Counted from the stretch's first letter, positions 1 to 64,000 are shown. The stretch: DNA of 64,000 nt from Candidatus Heimdallarchaeota archaeon (GCA_019058275.1 JAHLVW010000050.1:1-64000); one strand, 5' to 3'. Numbers and translations: made by a program. Notes: a model not told the origin generated them from the sequence alone.

Positions 1-111
1 AAAATCAGCAGCACTTGCAAGAAGATTATACGTTCCTGCAGTAAAGAGTTCAGTTCTTTTGCATCGTATATGAACATTCAATGAACCATAGTCTGTTGCG
101 CTGCTTAACAT
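1..111 (-). CDS. N-terminal fragment of a hypothetical protein running off the window edge (MLSSATDYGSLNVHIRCKRTELFTAG...)
   Basis: ATG at 111 on the minus strand, open to position 1; lies just downstream of a stop at 116-118. Confidence 0.4.
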   Translation of the reverse strand, partial: MLSSATDYGSLNVHIRCKRTELFTAGTYNLLASAADF

Positions 112-115
112 CGTC

Positions 116-482
116 TTATTCCTCAACGGATTTTTCAATTAAAAAGGATAAAATCTTTTCGAAAAGTTCCATCTTCTTTAATTCGAGTTGATATGAAGGT
201 TTTGAGAGATATATAATTGTTTTTGCATATCTTCTAACTGGTTATAGCTTTTGGATTTCTTTGCTCCTCAAAAGTTGGAATAATAATAGCTCTCTCTTTA
301 GCTCGTACAAATGTTTTGGCTAAGATGGATTTATGAATTGTAAGGTCAATCACTTTGCACACCAAAAATACATGAGCATTTATAAAAACAATAAAACAAC
401 TCACACTTAAATATGCTTTTTCTACAAGACTAGATAAAAGTGGGTGAATGTGTTTATTGGATTTGTATAGTAGTTTATTCAA
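116..482 (-). pseudogene. Possible frameshifted small hypothetical protein
   Basis: Track ORF 234..482 stops at ITS*, while another frame continues VRRYAKTIIYLSKPSYQLELKKMELFEKILSFLIEKSVEE* to 116. Confidence 0.3.
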
Positions 483-560
483 TAGGATTAAACAATAATG
501 AGGAAAAATAATAAATTAGCTTCCTATTACATAATTCTGAAATTTATTGACTAAAGGTTA

Positions 561-2009
561 ATGATGATGACAGAAGGCATGGATATTGCTGATTTTGTTG
601 TAGAATATGGAACCAAGAAGGGAGCAGATTACATAGAAGCAAGATATGTAGATTCTAGAGAGGAAGGCTATACAACTAGAAATGGAGCCTTATTTGGTGG
701 AGGAACAATCTACAGCAAGGGAATTGGAATCAGAACTCTTACAAATGGGGGAATAGGGTTTTGTTCTACAGCAAAATTGGATAAAGATAACGTAAAGAAA
801 GCTACTGAGCTAGCAATAAAAATGGCAAAAGCTAGCAAGAGAAAAGAACCAATAATTTTTTCGGAAGAAGACATTGTTCAAACCAAGTGGTCAAATCCAG
901 TTAAACAGCATTTTGAGGATATCTCAGAAGAAGAGAAAATGGAATTTATCATAAATCTGGATAAAACGCTTAAAAATCAAGACTTCGGGGAAAATTTGGT
1001 TACTAGAACACTAATGTTAAGTATGGATTTACACAAGAAATACATCCGCAATAGTGAAGGATCAATTGTTGAATCTGAAAAATCTTTGATTCATTTTTAT
1101 ACATTTAATACTGCAAAAGGTGACCATGGAACAGAACAAAGATTTTATGGGCAAGCAAGAGCAAAAGGTTGGGAATGGTTTAAAGAAAATAAGATTGAGG
1201 AAAAAATCATTCAAGATAATCATGCACTAGTAAAGACTGCTATAAATGCTAAAGAAATGAAGCTAGGAGAAATAGATGTAATAGTAAGTGGTGAAGTAGC
1301 AGGAATAATTGCACATGAAAATACTGGTCATCCTTCAGAAGGAGATAGAATACTTGGTCGTGAAGGAGCTCAAGCTGGAGAATCTTTTTACATAGATCTT
1401 CTTAATAAAGGAAAACTAGGCGAAATAAAATTAGGAACAGAATGTGTAAACCTTATTGATGACCCAACACTACCAGGTAGTGCAGGATTCTATCTATATG
1501 ACGATGAATGTGTGAAAGCTCGTCCTAGATACTTGATAAAAAACGGAATGATGAATGACGTTTTGCTGAATAGAGAATTCGCATATAAATTCGATACTAA
1601 ATCAAATGCAGCTTCAAGGGCTATGGGTTACAACAGAGAACCTTTGATTCGAATGGCAAATACTTACTTTGCACCAGGAGAACATCAAATAGAAGAACTG
1701 TTTGAGGATGTGAAGAAAGGCATATACATGAAAAGCTTCACAGAGTGGAACATTGATGATCGTAGATTCCAGAGCAAATACGTTGGATTAGAAGTTTATT
1801 TGGTAGAAAATGGTGAATTGACAGATAAGATGGTGAAGAGACCAATTTTAGAATTAACAACCTTTGGTCTTTTTGGAAGTGTAGATGCAGTAACTAAAGA
1901 TACAGAATTTCCCTTCGGTCATTGTGGTAAGTCAGATCCTGGTCAAGGTGCACCTTGTTGGATGGGTGGAGCGCAGGTACGTATGAGAAATATACGACTT
2001 GGAGGATAA
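561..2009 (+). CDS. tldD: TldD family metalloprotease
   Basis: HENTGHPSEGD (HExxGH), RMANTY, C-terminal CGK motif; paired with a PmbA/TldE gene. Confidence 0.92.
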   Translation: MMMTEGMDIADFVVEYGTKKGADYIEARYVDSREEGYTTRNGALFGGGTIYSKGIGIRTLTNGGIGFCSTAKLDKDNVKKATELAIKMAKASKRKEPIIFSEEDIVQTKWSNPVKQHFEDISEEEKMEFIINLDKTLKNQDFGENLVTRTLMLSMDLHKKYIRNSEGSIVESEKSLIHFYTFNTAKGDHGTEQRFYGQARAKGWEWFKENKIEEKIIQDNHALVKTAINAKEMKLGEIDVIVSGEVAGIIAHENTGHPSEGDRILGREGAQAGESFYIDLLNKGKLGEIKLGTECVNLIDDPTLPGSAGFYLYDDECVKARPRYLIKNGMMNDVLLNREFAYKFDTKSNAASRAMGYNREPLIRMANTYFAPGEHQIEELFEDVKKGIYMKSFTEWNIDDRRFQSKYVGLEVYLVENGELTDKMVKRPILELTTFGLFGSVDAVTKDTEFPFGHCGKSDPGQGAPCWMGGAQVRMRNIRLGG

Positions 2010-2013
2010 TAAG

Positions 2014-3381
2014 ATGAGCAACAATTTAACTGAGAAAGCCATTGAAGTTGCCCAAAAAAGCGGTGCAACTGAAGTTATTGCTAGACTTACGGAAGGACCA
2101 AATTATCAAATTCGGTTCTCTAATTCAAATATTGATATCTTTAAAAAATGGGATCATAGCATGTTAGAAGTTTTCGTTGCTGTTGGTAAGAAAATAACTC
2201 AAGTCGACATTCAAGATCCCACTCAAACCAAAATTAATGAAATGGTTCAGCAAGCTACCTCTTTTGCTAAGAAAATGCCTGATAGTGAGCTTTATGATAA
2301 ACTGGAATCCACTAAGCATACTTACAAACCAATTGATGGTCTGTATGACAAGTCAATTGAGAATTTTTATGATAAAGCCCCCGAGCTAGTGAATGTTGCC
2401 ATTCAGAAATCATTAGATGTCGGAGCTAAAAGGGTTGCTGGAGTACTTTATTTTGGTAAAACAAACACCGAAGTAAAAACAAGCTATGGCAATTCTGGTT
2501 CTTATGATTCCTCCTTCTACAGACTGACCATACGTTCCTTTGTTGACTTTGAAAGTAGCGGTCAAGATGTTGTTGTCGGTAGAAATATGGCTAATGTTGA
2601 AAAAGAGTTCTCAAAAGCTGGTGAAGAAGCAGGAAAACTTGCTAAAATGGCTGTTGGTGGTAAACAAGGAAAAGCTGGTAAATACGATCTAATCATGAGT
2701 CCAACAGTAGCTGCCAACATTCTCGGACAAATTACTGATGGTGCTAATCCCTTAATGATACTTGTTGGCATGAGCCCATTAGGTGATCACATGGGAGAGC
2801 AGATAGCTCCAGAGAATTTCAATGTAGTAGATAACCCTCATATTAGTGAAGGTTTAGGTAGTCGAGCATTTGATATTGAAGGAACGCCTACTAGTAAAAC
2901 ACTAATTATCAAAAATGGTATTCTCGTAGGATTAATTCATAATACTACTTCTGGGGTAATGATGCAAACTGAGAGTACTGGAAATTCTGATTTAGTTAGT
3001 TTTGGTTCAGGATCAAAGTTTCTAGCTCCTACACCGACAAACATGGTTTACAATGCTGGAGATTACTCTTTAGATGAAATCATTGAAGATTCAAAGAAAC
3101 CAACTATCTATATTACTTCAAATTGGTATACTCGTTACACCAATATGCTTGAAGGAGAATTCTCATCTATACCTCGAGATGGTATGTTCCTTATTGAAGA
3201 TGGTGAGATTAAGAAACCAGTCAGAAAATTAAGGGTAACTGATAATCTTCTTCGTATGAGCAGAAACATTTCCGCTGTAGGAAAAGATCAGAAACAAATT
3301 TTCTGGTGGGAAGTTTACACACCTACATTTATCTCAACAATAAAAGTAGCTGATTGCAACATTACTGCTGCTACAAAATAA
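2014..3381 (+). CDS. tldE: TldE/PmbA family protein
   Basis: FDIEGTPT and PTNM motifs, no HExxH; ATG at 2014 follows GGAGG at the end of tldD. Confidence 0.88.
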   Translation: MSNNLTEKAIEVAQKSGATEVIARLTEGPNYQIRFSNSNIDIFKKWDHSMLEVFVAVGKKITQVDIQDPTQTKINEMVQQATSFAKKMPDSELYDKLESTKHTYKPIDGLYDKSIENFYDKAPELVNVAIQKSLDVGAKRVAGVLYFGKTNTEVKTSYGNSGSYDSSFYRLTIRSFVDFESSGQDVVVGRNMANVEKEFSKAGEEAGKLAKMAVGGKQGKAGKYDLIMSPTVAANILGQITDGANPLMILVGMSPLGDHMGEQIAPENFNVVDNPHISEGLGSRAFDIEGTPTSKTLIIKNGILVGLIHNTTSGVMMQTESTGNSDLVSFGSGSKFLAPTPTNMVYNAGDYSLDEIIEDSKKPTIYITSNWYTRYTNMLEGEFSSIPRDGMFLIEDGEIKKPVRKLRVTDNLLRMSRNISAVGKDQKQIFWWEVYTPTFISTIKVADCNITAATK

Positions 3382-3388
3382 GTCTAGA

Positions 3389-3443
3389 CTCTTGAACTTC
3401 CTTGGTGAAGTTTGAGAGCTCAATCCCTTTTTTTCTTCTTTTT
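3389..3443 (+). terminator. Hairpin plus U-tract after tldDE
   Basis: CTCTTGAACTTC / GAAGTTTGAGAG 12-bp stem (two G-U pairs), 6-nt loop, followed by a T-rich run. Confidence 0.55.
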
Positions 3444-3535
3444 ATGTACTCTTCATTTAAATAAAATGAACAGCATAAAATTATTATATTGGAAAGAAAT
3501 GTAATGATTTTTTATGATAAAAAGAAGATGAGCGT

Positions 3536-5173
3536 ATGACAAAAAAGACAAAATTCGTATTTATTGTAGGAGGAGTAATGTCGGGAATTGGGAAAGGAAT
3601 CGTTACATCAAGCATTGGGAAGAATATACAAGTTCGAAATGGTACTATAGACTTAATCAAAATTGACCCTTACTTGAATATTGATGCTGGAACAATGAAT
3701 CCTATTCAACATGGAGAAGTTTTTGTTACAGATGATGGTGGAGAGATAGATGTTGATTTTGGTCATTATGCTCGTATTCTTGGTCTTAATATGAAGAAGA
3801 CTCAAAACATCACTACTGGGCAGGTTTATAGAGAAGTTATCAGAAAAGAGAGAGCTGGTGATTATCTCGGTCAGACAGTTCAAGTAATTCCACATATCAC
3901 TGATGAAATTAAAAGAAGAATTCGTGCTGTTAGTGAATTTAACAAACCTGACGTATTATTAATCGAAATTGGTGGAACTGTAGGTGACATTGAATCATTA
4001 CCATTCTTAGAAGCAATTCGTCAAATGATTATGGAAGAAAAAGAAGAAGATACACTTCTAGTTCATACAACTTATGTTCCTGTTCCGGCACATCTTGGTG
4101 AGCCAAAAACCAAACCAACACAGCATTCTGTAAAAGAATTAAGGAGCATTGGTCTAAATCCACATATAATTGTTTGTAGAAGCCATGATGTTCTTGATGA
4201 AAAAACACAAGAAAAAGTTGCTTTATTCTGCAATGTTCCTAAAAAAGCTGTTTTCACCTTGCCGGATTTAAACACTGTTTACTCAGCACCCTATTTATTA
4301 GATCAGCAGGGATTTGGCGAGTTAATTATTGAAAAACTTGGATTGAAAACAACAAAAGCTGATTGGAAGGTTTGGAATGAGTTAACAGATAAATATGAAC
4401 ATCCTGTTGGCAAGGTAAAAATTGCTATGGGTGGTAAATATACTCAGATAATTGATTCTTATATTTCAGTTAATGAAGCATTAAGACATGCAGGCGCTTA
4501 TTTCAAATATGATGTTGATATTGAATGGATTGATACAGAGGAAATTGAAGCCGATAAATCAAAACTTAAAATTATGAAAAAATTCGATGGTTTACTTGTT
4601 CCCGGAGGATTTGGTCATCGAGGAACTGAAGGTAAAATCGCAATGATATGTTATGCACGTGAAAATAATATACCATTCATCGGATTATGTTTTGGTTTTC
4701 AGTTAGCAATTGTTGAGTTTTCGAGAAATGTTTTGGGATTAAAAGATGCTTCAAGCCTTGAATTTACAAAGAATGGAGATGTTAAATCAAAGAATCTTGT
4801 AATTGATTTGCTACCTGAACAGAAAGAAGTAACTGATTTAGGGGGCACAATGCGGTTAGGGGGCTTAAAGGTCATTGTTAAAAAAGGAACAAGAACTCAT
4901 GAGCTATTTGGAAAAGATGAGATTATAGAAAGACATAGACATCGATTTGAGGTAAATCCTGATTATATTAAAAGAATTGAGAAACACGGTTTGGTTTTTG
5001 CCGGCACTTCTGAAGATGGTCGTAGAATGGAAATTCTAGAACTTCCAAGTCATCTTTACTTCCATGCATCACAATTTCATCCAGAATTTACTTCTTTACC
5101 ATGGAAACCAAACCCACTATTTAGAGGATTTATTGAGAGTGCAATTAAGCGGCATAAGGAAAGAACAAAATAA
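3536..5173 (+). CDS. pyrG: CTP synthase
   Basis: GGVMSGIGKG, KIDPYLNIDAGTMNP, EIGGTVGDIES, KTKPTQHSV, GLCFG nucleophile, RHRHRFEVN, FHPEF. Confidence 0.98.
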   Translation: MTKKTKFVFIVGGVMSGIGKGIVTSSIGKNIQVRNGTIDLIKIDPYLNIDAGTMNPIQHGEVFVTDDGGEIDVDFGHYARILGLNMKKTQNITTGQVYREVIRKERAGDYLGQTVQVIPHITDEIKRRIRAVSEFNKPDVLLIEIGGTVGDIESLPFLEAIRQMIMEEKEEDTLLVHTTYVPVPAHLGEPKTKPTQHSVKELRSIGLNPHIIVCRSHDVLDEKTQEKVALFCNVPKKAVFTLPDLNTVYSAPYLLDQQGFGELIIEKLGLKTTKADWKVWNELTDKYEHPVGKVKIAMGGKYTQIIDSYISVNEALRHAGAYFKYDVDIEWIDTEEIEADKSKLKIMKKFDGLLVPGGFGHRGTEGKIAMICYARENNIPFIGLCFGFQLAIVEFSRNVLGLKDASSLEFTKNGDVKSKNLVIDLLPEQKEVTDLGGTMRLGGLKVIVKKGTRTHELFGKDEIIERHRHRFEVNPDYIKRIEKHGLVFAGTSEDGRRMEILELPSHLYFHASQFHPEFTSLPWKPNPLFRGFIESAIKRHKERTK

Positions 5174-5240
5174 TTCATTGATTCATTTTCAAAGTACAAA
5201 GATAAAGAAATAAAAATGAGAAAATGAAAGAAAGAATCAG

Positions 5241-5522
5241 TTATTTTAACTTGAAAATCACAGTATCTATTTTAGTACTACAAATTTTACGTACACCATG
5301 CATTCCAGGTTCATAACGTGATAGAAGTAATTTAGCGGTTTCAAGAATTTTAATTTGGGCACTAATATTGGCTTCAGTTTGACCTAGCATACCAGCAATG
5401 CGACTGACATCAATATCTTTTTCAGAAGTCAACTTAAGTATCTTTACTCTTGTTTTTGAGGACAATGCTTTAGCTACTAAGTTAATACGATCTCCTTCTA
5501 CATCTAAGGTTTCTTCGGACAT
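5241..5522 (-). CDS. ArsR/SmtB-type winged-helix transcriptional regulator
   Basis: KALSSKTRVKILKL ... IAGMLGQTEANISAQIKILETAKLL pattern. Confidence 0.8.
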   Translation of the reverse strand: MSEETLDVEGDRINLVAKALSSKTRVKILKLTSEKDIDVSRIAGMLGQTEANISAQIKILETAKLLLSRYEPGMHGVRKICSTKIDTVIFKLK

Positions 5523-5709
5523 TTTACTACCTCAACTCTGAGCGGTTCGAAGTACAAATGAAGTATTACAATAAATAAAAGTTTCTGTGAATTTTTTAAT
5601 AATCATTTTAAGAAAAAAACACTGAATGATATAAGCTTATTCTTTATAAAAAGAATAACACAGACAGATTTACAAACCTAATAAGTTAATTTATTATTAG
5701 TAAAAGCAT

Positions 5710-6654
5710 TTGATGAAGCAAGTCAAGAGCAAAATAGAGAAAATGAGGATATCAATGTCTAAAGCAGCTGATTACTTAATTGAATTAGATAAAGATGATT
5801 TCAGAACTTTGCAAGCTATAGAAGTAGGCATGCGTACTTTTGAGCATGTTCCTGTTGAATCCATTGTAGAATTTAGTAAACTTAGACATGATAGAGTGTT
5901 ACATAATCTTGACAATTTGCATCGTAGAGATCTCATTTCCAGATGGAAAAGGCAATTTACTGGATATCAATTAACGCATCACGGATATGATGTTCTTGCT
6001 TTTAGAGCACTTTCTGAGAGAGATACTATAGTTGCAATAGGAAGAGAGCTTGGAAAGGGAAAGGAATCTGATGTGTTTTTGGCATATGATGAGAAGCAAA
6101 AAACATTAGTCGCAAAAATCCATCGCGTAGGTAGACCAAGCTTTAAACGTAGCAAAAGATTGAGAGGGTACGTGGGGCAACGAGGACACATAAATTGGTT
6201 ATACAAATCGAGATTGTCAGCTGAAAGAGAATTGACTGGATTAAAAATTGCGAATAAAATAAAGCTAAAAGCTCCCAAAGTCATTGATGGTAACAGGCAT
6301 ATTGTTATTATGGAATTTTTCGAAGGAACAGAACTTGTAAATTATATTGATCTAAAAAAACCATTAAAGATTTTTAATGGAATAATTTCAGAAGTTCGCA
6401 AGCTCTTTGTAAAAGGAGGAATCATTCATGCGGATTTATCAGAATACAATGTTATTCTCACTCCAAAACAAGAATTTCTTCTAATCGATTTCCCACAATT
6501 TGAAATGGCAGATCATGTAAATGGCAAAGAACTGCTGTTTCGAGATATCAATAATATATGCAAATATTTCAAACGGAAATTTAAGATTCAATCAGATCCA
6601 GACCTAATTCTTGAAACAATTCTAGACGAATATGAAAAATTAAACAAGAAATGA
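5710..6654 (+). CDS. rio2: RIO2 family Ser/Thr kinase (true start possibly ATG 5755)
   Basis: N-terminal wHTH (GYQLTHHGYDVLA), GKGKESDV, IIHADLSEYNV, IDFPQ. Confidence 0.92.
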   Translation: MMKQVKSKIEKMRISMSKAADYLIELDKDDFRTLQAIEVGMRTFEHVPVESIVEFSKLRHDRVLHNLDNLHRRDLISRWKRQFTGYQLTHHGYDVLAFRALSERDTIVAIGRELGKGKESDVFLAYDEKQKTLVAKIHRVGRPSFKRSKRLRGYVGQRGHINWLYKSRLSAERELTGLKIANKIKLKAPKVIDGNRHIVIMEFFEGTELVNYIDLKKPLKIFNGIISEVRKLFVKGGIIHADLSEYNVILTPKQEFLLIDFPQFEMADHVNGKELLFRDINNICKYFKRKFKIQSDPDLILETILDEYEKLNKK

Positions 6655-6740
6655 AATTTCAAGAAAAGATTAATTCACAAAAAACTTTTGAAAGAATAGA
6701 CCATAAACCATTAGCGAAATTAAATCTAAAGGTGTAAATC

Positions 6741-7718
6741 TTGGGCTGGTTCTTTGATCAATCTATTAATGAAGTGTTACAGGATTTTTTTCCTGAATGG
6801 TTTGAAATCATCTTTAAAATAATAACCTATTTTGGCGAAGCAATAATCTACATTGGCTTATTAGCTTTAGCATATTGGATTTTAAATAAGAAGGATGCAA
6901 TAGTTGGATTCTACATTCTTTTTACTTCATCTTTTCTTAACACATTTTTAAAACTTTTAATAAAAAATCCAAGACCAAGTCAATCTATCCGATTGGTTGA
7001 TGAAGAAAATTTCAGTACACCATCAGGGCATGCACAGACATCCTTAATTGTCTATGGTTGGATGACATTTTATTTCAAGAAGATATGGATGTATATTGTT
7101 ATACCAATTTTAGTACTGCTTATCTGTCTTTCAAGAGTTTATTTAGGAGTACATTATATTGGTGATGTAATTATTGGATTATTAATTGGTATCACTGTAT
7201 TAGCAGCACTCTATTTTGGAGTGCCACCTTTGTTAAAGTGGATTGATACTTGGTCAAACAAGACAAAAATAATCGTTGGTGAAAGCTTATGCAGCAATAA
7301 TTTTCCTAACAACATTTCTACTTGGATTATTCACTGAATGGCCAGAAGGAGATATCTCAAATACAGGTGATATTGTTGCTGCTTTGTTTCTGTTCCCAAT
7401 AATGATATGGATTGAAACTAAATGGATTAAAATGAAAACATTGATTGGCGTTCTAAGCTTCTTAGAGCAGTTGTTGGATTAATTATATTAGTTGGAGCAT
7501 ATTTGGGATTATCAGCATTGTTTGATCTTATTGACACTTCAGGATTAGCTTTCACAGCACAATACTCTGTCGATTATCTATTGAGATTTATTAGATATTC
7601 CTTTCTAGCATTGATTTTAGGCTTGCTTATGCCATGGATCTTTGTTAAAGTAAAAATATTTTCGAAGGAAAAAACCGAGTTAGAAGAGGAACCCGCAGTT
7701 ATTTCTAGTCAAGCATAA
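6741..7718 (+). pseudogene. PAP2-family membrane phosphatase split by two frameshifts
   Basis: KxxxxxxRP, PSGHAQ, SRVYLGVH motifs; reading frame switches near 7285 and 7440 through continuous TM segments (track ORFs 6741..7337, 7276..7482, 7503..7718). Confidence 0.8.
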
Positions 7719-7728
7719 GAAGAGGTAG

Positions 7729-9015
7729 TCATTCCCTTTCATTTTTATTTTTTAATAATACATCTATTTTATCATAGGATGTTCCTAATGCATAATCAAG
7801 AATTTCGGAGAAAAATAATGTTGCCAGATTGATTTCTGTATATTCACTTTGATGCACTGTAAAGTTCATACTACAATTTCCGCAACCCATAGTAATTGCA
7901 TCGACTTTATGCTTAATTAATGAGTTAATTCTTTTCTTGGCAATATCATAAGCTATTCTTTCATCATACTGTAACATAGATGAACCACAACAAAACGTTT
8001 CAAATGGATAATGAACAATATTAATTGATGTGAGTTTTAATAGGTCAAGCAACAATGAAGCACCTATCGATGCAGATGGAGAATATTTTTCAGGATGGAT
8101 AGCTTGACATGGAACTTGTGTGGCAACAGTTAGTTTACTAAGATTAATTGAATTCTGTTTAGAAACAAGTTTCTTGTATTTACCTTGTAACTCTTCTTAT
8201 CGTAGAAATTCTGATAGGTGTTTAATTTCCACTTTTCCAGAAAAAGTAAGAGAAATTTTAGCTAAATGATGATTAGTATTTTTCATTTTCTCAGGATTCT
8301 CGAGTAAAATTAAGTTTGCTCTTCTTAAGTTTCCTGAACATCCACCATAAAGAGAGACTATTTTCTGAACACCATATTTTTCAGCTAATGCCAAATTGTA
8401 AGCAACAATTATGAGCCAAAGCTCTTCAGACTGTGATTCAGTCATAATAGAACCGCAGCAAGCAAAAGGCAAGTCTTTAAATTCTACAGATAATTTTGTA
8501 AGCAACCTCCGAGCTGATAATTCATAATCTGGTACTCTATAAGTTATGAGACATCCTAAAAAAAGAGCAATCTTTTTTGATTGATTTTCATCCACAATAT
8601 CCCGAGTTAAAGGTTTTTCACTAGTTTCTAAAGCCATGATCTCATCAATTAAAAACGCAACTTCGTCGGTATTTGTAGGTGGAAGAATGGGCAACTCATT
8701 ATCAGTCCTGATATCATTTATTGACTTATTAATATCAAATAACTGCCCTTGTTTTTTCAATTTATCAATAGGCTCAAGCATTCTACTGGTTTGTTGATCT
8801 TTATTTCTTCTACGATCAATTGCATACTGTCTAGGTGAATAATCAGGACAGATATCTTCACAATAAAAACAAGAGGTGCAAAACCAAATATCACCTTTAT
8901 CTTTAGTGATTGGTAAAGCTCCTTCACTTTTATCAGCAACAGTTACTTGAGAAGCCTTACACTTGTATAGAGATTCGCAATTATCGTAGGGCATAATAAT
9001 CATTAAAAAATCCAA
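7729..9015 (-). pseudogene. HdrC/HdrB-like fusion (4Fe-4S ferredoxin plus two CCG domains) with an internal in-frame TAA
   Basis: CTSCFYCEDICP, FLGC, ACCGS and FCCGS, MGCGNC; ORFs 8197..9015 and 7729..8055 share a frame, separated only by TAA at 8197-8199. Confidence 0.8.
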
Positions 9016-9067
9016 GAGTGTGATGACGTATAATTATTTCTATGATTAACAAATATCAATGGATTCT

Positions 9068-9457
9068 CTAATCGAGTATGCCTTCAATACCTATTTCATT
9101 TGAAAGAATCTTATTAAGTTCATCACACAGTTCAATGTTAATTGCATGATCTGCATCTGATAAGTAAAGAGTCAAACAGTCTTTGACAGTATCAATTTCA
9201 GGCAAATATGTTCTTCCAAAAGTTATCGCTGCTGTCAATTGTTCGCCTCGCACATGAATGTAAGCATTTTCTCCAATTTTTATGTATCCAGTATCTCGTA
9301 AAAGTTTTTCAAAGAGAGAGTAAATTCTTTTTGGCTTTGTAACAAAGCAAGTAATTATCATTGGAAATCTAATTTTGCTCAAAGTTTCCACTCTTTTCCT
9401 TATCCACTTATTACATAGATAAAAATAGAATAAAATTATTTCGAGAATAAGTAACAT
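9068..9457 (-). CDS. Hypothetical protein (start uncertain)
   Basis: 129-aa ORF with globular composition, no recognised motif. Confidence 0.5.
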   Translation of the reverse strand: MLLILEIILFYFYLCNKWIRKRVETLSKIRFPMIITCFVTKPKRIYSLFEKLLRDTGYIKIGENAYIHVRGEQLTAAITFGRTYLPEIDTVKDCLTLYLSDADHAINIELCDELNKILSNEIGIEGILD

Positions 9458-9536
9458 AAAAAATTGAAATTACGAATTAAAAGCACCCAAAAAGTAAAAA
9501 GATAGGAAACCGTCTTCAAATAATGGATTTAACTTT

Positions 9537-10883
9537 TTGGTGCTAACAATGAAACAGATCCAAGTAACAGTTCCTGCAGCAGAAGGAAATGATATTGTTA
9601 AAAGCTTAAATGAAGTAGTTTCACCTTCTCAAATCACACATGTCAAAGGAAGTGATTTCAGCTTAATTTTGATAACGGTTACTCCGAATAGAACTGGTTA
9701 TGTTATGGATCATCTAATTGATTTGGGAATTGGTAGGGTTAAAGGAAGAATTTCGATTTCAGATGTTGATGCAACAATCCCTCATATTAGACCTCGAAAA
9801 CAAGATAGATTTTTGAGAAGGATATCAATTGAGGAACTTGAGCAAAATGTCTCTTCATTAACTAAATTTAATTTTAATTTCATATCACTGACTATTCTCT
9901 CATCAATACTTGCAGGAATGGGTTTGATAGGAGATGATAATGTTACTTTAATAGCTTCTATGATCATCGCTCCATTAATGGGTCCGATTGTTGCTTTTGC
10001 TTTTGGTGCAGTAACTTCAAATCAAAAAATTCTGAAGGAAGGTAGTATTGCTGAAGGTTCCGGTATACTGATTTCAATGTTTATTGGTTTTATTATAGGA
10101 TTAATCTATCGTTTTTCATTAAATGAACCTAGCGCATCTATTATTGCAAGAGGGGAACCAAATATCATTAATCTAATTATTGCGATAGTGTCTGGCTTAA
10201 CAGCAGGGATTTGTTTTGTGAGTGGTACTTCTTTGGCTCTTGTGGGTGTAGCTGCTGCAGCAGCATTATTGCCAGTAACTGTTAATGTGGGTATTGCATT
10301 AGGGATGTTTGAATGGAGAATAGCTTTAGGTAGTTTGGTACTATTCGTAACAAATGTAGTTTGTGTGCATTTAGGATGTATGATAGTCTTTTGGATTCGT
10401 AAAGTAGAACCTCCTCAAGAAGTTAAGAAAGTAAAAGCAAAACGAGCTATAAGAACGCAAATCATTGCTTTTGTGCTTGTGTTGCTTGTCGTTGCTTTTC
10501 CAATTATACAAACGACAATTCAAATAGGGCGGAAGTGGCGGTACCAGAAAATAACGAATGATGTTGCAAATGATCTGTTACAACCTTTAGATAGTGTTCT
10601 TTATCCTCCAGAGGAATTAGATGTGATAATTAGTGGAGGGATATTTGAGTTTACTGTAGATATTAGAATTAGGATTTTATCGACTGAAGCATTACCAGAT
10701 ACAATTGAATCTGATCTTAAAGATGAAATAGAGTTTAGATCAGGAACTACGATAGACTCGTTTAGCCTAGAAGTTATACTCTATCAAGACTTTAACACAA
10801 CGTCTAATCAAGAGAGCTACAAATTACCATTATTAGCTTATCCACTAGTAAAAACTAAAATGACAAGAATGCTTGGAATTTAA
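9537..10883 (+). CDS. TIGR00341/DUF389 family membrane protein
   Basis: IASMIIAPLMGP and LVGVAAAAALLP signatures, multiple TM helices. Confidence 0.85.
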   Translation: MVLTMKQIQVTVPAAEGNDIVKSLNEVVSPSQITHVKGSDFSLILITVTPNRTGYVMDHLIDLGIGRVKGRISISDVDATIPHIRPRKQDRFLRRISIEELEQNVSSLTKFNFNFISLTILSSILAGMGLIGDDNVTLIASMIIAPLMGPIVAFAFGAVTSNQKILKEGSIAEGSGILISMFIGFIIGLIYRFSLNEPSASIIARGEPNIINLIIAIVSGLTAGICFVSGTSLALVGVAAAAALLPVTVNVGIALGMFEWRIALGSLVLFVTNVVCVHLGCMIVFWIRKVEPPQEVKKVKAKRAIRTQIIAFVLVLLVVAFPIIQTTIQIGRKWRYQKITNDVANDLLQPLDSVLYPPEELDVIISGGIFEFTVDIRIRILSTEALPDTIESDLKDEIEFRSGTTIDSFSLEVILYQDFNTTSNQESYKLPLLAYPLVKTKMTRMLGI

Positions 10884-11680
10884 GCTTGTGAAATGCCTTC
10901 CACAGAGAGATTGTAACGTTTAAGCAGATTAGAAATTTCTTCTAATTCAGTGACTGTTTCTGCAACTAGTTTCTTTCTGTAGAGATGCGAATTAAGTTTT
11001 GAAGCTGCACGATTAATCTCATGTTTTCTCCAGACAGTCATTTCAGGATCAGCTAACATAATATGAAGTTTTTTCTTCTTCTTGTCAGCTATGAGAAAAA
11101 CATCTCTATGCATGATTTCTTTTCCAATTAATTCCTTAACAACACCTTTATCTGTTATAGTGAAAACTCTTGGAAGCACTCCTTGAAAGAGCATGTTCAT
11201 TTTCTTAAATACATTATTTAGACTCGAAGATTTGAGATCTTTATCATAATTAATATCTCGAGATATAATATTGAAGTATGGTTCAATTAAGCCATATGAA
11301 TCTAAAATTAATCTTGTGTGTTCAATATTATATATGAGAAATAGAACACAAAAACGACCAAATGTCCTAATACGATGGTCACTTGATTCCTCAGCTTTTA
11401 CTACAAAGGAAATTGCTAAGGCTCTTAAGGTCTCTCTATCTTTTACTGGAAAAGGACCAAATTGCTGGATTATTGATCTTCTTTCCTCATCATCGTCAAT
11501 ATTCTCAATAAGATCCAAAGGATTATCCAAACCAATAACAGTCATTCCCTTTATAGCTAGAATCATTGCTTCATCGTCAGCTAACTCTGTATTATTGAAA
11601 ACGATATCTGGTCCACTATCACTAAATGATGAAACTATCATACCGACTAGTTTTGGGTCATACTGATCTATAAAATCCAT
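10880..11680 (-). CDS. Asgard-type protein with a longin/uDENN-like N-terminus and a gelsolin-like C-terminus
   Basis: GMIVSSFSDSGPDI and FGPFPV in the N-terminal part; C-terminal RDVFLIAD...LHIML...VWRKHEINRAASKL resembles a gelsolin segment. Confidence 0.45.
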   Translation of the reverse strand: MDFIDQYDPKLVGMIVSSFSDSGPDIVFNNTELADDEAMILAIKGMTVIGLDNPLDLIENIDDDEERRSIIQQFGPFPVKDRETLRALAISFVVKAEESSDHRIRTFGRFCVLFLIYNIEHTRLILDSYGLIEPYFNIISRDINYDKDLKSSSLNNVFKKMNMLFQGVLPRVFTITDKGVVKELIGKEIMHRDVFLIADKKKKKLHIMLADPEMTVWRKHEINRAASKLNSHLYRKKLVAETVTELEEISNLLKRYNLSVEGISQA

Positions 11681-12052
11681 CTTTAATTTACTCCGATGTT
11701 AGTAAAAGTATAATGAATCGACATTAATAACTTTCACGTACTACTTATTCTGCATATGGAGTATTTATTACTTTTTAATGGAACATAAATAAATGAATTA
11801 CAATCAGTTACTAATTTGTTGTAGTTATGAGATGATTACGAAAATAATAAATAAATTTGAGTTTTTTATCCAAAAAAATAGCTTTTAAGCTAATTGCCCA
11901 AACAAAATTCTTTAAATTAGGTTTGTAGCTTTGTTAAAAAGGTAAAAAAGTGTTTAGGCTGAGATTCATCTAGAACACTTAGAGCTTAAAATTATAATGA
12001 TCAAATTTTAAGAATAAAGGAAATTTATGAAAAAACGGATGGTTGATAAATA

Positions 12053-12505
12053 ATGTCACTCGGAAAAATGATCCTAAAAAGAAAGAAAGCAGTTTCACCT
12101 GTTATTGCAACTATTCTATTAATTGCTTTAACCGTAACTGCAGCAGCAATTGTTTATTTCGTCGTGGTTCCATTACTTACTGGAAATCCTGAATTAGTTA
12201 CTACAGATTATGGAAAAGTTTCAGGCACAACAAATCAATATGAAATTGAATTAGAGAATATTGGTCAAGATGTAGCAAATATCGCAAACTTAGAAGCTTT
12301 TGAACTAACAAATACAACTGATACATACAATCCTTCAGCAGCTTACATTGGCACTGATGCTGTAACATTTCCTTATATAATTAATCAAGGAGATACAGTT
12401 ATCTTTGTTTTAACATTCGCTATTAATTTCACACCAGGTGGTCAATATACATTAACTGTTATCTACGACAAAGGTGCAACATTAGATATTCCTTTCACTT
12501 ATTAG
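12053..12505 (+). CDS. Archaeal type IV pilin/archaellin-like protein
   Basis: Class III signal peptide KRKKA|VSPVIATILLIALTV followed by a beta-rich domain. Confidence 0.88.
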   Translation: MSLGKMILKRKKAVSPVIATILLIALTVTAAAIVYFVVVPLLTGNPELVTTDYGKVSGTTNQYEIELENIGQDVANIANLEAFELTNTTDTYNPSAAYIGTDAVTFPYIINQGDTVIFVLTFAINFTPGGQYTLTVIYDKGATLDIPFTY

Positions 12506-12801
12506 AGAATGAAAGTATCATTCTCTTTTTTCTTCTATTTTTTTAATTCGGAGCTAGAGAGGATAATAGATTTCTTCATAAGAAAAAAAGCAAATTAAGA
12601 ACAAGAACTGTTATTATGTTAGATGTTTTTTTGATTAATGAAATAATTGTTTTATTTACCTTTATATACTTATACGTTTCTATTTAATACAAGTAAAAGC
12701 TCTAAATGAAAATTCGTCTTTTCCTATCGAGGACTTGAAAAACAAAGACTTTTACAGTTTATTCAATCCTTAGTAAAATATGAGGGGATAAAAGAAATAA
12801 G

Positions 12802-14025
12802 ATGGCACTAACAGCAACAACAATTGGATTAGTAATTGCAGGAGTTTGTGCATTGGGGTTATTGTTTCTGATTTTCTTAATTAGTAGATACAGGAAATTT
12901 AAGACCAATGAGTATGTAATCAGATTTAGAAATGGTAAAATAAAATCAGCTGGAAAAGGTGGCAGATGTTTTCTTATGCCCATAATAGATGAAATAGTGG
13001 TTATACCTACAACAACCCAACAAACATTTCTTGAGGCAAAAGAAAAAGTTCTTTCAAGAGAATTTCAAGACGTATCTGTAAATGCGTTTGTATTCTGGAA
13101 AGTCATTAAACCTGACGTAGCCTTTACTGCTGTCTCATGGAATGTAAGAGAAACTGATTACATTGAGACGATCATTAAAAACGCAGCAGAAAGTATTATT
13201 CGTACAACATGTGCAAATATGCCTTTAGAAGCAATTATTAGAGAAAGAAATGAAATCATTACTGCTGTATCAAAAGAGCTGCACGATTTGTTAGCTGATA
13301 TGGGCATCGTTGTCATTTCCGTTGAAATTAGAGATGTTGAAGTATTGAATCCAACACTCAAATCAAATATGGAAGCTACAAAACAGATAAACGAAGAAGA
13401 AACTGCAAAACTAAGAAGAGCTAAAATGGAAGAAGTTACCAGACTAAGAGATCTAGAAGTTACAAGAAAAACAGGAGTTCAAGAACAATCAGTTCAATTA
13501 GTAATACAAAAGGAAGCTAAAAACAGAGAAATTCAGATTCAAAAACTTGAAATGAATAGAACTGAAATTGAAGCTGATACATTGCGAAAGAAAGTTACAA
13601 TTGAAGCAGATGCAGAATATGAAAGAATGAAAAGAATAGCTGACGGTGAACGAGCACAGCTAATTGCTAAAGCTCAAGGTGAAGCTGCAGCTGTAAAAGA
13701 GAGACTTATAGCTGAAGCTGATGGTATTCTTGAACAAGTTCAATCATTATCTCAAGCAGATCCCAAATTCTTCCAACTTAAAATAGTTGAAATGCTTCCT
13801 GAGATCTACAGACAATTAAATGTAGACAAAATGTTTGTTATGGGCGATGGGCAGCAAGCATTTTCAAGTATAGCTGAATCAATCATACCATTCCTAACTG
13901 TTCTTCCAGAGATCACTGGCAGAAGTCTTGCTTTCTCAAAAGAAGTATCTGAAACAGTAACAACGAAAGCAAATACAAAAGATAAGAAACAACTACCTGC
14001 TGCAAAGAAAGTTGAGAAAAAATAG
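12802..14025 (+). CDS. SPFH/flotillin family membrane protein
   Basis: N-terminal TM helix, SPFH core (ESIIRTTCANMPLEAII, VISVEIRDV), Ala/Glu-rich coiled coil (AQGEAAAV). Confidence 0.9.
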   Translation: MALTATTIGLVIAGVCALGLLFLIFLISRYRKFKTNEYVIRFRNGKIKSAGKGGRCFLMPIIDEIVVIPTTTQQTFLEAKEKVLSREFQDVSVNAFVFWKVIKPDVAFTAVSWNVRETDYIETIIKNAAESIIRTTCANMPLEAIIRERNEIITAVSKELHDLLADMGIVVISVEIRDVEVLNPTLKSNMEATKQINEEETAKLRRAKMEEVTRLRDLEVTRKTGVQEQSVQLVIQKEAKNREIQIQKLEMNRTEIEADTLRKKVTIEADAEYERMKRIADGERAQLIAKAQGEAAAVKERLIAEADGILEQVQSLSQADPKFFQLKIVEMLPEIYRQLNVDKMFVMGDGQQAFSSIAESIIPFLTVLPEITGRSLAFSKEVSETVTTKANTKDKKQLPAAKKVEKK

Positions 14026-14028
14026 CTG

Positions 14029-14094
14029 CATGAATTTTCTAGTTAAAATTCATGACTCTCATTTGAGAGAATCATGGGAGAATAGCTCTCCCAT
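14029..14094 (+). other. Three overlapping inverted repeats (structured intergenic element)
   Basis: CATGAATTTT/AAAATTCATG; CATGA-CTCTC/GAGAG-TCATG; ATGGGAGA/TCTCCCAT. Confidence 0.5.
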
Positions 14095-14181
14095 CTTCAA
14101 TTATTTAATTTAGTAAAAAATTACAACAAATAATGATAGAAAGAACAAAATGAAGATTAACTCAGGAGGTAAAAATAAAAG

Positions 14182-15033
14182 TTGACATTTTTTGGCTCAA
14201 TACTTGAGATAATCACAGTAAATGCTGATTTATTAGCATGGGAAATATGGCTGAAAGGTTTCTGTATTGGGTTCTTTATTTTTGGGTTAATCGTTTTTGC
14301 TGTTGTATTTGTAACCATGGGTTTGAGTGCTGGTCATAGTCTATCTCAAGATGTTGATCATGATGCTGATTTATCTATAGATAAGGATGTATCAATAGAC
14401 AAAGACATTTCTATCGACAAAGATATCTCCATTGATAAGGACATCTCTGTGGATAAAGACATATCAATAGACAAGGATGTGAGTCTAGACAAGGATATAC
14501 CAGCTGGTTATGAGCTAGGCATTCAAACACCTGATCATATTGCTGGTCCTTTACACGTTGAAGAAGGGACAGCAGCACCATTGATGTTATCATTAGCAGT
14601 ATTCTCGATAAGTTTTGGAGGATTAGGTTTACTATTGTTTTGGCAACAACCAGATATGAATTCTTATAGTCGTTTATCAGTGGTATTACTGGTACCAATT
14701 GTCTTAGCAGTTTTAGTAGATCTTATATGGCGAAGGATTGCGGTTTCTGAGACCTATCGTTTACCAACAAACCAAGATTTTATCGGAACAGAAGCAGTTG
14801 TTTTTGTAAATGTAGATTCAGAAGGTGGAACAATTAGAGTGGAACTTCCAGATCAATTAGAACCACTAAAAGTTCCTGCGAAAGCAGTTCATAAACATCA
14901 AGAATTTTTACGAGATCAACTTGTGTTTATAGTTGGAGTAGATAAAAACTTCTACTTAGTTGATGATACACGTGATTTACTAACAGGTAAACAGTCTAAG
15001 ACTATTAATTCAGAAATAGATAAAGAGGAGTAA
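14182..15033 (+). CDS. NfeD/YqiJ-like membrane protein with an acidic repeat loop and C-terminal OB fold
   Basis: TM helices, FIGTEAVV...GGTIRVEL OB-fold pattern; sits directly after the flotillin gene. Confidence 0.8.
   Translation: MTFFGSILEIITVNADLLAWEIWLKGFCIGFFIFGLIVFAVVFVTMGLSAGHSLSQDVDHDADLSIDKDVSIDKDISIDKDISIDKDISVDKDISIDKDVSLDKDIPAGYELGIQTPDHIAGPLHVEEGTAAPLMLSLAVFSISFGGLGLLLFWQQPDMNSYSRLSVVLLVPIVLAVLVDLIWRRIAVSETYRLPTNQDFIGTEAVVFVNVDSEGGTIRVELPDQLEPLKVPAKAVHKHQEFLRDQLVFIVGVDKNFYLVDDTRDLLTGKQSKTINSEIDKEE
14368..14493 (+). repeat. 7 x 18-nt coding tandem repeat, D[ILV]S[ILV]DK
   Basis: DLSIDK DVSIDK DISIDK DISIDK DISVDK DISIDK DVSLDK, with synonymous codon divergence between units. 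Confidence 0.95.
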
Positions 15034-15036
15034 ATA

Positions 15037-15925
15037 CTAGAGCAGTATTTTTTTAAGATGGGCTTTTAGCTCTGGACCAATCTCCTCATCTTTCAAACAA
15101 AATTCTACAAATGCTTTTGCGTATAGAGGGAAGGTTCCTGTATCAAAACGAATTTCATTGTTCTGCAGTTCTAAAGCAACGATTTTGTTATTTTCTCGAG
15201 ATAACCTTATTGCATCAGTAAGTTGTTTTTCACCGCCTTTTCCAAAACCAATTTTTTCTATGTAATCAAAAATTCTGGTTTTGAAAACATATCTGCCACA
15301 AATGGCTAGATTACTTGGAGCTTCTTCGATAGAAGGTTTTTCAACTAAATCTTCTACAATGTACTTACCTGTGTGATTTTTGGAACTTATTAATCCATTA
15401 TATTCTTTGATTGACATAATTCCGTAACGATTACAATGTTCAATTGGTATTCGCTCTGCTGAGAGTGTACAGAGAGCTTGTGTTTCCTTATGAAAATTAA
15501 TTAACCTCAACAAGTGATTGGGATTTTGCTGAGAATCAATAATGGTATCACCTAATGTTACAACAAAATCCTCTCCATTAACAAATTTCTTTGCCAAATA
15601 GACAGCATCAGCTAGACCAGTAGTTACTGCTTGTCTTACATAAAAAATCTGTACGCTCAGGTTTTCAAGAGCTTCCAGATCACAGATTTGGGCAACCTTA
15701 TTCCTCTTCTTTAAGTCCTCCAAAAGAATAGGATCTTTATCAAAATGATCATCTATAGCTCGTTTATTTTTACCAGTAATAATCAGAATTTCCTTAATAC
15801 TTGCATCTACAAGATCTTCTACAATATATTGTATTACTGGTTTTTTTGCTACGGGCAACATTTCGTTTGGTTGCAGGAAGCAACCTTGTTCCTAATCCCG
15901 CTGCTCGGATTATACCTTTCAACAT
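15037..15925 (-). pseudogene. galU: UTP-glucose-1-phosphate uridylyltransferase with a 5' frameshift/short deletion
   Basis: MLKGIIRAAGLGTRLLPATK starts at 15925 in one frame and EMLPVAKKP continues in another; the usual AxPK segment is missing; VEKPS and GEKQLTDAI present. Confidence 0.8.
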
Positions 15926-16073
15926 TATTCACATCCAAATTTTATCGAGTTGCAATCTTTGTGTCTTCAAAGATTACTATCAAGTAAATTCTCGACAAAA
16001 ATTCCTTATAAATAGCTAAAAAATGAAATACAAAATATGCATTGAAAAATAAGAAAAAAGGAACATCTAAAAA

Positions 16074-17534
16074 TTAGATGTCTCTTGAATCATAATTTTT
16101 ATTTGAATCACGATTATTTGGATGGAAGAAATCAATAATCTTTTCGGAAATACGCTTTAATTCTCTTCTTGGATTTGGGAAGTTTTTCAAAAGATCCCAA
16201 CCAATATCTAATGATTCAAAGATATTTCGATTCTCATCCCTACCTTGGTTGATGAATTTTCCTTCAAACTCATCAGCAAATTGAAGGAATCGATGGTCTT
16301 CCTCAGTCAAAGATTCTTCACCAACGACTGCAACAAGGTTACGAAGGTCAATACCTCTAGCGTATGCATAGTATAATTGATCTGCAAGTTCTTTATGGTC
16401 TCTACGAGTTAATCCCTTGCCAATACCTTCTTTCATAAGACGACTTAGTGATGGACCTACATTTATTGGAGGATAAATTCCACGTCTATGTAATCCTCTA
16501 TCTAACAAAACTTGACCCTCTGTAATGTATCCAGATAAATCTGGTACTGGATGAGTCATATCATCGTTTGGCATGGAAAGGATAGGCATCTGTGTAATTG
16601 TTCCTTTTCTACCCTTAATACGACCAGCTCTTTCATAAATGGATGCTAAATCAGAATAGAGATAACCAGGATAACCTCTTCTACCAGGTACTTCTTCTCT
16701 TGCAGCGCCAATTTCTCGGAGTGATTCTGCATAGTTTGTCATATCTGTTAGAATTACTAGCAAGTGCATATCGCATTCAAAAGCGAGATATTCTGCAGCA
16801 GTTAAAGCTAATCTTGGAGTAATAATTCGTTCAATTGCTGGATCATCAGCTAGATTAAGGAAAAGAACTACTCGATCAAGAGCTCCGCTCTTTTCGAATT
16901 CATTTCTAAAGAATTGTGCTTCTTCTGCAGTAATGCCCATTGCTGCAAATACTACTGCGAAATCCTCTTCTCGACCTAATACTGCAGCTTGTCGTGCGAT
17001 TTGTGCAGCAACTTCGTTATGTGGAAGTCCGCTTGCAGAAAAGATAGGTAGTTTTTGACCACGAATAAGAGTAAATAATCCATCCAATGTTGATATTCCT
17101 GTTTGAATAAACTCTCGAGGATATTGTCTTGCATATGGATTTATTGGCGAACCTGAAATAGGCAACTCATCGTCTGGTATAATAGGAGGTTGTCCATCAA
17201 TAGGCTCACCTCTACCAGAGAAAATTCTACCGAGCAAGTCATTTGACACAGGAAGTTTCATTGTTTCTCCTATGAATTGAATTGTTGTTTGATCAACATC
17301 CATTCCAGAAGTTCCTTCAAAAAGCTGGACAACAGCTAAATCCCTTGAAACTTCTAGTATCTGCCCAGAGCGTTCTTCACCTGATGGAAGTTTTATTCGA
17401 GCTATTTCACCGTAGGAAACTCCTGCTTTGCCTTTCAAGTCAACAAATAACAAAGGACCAGATACTTCAGTTGCTGTTTTAAAAATTCTTTTTGATAATG
17501 ATTCTGGATTTATTTTTGATGGTGTTTGAGTCAT
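16074..17534 (-). CDS. atpB: A/V-type ATP synthase subunit B
   Basis: [49 protein letters not shown]. Confidence 0.97.
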
Positions 17535-17545
17535 TTCTATTGCTC

Positions 17546-19357
17546 CTAATCTTTCTTCAAATCAGTCATCATTCGACCGCTGATACGATCAACAATGTCA
17601 TCAGCATGGAGAGCATCAATTTCTGCTAGAATTCCTGCGAGCTCACCTTCTGCTTTTTCGTTGGGTATGTATTTCATACGTGTTATTTTATCAATGATTG
17701 GCAAATTCATCATTTCAGGAAGTTTTACTCCTTGATTATACAACTCTCGCATTTTATTATAAAAGTCAATAATAACTTTGAGCATTGACCATTGTTTCTG
17801 AATTGTTGAATAACTGTCAACTTCATTGAAAGCATTTTGTTGTAGAAAGTCTTCTTTGATCATCCTAGCTGCTTCCAGAATAATCTTTTCGGATTCAGGA
17901 AGAGCTTCAGGACCTACAAGCTGCACAATATCCTCCAACTCCTTGTCCTTTTGGAGTAGAGCCATTGCTTCAGATCTATATCTTAAGAAGTTTGGATCAA
18001 CCTCTTTTGAAAACCAAGGACTTAATTCATTAGTATAAAGTGTATAAGATACTAAGTAATCAATCGCTGGAAAGTGCCTTCTTGCTGCTAAATCCTTACT
18101 AAGAGCCCAGAAGACTTTAGTAATTCTTAAAGTGTTTTGAGTAACTGGTTCAGAAAAATCTCCACCAGGAGGACTTACTGCACCTGTAATTGTGATTGAT
18201 CCTTGTCTATCCTCAGTGCTAAGAGTTCTTACTCTACCAGCTCTTTCGTAAAATTGTGCGATTTTACTGGCAAGATAAGCTGGGTAACCAGATTCACCAG
18301 GCATTTCTTCTAACCTACCTGATATTTCCCTCATAGCTTCTGCCCAACGAGAAGTACTATCAGCCATTAATGCGACATCGTATCCCATATCTCTATAGTA
18401 TTCTGCCAAGGTCATCCCTGTATAGACACTTGCTTCTCTAGCAGCTACAGGCATATTACTTGTGTTTGCTATCAGAATAGTTCTATTCATTAATGGTTCA
18501 CCTGTATTTGGATCTATCAATTGAGGGAAATCTTCAAGAACGTTGGTCATTTCATTTCCTCTTTCTCCACAACCAATGTAGACTACAATCTGGGCATCAG
18601 ACCATTTAGCTAATTGGTGCTGAGAAACAGTTTTTCCTGTTCCAAATCCTCCGGGAATTGCACTTGTACCTCCCTTAGCAATTGGGAAGAAAGTGTCAAA
18701 AACCCTCTGTCCGGTAAGTAGTGGAATAGTTGGTTCTAAACGTTCTTTAATTGGACGACCAAAACGAACTGGCCATTTTTGAAGCATTGGAACATCTATT
18801 TCACTTCCATTATTTTTTATTTTGAAAATTGGGTCATTAATTGTATAATCGCCAGCTTTAACGATACTTGAGATTGTTCCTTGAACACCAGGTGGAACCA
18901 TAACTCTATGGGATACAACTGGTCCTTCTTGAACAGTTCCTATAATATCTCCTGTGACTACTTTTGCTCCTTTCGCAACTGTTGGAACAAAAAGCCATTT
19001 CTTATCATATTCTAAAGGAAGAGTAACTACTCCTCTTCGTATGAAATCATCTTTAGTTTGTTCTAAAATTAATGGTAAGGGACGTTGAATTCCATCGTAG
19101 ATTTGACCTATTAATCCAGGAGCTAATTCAGCACTTAAACCTACTCCAGTTCCTACGACTTTTTCATTTGGTAAGAGACCAACCGTTTCCTCATATACCT
19201 GAATTGTGCAAACTTCCCCTTGTATTCTGATAATCTCGCCAATAAGCCCTTCATCGCCAACTTTACAGACTTCATACATTGAACTTCCTAGCATCCCATC
19301 GGCTTCAACTACGGGACCAGAAATTCTTAGAATCTTTCCAATTCTTTCTGTTGACAC
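17546..19357 (-). CDS. atpA: A/V-type ATP synthase subunit A
   Basis: Walker [41 protein letters not shown]; no intein. Confidence 0.97.
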
Positions 19358-19582
19358 TATGCATAGCCTCTTGGTATTTTGATATTAGGTCTTTTTATTA
19401 GTTAGGAAAGTTTTTGGAATTATTATTTTGTTAATCCAAACAATACTCTAACACAGATTCTTGAAAAATAAGTTACATAAAAAAGCTTTGTCAATTAAAT
19501 GAAATAAAAAATGATGAAAATGATAAAATTTTATCAAATTCAACTGTAAAATTGATTTCCCAACCAATTGTAAATAAGGAAA

Positions 19583-20134
19583 TTAAGAGATTTTGAAGAA
19601 TTCAGAGAAAATGTCTTCTTCCTCTATTGGTTTATCACCTGCAGGAGCTCGTTCTTCCATTGTTAGCTCGTCTTCATCGGGTTCACCAGCAGCGCTTTCA
19701 ATTACCTTACAGAAATCAGAATGCAATTTAATTGGAATGGGTATTTGAGAGTCTAGTAATTCTACTGTGACTTCTTCTCGACCAACATCGATACGATTGA
19801 TCTTTGCACGACTACCTTTGAAAGGACCACTGATAATTTCAATAATATCGTTTACATGCAATCCTTCTATAGTTGGTTTTGGTACTAGAAATCCTTCTAA
19901 CTCAGTTATTTCTACTTCGCCAACAACTCTACTTCTTACATGGGGTATTCCAATAATTGCTTGATCTACAAATTCAATATTATCTGATTCAATGAAAATA
20001 TAGCCACGTAAAGCTTCAGGAACAAGTAAAGAAAATATACCAATCTTTTTATTTTCAATTTTCTTCCTAATGTGTTTTGCAATAGCTTTTTCTTGACCAA
20101 TAGTTGCTCGTAAAGTCCAAATAGTCATGTTCAT
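19583..20134 (-). CDS. spt5: Transcription elongation factor Spt5 (NusG homologue)
   Basis: NGN domain (GQEK, RGYIFIE), KOW motif IEIISGPFKG, acidic C-terminal tail. Confidence 0.93.
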   Translation of the reverse strand: MNMTIWTLRATIGQEKAIAKHIRKKIENKKIGIFSLLVPEALRGYIFIESDNIEFVDQAIIGIPHVRSRVVGEVEITELEGFLVPKPTIEGLHVNDIIEIISGPFKGSRAKINRIDVGREEVTVELLDSQIPIPIKLHSDFCKVIESAAGEPDEDELTMEERAPAGDKPIEEEDIFSEFFKIS

Positions 20135-20323
20135 ACCATTCCTATAATTTCAACCGCACTTGTTAGATATATTAATCTTTTTTTAGAATCTTATAAAATC
20201 TATCCATAAATAAAGTCGGAGAAGATAAAGTCTTTTTGTTGTAAATAAGTGAATATTTGAATAGAAAATGAATCCATCATATCTCAATGAATTCATAAAA
20301 TAGATTAATCTATCTCTGAGGTT

Positions 20324-20491
20324 TTATGGTAGGATAACTGTGAACAAGATGTGAATTATGTAACCTACTAAACCAACAAGTAAGATACCTATGGCAGTAA
20401 TTCTGACAGTTAGCCAAATTTCCTTTCGGTCTGGTTTTTTACTGTGAATTAGCAGACGTCTGCTTCTTGTAAAGAATTCTCCGATGTTCAT
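20324..20491 (-). CDS. secE: Protein translocase subunit SecE/Sec61-gamma (55 aa, absent from the ORF track)
   Basis: MNIGEFFTRSRRLLIHSKKPDRKEIWLTVRITAIGILLVGLVGYIIHILFTVILP: KPDRKE motif plus one TM helix, upstream of spt5. Confidence 0.93.
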   Translation of the reverse strand: MNIGEFFTRSRRLLIHSKKPDRKEIWLTVRITAIGILLVGLVGYIIHILFTVILP

Positions 20492-20714
20492 TCAATTTCA
20501 CTCCATGTTCTGTTCACAGAAGTGTTTCTGTAAATCTAACAATTAGTCTGAAAAAAGGACTATTACTTTAAAATCTTTTGTCATAATTCGAGTTTATGAA
20601 AATCTAACTAATGGTCAATAAAGACCAGTTGCTTAATAGTTTCTGACCAGTCTAATAACAATTAATGTGTATACACACATCTTTAACAATTATTAAATAT
20701 TCAATTAATATTGA

Positions 20715-22234
20715 ATGCATGGAGCAAAAAGCAATATGTCTGCTACAACAGAAAATGAAACATCGAGCATTACAAGTAATCAGAGTCTCATTGACAACAA
20801 ACCTTCGATAAAAGAGGTTCTTAAGAACAAACCATTTATGGTTCTGTTTGGTGCTCAATTTATAGAAAATGTTGGTAGAGCAATATCCGGATTAGCATTA
20901 GAGTTTTTCATATGGGAATTGACTAGAAGTCCTCTAAAAATGGGCATCCTTGCTATTCTATGGTTATTACCATTTGTAATTATTGCTCCATTTGCAGGTG
21001 TTTACACTGATAGATTAGATCAAAGAAAGATTATGTTTTGGTCTAACGTTTTAAGTATGATCGCTTCCTTAGGATATGTGATTATTTATTTGCTTAGAAA
21101 CGTGTTAACATTTACAAGAACATATTGGCTGGTTGTAAGTGAGGGACGAGCTATACATGTTACAGAAATAAATTATGGCTGGGTAATATGGCCACTCTTT
21201 ATTTTTGCCTTCCTTAATTCTGCTTCACCTGCTTTCTTCTTCCCTGCAAGAAGTGCTTATACAAGATTAATAGTAAAGAAAAAGAATTTGCTAATTCAAT
21301 TGGTTCAACAATTTTTCAAATTGCTACAATTGTAGGATTTGTTATTGCAGGTATTTTAGCAGCTATTAGCTATCTTACAAGTTTTATCTTTGATGCTTCA
21401 ACATTTTTAGTCTCAGGATTACTGATTTTAGTGATAATAAGAATTGGTAAGAAACCGCCAAAAGTGGAACGAGAGAAATCAACATCTCTAAAAGCAGAAA
21501 TGAAAGGTATAGTTAAAGACATGAGAATTGGTTATAGAACAATTAGAGATTATCCAAAGATATCATACATGCTTGTAATCTTCTCAGCAATTACCTTCAC
21601 TTTCGGAGCAATCAATGTATTATTTATTGTGATACTACAAGGAGAAATGGGATTAAATCAAATGTGGTATGGAGCCCTTCAAGGTGTAATGGGAGCTTCA
21701 GGGATCATTACTGCAATAATATTAATGAGTATGGGGAAAATAAAACGCAAAATACTACTCTTGAATGGTGCTTTTCTCTTAGCAACTATTGCTATGTATT
21801 TATTTGCAGTAATTAGAAATCCATGGGGTATGGCAGCTATATTATTCTCGTTTGGAGTTATTACAGTATGTATTAACATTCCAGCTTCTACATTAATACA
21901 AGAGACAGTGCCATATGAAAAGCAAGGCAGAGTTTTTGGTACACAGCAATTAGTACAAGGTATTGCCCAATTAATTGGGATGGGTATTGTTGCGATAATT
22001 GCTGAATATGTCTTACCAATGATTACTTTATTAGTTAGTTCTGGAATATTGACAATCATAATAGTAATAGGGTTCATTTATTCAGGAAGAAGGGGATTAC
22101 TAGAAAAAGACTATGATGAAAATGGTGACGTAAAAAAGGCGAGAATAAATAATATAAACAAACAACTAGAAGATTCAGAATTTTCCATTGAGAAACCAAG
22201 CTCTTTTACAGCTGGAGATTCATCAATAGAATAA
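20715..22234 (+). pseudogene. MFS transporter (DHA3/macrolide efflux-like) with one frameshift
   Basis: GVYTDRLDQRK motif A, QETVP...QGRVFG; frame switches near 21290 (ANSIGSTIFQIATIVG continues in the frame of 21431..22234). Confidence 0.8.
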
Positions 22235-22286
22235 AAATAAAATGGAAGTAATATGAGAATTGAGAAAAAATCTCAAAGCTCATATT

Positions 22287-23426
22287 TTACTGGAATGTTT
22301 CTAAACCTAAATCAAGGTCTTCTTCAAAATCAATATCTAATCCAAGAGCATTAGAATCTTGTATGTTTGATAGAATATATGGACTTCTCACACCACTTAC
22401 AACGATGGTAGCACGAATTATTCCTTGTAGGTCAGGATCAATCAATACACCGAATTTGACAATAATGTCAGTGCTTAATTGATCTGTAACTGCACGAATA
22501 ACTTCCTCAGTTTGTTTGAGATTCAAATCTTTGCCACCAGTAATGTTTAGTAGAACACTTTTTGCAGTTCTAATATCAATATCCAACAGTGGGTTACTCA
22601 AAGCATCCTCTACAGCTTCTTTCGCTCTATTATCAGGACTATCAGATTCACCTAAGCCAATAATTGCTGCTCCACCTTCTCCGAGAACTCTTCGGACATC
22701 TGCAAAGTCAACATTAACATCACCAGGTCTATTAATGAGCTCAGTAAGACCAGTGACAGCTCTAATTAGTATTTCATCAGCAACTAGGAAGGCTTCTTTA
22801 AGTGACAAGTCTGGGACAATTTCAATTAGCTTCTCATTAGGAACAACAATGGTTGTGTCGCTACTTTCATATAGACGTCTCAAACCTTCTCGAGCGTTTT
22901 GAGCTTTTATTCGTCCTTCTACATCAAATGGCAAAGTACAAATTGAAACAGTTAGAACACCTAAGTTTTTGGCTAATCTGGAAATTACTGGAGCTGCGCC
23001 TGTTCCAGTACCACCACCAAGACCACAAACAATGAAACACATATCTACTTGTGAAAGTATGCCCTTAATTGTCTCACTTGATTCTTCTGCTGCTTCAGCA
23101 CCTATTTGTGGATCGTTACCTGCACCAAGACCTCTGCAAAGGGCTCGTCCAAGAAGCATCTTCTTGTGACTGCGAGAATAGAGCAATTGTTGAGCATCTG
23201 TGTTAGCAGAAAGTGTAATAGCACCTATAATACCTGTTTGATTCAATCTAGTAATAGCGTTATTACCTGCACCACCCACACCGATAACCAAGATTTTAGC
23301 TTGAATATCCTCAATTATTTTACGTAAATCATTGTCTACATCCACGGAATCGTGTTTAGCTTCTCCTTTAGAAAATAAAGAAGGTACCTGCTCTTTTTCA
23401 GTTATATTTTTGATAAATGATTCCAA
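22287..23426 (-). CDS. ftsZ: Cell division protein FtsZ
   Basis: GVGGAGNN, NTDAQQL, GLGAGNDP, GLGGGTGTG tubulin signature, NVDFADV. Confidence 0.97.
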   Translation of the reverse strand: MESFIKNITEKEQVPSLFSKGEAKHDSVDVDNDLRKIIEDIQAKILVIGVGGAGNNAITRLNQTGIIGAITLSANTDAQQLLYSRSHKKMLLGRALCRGLGAGNDPQIGAEAAEESSETIKGILSQVDMCFIVCGLGGGTGTGAAPVISRLAKNLGVLTVSICTLPFDVEGRIKAQNAREGLRRLYESSDTTIVVPNEKLIEIVPDLSLKEAFLVADEILIRAVTGLTELINRPGDVNVDFADVRRVLGEGGAAIIGLGESDSPDNRAKEAVEDALSNPLLDIDIRTAKSVLLNITGGKDLNLKQTEEVIRAVTDQLSTDIIVKFGVLIDPDLQGIIRATIVVSGVRSPYILSNIQDSNALGLDIDFEEDLDLGLETFQ

Positions 23427-23484
23427 AGTTCCTCACCTATAATTTCCTTATATCAAGAGGTAATTAAAAACCCGTGTGAGACCA

Positions 23485-23506
23485 AGAACATGTTCTAATA
23501 TTTATA
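23485..23506 (-). promoter_or_regulatory. Putative ftsZ promoter: TATA box plus adjacent 12-bp palindrome
   Basis: TATAAATA on the minus strand at 23499-23506, then AGAACATGTTCT at 23485-23496; GGTGAGG SD-like motif before the TTG start. Confidence 0.45.
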
Positions 23507-23589
23507 GAGATATTATCTGTGGAATACCTTGAGGAAAAACCATTAATTTTTGATAAAAATGATGAAAAATGGTTTGAAATTTCCAACAT

Positions 23590-24705
23590 TTAGATTGAAA
23601 CGACTATAAGAATCATTGTTACTAAAGCAAGAAATGAAGATACTAATGAAACCAATCCCATTGAAAGAACAATTTCCTTTTCACTTAAAGGTTGTTTGCT
23701 AACTAACCAACGAGTCAAGGTTAAAGGTGCTTTTTCATTGGGGTTTGCAGCAACTTTAGTTTCTTTCTCCTTCTCACTTAGTTCAAGAACTTTAGTTGGT
23801 CTTTCCTTTATTTCCCTTCGCTCTCTAAAACCTCTGATGCTATGAATAATCTGGAAGGAATTCATAATTTGAGGCATCATTGCTACAATAATGATGATCT
23901 CAATTCGACCAAAGATTGCTACCAGAGCAATAACTGCTCCTACTGTTAGACTACCAGTATCTCCACAAAAGATCTTGGCGGGGTATTTGTTGAACCAGAA
24001 GAAGGCAAAGAGACAACTGAAAAGCAAGATTGACAAGACCATTCCTGGGAAGGTAACAATACCTTTGAAATAAAAGACCAGAGTAGCGATAATGCCAGTT
24101 CCTGAAACAGCTAACATAGTAACAGGAGTTGAGCCATTCATGACATCAATCATATTTGTTGCATTTGATAAAACGGTAATAGCAAAGGGAACTAGTATCC
24201 AATAAATAATCGTAATTCTAACTTGACCTATCAAAGGTAGATAGGGAGTAGGATCAAATAAAAGCAAACCATCATTAGCAAAAGAGGGATTTTCAACAAG
24301 CTGCCAAATGATAATGGGAATACTTGGAATTAGTAGCAAGAAAGGTTTGACTATCGCACCTAATGCTTTAAGATCATCCCAAACACCAATTGCACCAACA
24401 ATCAGAATTACAAGAGTAGCGACAGTGAAGTGTTGCCAGTAGTCTTCCCTGAAGATAAAGATACAAGAAAAGGTAACTATCAGCATAACTATTACGAAAC
24501 CAACACCACCCATCTCTGCAACTTTTGGTTTGTCAGCTTTATGGACATCATGACCATAAATACCCTTTTTCAAGAAATACTTGCTGAGAAACCAAGTTAT
24601 AAAGAACGTAGTAGCAAAAGAGAAAACAAAGATGATTATTAACCAAATCCATTCCATTAAATCCATTTCTACCACGTTCAGACTAATATCGGTGTTGAAC
24701 AGCAT
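23590..24705 (-). CDS. UDP-GlcNAc:dolichyl-phosphate GlcNAc-1-phosphate transferase (GPT/AglH, MraY-like family)
   Basis: DVHK...VAEMGG, GVWDD, NATNMIDVMNG, FNKYPAKIFCGDTG. Confidence 0.85.
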   Translation of the reverse strand: MLFNTDISLNVVEMDLMEWIWLIIIFVFSFATTFFITWFLSKYFLKKGIYGHDVHKADKPKVAEMGGVGFVIVMLIVTFSCIFIFREDYWQHFTVATLVILIVGAIGVWDDLKALGAIVKPFLLLIPSIPIIIWQLVENPSFANDGLLLFDPTPYLPLIGQVRITIIYWILVPFAITVLSNATNMIDVMNGSTPVTMLAVSGTGIIATLVFYFKGIVTFPGMVLSILLFSCLFAFFWFNKYPAKIFCGDTGSLTVGAVIALVAIFGRIEIIIIVAMMPQIMNSFQIIHSIRGFRERREIKERPTKVLELSEKEKETKVAANPNEKAPLTLTRWLVSKQPLSEKEIVLSMGLVSLVSSFLALVTMILIVVSI

Positions 24706-24908
24706 TTAGTCAATTAAAAAATTTTTGATGATTGACGACTTTCAAACAACACTTACAAAGAAATTATAAATGAGAATTAGAGCTAGAAGCGTTAATTAAA
24801 GCTAAAACAGACTTGAAAAACTATTTATTTATACGATTGCAAGTTAACCAATTACTCGAATTAATGAAATTGTAATTTTTGTAAAAAAACAAAGAAGGTA
24901 AATGAAAA

Positions 24909-26774
24909 TTGTCAAAACAAAAAACCAAAATGCTACTTAGTGGTAATGAAGCCATAGCAAGGGGCATTTTGGAAGCAGGAGTAGACATAGCAGCAGCGTA
25001 TCCAGGAACACCTTCAACCGAAATCATGGGAACAATAGCCATATTCGGGAAAGAAACTGGAATGCATGCTGAATGGTCAATAAATGAAAAAGTAGCATTT
25101 GAGGTAGCATTAGGTGCCTCATGGAGTGGGTTAAGGTCATTTACTGCTGCAAAACATGTAGGGTTAAATGTAGCAGCAGATTCGTTCTTTACAGCAGCGC
25201 TATTTGGTGGTATGAAAGGAGGATTCGTCATGACTATTGCTGATGATCCAAGTTTTCATTCAAGCCAAAATGAGCAAGATACAAGAATGTACGCATTAGC
25301 AGCTCATGCAATTTGTATGGAACCATCAACACCACAAGAAGCATTGGATATGATAAAATATGCTTATGAATTCTCTGAGAAATGGGAATCATTGGTAATT
25401 CTTCGTTCTACAACAAGATTAAGTCACTCGAGAGGACCAGTTGAACTAGGAGAGATACCACCCAATAAGGATAACCACAAAGGAGAATTTGTGAAAGATC
25501 CAGCGAAATTTGTTTGCTTGCCAGGAAATGCTAGAAGAACAAAACCACTACTATTAGCGAAAATGGAAGAGCTAAAGGACTATGCTTGCAATTCTAAATG
25601 GAATGTAGTAGAAGAAGGGAAAGATCCATTACTAATCATAACTTCAGGAGTATCTTATACATACGTAAAAGATGCAATACAAGAAATGGGCATTAATCCA
25701 ACAATCTACAAAATTGGATTCAGTAATCCATTACCTGAAGCAAAAATAATTGAATTTCTAAAGAAACATCCTAAATGCTTGATTGCTGAAGAAGTAGAAC
25801 CTTATTTAGAATTAAATGTAAAAGCTCTAGCAGCTGAAAACAGGATACAAGTCAAAATATATGGCAGAAAGGAAAAGGTAATTCCAATATCCAACGAATT
25901 AAATCCACTTATTCTAATAGAAGCAATTTCAAAAGTAATGGATAAAAAAGTTGAAGGTATTGATGAAAAACTCCCTACTCTAGGTGAAATTAACGAACAA
26001 TTACCAAATAGACCACCTGAACTATGCGCAGGATGTCCCCACAGAGCAACATATTATGCGATAAAAAGAGCTTCAAGAAAAAGAAGTCTAAAACCAATAA
26101 TGCCAGGGGATATAGGATGCTATACTCTAGGATTTATGCCACCATTGAATTCTGTGGATACAACAGTAGCAATGGGAGCATCAATAGGAATTGCTAATGG
26201 AATCGCTCAAGCAACAAATCAGGTAGTGATACCAGTAATTGGTGACAGTACATTCTTTCATACAGGCATACCACCATTAATCAATGCAATTGTTAACAAT
26301 GCAAAATTCACTTTAGTAATAATGGACAACAGAACTACAGCAATGACCGGTTTTCAACCGACGCCTGAAACTGGTAAAGGCGCTTTTGGTGATCCTACAG
26401 GTATTGTTACTATAGAACAAGTTGTTAAAGGACTTGGTATTAAAAATCTACATATTATAGATCCCTATGATCTTGATAACGCTATTGATGTCATTGGTAA
26501 AACCCTTGATTCTGGTGAACTGTCAGTTATCATTTCTCGTCGTGACTGTGCTTTAGAATATATTCGTAAGATGCGCAAAGCTAAGAAAGAGCTTGACAAA
26601 TACTACACTGACGAAGAAATTTGTATTGGCTGTCGCACTTGTGTCCGTAGTTTTGCTTGTCCGGCTATCACTTTTGACGATGAGAAGAAGAAATCTCATG
26701 TTGATGAATCCATGTGTATGGGTTGTGGCGTTTGTCGCATCCTCTGCCCTGTTGATGCTTTTACTAAGAGGTGA
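24909..26774 (+). CDS. iorA: Indolepyruvate:ferredoxin oxidoreductase alpha subunit
   Basis: GNEAIARG, YPGTPSTEI, NEKVAFE, SSQNEQD, LCAGCPH, GDIGC, GDSTFFH, two C-terminal 4Fe-4S motifs. Confidence 0.95.
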   Translation: MSKQKTKMLLSGNEAIARGILEAGVDIAAAYPGTPSTEIMGTIAIFGKETGMHAEWSINEKVAFEVALGASWSGLRSFTAAKHVGLNVAADSFFTAALFGGMKGGFVMTIADDPSFHSSQNEQDTRMYALAAHAICMEPSTPQEALDMIKYAYEFSEKWESLVILRSTTRLSHSRGPVELGEIPPNKDNHKGEFVKDPAKFVCLPGNARRTKPLLLAKMEELKDYACNSKWNVVEEGKDPLLIITSGVSYTYVKDAIQEMGINPTIYKIGFSNPLPEAKIIEFLKKHPKCLIAEEVEPYLELNVKALAAENRIQVKIYGRKEKVIPISNELNPLILIEAISKVMDKKVEGIDEKLPTLGEINEQLPNRPPELCAGCPHRATYYAIKRASRKRSLKPIMPGDIGCYTLGFMPPLNSVDTTVAMGASIGIANGIAQATNQVVIPVIGDSTFFHTGIPPLINAIVNNAKFTLVIMDNRTTAMTGFQPTPETGKGAFGDPTGIVTIEQVVKGLGIKNLHIIDPYDLDNAIDVIGKTLDSGELSVIISRRDCALEYIRKMRKAKKELDKYYTDEEICIGCRTCVRSFACPAITFDDEKKKSHVDESMCMGCGVCRILCPVDAFTKR

Positions 26775-26780
26775 AAAAAG

Positions 26781-27404
26781 ATGACCAAATTAGATAAATC
26801 CTATCAGATTGAAATTGCTGGTGTTGGCGGTACTGGAGTCTTAACAGCTGCTAATCTTATTGGTAATGCTGCTTTAATTTCAGATGTTTACATTGCTCAA
26901 AGCGAGATTCATGGTATGGCCCAACGAGGTGGTGTTGTCAACACTGAAATCCGTTTAGGACCTATCAGTGGACCTTTGATCCCCGATGGTGGAGCAGATG
27001 TTCTATTAAGCTTTGAACTTGGTGAAACTGCTCGAGCTATACGCAAACTCAATCCTAAAACTGGCTTTGTTATTATGAACAGTCATAAAATTATCCCACC
27101 AAGTCTAAGTGCTAAGAAAGGAACCAAATATCCTGAAGTAGAAGATATTCTTTCCATTATCACAAAATTCACTGACAAAGTTTACACTATTGACGCTTAT
27201 GAGCTTGCCACTCAAGCTGGTGATACTCGAACACAAAATGTTGTTCTTGTTGGTGCCCTTTTCGCAACCCCTGGTTTTCCATTAACTAAAGAATCTCTTG
27301 AGAAATCACTAAACATTAGATTCAAAGGAAATGAGAAAATCGTAGCAACTAACATGAAAGCTTTTGAGTTAGGTTATAACAAAATGAAAGAATTAATGAA
27401 GTAG
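26781..27404 (+). CDS. iorB: Indolepyruvate:ferredoxin oxidoreductase beta subunit
   Basis: GVGGTGVL, SEIHGMAQRGG, NMKAFELG. Confidence 0.93.
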   Translation: MTKLDKSYQIEIAGVGGTGVLTAANLIGNAALISDVYIAQSEIHGMAQRGGVVNTEIRLGPISGPLIPDGGADVLLSFELGETARAIRKLNPKTGFVIMNSHKIIPPSLSAKKGTKYPEVEDILSIITKFTDKVYTIDAYELATQAGDTRTQNVVLVGALFATPGFPLTKESLEKSLNIRFKGNEKIVATNMKAFELGYNKMKELMK

Positions 27405-27619
27405 TTTTTTTACTTCAACCTTTTTTTCTTATTGTTATTACTCAGTCGAAACTCAAAAATTCTTCCTATTTTTTAATTGAATATACATTCAAATAAAAAT
27501 AATTTTGTAAATTTTCATTGATTTAAAAAAAATCATTATTTTTGGCGTTAAGTATATAAATTACAAAAACAAACAAAGTAAAATTTAATGCTTAAATTAA
27601 AAACAGGAGATTAACATTA

Positions 27620-29449
27620 ATGGCAGTTAGTGTATCACTCGAGACAACTAGCGAACCTATTAAAAGATCTAGAAGATTTGCTACTTTGGATTTCGCACGA
27701 GGATTAGCTATTTTCTTAATGGTTGGACTTCATACATTAAGTTTGGTTCTTAATATACCTGATTTACTCGCGGATATAAATAATATACCTCTCGTTAATC
27801 TTATAGCTTTGATCATTATACCTTTTTATGGCGGAATTGCAGGATTTTTCCTCATTGTTTCTTCGACTAGTAATATGGTTAGTATGTATAGGAATCTTGA
27901 GAAAGGTCATTCTGTTAAAAGTATTGTAATAAAGCAAATTATTGGAGGAATTCTTTTACTGATATTTGCTATGTTATGTGAGGGGCTAATTGGTTATCAT
28001 GGTGCTTTTGGTAATTTCTTCTTACATCTTGATAATCCTGCAGAATACTTTCAATATGATCAAATTCTAAATTATGAGCATTGGACTGAAGATCTTGTTT
28101 ATAATTGGCAAACGTTGTTATTTCGATGGAATCATTTTGAGACAATTCATACAATTGCCTGGTGTTTGATTCTTAATGGAATAACTCAAGGATTACTCTC
28201 TCTTAAGAAAAATTGGCAGAATAGAAAACGAATGATAATTTCCTATGCTATATTAGCTGTTGTTGTTGTAATTTTAACACAACCAATTTGGGAATTAGTA
28301 AAAGTAATCTTACCAGGATATCCTTTTGGTTTCATATCTGAAACTGGTAATGTCCAATTTACTCCTGTGATCGGCGAAGATAGTTGGTGGCGGATTATTA
28401 CTGCACCATTTTTCAGTGCACTTGCTGCTCCTATGGAACCAATTTTCCCATATCTGGCTATATCATATATTGGTAGCATTATTGGAGTAGTGATAACTAA
28501 ACCTCGAGAAGAAACGAATAAAAATTTCCCGAGAATAATGTTTTCTGTTGGTTCAATAATGTTTATTGCTGGAACAATTGGTGTAATTGTCATTATTGTT
28601 GGTATTATTGGAACAACAGATTTTGATACCGCAATTACAGTGTATCAGTTAATACCTTATCATCGGCATTGGTCGCCAGATTACGCGAGCTATATACCAT
28701 TATTTTCTTGGTTTGCACAATTCCTTGCAGTTAATGGTTTTAGTCTAATGCTTGTAATGCTGCTCTTCAGATTAATTGAATATCGAGGTAAAAGTAAAAA
28801 ATTTTCAGATAAAACAAGGTTTATACGAAGATTTGGCACTGTAGCATTTTCAAATTACAATAACCAATATATCTACTATATTATGTTTTATTTAATGTCG
28901 TTAGCATTATACGGGAATCCGTATAACAAACTATTTTGGCCTGGAACATTTCTTACGATCTTTCTGACGTTAATTGTTTACTTACTGTTATTATTTGGTT
29001 GGGAAAAAATCAAGTACATCGGTTCTTTGGAATGGTTTATCCGAACTTTTACCAATAATGTAGTTCCAGCACGTAAACAGAAATTCGATTCTTCCGTCAA
29101 ATGGTGGCAAAAAGGACTAGTTGATGTTGAAGGTACCTTCTACAACCCCGAATGGATTGATTTAGTTAATCCTGAAGAAGATAAGGTAAAAAATGAGGAG
29201 CTATTTCTTTCAGAGAAAAGAGATTCAAAGCTTGCACTGATATTATCTATTGTTGGATTAGTTACAATTGTCCTCAATGCTGCAAGCATCTTTGGTTTGT
29301 TTGTTTCCTTAAATGCTAGAAAGATCGAAGGCAGAAGTAAACTTAACAATGCAGCTTTGATAATTTCCATTATTGGATGTGTTTTCTTTGTTACATTTTA
29401 TACCATAAGTTTCATTATTAAAATAGGAGCATTGGGTTTACCACTTTAA
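27620..29449 (+). CDS. Polytopic membrane protein, HGSNAT/DUF1624-like acyltransferase family
   Basis: RRFATLDFARGLAIFLMVGLH N-terminal motif, GSLEW near the C-terminus, more than 10 TM helices. Confidence 0.6.
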   Translation: MAVSVSLETTSEPIKRSRRFATLDFARGLAIFLMVGLHTLSLVLNIPDLLADINNIPLVNLIALIIIPFYGGIAGFFLIVSSTSNMVSMYRNLEKGHSVKSIVIKQIIGGILLLIFAMLCEGLIGYHGAFGNFFLHLDNPAEYFQYDQILNYEHWTEDLVYNWQTLLFRWNHFETIHTIAWCLILNGITQGLLSLKKNWQNRKRMIISYAILAVVVVILTQPIWELVKVILPGYPFGFISETGNVQFTPVIGEDSWWRIITAPFFSALAAPMEPIFPYLAISYIGSIIGVVITKPREETNKNFPRIMFSVGSIMFIAGTIGVIVIIVGIIGTTDFDTAITVYQLIPYHRHWSPDYASYIPLFSWFAQFLAVNGFSLMLVMLLFRLIEYRGKSKKFSDKTRFIRRFGTVAFSNYNNQYIYYIMFYLMSLALYGNPYNKLFWPGTFLTIFLTLIVYLLLLFGWEKIKYIGSLEWFIRTFTNNVVPARKQKFDSSVKWWQKGLVDVEGTFYNPEWIDLVNPEEDKVKNEELFLSEKRDSKLALILSIVGLVTIVLNAASIFGLFVSLNARKIEGRSKLNNAALIISIIGCVFFVTFYTISFIIKIGALGLPL

Positions 29450-29535
29450 TCCTATTTTTGTTTTTTTATAGCATTTCTCATTTCCGATTGTTTAAATAAT
29501 CTAGGGAGCAGTACTAATATAAGAGAAATTATAAA

Positions 29536-29841
29536 TTGGCTTTTTGGGAAATAGATGTCAGAAAGACCCACAGACAGGGAAGAAAATGTTCTAAATGTGG
29601 AACTGAATTAGGACAAAACAGTAATATTTGTCCTAAATGCTCACACGATGTTACTAAACGTGTTGATGTCAAAATTGACAAAAATGAGACACAAGTAGAA
29701 TGTCCAGGTTGTAAAGCTTTGAACAAACCTGGTAGCGTTACTTGTACTTCATGTGGATCTAATATAACAGAGCTCAAAATGTCTAAATCTATTGATTTAG
29801 ATATTTTACACATTACAGACAAAAGAAAGAAGAAAAAATAA
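29536..29841 (+). CDS. Double zinc-ribbon protein
   Basis: CSKC/CPKC and CPGC/CTSC pairs, basic tail. Confidence 0.8.
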   Translation: MAFWEIDVRKTHRQGRKCSKCGTELGQNSNICPKCSHDVTKRVDVKIDKNETQVECPGCKALNKPGSVTCTSCGSNITELKMSKSIDLDILHITDKRKKKK

Positions 29842-29913
29842 TCTCTTTTACCTGGTTAATATTCTTATTTTTAAAAGGTTTATTAGTCATAGTTGTTCTA
29901 AAACTAGCTGGAG

Positions 29914-30600
29914 TTGACTACCTTTCTCATCCTTGACAAATACTTAGATGATTCAAAAGTGGAAGTGACTTTCAGGAATAGTATAACAAATATTCACATT
30001 GATGAGTTATTATTCTTCAAGGATATGCAAATACCTGACTACTTGAAACTTTTTTATCAACAAACCAACGGTCTTCTTATTAAAAGTGAGTATTTTCTAG
30101 ATGATTTAGAGGACCCTTCACATCTATTAATTAACGCTTGCGATGAGCTTTTCTTTACTGCAAAAAGGGTTAACCTTCTCCCAGACAAGCGTTTTATTAG
30201 GTTTGCTGAAAACGAAGAAGATGCTTTCTATCTACTTGATATTGATAATTTAGATCCTAATGATAACCCCCTCATTGTACTTAGTATGCCCGTGTATAAA
30301 TTCACAATTCCATTAACAAATTCATTTGATGTTTTGCTTGAATCGGGTTGCTCAGGTCTTTTAGGTCTAATTGAAGGATTTGGTGCAAGTGAAGGAAAAG
30401 CTATTCCAGACATTCCACAGAAGATGCTAAAGAAGAAAAGCATAATACTTCCTATTTTGAAGGATTTCTTTGTTACTGCAAAAAGAGAGTATGAGCTTCT
30501 GGATATTTGGCATATTTCATCTAAAGCTAAAAGTCTGATTAATCACAGCACTGCATTGTGGTTTAAGGGATTAAAAAGTCTACTTAATGCTTTCAAGTGA
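29914..30600 (+). CDS. SMI1/KNR4 (SUKH)-like protein
   Basis: IPDYLKLFYQQTNG, FIRFAENEEDAFYLLD, NSFDVLL match the SUKH pattern. Confidence 0.6.
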   Translation: MTTFLILDKYLDDSKVEVTFRNSITNIHIDELLFFKDMQIPDYLKLFYQQTNGLLIKSEYFLDDLEDPSHLLINACDELFFTAKRVNLLPDKRFIRFAENEEDAFYLLDIDNLDPNDNPLIVLSMPVYKFTIPLTNSFDVLLESGCSGLLGLIEGFGASEGKAIPDIPQKMLKKKSIILPILKDFFVTAKREYELLDIWHISSKAKSLINHSTALWFKGLKSLLNAFK

Positions 30601-30632
30601 TTAGAAAATAAAAAGAAAGAAAAGGGATTAGC

Positions 30633-32921
30633 TCAGAGTTCTTTAGAACGAGCCATGAATGAAGCATTAATAATTTGTTGAATAGCTCTAACGAGAGCAT
30701 CTTGTTCTGTTACAAAGCTTGTTAGCTCGCTGTCTCTAGTCGTTGGAGCTAATAGTACTTCTGCACCATCTCTTGTAACTGCGAAGAAGTCTCTCATTGT
30801 GTACTGCCAAATAGTAATATTTCCTTGTTCTTTGAGAGCAGCAAGGAGTGCTTCATCTCTAAATGGATCAACATCAGCGAGAACACGAATTCTCACTCTT
30901 TTTGAGATTTGTTTTGTTAACAGGTCAACCAAGTTCTGATCAATTGTTGGAATAACAATTGTGCATGTTGATTTCGTTCGTAATAGCATGTCAGATATTG
31001 CTGTCATAGAATTTTGATTTCCATAAATAATGATCGAATGGGGTTTTGGCACAGGGATTATTTGATCGACTGAATTAGTTATTTCTTGCAGGTAGGTTTT
31101 TGTCTCATTTACCTTGTAGATGATTCCTGCCAACCTGCTAGATATTTCATTACTGGAATTTGTGAATGAATCCTTTAGTGTTTCCAGGAATTTCTCTCCT
31201 GCATCTCCGATAATATTCAATGAAGCAGTTTGATCTCTATTCAATGTTGTTAGATATCCATCTAAGGTTCTTGTATATTCAGAAATCATTTCAGAAGCAA
31301 TTGATTTTGGTTTGCTTAGCTCTTCTAGCACTTGAGTCTTAAATGCGAACTTCATATCATCTGTTAGATAGCGTATAGTTTCCAATGCTTTGTTATTACT
31401 CTCATTGTGCATTCTCAATCTCTTTGATGAATTTAGGAATAGATTCTCCAATGCATCTTCTAGATCTGTAAATATAACATCTCTTAGTGGAGCTAAGATC
31501 ATTGATATGCTGTCCTTTAAACCTTCTACATGTTTTAAAGTGTTATTAAATGCCTCTTTTGAGGTGCTGGTGATCTTCGGATTTGTTTCCTTTAGCACAT
31601 CTTTTACTGCATTGTTAAGATCAGCTTCATATTTCTTAGCTACTACATCCCAATCTTTGCTTAATTTCTCTTTTAATGACTTTAATTGTGTAGATCCATC
31701 TTTCAGTTGTTTTGCGAGAACTGCATCATTGTTCTTCATTAACTGACCGATTCCATCAATGATGTTCTTTTGATAAATCTTAAGAGCTTCATCATATGCA
31801 CCCTTAATTTGTTGGGATAATTTATCGATTTTCTCAGATCGTTCTTTGGCTTCTTGCACTAATCTTGGATTAGGCTTCTTTAACAAACCAGTTTTTGCTA
31901 TTTCATCAATGTTCTCTTTTAGGTTTGAAGCTTCCACAGAGAGTTGGTCAATGTTCTTACCTATGTGTTCTATTACTTTTACAATTGCAGTATCAAGTTT
32001 ACTCTTCTCTTGGTTTATTATACCATGTGTAGTAGTCTTGTAATTAGATACTACGTCAGAGTAATTTTTAGCAGCTTTATTAGTTACTTCTACAATACCT
32101 TTATCAAATTCCTTTAAAGTAGTGCTTAACTCATTAATGCTGTACTTTGTAATTGATTTAACATTTTTCTGTAAAGTACTTATCTCATTTTTGTTCTCAT
32201 CTAGAATTGTCTTCAATCTTTCCGGAACAGTTGCTTTGTATTCAATAAGTGCATTATCTAATGGTTCAAGCATATCTTGTATTGTTTTATTCATCAACTG
32301 CTCAAATTTTTGCATTCTTTCAGTTGCTTTGTCTGATTCATCTCGAAGAAGTACACTTACCTCATTACTAAGATTTGATAATTCATTGCTGATGGATAAA
32401 AAGGTCTTTGAGAATCCTTCTGTAAGCATTAAATCAAAATCCTCAGCTAAATTGGAGACTTTATCAGAATGACGATAAATGGAATTTGTTAAATCCATTT
32501 TAAGCTGTTCATTAGAAGTTCGTAATTCTTCTGCAACTTTATCAAAGATAGGAGTGATAGAAGATTTGAATTCAGACATATGCTGAGTTAAAGTATCATA
32601 GCTTTGATCAAATACATTGATTAGTGAGTTTTCAATCCCAATAATGTCATTTTGGAATTCCTTTTCGACAAATAGAAATCCTTTGAGGAAAGGTTCTACA
32701 GCAATGTATCTGTTGATTTTCCCCTCAATCTTTTTTAAATAACCTCTATTAGACAGATCTTGAACAATCTCTTGTAATTCATCTAGTTGTATTCCTGTTT
32801 GCAGATACATTTCACCAAGGGAAGCATTACCAATTCCCAAAATTGTCAAATATACTTGTTGTTCTAGCTCTGAAAAACCTATTTGACTTAATAGTGAACT
32901 TTGGACATTCTTTAATGACAT
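30633..32921 (-). CDS. TrmB-type wHTH, long helical/coiled-coil region, and PLD-like C-terminal domain
   Basis: GFSELEQQVYLTIL...LSNRGYL...YIAVEP; about 550 aa of amphipathic helices; C-terminal CTIVIP, RIRVLAD, VTRDGAEVLLAP without an HKD motif. Confidence 0.7.
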   Translation of the reverse strand: MSLKNVQSSLLSQIGFSELEQQVYLTILGIGNASLGEMYLQTGIQLDELQEIVQDLSNRGYLKKIEGKINRYIAVEPFLKGFLFVEKEFQNDIIGIENSLINVFDQSYDTLTQHMSEFKSSITPIFDKVAEELRTSNEQLKMDLTNSIYRHSDKVSNLAEDFDLMLTEGFSKTFLSISNELSNLSNEVSVLLRDESDKATERMQKFEQLMNKTIQDMLEPLDNALIEYKATVPERLKTILDENKNEISTLQKNVKSITKYSINELSTTLKEFDKGIVEVTNKAAKNYSDVVSNYKTTTHGIINQEKSKLDTAIVKVIEHIGKNIDQLSVEASNLKENIDEIAKTGLLKKPNPRLVQEAKERSEKIDKLSQQIKGAYDEALKIYQKNIIDGIGQLMKNNDAVLAKQLKDGSTQLKSLKEKLSKDWDVVAKKYEADLNNAVKDVLKETNPKITSTSKEAFNNTLKHVEGLKDSISMILAPLRDVIFTDLEDALENLFLNSSKRLRMHNESNNKALETIRYLTDDMKFAFKTQVLEELSKPKSIASEMISEYTRTLDGYLTTLNRDQTASLNIIGDAGEKFLETLKDSFTNSSNEISSRLAGIIYKVNETKTYLQEITNSVDQIIPVPKPHSIIIYGNQNSMTAISDMLLRTKSTCTIVIPTIDQNLVDLLTKQISKRVRIRVLADVDPFRDEALLAALKEQGNITIWQYTMRDFFAVTRDGAEVLLAPTTRDSELTSFVTEQDALVRAIQQIINASFMARSKEL

Positions 32922-33031
32922 TCTTATACACCCAGTATTAGCTTAATTTAGAATAATTCCAATAAATAAAATATTCTTTCCCTAGTAAATTAAAAAGTTA
33001 TTTGTTTTTATAACTATTTAATTATTGTTCT

Positions 33032-33556
33032 TCAAGCATTTTTGATTATCTGACCTTCTGTTACAGTTATAAAATTGAGTGTAACCATTAAATCCAGAAT
33101 ATCTTTTGTTGTTATTCTAATAACATAGAGAGTAAGATTTGTTTTTTTTAGCAATGTTGATGTTAATCTCTCCATAGTAATAAATTGATTATCCATTAAC
33201 ATTGATAGAATCAGATCAATTATACCAATACTCATTAGATAGTTTTGTAGTATTTCATCTACTTTAGAATCTGTAATTTCTTCTGAGGATAATTCTTCAA
33301 GTAATCGCAATCCATCTTTTGTAAACTTAAATTTACTTTTCTTCTTCTCAAATATTGGTATCCATTCACAATCATTATATCTTTGACAATGGTCACCACA
33401 AATAGGAATTTTTGTCCGAATAACTTTGACTAATCCTAGCACTTCTAAAGAGTTCAAGCCTACGTTAAATCGTTCTTTAAAGTCATAAGTACACCCGATT
33501 TCATTTAATGATAATAATTCAAGCATTATGTCTTTTAGATTGTTAGCAATTAGCAT
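33032..33556 (-). CDS. Tandem winged-helix-like protein with a Cys-rich insertion
   Basis: LEVLGLV...FTKDGLRLL and LMVTLNFI wHTH-like ends; CGDHCQRYNDC insert. Confidence 0.5.
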   Translation of the reverse strand: MLIANNLKDIMLELLSLNEIGCTYDFKERFNVGLNSLEVLGLVKVIRTKIPICGDHCQRYNDCEWIPIFEKKKSKFKFTKDGLRLLEELSSEEITDSKVDEILQNYLMSIGIIDLILSMLMDNQFITMERLTSTLLKKTNLTLYVIRITTKDILDLMVTLNFITVTEGQIIKNA

Positions 33557-33569
33557 GTTCTCTTTCTCC

Positions 33570-36500
33570 TTAAACTTTGATTTTTTCCGATTGTATTTCT
33601 TCAGCTAGATTTTCTTTTTTCAACTCATCAAATGTTCTAAATGCTTCGCTGAAAATTGCTTTCGCTTCATCTTCCTTACTATCAGCACTTTTTTCAGTGA
33701 ATGTTCGTCGATTTCCAACAATAATCAATTTCGCTTTTGCCCTACTTATTGAAACATTCATCTGTCTCCAATCTCTGTGCAGTTGACCTATAATGTTCAG
33801 ATCATTACTGTTAGTTAAACTTAGAATTATGATTTCCCGTTCATCACCCTGGAATCTATCAACAGTATCTACACGGATCTGTTCAATTACTTCTTCAGGC
33901 AAATTCCTTGCCCTAAGTTCCCCATAGATAAGATTGTTCTGGTGACGATATGGTGAAATTACTCCAATTTCCTTTGCTATTTCTATTTGACTTTTCTTGT
34001 TATAAGCTCCTAGAAACTCAGCCAGAACTTTGGCAATTATTTTTGATTCACGTATGTTAAATCGAGATTCAGTTTGTATATCTACTTCTTGTATACCCTC
34101 AATAGCTTCTTTATCCTTTTCAGTATTGACTAAGATTACTGGTTTATTTGGTTCAAATAATGTATTTATGAGCTCGGATCGAGACTTATCATCTTGAATT
34201 GATGTATCATATGGTTTCAAAAATTTTTCAATTGTATGTGTTCCAATCTTATCATTTGCTGGAACATAATTAATAGTTGGATAGAAACCATTCTTTACTA
34301 TTCTCGAGATTGCTTCATTCATACGATATTGTTCTGATAGTATGATAACATTTTCAGTTTTCTTGGACCAGATTCGGAATAGTCGTTCAAAAAGTGAAGT
34401 TTTCAATGTATCATTTTCTCTTAGACCTGCCTTTAGTAGTACTTTAGGAACTTTAGGTGTATGTTCAATCGTTTCTTCAGTAACAACAGGTGGAAGCTGT
34501 TTGTGGTCTCCTACTAAAACCACCCTTGGATATCTTTCTTGTGATTCAGTAGCTGGACACATGTGTCTAAGCGCTCCTAAACTTGCAGGTTCAGTTGCTT
34601 ACCCAGCTTCATCTACAATTACCCAATGAAACTTTACTCCTTTCAAAAGATTATTTCCTACGCTTCCAAGTGTTCCAACCATAATTCCTGATTTTTTGTA
34701 AAGCTCAATACCTTTCTTTAAGACAGTCACTAGAACATCAGCGTCAGCTTTTTCTTCCATTTTCTCTTCAAATTTAACTTGATTTGATAAGATGAATTCC
34801 TTAACTTCGTCAGAGTGATCCTTTGAATATGACTCGAGACGAACAATGTAAGGTTTAAATTCTTCAAAAGAAGATAATTTAGCTATCACTTCATCTGCAG
34901 CTCGATGAGTATTTGCTAATATTAGCACTGGTTTTGATAAATCAAATTCAGCATCATCAACTTGACTTGAATTTAGTAAATAGTACTCAGAAAAAATTTC
35001 CTTGGCTAATTGAGATATCATTCTTGTTTTTCCAGAACCAGGAGGTCCTTGTATAAGTAATATATCTCCAGGATTCAAACCAAGTGCTTTTTCAATAGCT
35101 TCTACCTTGAACTTGTCTAAAGTCTTAAGGAGTTTTTTTCTCTTTATTGGTTTGATTTTATTAGGTTTGGTTATCCCTAGAATTAGTTTAGTCATATGAG
35201 GTAATTCTTCATCATCAATTCTCCTACCAAGAATTCCTGAGCGATTCATTGATTCAAAAAGAAAATCGGTTAATGAACGGGATTGTCATTTTGAAAAGAT
35301 AACATTTTCAACTTGATCGATTCTGAAGTTTTCAGCGATTTTTCCTCTTCTTTTCAAAGTTGAGCGAGTTTTAATGGTTATTTCATTCGAACTTGAAGAT
35401 GAAATCTTTCCTTCAACGCTAAATATCTCTCCTGGTAATAAATGGGATGGAGTAACAAAAACATCATCACCTTCTCTTATTCTAGTAAAGATTTTCTTAT
35501 CTGATGTTAAAGTTAAGATATATCGATAAGGATCGAATTTCTTCAGTTTTAAGCTTGGTATCGTAATTCCTTGATCCTCTAACTTTTCGATTTCAGTTGT
35601 TGCTAATCGATGGAGATATTTCTTTACATTATTCAATTCAAATCTTAGTTGTCTGAAATACCAAGACCAATACTCATACAACTCTTGTGGGAAATGTAAC
35701 CAGATATCAGAATCAAGTAAACGTCGTCCATCAGAGCATATGCCTTGTTGATTAGATGGACAGTAATTACAAATTCTGTGCCAATTACTGCTTAGGAAAT
35801 TAAAATCAGTTCCAAGTGCAGGCATAAATCTCTTCGAAAGGAATTTGTTTATTTTATATCGATCATAACCTGATAGTAACCCAGATTCTATTGCAAATGC
35901 AATGTTCCTTGTTTGTAGTAAAAGGTCAAGATACTCATTACTTTGGTCATCTAATAATTCGATTTTTCTTCTCTTAATAACTGCATGATCTTGTAATGGG
36001 ATAATTTCAGGATTATCTTCAGCTAGTTCTGCATCTGCATCAAAAAATTCAATGTATGCTCTTGGAGCTTTTCCGGTCACCTTTTTGATTATTTCATGAT
36101 AAGCAAATGCTTGAATTCCACCAGGATGTGTAACTCCAGTAAGAGGATCATAATCAGATTCTATAAAGTAGCGACTGCCAGTTTTAATCTCCCAAAGTTC
36201 ATCATAATCTTTCTTAAGAATAATCTGATCGGCTCTGCCTGAAATTCCTCTTTCCAATGAAAAAAGTAAAGTTTCATTTAACAATTGATTTTCATCTATC
36301 TTTTCAAATTGCTCAGCTATTTTATCAACGATTATAGAATCGACTTGTAATGATAATTTTAAATCCTTACTTGGATCTCTATAGTAATTTTTCCTTAGCA
36401 ATACTTCAAAATTGTCTCTCCATTCATCAAGCACAGCCCTATTGTAATCTTGCATTGCTTTGACTGGATCTGCGCTTCTAACCCACTCATTAGAAGCATA

Positions 36501-37049
36501 TTGAATCCCTTTATGGATTGCATTTCCTCTAACAAAACCTATTGAAGTTGGCGAATTTCTAATGCTTCTTTGAAGTCCTAAAAATGATTCATAAAAGTAT
36601 TTTGCTGGACAATTAAAAGCAAGCTCTAGTTCTCCTCCGGTAATATTGTAATCTGGTGAAATGATAAACTTCAAAATAACTAATTGTCCACTTTCTTCTG
36701 TATCCTTTCCATTTTCTGTTCTCTTACTAGGTTTCCAAATGGCTTTCATTATTTGTAATAGTAGTTCTGGTTGACGTCTTTCAGAAGCTAAACCAGCATA
36801 GCAGTACCTGAGAACATTATGATAATGCGAAAATGTAGAATCTTTTGGTTTTCCAGGATACCATTCCATTGGGTAGATAATAGCATTACAAATATGTGCT
36901 CTTGTCTTTGGATCAAGAATTTTCAAAGAAAGCTGATAAGCATTTCCTTCTAATTCCCTAGTTCTAATAGCTAGAATTTGGAAATCAACAAATTTCGGGA
37001 TACCAAGTGATGATTTCAGAACTTCTAAATGTGTGGATATTTCATCCAT
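33570..37049 (-). pseudogene. Dna2-like PD-(D/E)xK Fe-S nuclease fused to an SF1B helicase, with two in-frame stops
   Basis: CPAKYF, ISGRADQ, WEIKTG, QAFAY, CNYCPSNQQGIC; GPPGSGKT, DEAG*ATEP, GDHKQLPP, QYRMN, TVDRFQGDE, NVSISRAK; the three track ORFs share one frame (TGA 35286-88, TAA 34599-601). Confidence 0.85.
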
Positions 37050-37063
37050 TAAGCATCCACCCA

Positions 37064-37909
37064 CTATTTATTCTCCCTAAATATTGAGAAGCTAAAATTC
37101 TTCTTAGTTTCTTCAAGAAATTCTACATCATAAATTGCACTTAAATGATCTATGAAAATGGTTTTTAAGGCAAAAGCACTAGCCATGGTTGGAATTTTCT
37201 CCATTTGCTCCTTCAAACCTGTTCCATGTTCCAAGTATAATCTTAGTAGTTTTAATGCCTTATCCAACACTTCATCAGTTTCTGCTATATTATCAAATAT
37301 TTCTTTATTGAGCAAATAAATTTTGAATAACCAAATATACGCTGCTAAGTATTCTCTATTGAGTAGAGAGATTGAACATCTTGCTAATTGTTGTTGAGTT
37401 CTGATCTCAGCATTTTCATCTTGGAGTTGCTCAGCAATTTTGTAAAGATTATCAATTGATTTTCGATAATAATTTTGTTCAGAAAGCGATAATTTATCAT
37501 ATTTTGGAATGGAATTAACTATATCTTCGAAAAACTTTCCTTTACTTTTTACTATTCTTTCAGGTGATGTTTGAACTACTGATACCATTAATTTTCGAAG
37601 TTGTTTATAGAGATTAATTCTTTGTTGAAGGATTTGATCATGGACTGTATCAGCTGCTTGAGTTAAATGATTCTCACTCTTTTTGAATTGCCAAGAATTA
37701 ATTGTACTAACTCCTTTTCTAAAATTACTTAGTGCTAAATCTGCAGCTGGATCCAGAAACTCCTTCTTGTACTTCAGGGGAGCACCTGTTCTTTCTGAAG
37801 CCAGAAGCTTAATTATTATCTCTTCATGAGAATCATTTTCCTCTAAGGTAATTATCGGATCTTTCGAATTGTATCTTTCAGATTCGATAATTTCTATATT
37901 ATTTTTCAC
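37064..37909 (-). CDS. Helical hypothetical protein (TPR-like segments), first gene of the nuclease-helicase operon
   Basis: 281-aa ORF whose stop lies 14 nt before the helicase ATG. Confidence 0.65.
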   Translation of the reverse strand: MKNNIEIIESERYNSKDPIITLEENDSHEEIIIKLLASERTGAPLKYKKEFLDPAADLALSNFRKGVSTINSWQFKKSENHLTQAADTVHDQILQQRINLYKQLRKLMVSVVQTSPERIVKSKGKFFEDIVNSIPKYDKLSLSEQNYYRKSIDNLYKIAEQLQDENAEIRTQQQLARCSISLLNREYLAAYIWLFKIYLLNKEIFDNIAETDEVLDKALKLLRLYLEHGTGLKEQMEKIPTMASAFALKTIFIDHLSAIYDVEFLEETKKNFSFSIFRENK

Positions 37910-38087
37910 TGTATCTTGAATGGTTTTCTGTATTATTCTTTAATTTCCAACCCTTAGCAATTGAATTCTAACACTATAAAATTGAGAAACAATCATCTAA
38001 TAAAAATTCATTGTCTCGAGTTTAAATGATTCATTTTAGTTTTAAAAATCTAAGATAAAGAGGTCAACGAAAGTAAAATCAGATTGA

Positions 38088-38213
38088 AATAACATCCTTA
38101 ATTGCAAATACAACGAATTTGTCTATATATTTACAATTAGTGGTGTTATACTTCTAGTAACAATAGGCACTACAGCTATTGGTGTTATAAAATTCAAAAG
38201 ACGAAAAGAGTAG
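38088..38213 (+). pseudogene. Orphan C-terminal membrane-anchor remnant
   Basis: Start-less frame ending FVYIFTISGVILLVTIGTTAIGVIKFKRRKE* (TM helix plus basic tail). Confidence 0.4.
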
Positions 38214-38245
38214 AAAAAACTATTTTCTATTCATGATTTCTTTTT

Positions 38246-39088
38246 CTAAACATTTTTACTTTCAGCCAAAGATGAAAGAATTGTACCTCTAGTTAGTAAT
38301 AGCTGTATTTTTTCATTTTTTGGAAAGCGACCAGCAACACATCTTAATTCATCAAGTACTTGATTTAACTCATCAATTCTATTTTCTCGAGCAAATGTAC
38401 CTATAATACTTGTTAGTGCTTGAGCAAATTCAGACAGTATATTAGGATCATCTCTATTCTTATTCGCTAACATTCTAATTTCAAATAGTAATTTATCACA
38501 AGTAAAATTATGACGATCTGAACAGAAACGACTGATAGCATTTGAATAGCTCTTAGCGAAATGTGTTAAAACCACTTTGTTATCTTTGTATTCCTTAACT
38601 AATTTCCTCAATTGATTCAAGATCTTTGAAGTTCCTTCGACATCCCAGGAACCACGCAGATAGGAAATAACATTTGAGAATGTTTCAGCTAAGTATTCAG
38701 TTAAAATTTCATTCTGAGGATTGCTTTTTTGAAGCTTTTGTAATTCATCTAAAATATAAAACATATCAGCAAATGATTTTCTTGCACCAAACATTCTAAT
38801 GGAACTTTTAAGTGACTTAGCAAAATTTTTTTGAATCGCTTTGTTAAAAGGGTAATTTTCGTTAAATGTTAGGAGTTCTTTAAACCAATTATAGAACTCT
38901 GAAATTGGTTGTTGTGAAGCAAAGTGAGTTATAAGATCAACTAATTCCTTTGATCGATTCACAGCCATTGCTTCTGCATCCGAATGGGATTTTCCTTTTA
39001 ATCCAGATGGTGTTTTCATTTTAGCTTTACCCTTTAAAACTGAATCAAAAATGTAAGTAATGAAAATTAACCTTTGGTTATATACCAT
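38246..39088 (-). CDS. TPR-like alpha-solenoid repeat protein (paralogue of 62461..63714)
   Basis: About 5 repeats of LxxxxPxNxxIxxxxAxxxxxxI. Confidence 0.7.
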   Translation of the reverse strand: MVYNQRLIFITYIFDSVLKGKAKMKTPSGLKGKSHSDAEAMAVNRSKELVDLITHFASQQPISEFYNWFKELLTFNENYPFNKAIQKNFAKSLKSSIRMFGARKSFADMFYILDELQKLQKSNPQNEILTEYLAETFSNVISYLRGSWDVEGTSKILNQLRKLVKEYKDNKVVLTHFAKSYSNAISRFCSDRHNFTCDKLLFEIRMLANKNRDDPNILSEFAQALTSIIGTFARENRIDELNQVLDELRCVAGRFPKNEKIQLLLTRGTILSSLAESKNV

Positions 39089-39095
39089 ATTTTTG

Positions 39096-39129
39096 AAAAA
39101 ATGAGAAAAATTGGATGGAAATCATCCAA
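39096..39129 (-). terminator. Hairpin plus U-tract after the carboxypeptidase pair
   Basis: TTGGATG/CATCCAA stem followed on the minus strand by TTTTTCTCATTTTTT. Confidence 0.5.
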
Positions 39130-39156
39130 AGTTAAATTCCAGTAAGGTATAATTAG

Positions 39157-40716
39157 TTAAGACTCTTTCAATCCATAAATCTTGGAAAATGTTCTATGAA
39201 GATAATCCAAGTAATATTTTGTTGAAAGCTCTTCACCAGTAATCTCTTTTATCAGATCTAATGGATCGTAAAGATTACCTTTTTGATGAACGTTTTTAAT
39301 TAACCAATCAACAACATCAGAAAGATTACCTTTTCTGACTTGGTCTCGCCATTTAGGAATATCTTGTTCAATTTTCCACAATAATTGTCCATCAATTATA
39401 TTGCCAATAGCATAACCTGGGAAAGTACCAAATCCTCCTCCAGACCAATGAACGTCTTGGAGCAATCCTTCTGCATCATTCTCGATAGTTACACCAAGAT
39501 ATTCTTTCATCTTTTCATTCCAAATTTTAGGTAAATCATCAAAAGAGATATTTCCAGCAAACAAATCCTTCTCTATTTCGTGACGAACAATTATGTGCAT
39601 TGAGTAAGTGACAGGATCTGCTTCCACTCTTATTTTTGATGGGATAACTCTGTTGATAGCAAGAACAAATGGTTCCAAGTCAACATCAGCAAAGATATCA
39701 CCAGTTATCTCTTTCAATTTTGGCAGATAATATTCCCAGAATTCTTTACTACGACCAATTACATTTTCAATGAATCGTGATTGAGACTCATGAAAACCAT
39801 CTGAGCAATAAAATCCAACTGGTTGGTATTTGTATTCTTTTAGCATGTTTTGTTCATAGAGTGCATGTCCTGCTTCATGGAGCACTGCAAAAAATGAGCT
39901 TGAGAAATCATCTAATGTATAATTAGTAGTTATTCTAACATCATCATAGAACCCAGTAGTAAAAGGGTGAACTGTTTCATCAATACGACCAGAAGTTAAA
40001 TCATATTTTGCAGCTAATGCAGCGTCTTGTGAGATTTTTTCTTGGATATCTTTTGGACAATCTCTTTGAATCAATGAATAATCAGGTTTATTTGGTGAAT
40101 CTCTTATTGCTTTAATTAAAGGAATAAGTCCATCACGAAGTTCAGAAAACAGCTCATCAAGTTTCTCTCGAGTAATTCCAGGTTCACCCAAATCTAGTAA
40201 TACATCATAAGGATCTAAATCAGGATTTATGTACTGAGCCCTTTTCTTGATAAGATCAAAAATCTTGATTAATTCAGGTTTAAACAACTCATAATTAGAT
40301 TCCTTTTTCGCTTTTTTCCAAATTTCATTACCAATAGCTGATTGTTTGGCAATTGCTTTTACTAATTCCTTTGGTACCTTTGTTTCTCGGTCATATTCTT
40401 TCTTTATTAAATGGATATTTCTTTTTTCAGCAGCAGGTAGTTTCTGATACTTTTCATGTTCTTTGATTTGATCCAGTAAAGAACCCACTTCAGAATCTGT
40501 AATCCTTTCATGAAGCAATCCACTCATCATTGCAAATTCTTCAGACCGTTGTTCCGTTCCTTTTTCAGGCATATAAGTATCCAAATCCCAGTAAATATGG
40601 CTATAGATATTATTTAAGATAACAATATCTTTGTATTTATCCAACAGCTTTTGATATAAATCAAATTCATGAGTGTTTTTTGTCATCATTATACTCCAGA
40701 TACGGAAAAGTCTCAC
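39157..40716 (-). CDS. Thermostable carboxypeptidase, M32 family
   Basis: HPF, DVRIT, HEAGHALYEQ, HESQ, IRVEAD, GLLQDVHW. Confidence 0.95.
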   Translation of the reverse strand: MRLFRIWSIMMTKNTHEFDLYQKLLDKYKDIVILNNIYSHIYWDLDTYMPEKGTEQRSEEFAMMSGLLHERITDSEVGSLLDQIKEHEKYQKLPAAEKRNIHLIKKEYDRETKVPKELVKAIAKQSAIGNEIWKKAKKESNYELFKPELIKIFDLIKKRAQYINPDLDPYDVLLDLGEPGITREKLDELFSELRDGLIPLIKAIRDSPNKPDYSLIQRDCPKDIQEKISQDAALAAKYDLTSGRIDETVHPFTTGFYDDVRITTNYTLDDFSSSFFAVLHEAGHALYEQNMLKEYKYQPVGFYCSDGFHESQSRFIENVIGRSKEFWEYYLPKLKEITGDIFADVDLEPFVLAINRVIPSKIRVEADPVTYSMHIIVRHEIEKDLFAGNISFDDLPKIWNEKMKEYLGVTIENDAEGLLQDVHWSGGGFGTFPGYAIGNIIDGQLLWKIEQDIPKWRDQVRKGNLSDVVDWLIKNVHQKGNLYDPLDLIKEITGEELSTKYYLDYLHRTFSKIYGLKES

Positions 40717-40775
40717 ACAAATTTAAAGTATTATGCTGAACTGAATAAGAAAAAAAAAGGATGAGTATGGATCTT

Positions 40776-42296
40776 TTAGAATCCATAAATTTTAGAATAT
40801 TTTTCACTGGCTCTTTCAATGAAGTATCTAGCTGAGAATTCTTTTCCGGTTACATTCTTAACTAAATCTAATGGATCAAATAAATTGCCTTTGTTTCTTA
40901 TGTTAGTATTAAGCCAGTTAAGAATATTAGAAAGGTCAAATTCTCTCATTTGATTTCGCCATTCAGGAATTTCTTTACCTAGCTGTGTCAAGAATTGAGC
41001 ATTGTAATAACTTCCTAGTGCATAGGTTGGGAAGTAACCAAACAAACCCCATGCATAATGGGTATCTTGTAATATACCTTCTGCATCATTTTCAATGTCC
41101 ATTGACAAATATTCTTTCATCTTTTCATTCCAGTAAATTGGTAATTCGTCAACTGTTAGTTTGTCTGTGAAGAGTTCCTTCTCTAATTCATATCTTAGGA
41201 TAATATGAAGAGAATAGGTTACTGGGTCTGCATGTATTCTAATCTTTGACTGAGTTACTTTATTTATTGCATGAACAAAAGGTTCCAATTCAACATCTTC
41301 AAAAATACTACCAGTTTGTTTCTTGAACTGTGGAAGGTAATATTCCCAAAATTCTGGACTTCTTCCAATGATATTTTCGATAAATCGTGCTTGACCTTCG
41401 TGCATTGCTGAAGAACAAGCTGAACCAATTGGTTGATACTTGTAGTTTCGGGGATAATTCTTACTGTAAAGAGCATGACCTGCTTCATGCAAACCTGCAA
41501 AGAATGCATTTGTGAAATCTTCTGGATAATATTTGACTGTTATTCTTGCATCATCATAACTGCCAGAGGAGAATGGATGAACTGCTTCATCAAGTCTACC
41601 TCCCTCGAGATCATACTGAACAGTTTTTGCTAAGTCAAGAATAACGTTTCTTTGAATTTCAACTGGGCATTCACGATAAATGAGAGAATCATCTGGTTGA
41701 TTAGGAGAACCAATACAAGCTTGAATGATTGGAATTAGACCTGTTTTTACTTCTTGAAAGATCCTATCATAGACTTCCTTAGTAAAACCTTTCTCATAAT
41801 CATCTAACAAAACATTAAAAGGATCCATATTGGGATTCAAATAGTAGGCTTGCTTTTTCTTTAATTCAATCATCTGTTCTAATTCTTTTTTAAAGATGGA
41901 ATAATCAGCTTTTGATTTTGCTTCTTTCCATTTTTGTGTAGCAATTGCTCCAAGTTTTGAAAGCTTTATAGCAAATTCTTGTGGAATCTTGGTTGCCTTG
42001 TCATAATCTCTTTGCATTAACTCTATGTTTCTTTTTTCAGCATCCACTAATTTATCATAATCTTTATGAGATTTGATTTCTTTCAAAAACGATCCGATTT
42101 TTGGACTAGTATTACGTTCGTGAATAATCCCGCTAAGAAAAGCTAATTCTTCAGTTCGTTGTTGAATGCCTTTTTTAGGCATAAAAACTTCATAATCATA
42201 ATGAACAATACCACTAACACTCCCAAGAAGAGTGTTTTCCTTATGTATAGTCATTAATTTTTCATAAAGGTCAACTTTTCGAATAATCTTTGTCAT
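40776..42296 (-). CDS. Thermostable carboxypeptidase, M32 family (tandem paralogue)
   Basis: HPF, DARIT, HEAGH, HEGQ, GILQDTHY, GYFPTY. Confidence 0.95.
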   Translation of the reverse strand: MTKIIRKVDLYEKLMTIHKENTLLGSVSGIVHYDYEVFMPKKGIQQRTEELAFLSGIIHERNTSPKIGSFLKEIKSHKDYDKLVDAEKRNIELMQRDYDKATKIPQEFAIKLSKLGAIATQKWKEAKSKADYSIFKKELEQMIELKKKQAYYLNPNMDPFNVLLDDYEKGFTKEVYDRIFQEVKTGLIPIIQACIGSPNQPDDSLIYRECPVEIQRNVILDLAKTVQYDLEGGRLDEAVHPFSSGSYDDARITVKYYPEDFTNAFFAGLHEAGHALYSKNYPRNYKYQPIGSACSSAMHEGQARFIENIIGRSPEFWEYYLPQFKKQTGSIFEDVELEPFVHAINKVTQSKIRIHADPVTYSLHIILRYELEKELFTDKLTVDELPIYWNEKMKEYLSMDIENDAEGILQDTHYAWGLFGYFPTYALGSYYNAQFLTQLGKEIPEWRNQMREFDLSNILNWLNTNIRNKGNLFDPLDLVKNVTGKEFSARYFIERASEKYSKIYGF

Positions 42297-42422
42297 AATA
42301 AAAACTCACTAAACGATTAAAACGAATTACTGTTTTAAGTATTTTATTGAAACTGAAAGAAACCAAAAGGAATTTAATTAATAGAAAGAAAGTCAATCTA
42401 CTAATGAGTGTGAGAAATAACC

Positions 42423-42791
42423 TTGAGTCCAGAAGCAGAAGAAGCACCAACAGATCACATGAAAGTAAGTAGAGCTGTGAAAAAGGGTATTCTTGAAGTC
42501 TTTGTCGAGAGAAATGCATACGATGAAGAAACAGCTATTAGTGAAGATGATCTTGATTTATTTGGACAAAAGAGATTTGCATTAGATGATCTTATCAAAG
42601 ACGCAAAAATTATCGAAATACTGAGTGGAAGCAAGAAGTTTTACCACATAAATGAAGCATTCAAACCTGTGAAGGATTATAGAAAAGCGGTAGTTAGGGG
42701 ATTGAGTATTCCTATGCTTATTTTCTTTTTAGCACTCCTTTTAGCTGGATTTATTATGATTGTTTGGCAAATAGTCATTCGTTTAACGTGA
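42423..42791 (+). CDS. Hypothetical protein with a C-terminal TM helix
   Basis: 122 aa with a hydrophobic C-terminus. Confidence 0.6.
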   Translation: MSPEAEEAPTDHMKVSRAVKKGILEVFVERNAYDEETAISEDDLDLFGQKRFALDDLIKDAKIIEILSGSKKFYHINEAFKPVKDYRKAVVRGLSIPMLIFFLALLLAGFIMIVWQIVIRLT

Positions 42792-42877
42792 AGCTGATTT
42801 TAAAATATTGAGTAAGATAAACTACTAATCAAACGAAAGATTCAAAAAGAAAAATGAAACGAAGAAATAACAGAGCT

Positions 42878-42954
42878 GGGCGGGTGATCTAGCTCGGTAT
42901 GATGCCTGCCTTACTAGCAGGATGTCGCCGGTTCAAATCCGGCCTCGCCCACCA
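42878..42954 (+). tRNA. tRNA-Val(TAC), intronless, CCA encoded
   Basis: Acceptor GGGCGGG/CTCGCCC, anticodon stem CCTGC/GCAGG with loop CTTACTA, T-arm GCCGG-TTCAAAT-CCGGC, 3' ACCA. Confidence 0.93.
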
Positions 42955-42960
42955 TCTTTT

Positions 42961-43434
42961 CTACCAAGCTATAAAAAATCGGTATTTTATTCTGATGTCT
43001 CCTCCAAACTTATTATACCTCAAGTTGTCTGACCAAATAAATGATGATCCATTGCTTTTTACTTGTATTATTTCAATTTCTGATTTTACTCCTTTTGCCA
43101 TTTTAAGATAAATGTTAAAACCATCTTGTAATATTTCAAATGAATCTTGTATTTCTTTAGTTATAGTAATATTTCTTGTATAATTATAATACAATCTTTC
43201 CTCTATTTTTATAGGATAATTTGTAAAAGATCTCCTATTCATTATCGATATTTTTAATGTATAACTACCTTCCTGTAATTGATCAATACATTCTATATCG
43301 TCAATCTGCAATATTATTATTTCATTTAAGATGCTTTTTCTTCTAAATTTCAATGGAAAGAAAATAATTGAAAAAACAACTAAAAGTATGAACATACTTG
43401 AGAATATTATATTCACTTTCTGTGTTTGTTTCAT
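42961..43434 (-). CDS. Very AT-rich hypothetical membrane-anchored protein
   Basis: N-terminal TM helix; GGGGG SD-like run upstream; ends 6 nt from the tRNA 3' end. Confidence 0.55.
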   Translation of the reverse strand: MKQTQKVNIIFSSMFILLVVFSIIFFPLKFRRKSILNEIIILQIDDIECIDQLQEGSYTLKISIMNRRSFTNYPIKIEERLYYNYTRNITITKEIQDSFEILQDGFNIYLKMAKGVKSEIEIIQVKSNGSSFIWSDNLRYNKFGGDIRIKYRFFIAW

Positions 43435-43601
43435 TTCCCTGATACCCCCATTTGTATTAAATGATATTCTCTTAATTAAATATTCTCAATAACTATTCAA
43501 TCAATTTTTAATCATTAATTTTCATTGAATTCTTTGCTATATCCAAATCCTTTTTTATAACATGGTTTCCAATAACGAGTATAATTCTTGGAGATAGTCT
43601 T

Positions 43602-44957
43602 ACGAACAAAGAAGATTTACAACCAGTTAGTGATGAGTCTTCCACTCAAAATGAGACTTCAGAATCTGGCTTAAATGGAAACAAAAAAGGACTTCTTTGG
43701 TTCATCTCAATTTTCAGTCTATCAGCTCAGAGCTTCTTTATGCAGTTCTTCTCAGTTTTTGCTCGAGAAGTTGGTGTCACTGCTAAGGTTTTAGGATTTA
43801 TTATGTCTATCAGAAATTTACTTTCTGGTCTTTTTCAAGGAACCATTGGTCGTTTATCTGACAGAATAGGTAGAAAATATATCCTTATTGTTGGATTTAT
43901 CCTAAGTTTCGTAATTCCTATACCCCTAATGTTCTACCATAATCCATACTTCTTGATTTTTGTTGCTGTTATTCAAGCTTTCTCTGTAAGTATAATTATA
44001 CCTACTTGGAATGCTGTTTTGGGAGATGTTACTGAACCAAGTTCTAGGGCTACCTTTATAGGAAAAATAACATCAGTAGGTAGAATTTTCTCGGTTGCTA
44101 TCTCTCTTACTGTCGCAGGTGTTTTTGCCTTAATTGAAAATAGGTTTAATGATTCTATTACAATAGGTGGTAATATTATAGAAATTACTTGGGAGATTGA
44201 ATATGGTTTTGCTTTCGGAGTAGCAGCTTTTAACGCACTTCTTTGTTTGATTAGTATGTTTTTCTTAAAAGAAACTCGAGTTGTTTCAGAAGAAAAAAGA
44301 AATCACATTCCAAAAATGTGGGTTGCTCTAAAAGACAAGAGCTTTGTTAAATTCTTAATTGTTAACTCCTTTTTCGGAATTACCATGTCATTAATTTGGC
44401 CTGTTAATCCAATTATTCTCTCAGATTTCTTTGGCCTTGATTTTCCTCAAGTAGCTGTTATGACTTCAGCATTTGCTATTTTTATTGGCATAACAACCAT
44501 CTTTGGAGGAAAGATTTGTGATAGGATCGGAAGAAAACCATTAATTGTAATAGCTAATTTCATACTTGTTTTCTTCCCTGTAAGCATGATTCCAGCAATT
44601 ATAACTGGGAATTGGTTGGTACTTCTTCTTTCCCGATTTGTGGGTGGCGTTGGAACTGGTCTAAGTTTAGTAGCCATTAATGCTTATACTTTAGATATAG
44701 CTCCTAGTGACCTGATGGGTGCTTATTCCGGTATTAGAGAGATGTTTTATGGAGTTACTACATTTATTGGTTCTTTTGCTTCTGGTTTCATAATTGATGC
44801 ATTGGATCTTGTATATGACATCAGAATTGTTGTCATAGCTATGTCTATTGGAGTAACCTCTTTACGAATAATTGCTGCTACTGGTTTCATTTTCATTGAT
44901 AAAATAATTCCTAATAGCAATGGTTTGACCAAAGACATGCATGCGAAATCACGATAA
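43602..44957 (+). CDS. MFS transporter (coding frame extends upstream of track start 43740)
   Basis: GRLSDRIGRK and GKICDRIGRK motif A; first TM helix (LLWFISIFSLSAQSFF) lies upstream of ATG 43740. Confidence 0.85.
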   Translation, partial: TNKEDLQPVSDESSTQNETSESGLNGNKKGLLWFISIFSLSAQSFFMQFFSVFAREVGVTAKVLGFIMSIRNLLSGLFQGTIGRLSDRIGRKYILIVGFILSFVIPIPLMFYHNPYFLIFVAVIQAFSVSIIIPTWNAVLGDVTEPSSRATFIGKITSVGRIFSVAISLTVAGVFALIENRFNDSITIGGNIIEITWEIEYGFAFGVAAFNALLCLISMFFLKETRVVSEEKRNHIPKMWVALKDKSFVKFLIVNSFFGITMSLIWPVNPIILSDFFGLDFPQVAVMTSAFAIFIGITTIFGGKICDRIGRKPLIVIANFILVFFPVSMIPAIITGNWLVLLLSRFVGGVGTGLSLVAINAYTLDIAPSDLMGAYSGIREMFYGVTTFIGSFASGFIIDALDLVYDIRIVVIAMSIGVTSLRIIAATGFIFIDKIIPNSNGLTKDMHAKSR

Positions 44958-45026
44958 GCATAATTCTTTTTTAGGGCAGTAGTAATAGAAAGTTAGGTTA
45001 AATACTGGGAGCGTTCCTCTACTAAA

Positions 45027-46334
45027 TTGACTATAGAAAACAACGAACATGAAAAGAAGATGACATTTACTGATGATGATGCATCACTTTCATCTGAGGA
45101 TGAAGAAAAAATCAAACAATCTCAGATGAAACTTTTCTGGTTAATTTCAATCGGTAACAATAGTTCTCAATTGATCATACTTAATTTCTTTCAATATTTT
45201 GCTGCTAGTATTGTTACACAAGGAATACTTGGGTATGTTACTGCAATTCGTAATTTACTTATTGCTCTATTTCAAGAAACATTTGGTCGGTTAAGTGATA
45301 AAAAAGGCAGGAAGTTATTACTTATCATTGGTTTCTTTCTTAATTTTGTTGCAACAACTCTATTAGCTTTTTCTTATAGTCAAACTATGCTCATCATTGT
45401 TGCCACTATTCACGCATTCTCTTTTAGTATCAGTATCCCTGTTTGGAATGGAGCTTTAGGAGATGTTACTGATATTAAAGGTCGGACAACATTCATTGGC
45501 AAACTAGCTGCTGTTGGTCAAGGAGTTGGTGTTGGCTTAATGATAATTTTAGCTGGAACCTTCTATATTCTCGAGCGCTTTTACGATAAAACATTCGATT
45601 GGAAAGTGGAATATGGAATCATTTTCGCTGTAAGTGCAGCTTTACTATTAATAAGTGCTATTAGTGTACTTTTCTTTAATGAAACTAGAAAGGTAGACGA
45701 AGACAGTGAGTATCCAAAATTACTTAATGCATTCAAAAATAAACCTTTTAGAAATTTCATACTAGTAAACAGTGTCTTTGGTATAAGTATGGCAGTACTT
45801 TGGCCAATATACCCAGTAATTCAAGTAATTACACTTGATATGACTATTAATGAATTGATAATAGTGTCAGTAATATATGCTGGTTTCTTCAGCATTTCAA
45901 GCTACTTTGGAGGAAAAATTGGGGATAGGTTCGGACGTAAACCAATATTATTTACAACTAGATTCATTTTGTTAACAGTATCTCTTTTTTATATTCCAGC
46001 AGTAATTTTTGATTCTTGGTATTTTGTAATACTAACAAATATTATTAGTGGCATCTGTAATGGTGCATTTTTCGTTACTATGAATGCTTATGCATTAGAT
46101 CTTGCTTCAGATGATACAAAAGGTAGCTATTCAGGATTGGTTCAGGTTTCATGGGGTATCTCTACGTTTATTGGTTCACTTGCTGCAGGATTTATTGCAG
46201 AAGCAATTACTAAAACATATAATGAGTACACAATGATTTTAGCAACTACAATAGCTATTGCAATAATGAGAGCTATTGCAGCTTTGGGTTATTTGTTTGT
46301 AAAAGAAAGCTTGCCAAAAGAAAATCGCTCTTAA
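45027..46334 (+). CDS. MFS transporter (paralogue)
   Basis: GRLSDKKGRK, PVWNGALGDVT, GKIGDRFGRK. Confidence 0.92.
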   Translation: MTIENNEHEKKMTFTDDDASLSSEDEEKIKQSQMKLFWLISIGNNSSQLIILNFFQYFAASIVTQGILGYVTAIRNLLIALFQETFGRLSDKKGRKLLLIIGFFLNFVATTLLAFSYSQTMLIIVATIHAFSFSISIPVWNGALGDVTDIKGRTTFIGKLAAVGQGVGVGLMIILAGTFYILERFYDKTFDWKVEYGIIFAVSAALLLISAISVLFFNETRKVDEDSEYPKLLNAFKNKPFRNFILVNSVFGISMAVLWPIYPVIQVITLDMTINELIIVSVIYAGFFSISSYFGGKIGDRFGRKPILFTTRFILLTVSLFYIPAVIFDSWYFVILTNIISGICNGAFFVTMNAYALDLASDDTKGSYSGLVQVSWGISTFIGSLAAGFIAEAITKTYNEYTMILATTIAIAIMRAIAALGYLFVKESLPKENRS

Positions 46335-46342
46335 AATGGTCC

Positions 46343-46358
46343 GTACCAATATCGGTAC
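46343..46358. promoter_or_regulatory. Imperfect 16-bp palindrome between MFS paralogues
   Basis: GTACCAATATCGGTAC (14/16 dyad symmetry) in AT-rich intergenic DNA. Confidence 0.3.
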
Positions 46359-46374
46359 AATTGTTTAAATTCTA

Positions 46375-47808
46375 TTGAATTTGCTAACAAACATCACATT
46401 TCAAATATATCTACTTGGATTTGAAAATAGTTTGGATAATGATAAAACAATTGATGCAACTGATCTTTACGATAAAGTTATAGTTGAAACTAAAGAAGAG
46501 CAAATATATGATGATATAGAGGAAATCGATACAAAAGGAAACAAGAAATCTACTTTCTGGTTAATTTCGGTTTTTAGTGCAACAGGGCAATTTTTCTTTG
46601 GTAATTTCTTCTCAGCTTTTGCAGCAGAAGCAGGAGTTTCTGGTGGATTAATGGGTTTTATGACCTCAATTCGCAATCTTCTAAGCTCAATTTTACAAGG
46701 AAATATCGGATTTCTCAGTGATAAAATTGGTCGTAAACTCATAATGTTAATTGGTATGATACTTAATTTTGCTATTACTATTCCTTTGCTTTTTTTTGAA
46801 AACATAGGTCTCCTTATAGCTGTAGCTATAATTCAAGCTTTTTCGTTAAGCATATTTATCCCTGCTTGGAATGCTGTATTAGGAGATGTAACAAAACCTG
46901 CGTTTCGAGCAACGTTTATTGGTAGAATTGCTTCTATTGGCAGGTTAGTTTCTGTTTCATTTTCAATAATAATTGCAATTATTTTCTATTTAGCTGATGT
47001 GGTATATTATGGTCAAGAGATTCTTGGATGGACAGTAAACATTCCTTGGAGAATACAATATAGTATTGCATTTGGTATTGCAGCTTTTAACTCGATAATT
47101 TGTACTATTCTGATTTTTACAATGAAGGAAACAAGGATAGAAGACAAAGAAGTGAAAAAACCAGAAATGCGAGTGGCTTTTAAAGATAGAAGCTTCATGA
47201 AATTTGTTATTTTTTACTCATTATTCGGTTTGAGTATGTCTTTCATGTGGCCATTAAATCCAATTATCCAAGTTAACGTTTTAAATATGGAATTCTATCA
47301 AATTGCGGTAATTACATCTGTGTTCACTATGGTTATGAGTATTACACAGTTATTTGCTGGTCGTTTAGGAGATAGAATTGGTAGAAGACCAGTATTTATT
47401 GTTGGAGGATTTATTCTAGTTCTCTATCCCATTAGTCAACTACCTGCTATCATTACTGGTAATTGGTTGTGGCAAATACTTGGCAACACAATAGCAGGTT
47501 TAGGAACAGGAACATTTTTTGTTGCATTAGGAGCCCTAACTCTCGATTTAGCGCCTGAAGATCTTATGGGTGCTTATTCAGGCATTAGAGAAATGTTCTT
47601 TGGGATTGCTACTTTCATTGGTTCATTATCCGCAGGATTTCTCGTAGATTTCTTGGCTAAGCATTTTGGACTTGATAATACTACAATTTACATGTGTATT
47701 GGAATCTCAATTTTGAGAGTTCTTGCAGCTATAGGCTTCTTCTTTGTTGCAGAAAGTTTGCCAAAGGAAAAACGAGTTAACAATCATAGAACGAAAATAG
47801 GCAAATAA
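46375..47808 (+). CDS. MFS transporter (paralogue)
   Basis: GFLSDKIGRK, PAWNAVLGDVT, GRLGDRIGRR. Confidence 0.92.
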   Translation: MNLLTNITFQIYLLGFENSLDNDKTIDATDLYDKVIVETKEEQIYDDIEEIDTKGNKKSTFWLISVFSATGQFFFGNFFSAFAAEAGVSGGLMGFMTSIRNLLSSILQGNIGFLSDKIGRKLIMLIGMILNFAITIPLLFFENIGLLIAVAIIQAFSLSIFIPAWNAVLGDVTKPAFRATFIGRIASIGRLVSVSFSIIIAIIFYLADVVYYGQEILGWTVNIPWRIQYSIAFGIAAFNSIICTILIFTMKETRIEDKEVKKPEMRVAFKDRSFMKFVIFYSLFGLSMSFMWPLNPIIQVNVLNMEFYQIAVITSVFTMVMSITQLFAGRLGDRIGRRPVFIVGGFILVLYPISQLPAIITGNWLWQILGNTIAGLGTGTFFVALGALTLDLAPEDLMGAYSGIREMFFGIATFIGSLSAGFLVDFLAKHFGLDNTTIYMCIGISILRVLAAIGFFFVAESLPKEKRVNNHRTKIGK

Positions 47809-47814
47809 TTTCAG

Positions 47815-49242
47815 TTACTTTGTTTGTGATTGGTCATCTGTGCAAGAATAAACTACAGTAGATTCGTCTTTCGTTTCTTGAAGAATTTCTAACCTACGTT
47901 CCTTAGTTAAACTTTCATCCATAAAGAAAAATCCCATTGATGCAAGGAATCTAATCACAGCAATAATACTAAATAAAATTATTACCATTTTTATGGTGCC
48001 TACATTTGTTTCCACTTTAGCAGCTATGAATCCAAAACTTAGTGATCCAATGAAAGTCATTACTCCCCAACCTAGCTGATTTAATCCTGAATATGCGCCC
48101 ATTTGATCACTAGGGGCAATATCCAAAAGGTATGCATTATGTGCAACAGTTACTGCTCCCATTGCTGTTCCCCCAATAATATTTGAAAGTAGGAGCATTC
48201 TCCAGTCTCCCATAAATACTGAACTAATCATTACAATTGGAATAGTGAACATTGATACTCTGCCAAAGATGATTAGTGGTTTTCTACCTATCCTATCACC
48301 AAGTCTACCACCTAAGAATTGAGCTAAACTTGAACAAATAGTAAAAGTAGCATTTATTATTGCGATTTCAAAGAAGTCCATTTCAAGAATTTTAATTTGA
48401 GCAATTGGAAATATTGGCCACATTGTAGACATAATGAGTCCAAAAATTGAATTTATAATGAAATATTTTGTAAAGGTTTTATCTTTAAGAGCTACCCACA
48501 TTTTTGGTTGAACTTTTTTTCCTTGATTTGCTCTTGTTTCTTTTAGAAAGAAAACACCTACAATGCACAATAGAAAATTAAAGCCTGCTACCAAGAAAGC
48601 AACTCCATACTGCATTTCCCATTCAGTAAAAACCAAATTGCCTATGCTAAAACCCCAATCAACTTTATCTTTAGTAACTTCGAAGATTGTTGCTAATATT
48701 AACATAGAACTAACTGAAACAGCTGTTCCTAAAGCAGATAATTTACCCATATAGCCAGCTCTTTCTCGTATTTTTGTAACATCACCTAAAGTAGCATTCC
48801 AAACTGGTATTATTAAACTTAAAGAGAACGCTTGAATGACAGATACAATGATAAGCATGTATGGTTGATGAAGAAATACAAGAACAATCATAGTCGAAAA
48901 TCCTAGGAAAAATCCCACTAACAGGATATATCTTCGACCGATTTTGTCTGATAATCGACCTATAGTCCCTTGAAATATAGAGCTCATTAAATTCCTGATA
49001 GAAGTCATAAAACCTAATGCTTCAGTTTGAATTCCAGCTTGAACTGCGAAAGCTGAAAAGAAATTAAATAGAAAAGATTGTCCCGTAGCATTGCCAATAG
49101 AAATTAATCGAAATAGATTTGTTCTTACTTTAGCATCCTGAGCTTCCTTTTCTGTTTCATCACAAAGAATTTCTTCTTTACAACTTAAAGAACCTTGTGA
49201 ATCTTCATCAAAATCCTCTTCAAAGGGTAACTCTTCTTTCAT
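47815..49242 (-). CDS. MFS transporter (paralogue, convergent)
   Basis: GRLSDKIGRR, PVWNATLGDVT, GRLGDRIGRK. Confidence 0.92.
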   Translation of the reverse strand: MKEELPFEEDFDEDSQGSLSCKEEILCDETEKEAQDAKVRTNLFRLISIGNATGQSFLFNFFSAFAVQAGIQTEALGFMTSIRNLMSSIFQGTIGRLSDKIGRRYILLVGFFLGFSTMIVLVFLHQPYMLIIVSVIQAFSLSLIIPVWNATLGDVTKIRERAGYMGKLSALGTAVSVSSMLILATIFEVTKDKVDWGFSIGNLVFTEWEMQYGVAFLVAGFNFLLCIVGVFFLKETRANQGKKVQPKMWVALKDKTFTKYFIINSIFGLIMSTMWPIFPIAQIKILEMDFFEIAIINATFTICSSLAQFLGGRLGDRIGRKPLIIFGRVSMFTIPIVMISSVFMGDWRMLLLSNIIGGTAMGAVTVAHNAYLLDIAPSDQMGAYSGLNQLGWGVMTFIGSLSFGFIAAKVETNVGTIKMVIILFSIIAVIRFLASMGFFFMDESLTKERRLEILQETKDESTVVYSCTDDQSQTK

Positions 49243-49456
49243 TTAAAACAGCTCTAAAGTTAAAACAATTTTTTAAACGTTCAATTGAATTTAAACATTT
49301 GTAAAGTTGTTAGAATTTCGAGAAAATAGAAAAGCAAAGGTTCAATTCTATAGACGAATTTTCCCCGACAAATATGTTTATAGTTATAAATGATTTGAGT
49401 TCTTGCAAAAACATCTGTGATGATTGGAATGATAGGTATATTAGCCTGATGGTTGG

Positions 49457-49768
49457 GTGCTTAAACCCGATGATACTTTAACCTTTTCAATGGAAGCAGT
49501 AATTTTTCTTGGTTTTATAATCAAAAGCATTTTTCTCTTTTTACTTCACAATAAATTTCCACAACTTACAAGAAATGGTTGGATTGAATTGGTAATTGGG
49601 GCACCATGTATTGCTCTTAAAGGTCTCTTTGATGGACTAGATACTATTGCACCTGATGGATTATCACATGATATATTTGATAGTAGGGAAGCAACATTCA
49701 TGTTTATTGGTTTAATACTACTTGGTGTAGGTTTACTCCGCATAGCGTTATATAGCGCAAAAGTTTGA
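49457..49768 (+). CDS. Small multi-pass membrane protein
   Basis: Three hydrophobic helices; DGLD in a central helix. Confidence 0.6.
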   Translation: MLKPDDTLTFSMEAVIFLGFIIKSIFLFLLHNKFPQLTRNGWIELVIGAPCIALKGLFDGLDTIAPDGLSHDIFDSREATFMFIGLILLGVGLLRIALYSAKV

Positions 49769-50178
49769 GAGGTACACTAGAAATGCCAACAATAGCAGCA
49801 TTTATTGATCATTGGATTACAGAATTTAATCTTTCAGATGTTAGAGATATAATACTCGAATCTTTAGCAATTGTTGCGTTTCTATTCTTGCTAGTTGTTA
49901 TTATTATTGCTATGACAAAAGCTCCAATGCTTATAGGCCATGGTTCAATAGAGATGTTTATCTTTGTGATTCTTGATTTAGCACATGCAGGAATGAATCT
50001 ATTTGATGAATTTGCTTGGATTACAAATTATGATCTCTGGAAGTCATTGAAAGATATTTTCTTATTAGCTGGTGCAGTAGTCTTAGTTATAGGATTCTTC
50101 AGATTCTTTTTGTTTTCCGCAAGATTATTTGGAGAAGATATTAAGAAACCAATCTCTGAAGAAGTCGTTGAATATTAA
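49765..50178 (+). CDS. Small multi-pass membrane protein (likely start ATG 49783)
   Basis: Three hydrophobic helices; NLFDE in a central helix; similar layout to the preceding gene. Confidence 0.65.
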   Translation: MRGTLEMPTIAAFIDHWITEFNLSDVRDIILESLAIVAFLFLLVVIIIAMTKAPMLIGHGSIEMFIFVILDLAHAGMNLFDEFAWITNYDLWKSLKDIFLLAGAVVLVIGFFRFFLFSARLFGEDIKKPISEEVVEY

Positions 50179-50192
50179 GTGTTAAAAGGCAG

Positions 50193-51122
50193 ATGGAAAA
50201 TCCTTTTAACAACTTCTTATATTTTAAACTTAAAGTTGATATGATAAGAATGATTGATGAATTCTTTATCCTGAGAAGAGATGGATTACCTTTATTCCAT
50301 ATTACACTGGAAGAGAATTCATATATTATTCAAATGCCAACAGATCTTTTTGCAGGTTTTTCCAGTGCAATAGTTGCTTTTGCTTCTGAGCTAGGATCTG
50401 GTCATTTATCCAAAATTGAAATAGAAGATCAGATTTACGTTTATAAGGTTATGAAAGATTTCATTACAGTAGCAAGAATATCGTCTGATGATGACGAAAC
50501 AACAGCTGAACATGTAGTGGCAATTCTTTACAGAGAATTTGTAAGTGAATATAGAGATGAGCTTAAAGACTATGAGGGGACTGTTAGAAGAGATGTGTTC
50601 TTCCCCTTTTCTGAAAAGGTAAAAGAGATAATTGCTAAGTGTGAGAGAATAGCTAAGAAAAACCCTCATCTGCTAGCAAACATACCCCCCAGTATTGAAT
50701 TAGATGCTATAGAGAAATTAAGTGACTTTTCTGAAGAACTCGTTGATTTTTTCCCAGAAGCAACTATCAAGCTAACCAAAGAATTTCAAAGGAAGTTACC
50801 TGATGATTTAATGAATTATACCATGTTCAAATTAGGGAAAGAAGTTGGTAAGGATGTTGCTCAAAAGAAAATCAAAAAGAAAGTGAATGATAAATCACTC
50901 ATGAAGTTACTTAAGAAAATCAGTGTTTGTTCTTTAGATGAAAATATTGTTACTCTTCGAATCTGTCCTTTCTGTAGAGGAAGAGAAACAGAAGAACATG
51001 ATTGTGATTTCGTTGCAGGATTTATTGAAGGAGCATATAACGATTCAAGTATTTCAGCAAGAGAGATCAATTGCCATGCTGTTGGTGATAAGCATTGTAA
51101 ATTTAGAATTTACAAAAATTAA
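50193..51122 (+). CDS. Longin-domain plus V4R-domain fusion protein
   Basis: MIDEFFILRRDGLPLF...LFAGFSSAIVAFASEL (longin-like); CPFC...CDFVAGFIEGA...EINCHAVGDKHCKFRI (V4R). Confidence 0.75.
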   Translation: MENPFNNFLYFKLKVDMIRMIDEFFILRRDGLPLFHITLEENSYIIQMPTDLFAGFSSAIVAFASELGSGHLSKIEIEDQIYVYKVMKDFITVARISSDDDETTAEHVVAILYREFVSEYRDELKDYEGTVRRDVFFPFSEKVKEIIAKCERIAKKNPHLLANIPPSIELDAIEKLSDFSEELVDFFPEATIKLTKEFQRKLPDDLMNYTMFKLGKEVGKDVAQKKIKKKVNDKSLMKLLKKISVCSLDENIVTLRICPFCRGRETEEHDCDFVAGFIEGAYNDSSISAREINCHAVGDKHCKFRIYKN

Positions 51123-51140
51123 TGATTTTATGATTCAATT

Positions 51141-52610
51141 CTAGATTTTTACTTCTTTATAGAAATCAGGATGATACCTTACAGTTCTACTTTTTCCTTG
51201 TCCATAGATTTCTAATTTTAGCTTATTTACTAATTTAATCTCATCTAATATAAACAAATCATTATCAAGACCTCGTTGGAAGAGATCAAAACTATAAAGT
51301 GAATCATAAAGATCTTTCTTGAAATCTTCTTCATTCTTAACAAATTCAGGTTCAACAGATAAAATGATTTTTGGTCTGAAATTTTCTCTAGTAACAAGTA
51401 CTTCCCAAAGATTTACTTTTCCTGAATTGAATTCTTTACGTAGTAATTGATCGAAAATAATCGCTGAAAGCCTGATAATTCCTAGATTTATTATGCTATC
51501 AGTTCTTCCAATGATCTTTACTTTTGGACCATCTTCTCCACAACTACATTCATCTGATGAAACAATCTTTATTGAATCTCTAACACGATAACGAATCATT
51601 GGTAAAGCTTCTTTGAAATCGGTTATTACCATTTCTCCGGTCATTCCCTTCTCAGCTTCTGAAAAAAGAACCGCTTCTGGGACATATTCGGGATCATTAG
51701 CTTCTTTTTCCAATTCTTTTTCTGGAATTATTTCCATTATCGCATTCTCACTTGGAAAGTGCATACCATTATGTTCTTGACATTCATATCCTCCACTAAA
51801 TCCTTCTGTGAATGCAAAAAGATCAAATGCTTCAAGACCCCATTTATCTTCAATTGCTTTTCTGAAAGGATCCAATGATTCTCCTCCAAAGAATCCATGA
51901 GTCATGTCTTTGAAAATATTTTTAGGATAAATCTTCTTTATTTTTGTAGCAATTGAAGCTATTCTAAGCTTGATACTTTTTTGTATTTCAGCTTGTCTTT
52001 TCAATATTTTAGGAGTATTTTCAGCTACTTCTTCTGCCATTCTTAGTGCAAGAGATGGTGTTCCTAATATAACAGTAGGTTTTCGTTTCATCAACAAACC
52101 AAAACCATCTTGTACATATTCAGGCGTAAATGCTAAAACTTCAATAGGATATCCTAAATCACCAGTATTTTGTAGCAATTTAAATGGAGCAATTCCTGAG
52201 ATAAAAGGAGGAGGTAGAACTATAGATAGAACTCTTGCTTTAGCTGAAACGAATTTTAGGAGTGTTTTAGCTAGTCCAATTCCAGCTATCTTATAATCAT
52301 TAAATGTCCAAGGTATCCACTTCTTATTACCCATTGACCCAGATGTCGTATACCAAAAACCAACTGTTTCTGTTAAGATTATGTCTTCAACAGTATTGTT
52401 TTCCCAAGTAATTCTTAAATCATCAGCACTTATGAAAGGTAGTGATTTTAATCCTTTGTAGCCTTTTAATTTAGAAATATCAACTTTTGTTTCCTTCCAC
52501 TTGTTATGATAGAGTGCTGATTTGTAGGCTTTTTGTAATAACTCAGTATCATCTATCCGTTTCTCATGAGCATTATAGAGTTCTTGGTATTGGGACAAAC
52601 ATTTCAACAT
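51141..52610 (-). CDS. Phenylacetate-CoA ligase-like adenylate-forming enzyme
   Basis: LPFISADDL, TTSGSMG, GGESL, AFTEG, MIRYRVRD, IGRTD. Confidence 0.85.
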   Translation of the reverse strand: MLKCLSQYQELYNAHEKRIDDTELLQKAYKSALYHNKWKETKVDISKLKGYKGLKSLPFISADDLRITWENNTVEDIILTETVGFWYTTSGSMGNKKWIPWTFNDYKIAGIGLAKTLLKFVSAKARVLSIVLPPPFISGIAPFKLLQNTGDLGYPIEVLAFTPEYVQDGFGLLMKRKPTVILGTPSLALRMAEEVAENTPKILKRQAEIQKSIKLRIASIATKIKKIYPKNIFKDMTHGFFGGESLDPFRKAIEDKWGLEAFDLFAFTEGFSGGYECQEHNGMHFPSENAIMEIIPEKELEKEANDPEYVPEAVLFSEAEKGMTGEMVITDFKEALPMIRYRVRDSIKIVSSDECSCGEDGPKVKIIGRTDSIINLGIIRLSAIIFDQLLRKEFNSGKVNLWEVLVTRENFRPKIILSVEPEFVKNEEDFKKDLYDSLYSFDLFQRGLDNDLFILDEIKLVNKLKLEIYGQGKSRTVRYHPDFYKEVKI

Positions 52611-52695
52611 CCTTAAATTACATTACCGTTATATGAGCTATAGTTGGATATATAAAAATAGCTTAAACCGTAAAAATGTGTAAACTTCGTTATAT

Positions 52696-54087
52696 ATGTT
52701 GGTGTTAAAGAAAGTGGTACTTGACAGCATTAAATCCTTTGTAATAAAACAAAGAATGAGACAAATAAGAAAAGAGCTTTCAGATATCAATCTAGAGAAA
52801 GTAGAAAAACAAATAGCTAATGTTAATTGGCGTACAATTAATGCTTTTAAGAAATTTAATATTATAAAAGAACTCAAACATAGTGCTGAAAATTCTCCCT
52901 ATTATCGAGATAAAATCCCAGAACTCATTAAAGGGATTAACTACAAGAATGCATTATCAATTATTCCTAAATTACCTTTTACAACTTCAGCAGAAGTCTC
53001 AGTTAATTCAAAACAATTCCTTGCGGTGCCTAAATCTGAAGTTGCAGGATTGCATTTCACCTATGGCACAACTGGTGGTAAAAAAACTATCTATAATACA
53101 AAAAGAGATCTTAATTTAATCAATTATAGTTACACTTTGGGTTTCATCAATTGTGGTATAGAGAAGAAGGACATTGCTCAAATTGTTTATTCATTTGGTG
53201 TATGGCAATTAGCTGAATACATACTAAGTGCTCTTAGATCAGTAGGGATAATTACTATTCCAACAGGTAACTATGTTAGTTTTCAAGATCAAGAAGAGTA
53301 TATTGAAAAATTTGGTACTAATGTTATTTTTGGCACTCCTTCTTATGTTTATAATCTATCAAGAGAGATAGATCTTTCAACTAAGGTAAAGGCAAATATG
53401 AAAGCTATACTTGTAGGTGGTGAAGGACTGCCTGAGCACCGAAGAAAGGTCATTGAAGAAAAGCTTGGGGGTGAAGTTTTCATAAACTATGGGTTAAATG
53501 AATTTGGTGGGGGTATTGGTTCTGAATGTAAATGCCATAATGGTTATCACATCTTCCCAAATGTTATTTATGAAATAATAGATCCAAAAACTACTGAACC
53601 TGTTGAAAGGGAGGAATATGGTGAGCTAGTTTTGACTTCTCTACGAAGAGAAGCTATGCCTTTGATTAGATATCGTACTGGTGATATTACAAGAATAATT
53701 GATGGTGAATGTGATTGTGGTTTAAAGCTTCCTCGCATTGATCAGCTTAAAGGAAGAACAGATGACAGAGTAGTAATCGGAGCAGCAGAGAAATACTACC
53801 CTATAGTTTTTGATAAGCTATTTGATTCAGTTGATGAAATTAAAGACTATTGGATTGAAGTTGTTAGTGAAAATGATAGAGATTCATTAAAAACATATAT
53901 TTCTGCGAGAAAACCATCAGAGAAGCTTAAAGCTAAAATTCTTGAAAAATTCTACTCACTTGATTCACTTAAAATAGATATTGAAACTACGAAGACTGTT
54001 AATAAGCCAGAAATCATTTTCATTGACAAATTGCCCAATAGTGCTAAAAGAAGAAGATTAGTTGATAAACGAAAGTTCAAAACGTGA
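52696..54087 (+). CDS. paaK: Phenylacetate-CoA ligase family protein
   Basis: LPFTT, TYGTTG, GTPSY, NYGLNE, LIRYRTGD, KGRTDD. Confidence 0.85.
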   Translation: MLVLKKVVLDSIKSFVIKQRMRQIRKELSDINLEKVEKQIANVNWRTINAFKKFNIIKELKHSAENSPYYRDKIPELIKGINYKNALSIIPKLPFTTSAEVSVNSKQFLAVPKSEVAGLHFTYGTTGGKKTIYNTKRDLNLINYSYTLGFINCGIEKKDIAQIVYSFGVWQLAEYILSALRSVGIITIPTGNYVSFQDQEEYIEKFGTNVIFGTPSYVYNLSREIDLSTKVKANMKAILVGGEGLPEHRRKVIEEKLGGEVFINYGLNEFGGGIGSECKCHNGYHIFPNVIYEIIDPKTTEPVEREEYGELVLTSLRREAMPLIRYRTGDITRIIDGECDCGLKLPRIDQLKGRTDDRVVIGAAEKYYPIVFDKLFDSVDEIKDYWIEVVSENDRDSLKTYISARKPSEKLKAKILEKFYSLDSLKIDIETTKTVNKPEIIFIDKLPNSAKRRRLVDKRKFKT

Positions 54088-54094
54088 GAACTGA

Positions 54095-54727
54095 ATGAAT
54101 AGGTCAGTCAAGATGAAAAAAGGTGTTAAAATTACCCTAATAGTACTTAGTTCAATTTTAATAGTAACAGGAATTATAATTCCAACACTACCTTTTATGA
54201 TGAAATGGGATCCAGCTTATGGCACTCCTGTTCTTGAGTTTCCTTTTGAAAATCCTGATGATATTATTTGGCTAAGAGGTTATAATCTCATAGAGGAAGA
54301 ATCTGATGGAGGGCATCATATAGGCATCGATCTTGAGATTGAAAATGCTTCAACAGTGATTTCCCCTTGTACTGGAACAGTCGGATTGATTAGCTCATCA
54401 ATAAACACAAACAAAGGACATATCATGATTAGTATAAATATTAGAATAAATCTTGTATGGTCAATTATGCTTGTTTTCGAACCATATTCAAATTCCACTG
54501 AATTTCACGAAACTCAATTATCCAATATCTATGTCAAATCTGGACAAAGAGTTGAAGTGGGGGATGAAATTGGCATTCTTCTCAACGGTGGCGAATTTCC
54601 ACACATACATTTCACTGTAAGAAAATATTTCAAAGATGTTTGTCCATTTGACTATTCTTCAGATGAATCGAAGGCAGCGTTTCTTGAGATAGCAGAACGG
54701 ACCAATAGTACAATTTGCTATCCTTAA
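54095..54727 (+). CDS. Membrane-anchored M23-family Zn metallopeptidase
   Basis: N-terminal TM helix, HIGID (HxxxD), VKSGQRVEVGDEIG, PHIHF (HxH). Confidence 0.8.
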   Translation: MNRSVKMKKGVKITLIVLSSILIVTGIIIPTLPFMMKWDPAYGTPVLEFPFENPDDIIWLRGYNLIEEESDGGHHIGIDLEIENASTVISPCTGTVGLISSSINTNKGHIMISINIRINLVWSIMLVFEPYSNSTEFHETQLSNIYVKSGQRVEVGDEIGILLNGGEFPHIHFTVRKYFKDVCPFDYSSDESKAAFLEIAERTNSTICYP

Positions 54728-54813
54728 ATTCGTAACTTTATAAATTACAATGATAAAGTTATGAATTAGAATAGCTATAATTTTACTATAAGTATTTCAT
54801 GAGTTGATGTCCT

Positions 54814-55542
54814 TTGTGTGGAAGATTTGCTAGGTTTTCACCAGCCCATGTTTTTAGAATGCTCTTTCAATTAGATGAATTTGCTGATCTACCTCCACAG
54901 TATAACATTGCTCCCGGTCAAGATATTTACGCTGTGAGAGGAATTATCATGAGAGATGAACAAGCAAGAAGCGCTTCTACAGGAAGTTTCCAAAAGGAGG
55001 TTGCCCCTTTAAGATGGGGATTGATTCCCTTCTGGTCAAAAGAACCTAAGAGTGGTCCAATTAACGCTAGATCTGAAACGGTTACTGAAAAACCGACCTT
55101 TAAGGCATCATTTAAACAACGTCGTTGCTTAATTCCAGCTGATGGTTTCTATGAATGGCAGAAAAAGAGCGAAGGACCCAAGCAACCCTTTTTCATTCAT
55201 ATGAAAGACAAAAAACCCTTTGCTTTAGCAGGCATCTGGGATATTTGGAAAAATCTCGATGGAGACAAAATTGAATCTTGTTCTATTTTAACAACTGAGC
55301 CAAATGAAGTTGTTAAACCAATTCATAAACGCATGCCCGTTATTATCGAACCCAAGAAATTTGATACTTGGTTAGATACCTCTAAACAGAACTTAGACGA
55401 AGCATTAGCTATGCTTAAACCATATGATGCAAAGGCAATGGAAGCACATACAGTCAATCTTTATGTTAATAGCCCAAGTAACAAAGGAGAGAAATGCATC
55501 GAAGAGTTCCATGAGAAATACAAACAGCAGAAATTATTCTGA
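54814..55542 (+). CDS. SOS response-associated peptidase (SRAP/YedK/HMCES), abasic-site DNA-crosslinking protein
   Basis: MCGRF with Cys2, YNIAP, WGLIP, INARSET, RRCLIPADGFYEW, IHKRMPVI. Confidence 0.95.
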   Translation: MCGRFARFSPAHVFRMLFQLDEFADLPPQYNIAPGQDIYAVRGIIMRDEQARSASTGSFQKEVAPLRWGLIPFWSKEPKSGPINARSETVTEKPTFKASFKQRRCLIPADGFYEWQKKSEGPKQPFFIHMKDKKPFALAGIWDIWKNLDGDKIESCSILTTEPNEVVKPIHKRMPVIIEPKKFDTWLDTSKQNLDEALAMLKPYDAKAMEAHTVNLYVNSPSNKGEKCIEEFHEKYKQQKLF

Positions 55543-55748
55543 ACAGCTGATTTTTCGAAAAATTTTTCCACGGAATTAAAGCATTCCATGCATTTCTGTC
55601 GACAAAAATACTTGCAGTTACCCCTCTCACTTTGAGTCTTTTATTTATTAGAAAATGGACTGTATATTCTTCGAAATTGAACTGAGGATTGTGTTAACAC
55701 CACTTGAATCTGGAGAAAGGAGCAATTTAACCGGAGACCACGGAGACT

Positions 55749-58673
55749 GTGAACCAAAAACAAGAGGTTAGGTTCTTACTGACTGACCTTGATTACAAGA
55801 TACCAGAAGAAGAGGGTCAGCTGCCTGTGATTATACTATATGGGAAAACAAAAGATGCTCAAGTTCTTGTAAAGGTTCGAGGTTTTATACCCTATCTCTA
55901 TATGAAGAAGAATAAAGATATTGAGTTTGTCATACAAAATGACCCACTAATCAGCCGTTGGCAGAAAGGAATGGAAGAAGTCACTCTAAGACGATACTTC
56001 TGGGCTGGTGAAAGATTGAAACTCATCAAGTTGTATGGAGTAAACCCTCGAGAGATTAATTCCATTGGAAGAGAATTAGAGAAGCTGGGTCTCGAAACGT
56101 TTGAAACTGATATTCCTTATCTTAAACGATTTTTAATTGATAATAATATCAAATGCTTGAATGTGATAGCAGTAAAGGCCTCTAAAGTTGAACGAAGGGA
56201 GAAAGAACTTTATCTCGAAGCAAATTTCGAAGATATCTACACGGTATCAGACTCAGAAATTACTACTCCTGTATTGTTCTACCCACTAAAGGTTATGGCT
56301 ATCAATGTAAAGATTGCTCGAGATAATGAAACTGTTCAAGAATTATTACGGAAGAAGAATAGGCCAATCATTGCTATTAGTGCTATTTGGGGCACAAGCG
56401 CTAAACCAGAAAACGGTAAATTGTTTTTACTACAAGAAAATTCAGAAGAGGGCGAAAAAAGGGTCATAATGGAGTTCATTAGCTTTCTTCAAGAGGTTCA
56501 ACCAGATATCTTATGTACCTTTCAGGGAGACAGCTTTGATTTACCATATCTTTACCATCAGATGAATGTCTTGGGAATTCCTTCTTTCTTGTTATCATTA
56601 TTTAGGGACGAACCAAGCTACTTCTCCAGACAGTTATTATCTTATCGAATGAAAGGAAGAATGTCTTTCGACCTTGCTTTGAGAACATGGGGTATTCATC
56701 CAGCTTCTGGCAAAAAAGGGTTGTACGATGTTTCAGAAGAGGTTCTCGGTAGAGGGAAATTTGGGATCAAGCAAGACAACAAATATGATTTCATCTCACA
56801 TTCAACTGGACTTGGAGAAGCAAATGCAGACATAGCAGTTTGGAGCCTCTGGAAGAGAGGGATATTTCACGGGGAAAAAGAAAGCTTAAGTTTACTAGCA
56901 AAACAATGTTTTTACGACTGCAAACTCATTTTTGATCTTTATTGGAAACTTGGGATGACTGGTTGGATTGAAACATTGCGAGTAACAGGTTTTCCAACTG
57001 CAGAAAGCAATAGCTGCACAGAACGTTTGAACGGAGAATTTGAACTGATGCGCTACATGCGCAGAAAGGGGATTTTGATACCAAATCGTCCAGATCCTAA
57101 ACAAGTCGAAAAGAATAGAATAATTCGTGAAATGCATCCCCATGAAGGAGGAACAGTTCTATATCCAAAAGGATCTCTTCACACAGGAGTTCTGATTGCT
57201 GATTTCAGATCAATGTATCCGAGTGTTATGATTGCTGAAAATATCGGAGGGGAAACCCTTAAGCAGTGGATAGAAGCGAGTGACTATGGCGATCCAAAGA
57301 AGCTGTTTGATAAGCAATCACGATCGTGTCTATCAATTATGGAAGAAACATTGATTAGTAAAAGAATCCACAAGAAGGATGAAATAAAACGACTAACGAA
57401 GCTGCTAGAAGAAACAAGCAATCATGATGAAAAAAGAAAAATCCAAGATACAATTGGAATTCTCGAGAGAGAGCAAAACTCAATGAAAATAGTAGCGAAT
57501 TCCATGTACGGAGCTCATTTTTACATTCGCAGTCGCTTCTATACTCAGACATTGGCGTCGGCTATTAGTGATAGCGCTAGAACATACCTTTTGGGCATCG
57601 AAGAGAGCCTTGAAGGTGTTTCCAAGAGAATCACCCCTTGTGAGTTGATTTATGGAGATACTGACTCTACTTTTATCAAAATCCTAGATGAATCTATTTT
57701 CAATGAGATTTACGCTGAAACCAGTCTTGAGAAAAAAGAACGGCTCATAGGCAAGCTAATGCGCACTGTTAATTCGATTATTAAAGAGCTCAATAGCAAA
57801 CTTCCAAATCCTCTCGAGTTAAAGTTTGAAGACATCGTTTATCGAGTTATCTTTAAACCAGATAGAAAGAAAGCCTACAGCTATGTCAGCCTTCTTACTG
57901 ATGATTTCAAAGTCAAGGGGTTTGAAGCTGTTCGTTCTGATTGGTCCCCTCTTGCAAGAATCGCTCAAAGAAAAGTGTTGGACATTTTACTTCGGCATCC
58001 AAAAAACTCTCGAGATGGTGAGAGTGAGTTTCAAACTGCACGACAATTTTTGAGGGCACTTGGTGTAAAAGTGCTTCAAATGTCCACAGAAGAATTGCTT
58101 CCTAAAGTGGTAATTCTCTCACCTATTCGTCGCCCACCTAAAGATTACAAAGCAAAAGCACCTGCAGTCCAAGCTTTTGTCGATTTCGCCCGACGGGAGC
58201 AGCTACAAGCAGAGAAGGAATGGATGGACTACGACAAGTTCCCATGGGTAATCATTGCTGGAGAAGGACTTGTTTATGATCGAACTAGGCATCCAAAATA
58301 CGTAGAGGACATCGACCGAGAACACTATGTTACCGAAATGCTTCGCTGTTGTGAAGATCTGAGGGTAAAAGTTTCTTTGAAAGAGGTCAAAGGAGCGCTT
58401 CCGGTTGGCAGATTAGATCACTTCTTTGAAAATGCTCAAGATTTAAGAGCTGAAGAAGATGACAAACTGACAATTATTGTAGATGAGGATCAGCTCATGT
58501 TAGAAAAAGAAGAGTCAGTTATCATTGAGATCATTAAACCAGTTCAAAAAGGTGAATTGGAATGGAAAAACAAAAGTAAAGGTATACGAAGGAACGTCAA
58601 AAGACAGCGAGCTGCTGGTCAAGCAGCTTTAACGTTATATGCTAACTCTCCTGATGATCAGGTTGAAGAATAA
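55749..58673 (+). CDS. polB: Family B DNA polymerase with intact polymerase motifs and a degenerate 3'-5' exonuclease
   Basis: DFRSMYPS, KIVANSMYG, YGDTDS, KGFEAVRSDW; ExoI reads MAINVK rather than FDIE and ExoIII reads QCFYD rather than YCxxD. Confidence 0.9.
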   Translation: MNQKQEVRFLLTDLDYKIPEEEGQLPVIILYGKTKDAQVLVKVRGFIPYLYMKKNKDIEFVIQNDPLISRWQKGMEEVTLRRYFWAGERLKLIKLYGVNPREINSIGRELEKLGLETFETDIPYLKRFLIDNNIKCLNVIAVKASKVERREKELYLEANFEDIYTVSDSEITTPVLFYPLKVMAINVKIARDNETVQELLRKKNRPIIAISAIWGTSAKPENGKLFLLQENSEEGEKRVIMEFISFLQEVQPDILCTFQGDSFDLPYLYHQMNVLGIPSFLLSLFRDEPSYFSRQLLSYRMKGRMSFDLALRTWGIHPASGKKGLYDVSEEVLGRGKFGIKQDNKYDFISHSTGLGEANADIAVWSLWKRGIFHGEKESLSLLAKQCFYDCKLIFDLYWKLGMTGWIETLRVTGFPTAESNSCTERLNGEFELMRYMRRKGILIPNRPDPKQVEKNRIIREMHPHEGGTVLYPKGSLHTGVLIADFRSMYPSVMIAENIGGETLKQWIEASDYGDPKKLFDKQSRSCLSIMEETLISKRIHKKDEIKRLTKLLEETSNHDEKRKIQDTIGILEREQNSMKIVANSMYGAHFYIRSRFYTQTLASAISDSARTYLLGIEESLEGVSKRITPCELIYGDTDSTFIKILDESIFNEIYAETSLEKKERLIGKLMRTVNSIIKELNSKLPNPLELKFEDIVYRVIFKPDRKKAYSYVSLLTDDFKVKGFEAVRSDWSPLARIAQRKVLDILLRHPKNSRDGESEFQTARQFLRALGVKVLQMSTEELLPKVVILSPIRRPPKDYKAKAPAVQAFVDFARREQLQAEKEWMDYDKFPWVIIAGEGLVYDRTRHPKYVEDIDREHYVTEMLRCCEDLRVKVSLKEVKGALPVGRLDHFFENAQDLRAEEDDKLTIIVDEDQLMLEKEESVIIEIIKPVQKGELEWKNKSKGIRRNVKRQRAAGQAALTLYANSPDDQVEE

Positions 58674-59553
58674 CTTCTTTTATCTTTGGTCCTTCGCCTG
58701 TTAACTCTTTTATGAATTCCCTAGTTAATTCTACTACGGGAGTATCATGTGCTGCTTTACTGCTTCCTAAATCAACAAATGTACAATTTAGCAAAGTATT
58801 TGCTACTCTTAAAGCAAAATCAGCTTCATGGACTTTATCTAAGGATGCTCCAACTAGAATGAGACGTTGATTAATCTTTGGTAAAAGATCCCAACTATTA
58901 TATTTGGCCATATCAAATATGACTTCTCGCAATTTTCTTGGGTTGGCTTCTCCAATGGATCGCATATATGCTTCTGATTGTTCTGGCTCTCTCTTTCTAT
59001 CTACCCAAATATATCCAAGTAAAAATAGCAATAAAGGTTTCACCATTCGGATAAAGAATATTGGTGTTATCTTAAACATAAAAATTAGCCATCTTGGATA
59101 ATGAAATTCTACTCCTGGGCCAACAAGTACAGATCCCAATGGAGTAATTGTTTGTGTAGCTAAATTTTCTAAAATTTGGGTTCCGCCTAAAGAGCTTGCA
59201 ACACAAACATATTTTGTTTTGTCTAACCCAAGAGCTTTTTCTACATCGGAGAGATCTTCACTAATACGTTTTATTGTTACCTCAGCTTTTTTTACTAATT
59301 TACTTGATGTTTTTTCTCGGCTTTCAATATAGTATACTTTGTAATTTTCGTTTAGTTCTTCTACAACCTTCTCCCATCGTGGAAACACTGTAACCATTCC
59401 AGGTATGAAGTAAATAGCAATATCTTCTTTGGGTTGTTTAACTTTATCAAAAATAAGCACATATAGTTCACTACCATCAGAAACTTTCACAAATTGCTCC
59501 TTTGCACTTCGTTCATATTCAGATTTTGTTTCCTTTGCTTTCTTTCGACCCAT
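58642..59553 (-). CDS. Alpha/beta hydrolase
   Basis: YFIPGM oxyanion segment, ASSLGG nucleophile elbow, LDKVH Asp, C-terminal AAHD His. Confidence 0.8.
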   Translation of the reverse strand: MGRKKAKETKSEYERSAKEQFVKVSDGSELYVLIFDKVKQPKEDIAIYFIPGMVTVFPRWEKVVEELNENYKVYYIESREKTSSKLVKKAEVTIKRISEDLSDVEKALGLDKTKYVCVASSLGGTQILENLATQTITPLGSVLVGPGVEFHYPRWLIFMFKITPIFFIRMVKPLLLFLLGYIWVDRKREPEQSEAYMRSIGEANPRKLREVIFDMAKYNSWDLLPKINQRLILVGASLDKVHEADFALRVANTLLNCTFVDLGSSKAAHDTPVVELTREFIKELTGEGPKIKEVILQPDHQES

Positions 59554-59662
59554 CTTGATTACACCATCGTTATATTTTATTGGCTTTATCTGCTTTTACC
59601 TTTAAGAAATAAATATGTTATTCTAATTTGCATAAGTTTTAGTTAGTTGGATGAATCGTTTC

Positions 59663-60694
59663 TTACCTAGACCTTTTCTTCTTTGTTTTTTCTTTCGCTG
59701 CTTCTAGAGCTTTTTGTCGTTTTTCTTTTTGATGTTCCTCTGCTTCCTTTTCGTGTTTTGCTAGCCACATTAATGTAATATCTTCTATTGAGATTCCAGA
59801 AGTTTTAATGTCGATAAAGTTACCACTTTCAATAACTCTATCATGAATATCACCTGCTTCTTTTTTACTGCCAGCAAAGAAACGACACATACTACCTATC
59901 ATTTCATATCGAGGCCAAATATCTTCAGCTTCTTTCTTAGACATTTCACCTTTAGGGATAACCATGATATCAAACATATAATTGAATTCAGATTGGAGTT
60001 CAGACACGTCGATCATTCCTCGCACAGTGCCACCTAATGCTATTAGAAGAATTTTATCACAGAGAACATCTACAACTTCGGGATCATGGTCAACAAGAAC
60101 AAGTGTTCGCTCCCTCCCTTGTTTCTCTAGAAAGTCTAATACAACTTGTTTCCTACGAAAATCAATACCATTTGTAGGTTCATCTGCAAATAGTATTTCG
60201 GGATTCTTTTGCAAACCAACACATAATCTAGTTATTGCTTTCTGTCCTTCGCTAAAAGTCTCAAGTTTTGTATTCCATAAATGATCTAATTGTAATTCCT
60301 CGATGAAATCTTTTGCTAAAGCCATATCTCCATTTGTTACTTTTACGAAGAAATTGAGAGTTTGTTTTAATGTTAGTTTCTTTTGGAAATCCATAGCAGG
60401 TGATACAAAACTAATTCTCTTCCTAACTTCTTTTATTTCTTTAACTATGTCATATCCACAAACTTGTGCATCTCCACCATCTGGTGAATAGATAGTAGAA
60501 AGGGTTTTCAGCAAAGTAGTTTTTCCAGAACCATTGGGACCAAGTAATGCGAGAGATAATCCCTTTGGTAAATCAAACGTTATGCCGTCAAGGATTCTCT
60601 TTTTACCAATAGTTACTCCATCCTTTTTTCGTGTGAACAGACTAGTAGGAAATTCTTTGATTAATCCGTCAGATTGAATAATTTGGTTTACCAT
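59663..60694 (-). CDS. ABC transporter ATP-binding protein
   Basis: GPNGSGKT, FSEGQ signature, ILFADEP, H-loop VDHD. Confidence 0.92.
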   Translation of the reverse strand: MVNQIIQSDGLIKEFPTSLFTRKKDGVTIGKKRILDGITFDLPKGLSLALLGPNGSGKTTLLKTLSTIYSPDGGDAQVCGYDIVKEIKEVRKRISFVSPAMDFQKKLTLKQTLNFFVKVTNGDMALAKDFIEELQLDHLWNTKLETFSEGQKAITRLCVGLQKNPEILFADEPTNGIDFRRKQVVLDFLEKQGRERTLVLVDHDPEVVDVLCDKILLIALGGTVRGMIDVSELQSEFNYMFDIMVIPKGEMSKKEAEDIWPRYEMIGSMCRFFAGSKKEAGDIHDRVIESGNFIDIKTSGISIEDITLMWLAKHEKEAEEHQKEKRQKALEAAKEKTKKKRSR

Positions 60695-60706
60695 TTTTTG
60701 TCCTCC

Positions 60707-61639
60707 TTAATAAAACTCAATGGTTCCTCTCCTTCGAGCAATTTGAGTCATCCATTTCACAAAGAAGTAAGTGCCAACAGCAAATACAGCACAAACTGCT
60801 ATGTTAATTAAAATCATATGACCATATGTCAGACCTGCAAAGTCTGTTTTATCACTGAAAAATGAGACATCCGGGAATAGAGCTGATGTATCATGTTCGA
60901 TAAGATATTTTCTGAATGCATATTGACCTGTTACAATAGGTATACATACAGCAATTACAGGCCACCACCAACCAAATTGTGAGAAAAATTCAATCATGAA
61001 GAAATACCCTCCAATAATTCGAATAATGTATAGCATAATTCGAACAATTGTTGTAGTTTGTTTTACTAGTAAAGTTATAGACCCCATTAACAGACTAATG
61101 CACATCATGAATAAATAAGAAAAGAAGATTAATGGTATTAGCATAAAGAACTCTTGAGCAGAATGTGGAAGAAGATTCATACCTAATTCTTCATTTTTTA
61201 ATAATGCAAATGTTGGTAGAGTTGTTATAAGGAATATTACAAAAAACTTCAAGCTTGATGATATGTATCTCCCAACCATTACTCCCAATGTATCAACATT
61301 ATTTGTTATAAGATAACCCATTGTTCCACGAGCTGATTCCTCTCTTAAACAAAATGCTGTTTCCTCATAATTACCAGTAAACATTGTCCAATAGGCTGAT
61401 GAAGTCAACAGAAACAATGAAAACGAATAATCAGGTGCAAAAGCACTATCACCTGAACCAACTGATAGACCAAGAAATCCATAAGCAACGAGATTAGTGA
61501 TTGTCCATAAGAGTTGGATAACAATATCTGATTTGTATTGCCAATCAGTAATTAGATTTCTTTTAACAGTTGCTAATGTTACAACAAAAGTAGATGATAG
61601 AGCCCGTTCATGATTCGTATCTGATTTGAAAACACTCAC
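60707..61639 (-). CDS. ABC-2 type exporter permease
   Basis: Six TM helices, EESARGT motif, C-terminal RRRGTIEFY. Confidence 0.85.
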   Translation of the reverse strand: MSVFKSDTNHERALSSTFVVTLATVKRNLITDWQYKSDIVIQLLWTITNLVAYGFLGLSVGSGDSAFAPDYSFSLFLLTSSAYWTMFTGNYEETAFCLREESARGTMGYLITNNVDTLGVMVGRYISSSLKFFVIFLITTLPTFALLKNEELGMNLLPHSAQEFFMLIPLIFFSYLFMMCISLLMGSITLLVKQTTTIVRIMLYIIRIIGGYFFMIEFFSQFGWWWPVIAVCIPIVTGQYAFRKYLIEHDTSALFPDVSFFSDKTDFAGLTYGHMILINIAVCAVFAVGTYFFVKWMTQIARRRGTIEFY

Positions 61640-61832
61640 TATTTATCACTTCATTCACAATAATATTTCTCACTTCTCTCAGGTGAGGAGTTCTAACATG
61701 AACTACAGTATTATTGGGGGAAAAAAAGTTTGTGTATTTTTGCTAGGAGAATTGAGATATTAGACTAGCAATTGCACTCAATTTGATTTGTGTAATAAAA
61801 ATAGAGTATAAATGAGTTGGTAAACTAGTTCC

Positions 61833-62273
61833 TTACCACTCATCATCATAATCTTCAGAGTCCCATTCGCCAGCATCAGATGGTAGTTCCCATTTTTCCT
61901 CATCCTCTAACCATAGCTCTGCATCAGATACCATTTCAATTGGTTTAGTTTTCTTTGGTTTTGCTTTTGATTTCTTACTTTTAGTCTTTGATGCTCCTTT
62001 CTCAAGTCTTTCTTTAGTTTTAGCTGCCGCTTCTTTTGCTTTCTGTTTCTTAGCTGCAGGGGTTATCCAGCTAACTTTTACAGCAAATTCACCGCCTTTT
62101 TTAGTAGATACATACTCAATTACACAATTTAATTTATTTTGTTTGAGATCTACTTCAAATTCGGATCCTTGCCAAATTATGTCTGGAATACTTTCATCTA
62201 AGGAATCTGAGAGCATCATGAATAGCTCAACAAGTGCTTCTTTGTTTACTTGCTTAGTCAGCGAATATTTCAC
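61833..62273 (-). CDS. Amphi-Trp domain protein with Lys-rich linker and acidic Trp-rich tail
   Basis: EALVELF...GEFAVKVSW; tail WLEDEEKWELPSDAGEWDSEDYDDEW. Confidence 0.6.
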   Translation of the reverse strand: MKYSLTKQVNKEALVELFMMLSDSLDESIPDIIWQGSEFEVDLKQNKLNCVIEYVSTKKGGEFAVKVSWITPAAKKQKAKEAAAKTKERLEKGASKTKSKKSKAKPKKTKPIEMVSDAELWLEDEEKWELPSDAGEWDSEDYDDEW

Positions 62274-62460
62274 TTTTTACCCACGTCCTTTTGAATAGCA
62301 GATTATTACAGAGCTTGTTTTTGTTTTCTGTAATTTATACTTTACCATTGACTTCTTAAAATGTAAAAATTCTAGAGTATTTGCTTAAATATAACAGTTA
62401 AAATATAGAAAGTCTATATTTAAACATGTTAGTAGTAAATAAGTAATTGAACTCGAGGTT

Positions 62461-63714
62461 TTGAAGTTGAAAGAAGCAGAGAAAATCTATAGCTCATTAG
62501 AAGAAGCATGTTCAGAAGGGAATTTCACTAGTGTAGAAGAATTTATCCAAGAACTTGAAAATCTTACGAAAGAACATGATAGTGCCAATGAGATTTATTC
62601 TAAAGCGATAATTAGGGCTCTTGAGACATTTAAGGGAAGATTTTCTTCGACGAAAGTCAAGAAATTCATAACCAATGTTGAGGACTTAATACGAAAGAAT
62701 CCGAATGATGAAAATCTTAGAAGTAATTATGCTAAAGCCCTACGTTCTTCGTTAATAGTTATGAGTACTAAAGGTCAACCAAACGCCATGAAAGAAATCA
62801 TGACTTATCTCGAGGATTTAGCTACTAGTAATCCTGAGAATATAATTATTCATGAAGAGCTTTCCATAGCATCGCATGAAATAGCTAATTATTGGAAGAG
62901 TAGAGGAGATTTTAAAGCTCTAAGAGATCGAACCCAGAAATTTAGGGAGTTAGCTGGTAAATTCCCAGACAATGAGAAAATCAAGTTAAACCTTTCAAAA
63001 TCGCTTGTTTTGGAAATTGATAGTTCAAATAAAAGAGATATCGCTAAAATTGATACTATTTTATTAGAAATTCAAGAAATATCAGAATCTATGCCAAGAA
63101 ATGTTGGACTACAATTAGAGTGGGTACATGCTTATAGGACTGCTATGGATAGAAGTTATGAAAAACCAGAAGATGCTAAACGATGGTTAGATTCCATGAA
63201 GAAAATTACATCAGATAAAAAAAATGAATCTTTCACAGTGGAGTTAGCTAGAGGATACTTGAATACTATAGCAAACCTTGGACAGCAAAATCGTGAGGAA
63301 TTATCTAAACACCTGGATGAACTTGAAATGCTTACAGATATAACAAAGGATAACCTTGAATTACAAACAATTTATGCACAAAGCTTGATCACTTCCTTGC
63401 AAATCATTGGTATTAGTAATATGAAAGAAACAAATGAAATAATGGATGAGATTAAAGAATTAGCTACTAATTTCTCAACTAATAATGTGATTTTAAAAAT
63501 TTATGTTGAATCTTTAATTGGTGTTATTGGTTTACTAGTACAAGAGCAAAAAGCTGAAGAGATTATACCATTACTAAAGCAGTTTGAAGCTCTAGATGAA
63601 AGATATCCAAAAGATCAATTTATACAACAAACCTATGATCAATTAATGGATACTTTGAAAATGATTGGTTTTAAGAAAGCTAAAAAGAAGCCAAGAAAAA
63701 TGGAGTACATGTAG
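62461..63714 (+). CDS. TPR-like alpha-solenoid repeat protein
   Basis: About 8 repeats of about 47 aa: NPNDENL, NPENIII, FPDNEKI, MPRNVGL, TKDNLEL, YPKDQFI. Confidence 0.75.
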   Translation: MKLKEAEKIYSSLEEACSEGNFTSVEEFIQELENLTKEHDSANEIYSKAIIRALETFKGRFSSTKVKKFITNVEDLIRKNPNDENLRSNYAKALRSSLIVMSTKGQPNAMKEIMTYLEDLATSNPENIIIHEELSIASHEIANYWKSRGDFKALRDRTQKFRELAGKFPDNEKIKLNLSKSLVLEIDSSNKRDIAKIDTILLEIQEISESMPRNVGLQLEWVHAYRTAMDRSYEKPEDAKRWLDSMKKITSDKKNESFTVELARGYLNTIANLGQQNREELSKHLDELEMLTDITKDNLELQTIYAQSLITSLQIIGISNMKETNEIMDEIKELATNFSTNNVILKIYVESLIGVIGLLVQEQKAEEIIPLLKQFEALDERYPKDQFIQQTYDQLMDTLKMIGFKKAKKKPRKMEYM

Positions 63715-63824
63715 TATATGAGATAGACATTACTTGCTATATTCTCGATAAGAATCATTTTTCAAGTTTTGAAATCAAAAATTCTAATTATCTACATAAG
63801 TATGTTTACTGGGATTAACTTCTA

Positions 63825-63968
63825 ATGAAAAGGTTAAAACTAAAACCGTTTTTCTTAGTTTTTATACAAGTATTGTTCTTTGTTTTACTGGGGTTTGCTA
63901 TCTTTTGTAGTGCCCCACCTGAAGGATTTCCTGATGAACCAATAGATGGAATCGGAAAAGGTCCATAA
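63825..63968 (+). CDS. Unannotated 47-aa secreted or membrane-anchored peptide
   Basis: MKRLKLKPFFLVFIQVLFFVLLGFAIFCSAPPEGFPDEPIDGIGKGP*: basic n-region, hydrophobic h-region, short acidic Pro/Gly tail; pyrimidine/T-tract follows the stop. Confidence 0.55.
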   Translation: MKRLKLKPFFLVFIQVLFFVLLGFAIFCSAPPEGFPDEPIDGIGKGP

Positions 63969-64000
63969 ACAAGAACTCCCCTTTCTCTCTTTTTCTTTAA

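Follow-up and report, generated by a model that had tools for sequence, protein, structure and literature searches.

The window analysed here is a stretch of 64,000 nucleotides from Candidatus Heimdallarchaeota archaeon (GCA_019058275.1 JAHLVW010000050.1:1-64000), in which an ORF of the SRAP family (54814-55542, + strand, 242 aa) is followed by a co-oriented ORF for a family-B DNA polymerase (PolB; 55749-58673, + strand, 974 aa). An earlier note on this DNA had described a SRAP gene with Cys2 lying 206 nt 5' of a co-oriented 974-aa PolB, and both ORFs and the 206-nt gap proved to be as it had reported. According to Pfam, the neighbours at the locus comprise two AMP-ligase-like genes, an M23 peptidase, the SRAP gene and an ABC transporter; another neighbouring gene was read as an alpha/beta-hydrolase without a Pfam match. 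No RadA/Rad51 family match was found among the neighbouring genes, two of which (303 and 489 aa) had no Pfam match at all, and the locus has no small gene between SRAP and PolB. Moreover, GC3 was raised in SRAP and PolB alike (97.5th and 98.8th percentile), a feature that the flanking genes did not share.

The SRAP/YedK/HMCES-family gene (54814..55542, +) is the only SRAP gene of the genome and gave a full-length match to PF02586 (2.1e-71, residues 1-221, profile positions 1-214 of 214), together with PDB matches to 2F20 (8.6e-31), HMCES (2e-27) and YedK (~1e-19). It begins with TTG-TGT at 54814-54819, and its product thus starts M-C-G-R-F. With an in-frame TGA three codons upstream (54805-54807), no start other than the TTG at 54814 is available, and the Cys codon is directly preceded by TTG or ATG in the eight orthologous loci aligned with the window. 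Besides Cys2, the protein carries the motifs NARSE (84-88, with Asn84), GFYEW (111-115, with Glu115) and HKRMP (171-175, with His171), which align with the corresponding segments of 2F20 and HMCES, as well as a conserved C-terminal KQQKLF. In YedK numbering, the active-site Asn, Glu and His that SRAP proteins conserve are Asn75, Glu105 and His160.

Catalytic sites, fold and C-terminal tail of the polymerase

The polymerase ORF (55749..58673, +) matched the Pfam families DNA_pol_B (2.5e-43) and DNA_pol_B_exo1 (1.3e-22), and its product is a paralogue of the exonuclease-proficient (exo+) B3-like PolB of the same family. Measured against the consensus of an active 3'-5' exonuclease (ExoI DxE, ExoII Nx2-3(F/Y)D, ExoIII Yx3D), its exonuclease motifs persist as remnants: ExoI reads MAINVK (residues 183-188; 56295..56312, +), with Asp changed to Asn and Glu to Lys; ExoII reads TFQGDSFDLPYL (residues 257-268; 56517..56552, +), with Asn changed to Gln and the Asp retained; and ExoIII reads QCFYD (residues 386-390; 56904..56918, +), with Tyr changed to Gln and the Asp retained. 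Polymerase motifs A (DFRSMYPS, residues 485-492; 57201..57224, +), B (KIVANSMYG, residues 580-588; 57486..57512, +) and C (YGDTDS, residues 635-640; 57651..57668, +) follow, corresponding to the family-B motifs DxxSLYPS, KxxxNSxYG and YGDTDS.

Conservation was counted in 25 orthologues for ExoI and ExoII (those having the region) and in 26 for ExoIII and motifs A to C. ExoI carried another residue in place of its Asp in 25/25 and of its Glu in 24/25 (Lys in 22), the ExoII Asn was replaced and the ExoII Asp retained in 25/25, and ExoIII had lost its Tyr in 24/26 and kept its Asp in 25/26. The Asp and steric-gate Tyr of motif A, the Lys and Asn of motif B and both catalytic Asp of motif C were retained in 26/26. 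All exonuclease and motif A/B/C catalytic residues were retained in 25/25 members of the exo+ sister clade. Because the exonuclease substitutions are common to the whole orthologue clade and absent from every one of these sister-clade members, they reflect neither chance nor sequencing error. The loss of both ExoI carboxylates, the ExoII Asn and the ExoIII Tyr beside intact motifs A, B and C, as previously claimed, was borne out in every detail, and the 3'-5' exonuclease of this PolB is predicted to be dead and its polymerase site intact (exo-dead PolB hereafter).

The AF2 model of PolB (pLDDT 84.7, pTM 0.83) has the family-B fold, with N-terminal, exonuclease, palm, fingers and thumb parts, and its best Foldseek matches were the 9N, Tgo and KOD polymerases of Thermococcales (E 1.6e-42, TM (target) 0.78-0.81). 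In six matched genomes the exo-dead/exo+ ratio of divergence per domain was 0.95-1.03, Exo domain included; in none of the domains does the exo-dead PolB evolve more quickly than the exo+ sister. These observations bear on the idea that the protein is inert and acts as a structural or regulatory scaffold, as the C-terminal half of Pol epsilon does. Inactivated PolB modules such as that half are known (PMC7544198), and the exonuclease site is dead here as well, but the polymerase catalytic residues examined are all invariant (26/26) over ~50% divergence, and conservation within the protein peaks in palm and fingers (74% mean identity), so that we regard an inert scaffold as very improbable. Comparison of motifs A-C and the fingers revealed no polymerase-site feature setting the exo-dead PolB apart from its accurate exo+ sister: the motifs are alike, and the fingers have the same length, with a fingers loop of 3 residues in the exo-dead model.

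The C-terminal tail (residues 887-974) is disordered in the model (pLDDT < 50). Its 88 residues include no cysteine, and therefore it lacks a CysA/CysB metal-binding domain. Alignment of the tails revealed a module (58530..58643, +) consisting of IxPxxxGELxW, a basic patch and then a PIP-like GQAALTLYA. Set against the PIP box Qxx[LIM]xx[FY][FY], QAALTLYA has the Q, the L and one aromatic residue, the second aromatic being absent; the pattern GQxxLxx[FY] is conserved among the exo-dead PolB tails, and the exo+ paralogue bears a canonical KQTKISKFF instead. Docking of the tail to the PCNA of the genome gave a score of 0.51 (best of 3 controls, 0.00), a pass that may be memory, as PCNA-PIP complexes have been solved. 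The docking mark was reached by 58/80 solved complexes and 2/110 mismatched pairs, and with a score of 0.60 or below only 7 of the 80 solved complexes reached it, as did both passing mismatches. The runs agreed in at least 72% of contacts, with a partner pLDDT of at least 38; docking lends weak support to binding of PCNA by the tail.

Origin of the exo-dead polymerase

The exo-dead paralogue is restricted to one of the seven families (f1) and is 45-48% identical to the exo+ PolB of the same genomes. In a PolB tree that held no B2 reference and no labelled B1-B10 references, the exo-dead clade (node value 100) was sister to the exo+ clade (99), and the joint clade (100) was nested in class-wide PolB; the rest of the class has a single PolB, and the exo-dead/exo+ pair lies among these sequences. 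The stems measured 0.45 for the exo-dead clade and 0.17 for the exo+ clade. Sequence matches to solved structures were led by Thermococcales PolB (E 8.5e-40), with Pol alpha at 4e-17 and Pol delta at 8e-15, and Thermococcales PolBs are termed B3 in PMC7544198. The B1 structure 1S5J was absent among the 60 sequence matches listed for the exo-dead PolB; the genome's other PolB, matching 1S5J at 1.5e-224, is PolB1. The same genome also encodes PolD (DP2 was found), the exo+ paralogue and a Y-family polymerase (PolY), and the separate proofreading replicase envisaged in the earlier note is present in the form of PolD, PolB1 and the exo+ paralogue.

Known exo-dead family-B enzymes offer two points of comparison. 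PolB2 (Dpo2) is the damage-inducible translesion enzyme of Sulfolobus. It is encoded in a mutasome operon iRadA-PPB2-PolB2 that often has a SRAP neighbour (PMC11791011; PMC7544198), and its hallmarks are a single-Asp motif C plus a group-specific D(K/R) motif, with ExoIII wholly missing (PMC7544198). Like the exo-dead PolB, PolB2 is a family-B enzyme without proofreading that is extra beside the replicases and has SRAP nearby, and some of its members have clamp-binding motifs. Here, however, we find a family-specific duplicate of a B3-like PolB that spans a full-size 974 aa, still has the ExoIII region and carries a canonical YGDTDS with both Asp, and no iRadA or PPB2 partner gene was recognised at the SRAP-PolB locus. 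Pol zeta (REV3), considered beside Pol delta, is likewise an exo-dead PolB paralogue next to an exo-proficient sister in one cell, with its polymerase site intact, and both cases share the logic of pairing an accurate copy with a proofreading-free one. It differs in that no specific descent link joins it to the exo-dead PolB, which has neither the REV3 N-terminal insertion nor the Cys-rich C-terminal domain and is not known to have REV7 or accessory subunits. The duplication here is limited to one Heimdallarchaeial family.

Might the enzyme nonetheless be a divergent member, by descent, of PolB2/Dpo2 or of the eukaryotic Pol zeta stem? A dead exonuclease with a SRAP neighbour is what PolB2 operons display (PMC11791011), and there are distant, word-limited matches to fungal Pol zeta (E ~1e-7). 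Nevertheless, motif C with both Asp and the presence of the ExoIII region are unlike PolB2 (PMC7544198), no neighbour matching a RadA/Rad51 family and no small gene between SRAP and PolB accompany it, and the enzyme is sister to the exo+ paralogue of its own family, with Thermococcales PolB matching far ahead of Pol alpha and Pol delta. Additionally, the listed matches (60 by sequence, 50 by Foldseek) included no Pol zeta chain, and the tail is devoid of cysteine, all of which renders such a descent scarcely credible. The earlier statement that this is not a classic PolB2 therefore stands, given the two Asp of motif C and the Asp present in the ExoIII region. Its description of the enzyme as Pol zeta-like is not supported as a matter of descent, the enzyme being a duplicate within one family, nested in Heimdallarchaeial B3-like PolBs and nearest, among solved structures, to those of Thermococcales; nor is a relevance to the origin of Pol zeta supported, and the exo-dead Heimdall PolB has no bearing on the ancestry of Pol zeta itself.

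Pairing of SRAP with PolB and the elements around the two genes

SRAP lies adjacent to and upstream of the exo-dead PolB in eight contiguous family genomes from two genera; in a ninth case (G073) the 3' end of the SRAP gene lies at a contig end, beside PolB, and the same layout recurs in the G022 contig and in metagenome contigs. SRAP thus adjoins the exo-dead PolB wherever the assembly permits checking, in two genera and in metagenome contigs, and the adjacency is not peculiar to one genome, as the earlier note had allowed it might be. Genes for the M23 peptidase, the hydrolase and the ligases come and go around the pair, and SRAP and PolB stay together. The pairing originated once, and synteny within the family extends over all of the ~20-kb neighbourhood, so that the persisting adjacency is weak as evidence for coupling. 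A metagenomic lineage has PolB by itself inverted, converging on SRAP, and a further exo-dead Heimdall PolB lineage of independent origin (P0067, P0068) does not adjoin SRAP. Among the PolB and PolY genes listed for the other families of the class, none was seen beside SRAP.

Several conserved elements surround the two genes. About 90 nt 5' of SRAP, and overlapping the 3' end of the M23 peptidase gene, the alignment revealed the conserved element AATAGTACAATTTGCTATCCTTAA (54696..54727, +), which is retained even without the M23 gene in G076 and the G022 contig and may be a SRAP promoter or operator. Directly 3' of the SRAP stop codon are two T5 tracts (55551..55567, +), and a T-rich tract after SRAP is conserved in the alignment of orthologous spacers. 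Oligo-T terminates archaeal transcription, and these tracts are a possible SRAP terminator. Further along, an intergenic element with the core TCGACAAAAATACTTGCAG...CTCTCACTTT (55597..55637, +) is ~90% identical or more across nine loci, compared with an average of 58% for the whole spacer; it is unlike the tRNA promoters of the genome, which read GAAAGnTTTAAAA, and is probably a PolB promoter or operator. The CGAYRAAAATACTTNCRG pattern occurs in one to three copies in each of the eight family genomes carrying it, once 5' of the exo-dead PolB, and its reversed control gave 0 matches. An A/T-rich block 3' of this element, at a fixed distance in the alignment (55637..55650, +), is a putative TATA-like box. 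Two GGAGAC ribosome-binding-site-like motifs (55733..55747, +) precede the GTG start of PolB. This start is supported by the orthologues, which have ATG, GTG or TTG aligned with it and likewise conserve GGAGAC upstream. As judged from these elements, which differ upstream of the two genes, SRAP and PolB are probably transcribed separately; the oligo-T after SRAP, the conserved promoter-like element 5' of PolB and the inversion of PolB in one lineage speak against a cassette in the sense of an operon.

Much of this evidence could also be accommodated by a specialised proofreading-free polymerase whose job is unrelated to SRAP, such as Pol-alpha-like primer extension, excision-repair gap filling, Okazaki-fragment maturation or condition-specific replication, its neighbourhood being an accident of where the duplicate landed. 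The single origin of the pairing in a wholly syntenic region, the inverted PolB, the separate promoter-like elements, the other exo-dead Heimdall lineage without SRAP and an active site and fingers identical in kind to those of the accurate paralogue all favour it, and Pol alpha is likewise an exo-dead B-family enzyme (PMC7544198). However, the pair has outlasted at least four local rearrangements or indels, the atypical GC3 is common to both genes and not to their flanks, and numerous unrelated lineages have SRAP beside translesion polymerases (PMC3765255, PMC11791011). On balance we accord this explanation a substantial but minority probability.

A candidate damage-tolerance pair

The explanation that we prefer, at a confidence of about one half, is that PolB 55749-58673, an extra B-family polymerase restricted to one family, would be a proofreading-free, specialised lesion-tolerance or gap-filling polymerase. 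Sequence comparison shows that it originated either as a duplicate of the B3-like PolB of its lineage or as a close xenologue that was acquired. It subsequently lost the ExoI Asp and Glu that bind metal, along with the ExoII Asn and the ExoIII Tyr, and retained every part of the polymerase active site and of the fold under normal purifying selection. Such an enzyme would synthesise DNA without proofreading, may be tethered to PCNA through its non-canonical C-terminal PIP-like motif, and could insert opposite, or continue synthesis beyond, abasic sites or mismatched termini, sparing itself the futile rounds of insertion and excision that a proofreading PolB undergoes. It would be driven from the strongly conserved promoter/operator element, with SRAP and PolB probably transcribed apart. 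The Y-family polymerase already in the genome counts against this explanation. So does eukaryotic HMCES, which according to work by Mohni et al. in 2019 reportedly limits translesion synthesis and does not promote it.

Published systems lend context to this explanation. An archaeal PolB reads through abasic sites only with its exonuclease inactivated (PMC4150786), and abasic-site bypass by Pol delta is modulated by exonuclease inactivation (PMC2685094). Among archaea and bacteria, SRAP is enriched beside PolB2, a translesion enzyme of the B family, so that the logic proposed as undescribed had already been published (PMC11791011); the SRAP gene with an exo-dead B3-like PolB is a convergent variant of that association. 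Bacterial SRAP genes adjoin UmuCD, ImuAB-DnaE2 and DinB (PMC3765255), and these YedK/YoqW loci likewise place SRAP beside a specialised or mutagenic polymerase (PMC3765255), although the partner there is of the Y- or C-family and here is of the B-family in an archaeal host; no LexA or SOS regulator is evident at the archaeal locus. Judged by its sequence, the combination of SRAP and exo-dead PolB in one Heimdall-group Asgard family looks like a separately evolved DNA-damage-tolerance pair, and within our preferred explanation the polymerase would be, with the same even degree of confidence, a functional analogue of PolB2/Dpo2 and Pol zeta that was reached independently.

Exo-dead B-family polymerases serving damage tolerance are known to have originated twice, as archaeal and bacterial PolB2 and as eukaryotic Pol zeta. 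The locus would, if this explanation is right, add a third, recent and cleanly datable one, making the duplication of a replicase-type PolB, the killing of its proofreading and the keeping of its clamp tether a recurrent solution. Both daughter copies persist in the same genomes, with a conserved SRAP neighbour, and would then provide a natural matched exo+/exo-dead pair for dissecting which changes beyond loss of proofreading matter to lesion tolerance, and for asking how abasic-site shielding by SRAP couples to polymerase choice. A bolder proposal, which we hold only tentatively and consider rather unlikely as a whole, is that a delta/zeta-type division of labour was independently invented in Asgard archaea near the eukaryotic stem, with an accurate PolB copy and a PCNA-tethered, proofreading-free copy that co-evolved with SRAP as a dedicated abasic-site-tolerance pathway, in a small CGACAAAAATACTT-marked regulon shared with a zinc-ribbon protein gene.

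The Thermococcales PolBs (B3: Pfu, KOD, Tgo, 9N) are the nearest solved relatives by sequence and fold, at only ~22-25% identity. Exo-minus and Z1 variants of these enzymes have been engineered, of which the exo-minus forms gain lesion read-through (PMC4150786), whereas the exo-dead PolB is naturally dead and ends in a long disordered tail bearing motifs of its own. Its fingers helices are also ~13 residues longer than those of Thermococcales PolB, and the exo+ sister has the same extension. The residues that form the N-terminal uracil pocket (Y16, P48, Y49, P100, I103, I122, P123 and Y124, mapped from the alignment with Thermococcales PolB) are conservatively retained in the exo-dead PolB.

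Origin and integrity of the exonuclease-dead polymerase

The two forward-strand ORFs reported in the earlier note, a SRAP gene (54814-55542) and, 206 nt downstream, a family-B DNA polymerase gene (PolB; 55749-58673), were both borne out. All the motifs read in the latter were found, at residues 183-188, 257-268, 386-390, 485-492, 580-588 and 635-640 of a 974-aa product that matches DNA_pol_B and DNA_pol_B_exo1, and a conserved upstream GGAGAC supports its GTG start, as do the orthologues, in which the corresponding alignment position holds ATG, GTG or TTG. A large protein database yielded 25 orthologues sharing at least 50% identity, some 25 paralogues with canonical exonuclease motifs (exo+) that are approximately 45% identical to the exonuclease-dead (exo-dead) enzyme and often occur in the same MAGs, and single-copy PolBs from other Heimdallarchaeia at 32-37% identity.

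The alignment counts demonstrate that the metal ligands of proofreading have been lost and that the polymerase site is intact. Within the orthologue clade the ExoI Asp and the ExoII Asn are replaced in 25 of 25 sequences each, the ExoI Glu in 24 of 25 and the ExoIII Tyr in 24 of 26, while Asp and Tyr of motif A, Lys and Asn of motif B and the two Asp of motif C are present in all 26; in the exo+ sister clade all twelve positions are intact (25/25). Lys occupies the ExoI Glu position (window 56301-56312) in 22 of the 25 orthologues and the Asp residues of ExoII and ExoIII are retained; this Lys possibly takes the place of the lost metal and stabilises the inactive domain.

Maximum likelihood analysis (LG+C20, SH-aLRT support) recovered the exo-dead (support 100) and exo+ (99) clades as reciprocally monophyletic sisters whose union (100) falls within the single-copy PolBs of the class, with a longer stem for the exo-dead clade (0.45 vs 0.17). 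In a survey of the class (83 species genomes), the second PolB copy was restricted to both genera of family f1, to which the window's genome belongs, with the single exception of a 5.4-kb contig binned with a genome of another family. The exo-dead gene is a paralogue by origin, and it remains under normal constraint: in six genomes with both copies, per-domain divergence was equal in the two paralogues (ratios of 0.95-1.03, dead exonuclease domain included), which indicates ordinary purifying selection and no decay. The AlphaFold2 model (pLDDT 84.7, pTM 0.83) has a complete PolB fold that matches the structures of Thermococcales PolBs best, with Pol delta and Pol alpha next, and a PDB sequence search ranked these alike; leaving the formal group label aside, its nearest solved relatives by structure and sequence are B3-type enzymes.

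A longer fingers loop has been suggested as a mark of translesion B-family enzymes (PMC4150786), and in the exo-dead enzyme the helices of the fingers exceed those of B3-like outgroups by about 13 residues. However, those of the exo+ sister are equally long and the loop in the model spans 3 residues, so that this feature does not discriminate. Since the polymerase site and fingers match those of the accurate sister, low fidelity beyond the loss of proofreading is without support. An insertion at residues 341-362 was likewise discarded as a defining feature, being present in part of the clade only and modelled at low pLDDT.

The genome itself, a 4.1-Mb Asgard MAG of the Heimdall group with 93% completeness, carries three PolB genes: the exo-dead gene, a PolB1 (contig C11; match to the Sulfolobus B1 structure 1S5J at 1.5e-224) and the exo+ paralogue P0030 (contig C94), a 926-aa protein 45-48% identical to the window's enzyme, whose ExoI, ExoII and ExoIII motifs and C-terminal PIP box are all canonical. 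A separate proofreading replicase, the presence of which the earlier note had proposed to confirm, is therefore available, as PolD (DP2), PolB1 and the exo+ paralogue were all detected. A Y-family polymerase, which almost every genome of the class has, is encoded as well; considering these four enzymes, the exo-dead PolB is a fifth, lineage-specific polymerase and not a stand-in for a missing translesion enzyme.

Membership of the Pol zeta or PolB2 groups did not hold, as motif C, ExoIII, the partner genes, the C-terminal tail and the phylogeny all place the protein outside these groups; it would resemble PolB2/Dpo2 and Pol zeta in its way of working and belongs to neither. No paper describing the exo-dead paralogue or its pairing with SRAP was found in the literature, and one study reports an expanded PolB copy number in many archaeal lineages and no more than that on the subject (PMC12680538). 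On sequence grounds, B-family polymerases without exonuclease would have arisen in this family for a third time, by convergence and at a datable point, and here the accurate sister is at hand as a matched comparison.

Codon usage may hint at where the pair came from. The GC3 values of SRAP (0.31) and PolB (0.34) correspond to the 97.5th and 98.8th percentiles of the 2,443 ORFs of the genome and are lower in the flanking genes (0.20-0.26) and in the exo+ paralogue (0.23). The raised GC3 of the pair recurs in five other genomes (loci L046, L047, L048, L050 and L009); in genome G082, PolB alone shows it. High expression was rejected as an explanation because the other top-GC3 ORFs are mostly mobile-element genes (TnpB/IS605, integrase), together with an MrfA-like helicase and unknowns, and include no housekeeping genes. 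The raised GC3 of both genes hints instead at a shared foreign origin and at acquisition of a xenologue rather than duplication in situ.

The C-terminal tail and PCNA

The last 88 residues of the exo-dead PolB are predicted to be disordered and carry a module found across the clade, in which IxPxxxGELxW and a basic patch are followed by GQxxLxx[FY] (QAALTLYA), a PIP-like motif without the usual second aromatic; the corresponding sequence of the exo+ paralogue, KQTKISKFF, is canonical. When the tail alignment was docked on the family-wide PCNA of the genome, it scored 0.51, against 0.00 for the best of three controls, and the runs agreed in at least 72% of contacts with a partner pLDDT of at least 38. 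In calibration, 58 of 80 solved complexes reached the docking mark, as did 2 of 110 mismatched pairs, and scores of 0.60 or below at that mark came from 7 of those 80 complexes and from both passing mismatched pairs. The modelling thus lends weak support to a PCNA tether, and the result may reflect likeness only, since many of the structures solved to date are PCNA-PIP complexes.

A second PCNA homologue is encoded at G000:C95:4407-5207 (L071:1417-2223) of the window's genome, with 54% identity to the family-wide PCNA (G000:C69; L070:1489-2235) and a 20-residue N-terminal extension; it was seen nowhere else, although G076 has an extra copy that is more distant. Being limited to this genome and possibly one relative, it was set aside as a dedicated clamp for a polymerase found family-wide.

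Pairing with SRAP and a possible shared pathway

The SRAP ORF encodes 242 aa with a full-length match to Pfam PF02586 (2e-71). An in-frame TGA three codons upstream leaves the TTG at 54814 as the sole possible start, which sets the N-terminus of the product as Met-Cys-Gly-Arg-Phe, and in the aligned orthologous loci the Cys codon is directly preceded by TTG or ATG. Besides, the NARSE, GFYEW and HKRMP blocks are present and line up with the corresponding blocks of HMCES and 2F20. Nearly all orthologues end in a conserved KQ(Q/T)KLF-COOH (KQQKLF in the window, 55522-55539), which could be a short clamp- or partner-binding motif.

The loss of the ExoI Asp and Glu abolishes B-family exonuclease activity and is the basis of standard exo-minus mutants such as D141A/E143A, and a B-family polymerase without proofreading stops idling at lesions. 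An archaeal PolB has been shown to read through abasic sites only with its exonuclease inactivated (PMC4150786), and exonuclease mutations alter abasic-site bypass by Pol delta (PMC2685094). SRAP genes adjoin mutagenic polymerases in bacteria (PMC3765255) and are neighbours of PolB2 in archaea and bacteria (PMC11791011). We give about an even chance to a reading in which the exo-dead PolB, tethered to PCNA and synthesizing without proofreading, would share a pathway with SRAP and there copy past lesions or fill gaps.

Within the family, the two genes are conserved neighbours. SRAP lies directly upstream of and co-oriented with PolB in eight contiguous genomes from two genera, among which PolB identity to the window's enzyme falls to 56%, and the same layout occurs on a contig of G022 and on those of the PolB proteins P0019 and P0021, the latter with a 38-nt gap and no ligase genes. 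In G073 the SRAP 3' end and a conserved spacer element lie at a contig end beside PolB, and in G079 the SRAP-bearing contig terminates within that element. The adjacency, which the earlier note had proposed to test across Asgard genomes, recurs in two genera of the family; elsewhere in the class, no SRAP gene was seen to adjoin any of the listed PolB or PolY genes, which weakens the case for coupling.

How far this adjacency speaks for a common function is less certain. The pairing arose once, so that its cases are not independent, and a neighbourhood of about 20 kb is syntenic throughout the family, which weakens adjacency as evidence of coupling. The main rival, which we consider the less likely of the two, is that an enzyme of this kind works independently of SRAP, for instance by extending primers as Pol alpha does or by filling gaps in repair. 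The coupling evidence is further weakened by the contig of P0025, where PolB alone is inverted and convergent with SRAP, and by a complete SRAP copy in G073 (G073:C16:1877-2542) that keeps the syntenic ligase-M23 context and is then followed by unrelated DNA and no PolB. On the other side, the pair stayed joined through gains or losses of M23, hydrolase and ligase genes in its surroundings, which favours a real unit, as does the raised GC3 common to both genes. The co-absence of both genes from G077 was not counted as evidence because the ligase and ABC genes that flank the pair could not be located in it either and the whole region is probably missing from the assembly.

A second, independently exo-dead PolB lineage occurs in Heimdall-type metagenome contigs (P0068, L059:5624-8236; P0067, L060:3925-6543), with no ExoI DxE or ExoII FD, with the polymerase motifs kept and with a long stem in the tree. 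These genes stand head-to-head with a small divergent gene of 125 aa, with a NUDIX gene nearby, and SRAP was not among their neighbours, which also weakens the case for coupling.

Other features of the neighbourhood vary among the genomes. G073 holds, in addition to its complete SRAP copy, a 3' fragment at the end of contig C45 (L050:12684-12816), and the two may stem from a bin of mixed strains or from a genuine duplication or rearrangement. The M23 peptidase gene (window 54095-54727) is present in some family genomes and lacking in others: G076 has none, though its neighbouring genes are 92-96% identical to the window's, and the G073 copy is 91% identical to the window's in the midst of genes at 62-70%, which suggests a recent gain or exchange. 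A 303-aa gene (58642-59553, -), also limited to some family genomes, converges on PolB and overlaps its last 32 nt; it has no Pfam match and is read as a putative alpha/beta-hydrolase from a GxSxG-type SSLGG elbow.

The spacer element and probable separate transcription

From SRAP to PolB, the spacer comprises two T5 tracts (possible termination), a conserved core, an A/T-rich box and GGAGAC motifs. The core, of about 35-40 nt (window 55597-55637), is nearly invariant in nine loci, and the spacer overall has a mean identity of 58%. SRAP has its own, different conserved upstream element, and the spacer element is unlike the tRNA promoters of the window's genome. The simplest reading of these sequences is that SRAP and PolB are transcribed separately, PolB from a promoter/operator of its own that is under strong constraint. 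Searches of Rfam with the spacer and two other motif sites returned no RNA family at E up to 1, and a bacterial-type promoter/terminator scan was discarded as uninformative for an archaeal host. A search of sequencing runs listed 17 DNA holders, from sediment, cold-seep and subsurface metagenomes, and no RNA holder.

Eight family genomes carry the pattern CGAYRAAAATACTTNCRG, at 1-3 sites per genome and with one copy always preceding the exo-dead PolB, and the reversed control gave 0 sites; in G076 and G082 one or two bases differ, so that these copies do not match the strict pattern. Extra sites at G000:C42:16221-16238 and G072:C107:14660-14677 lie upstream of a leader that is semi-conserved and about 85 nt long and of a gene for a small zinc-ribbon protein. 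The same leader follows the site at G000:C26:4807-4824, with no zinc-ribbon gene directly after it, and a fourth site outside the PolB spacer is found at G075:C49:36935-36952. These sites may constitute a small regulon or share a special promoter.
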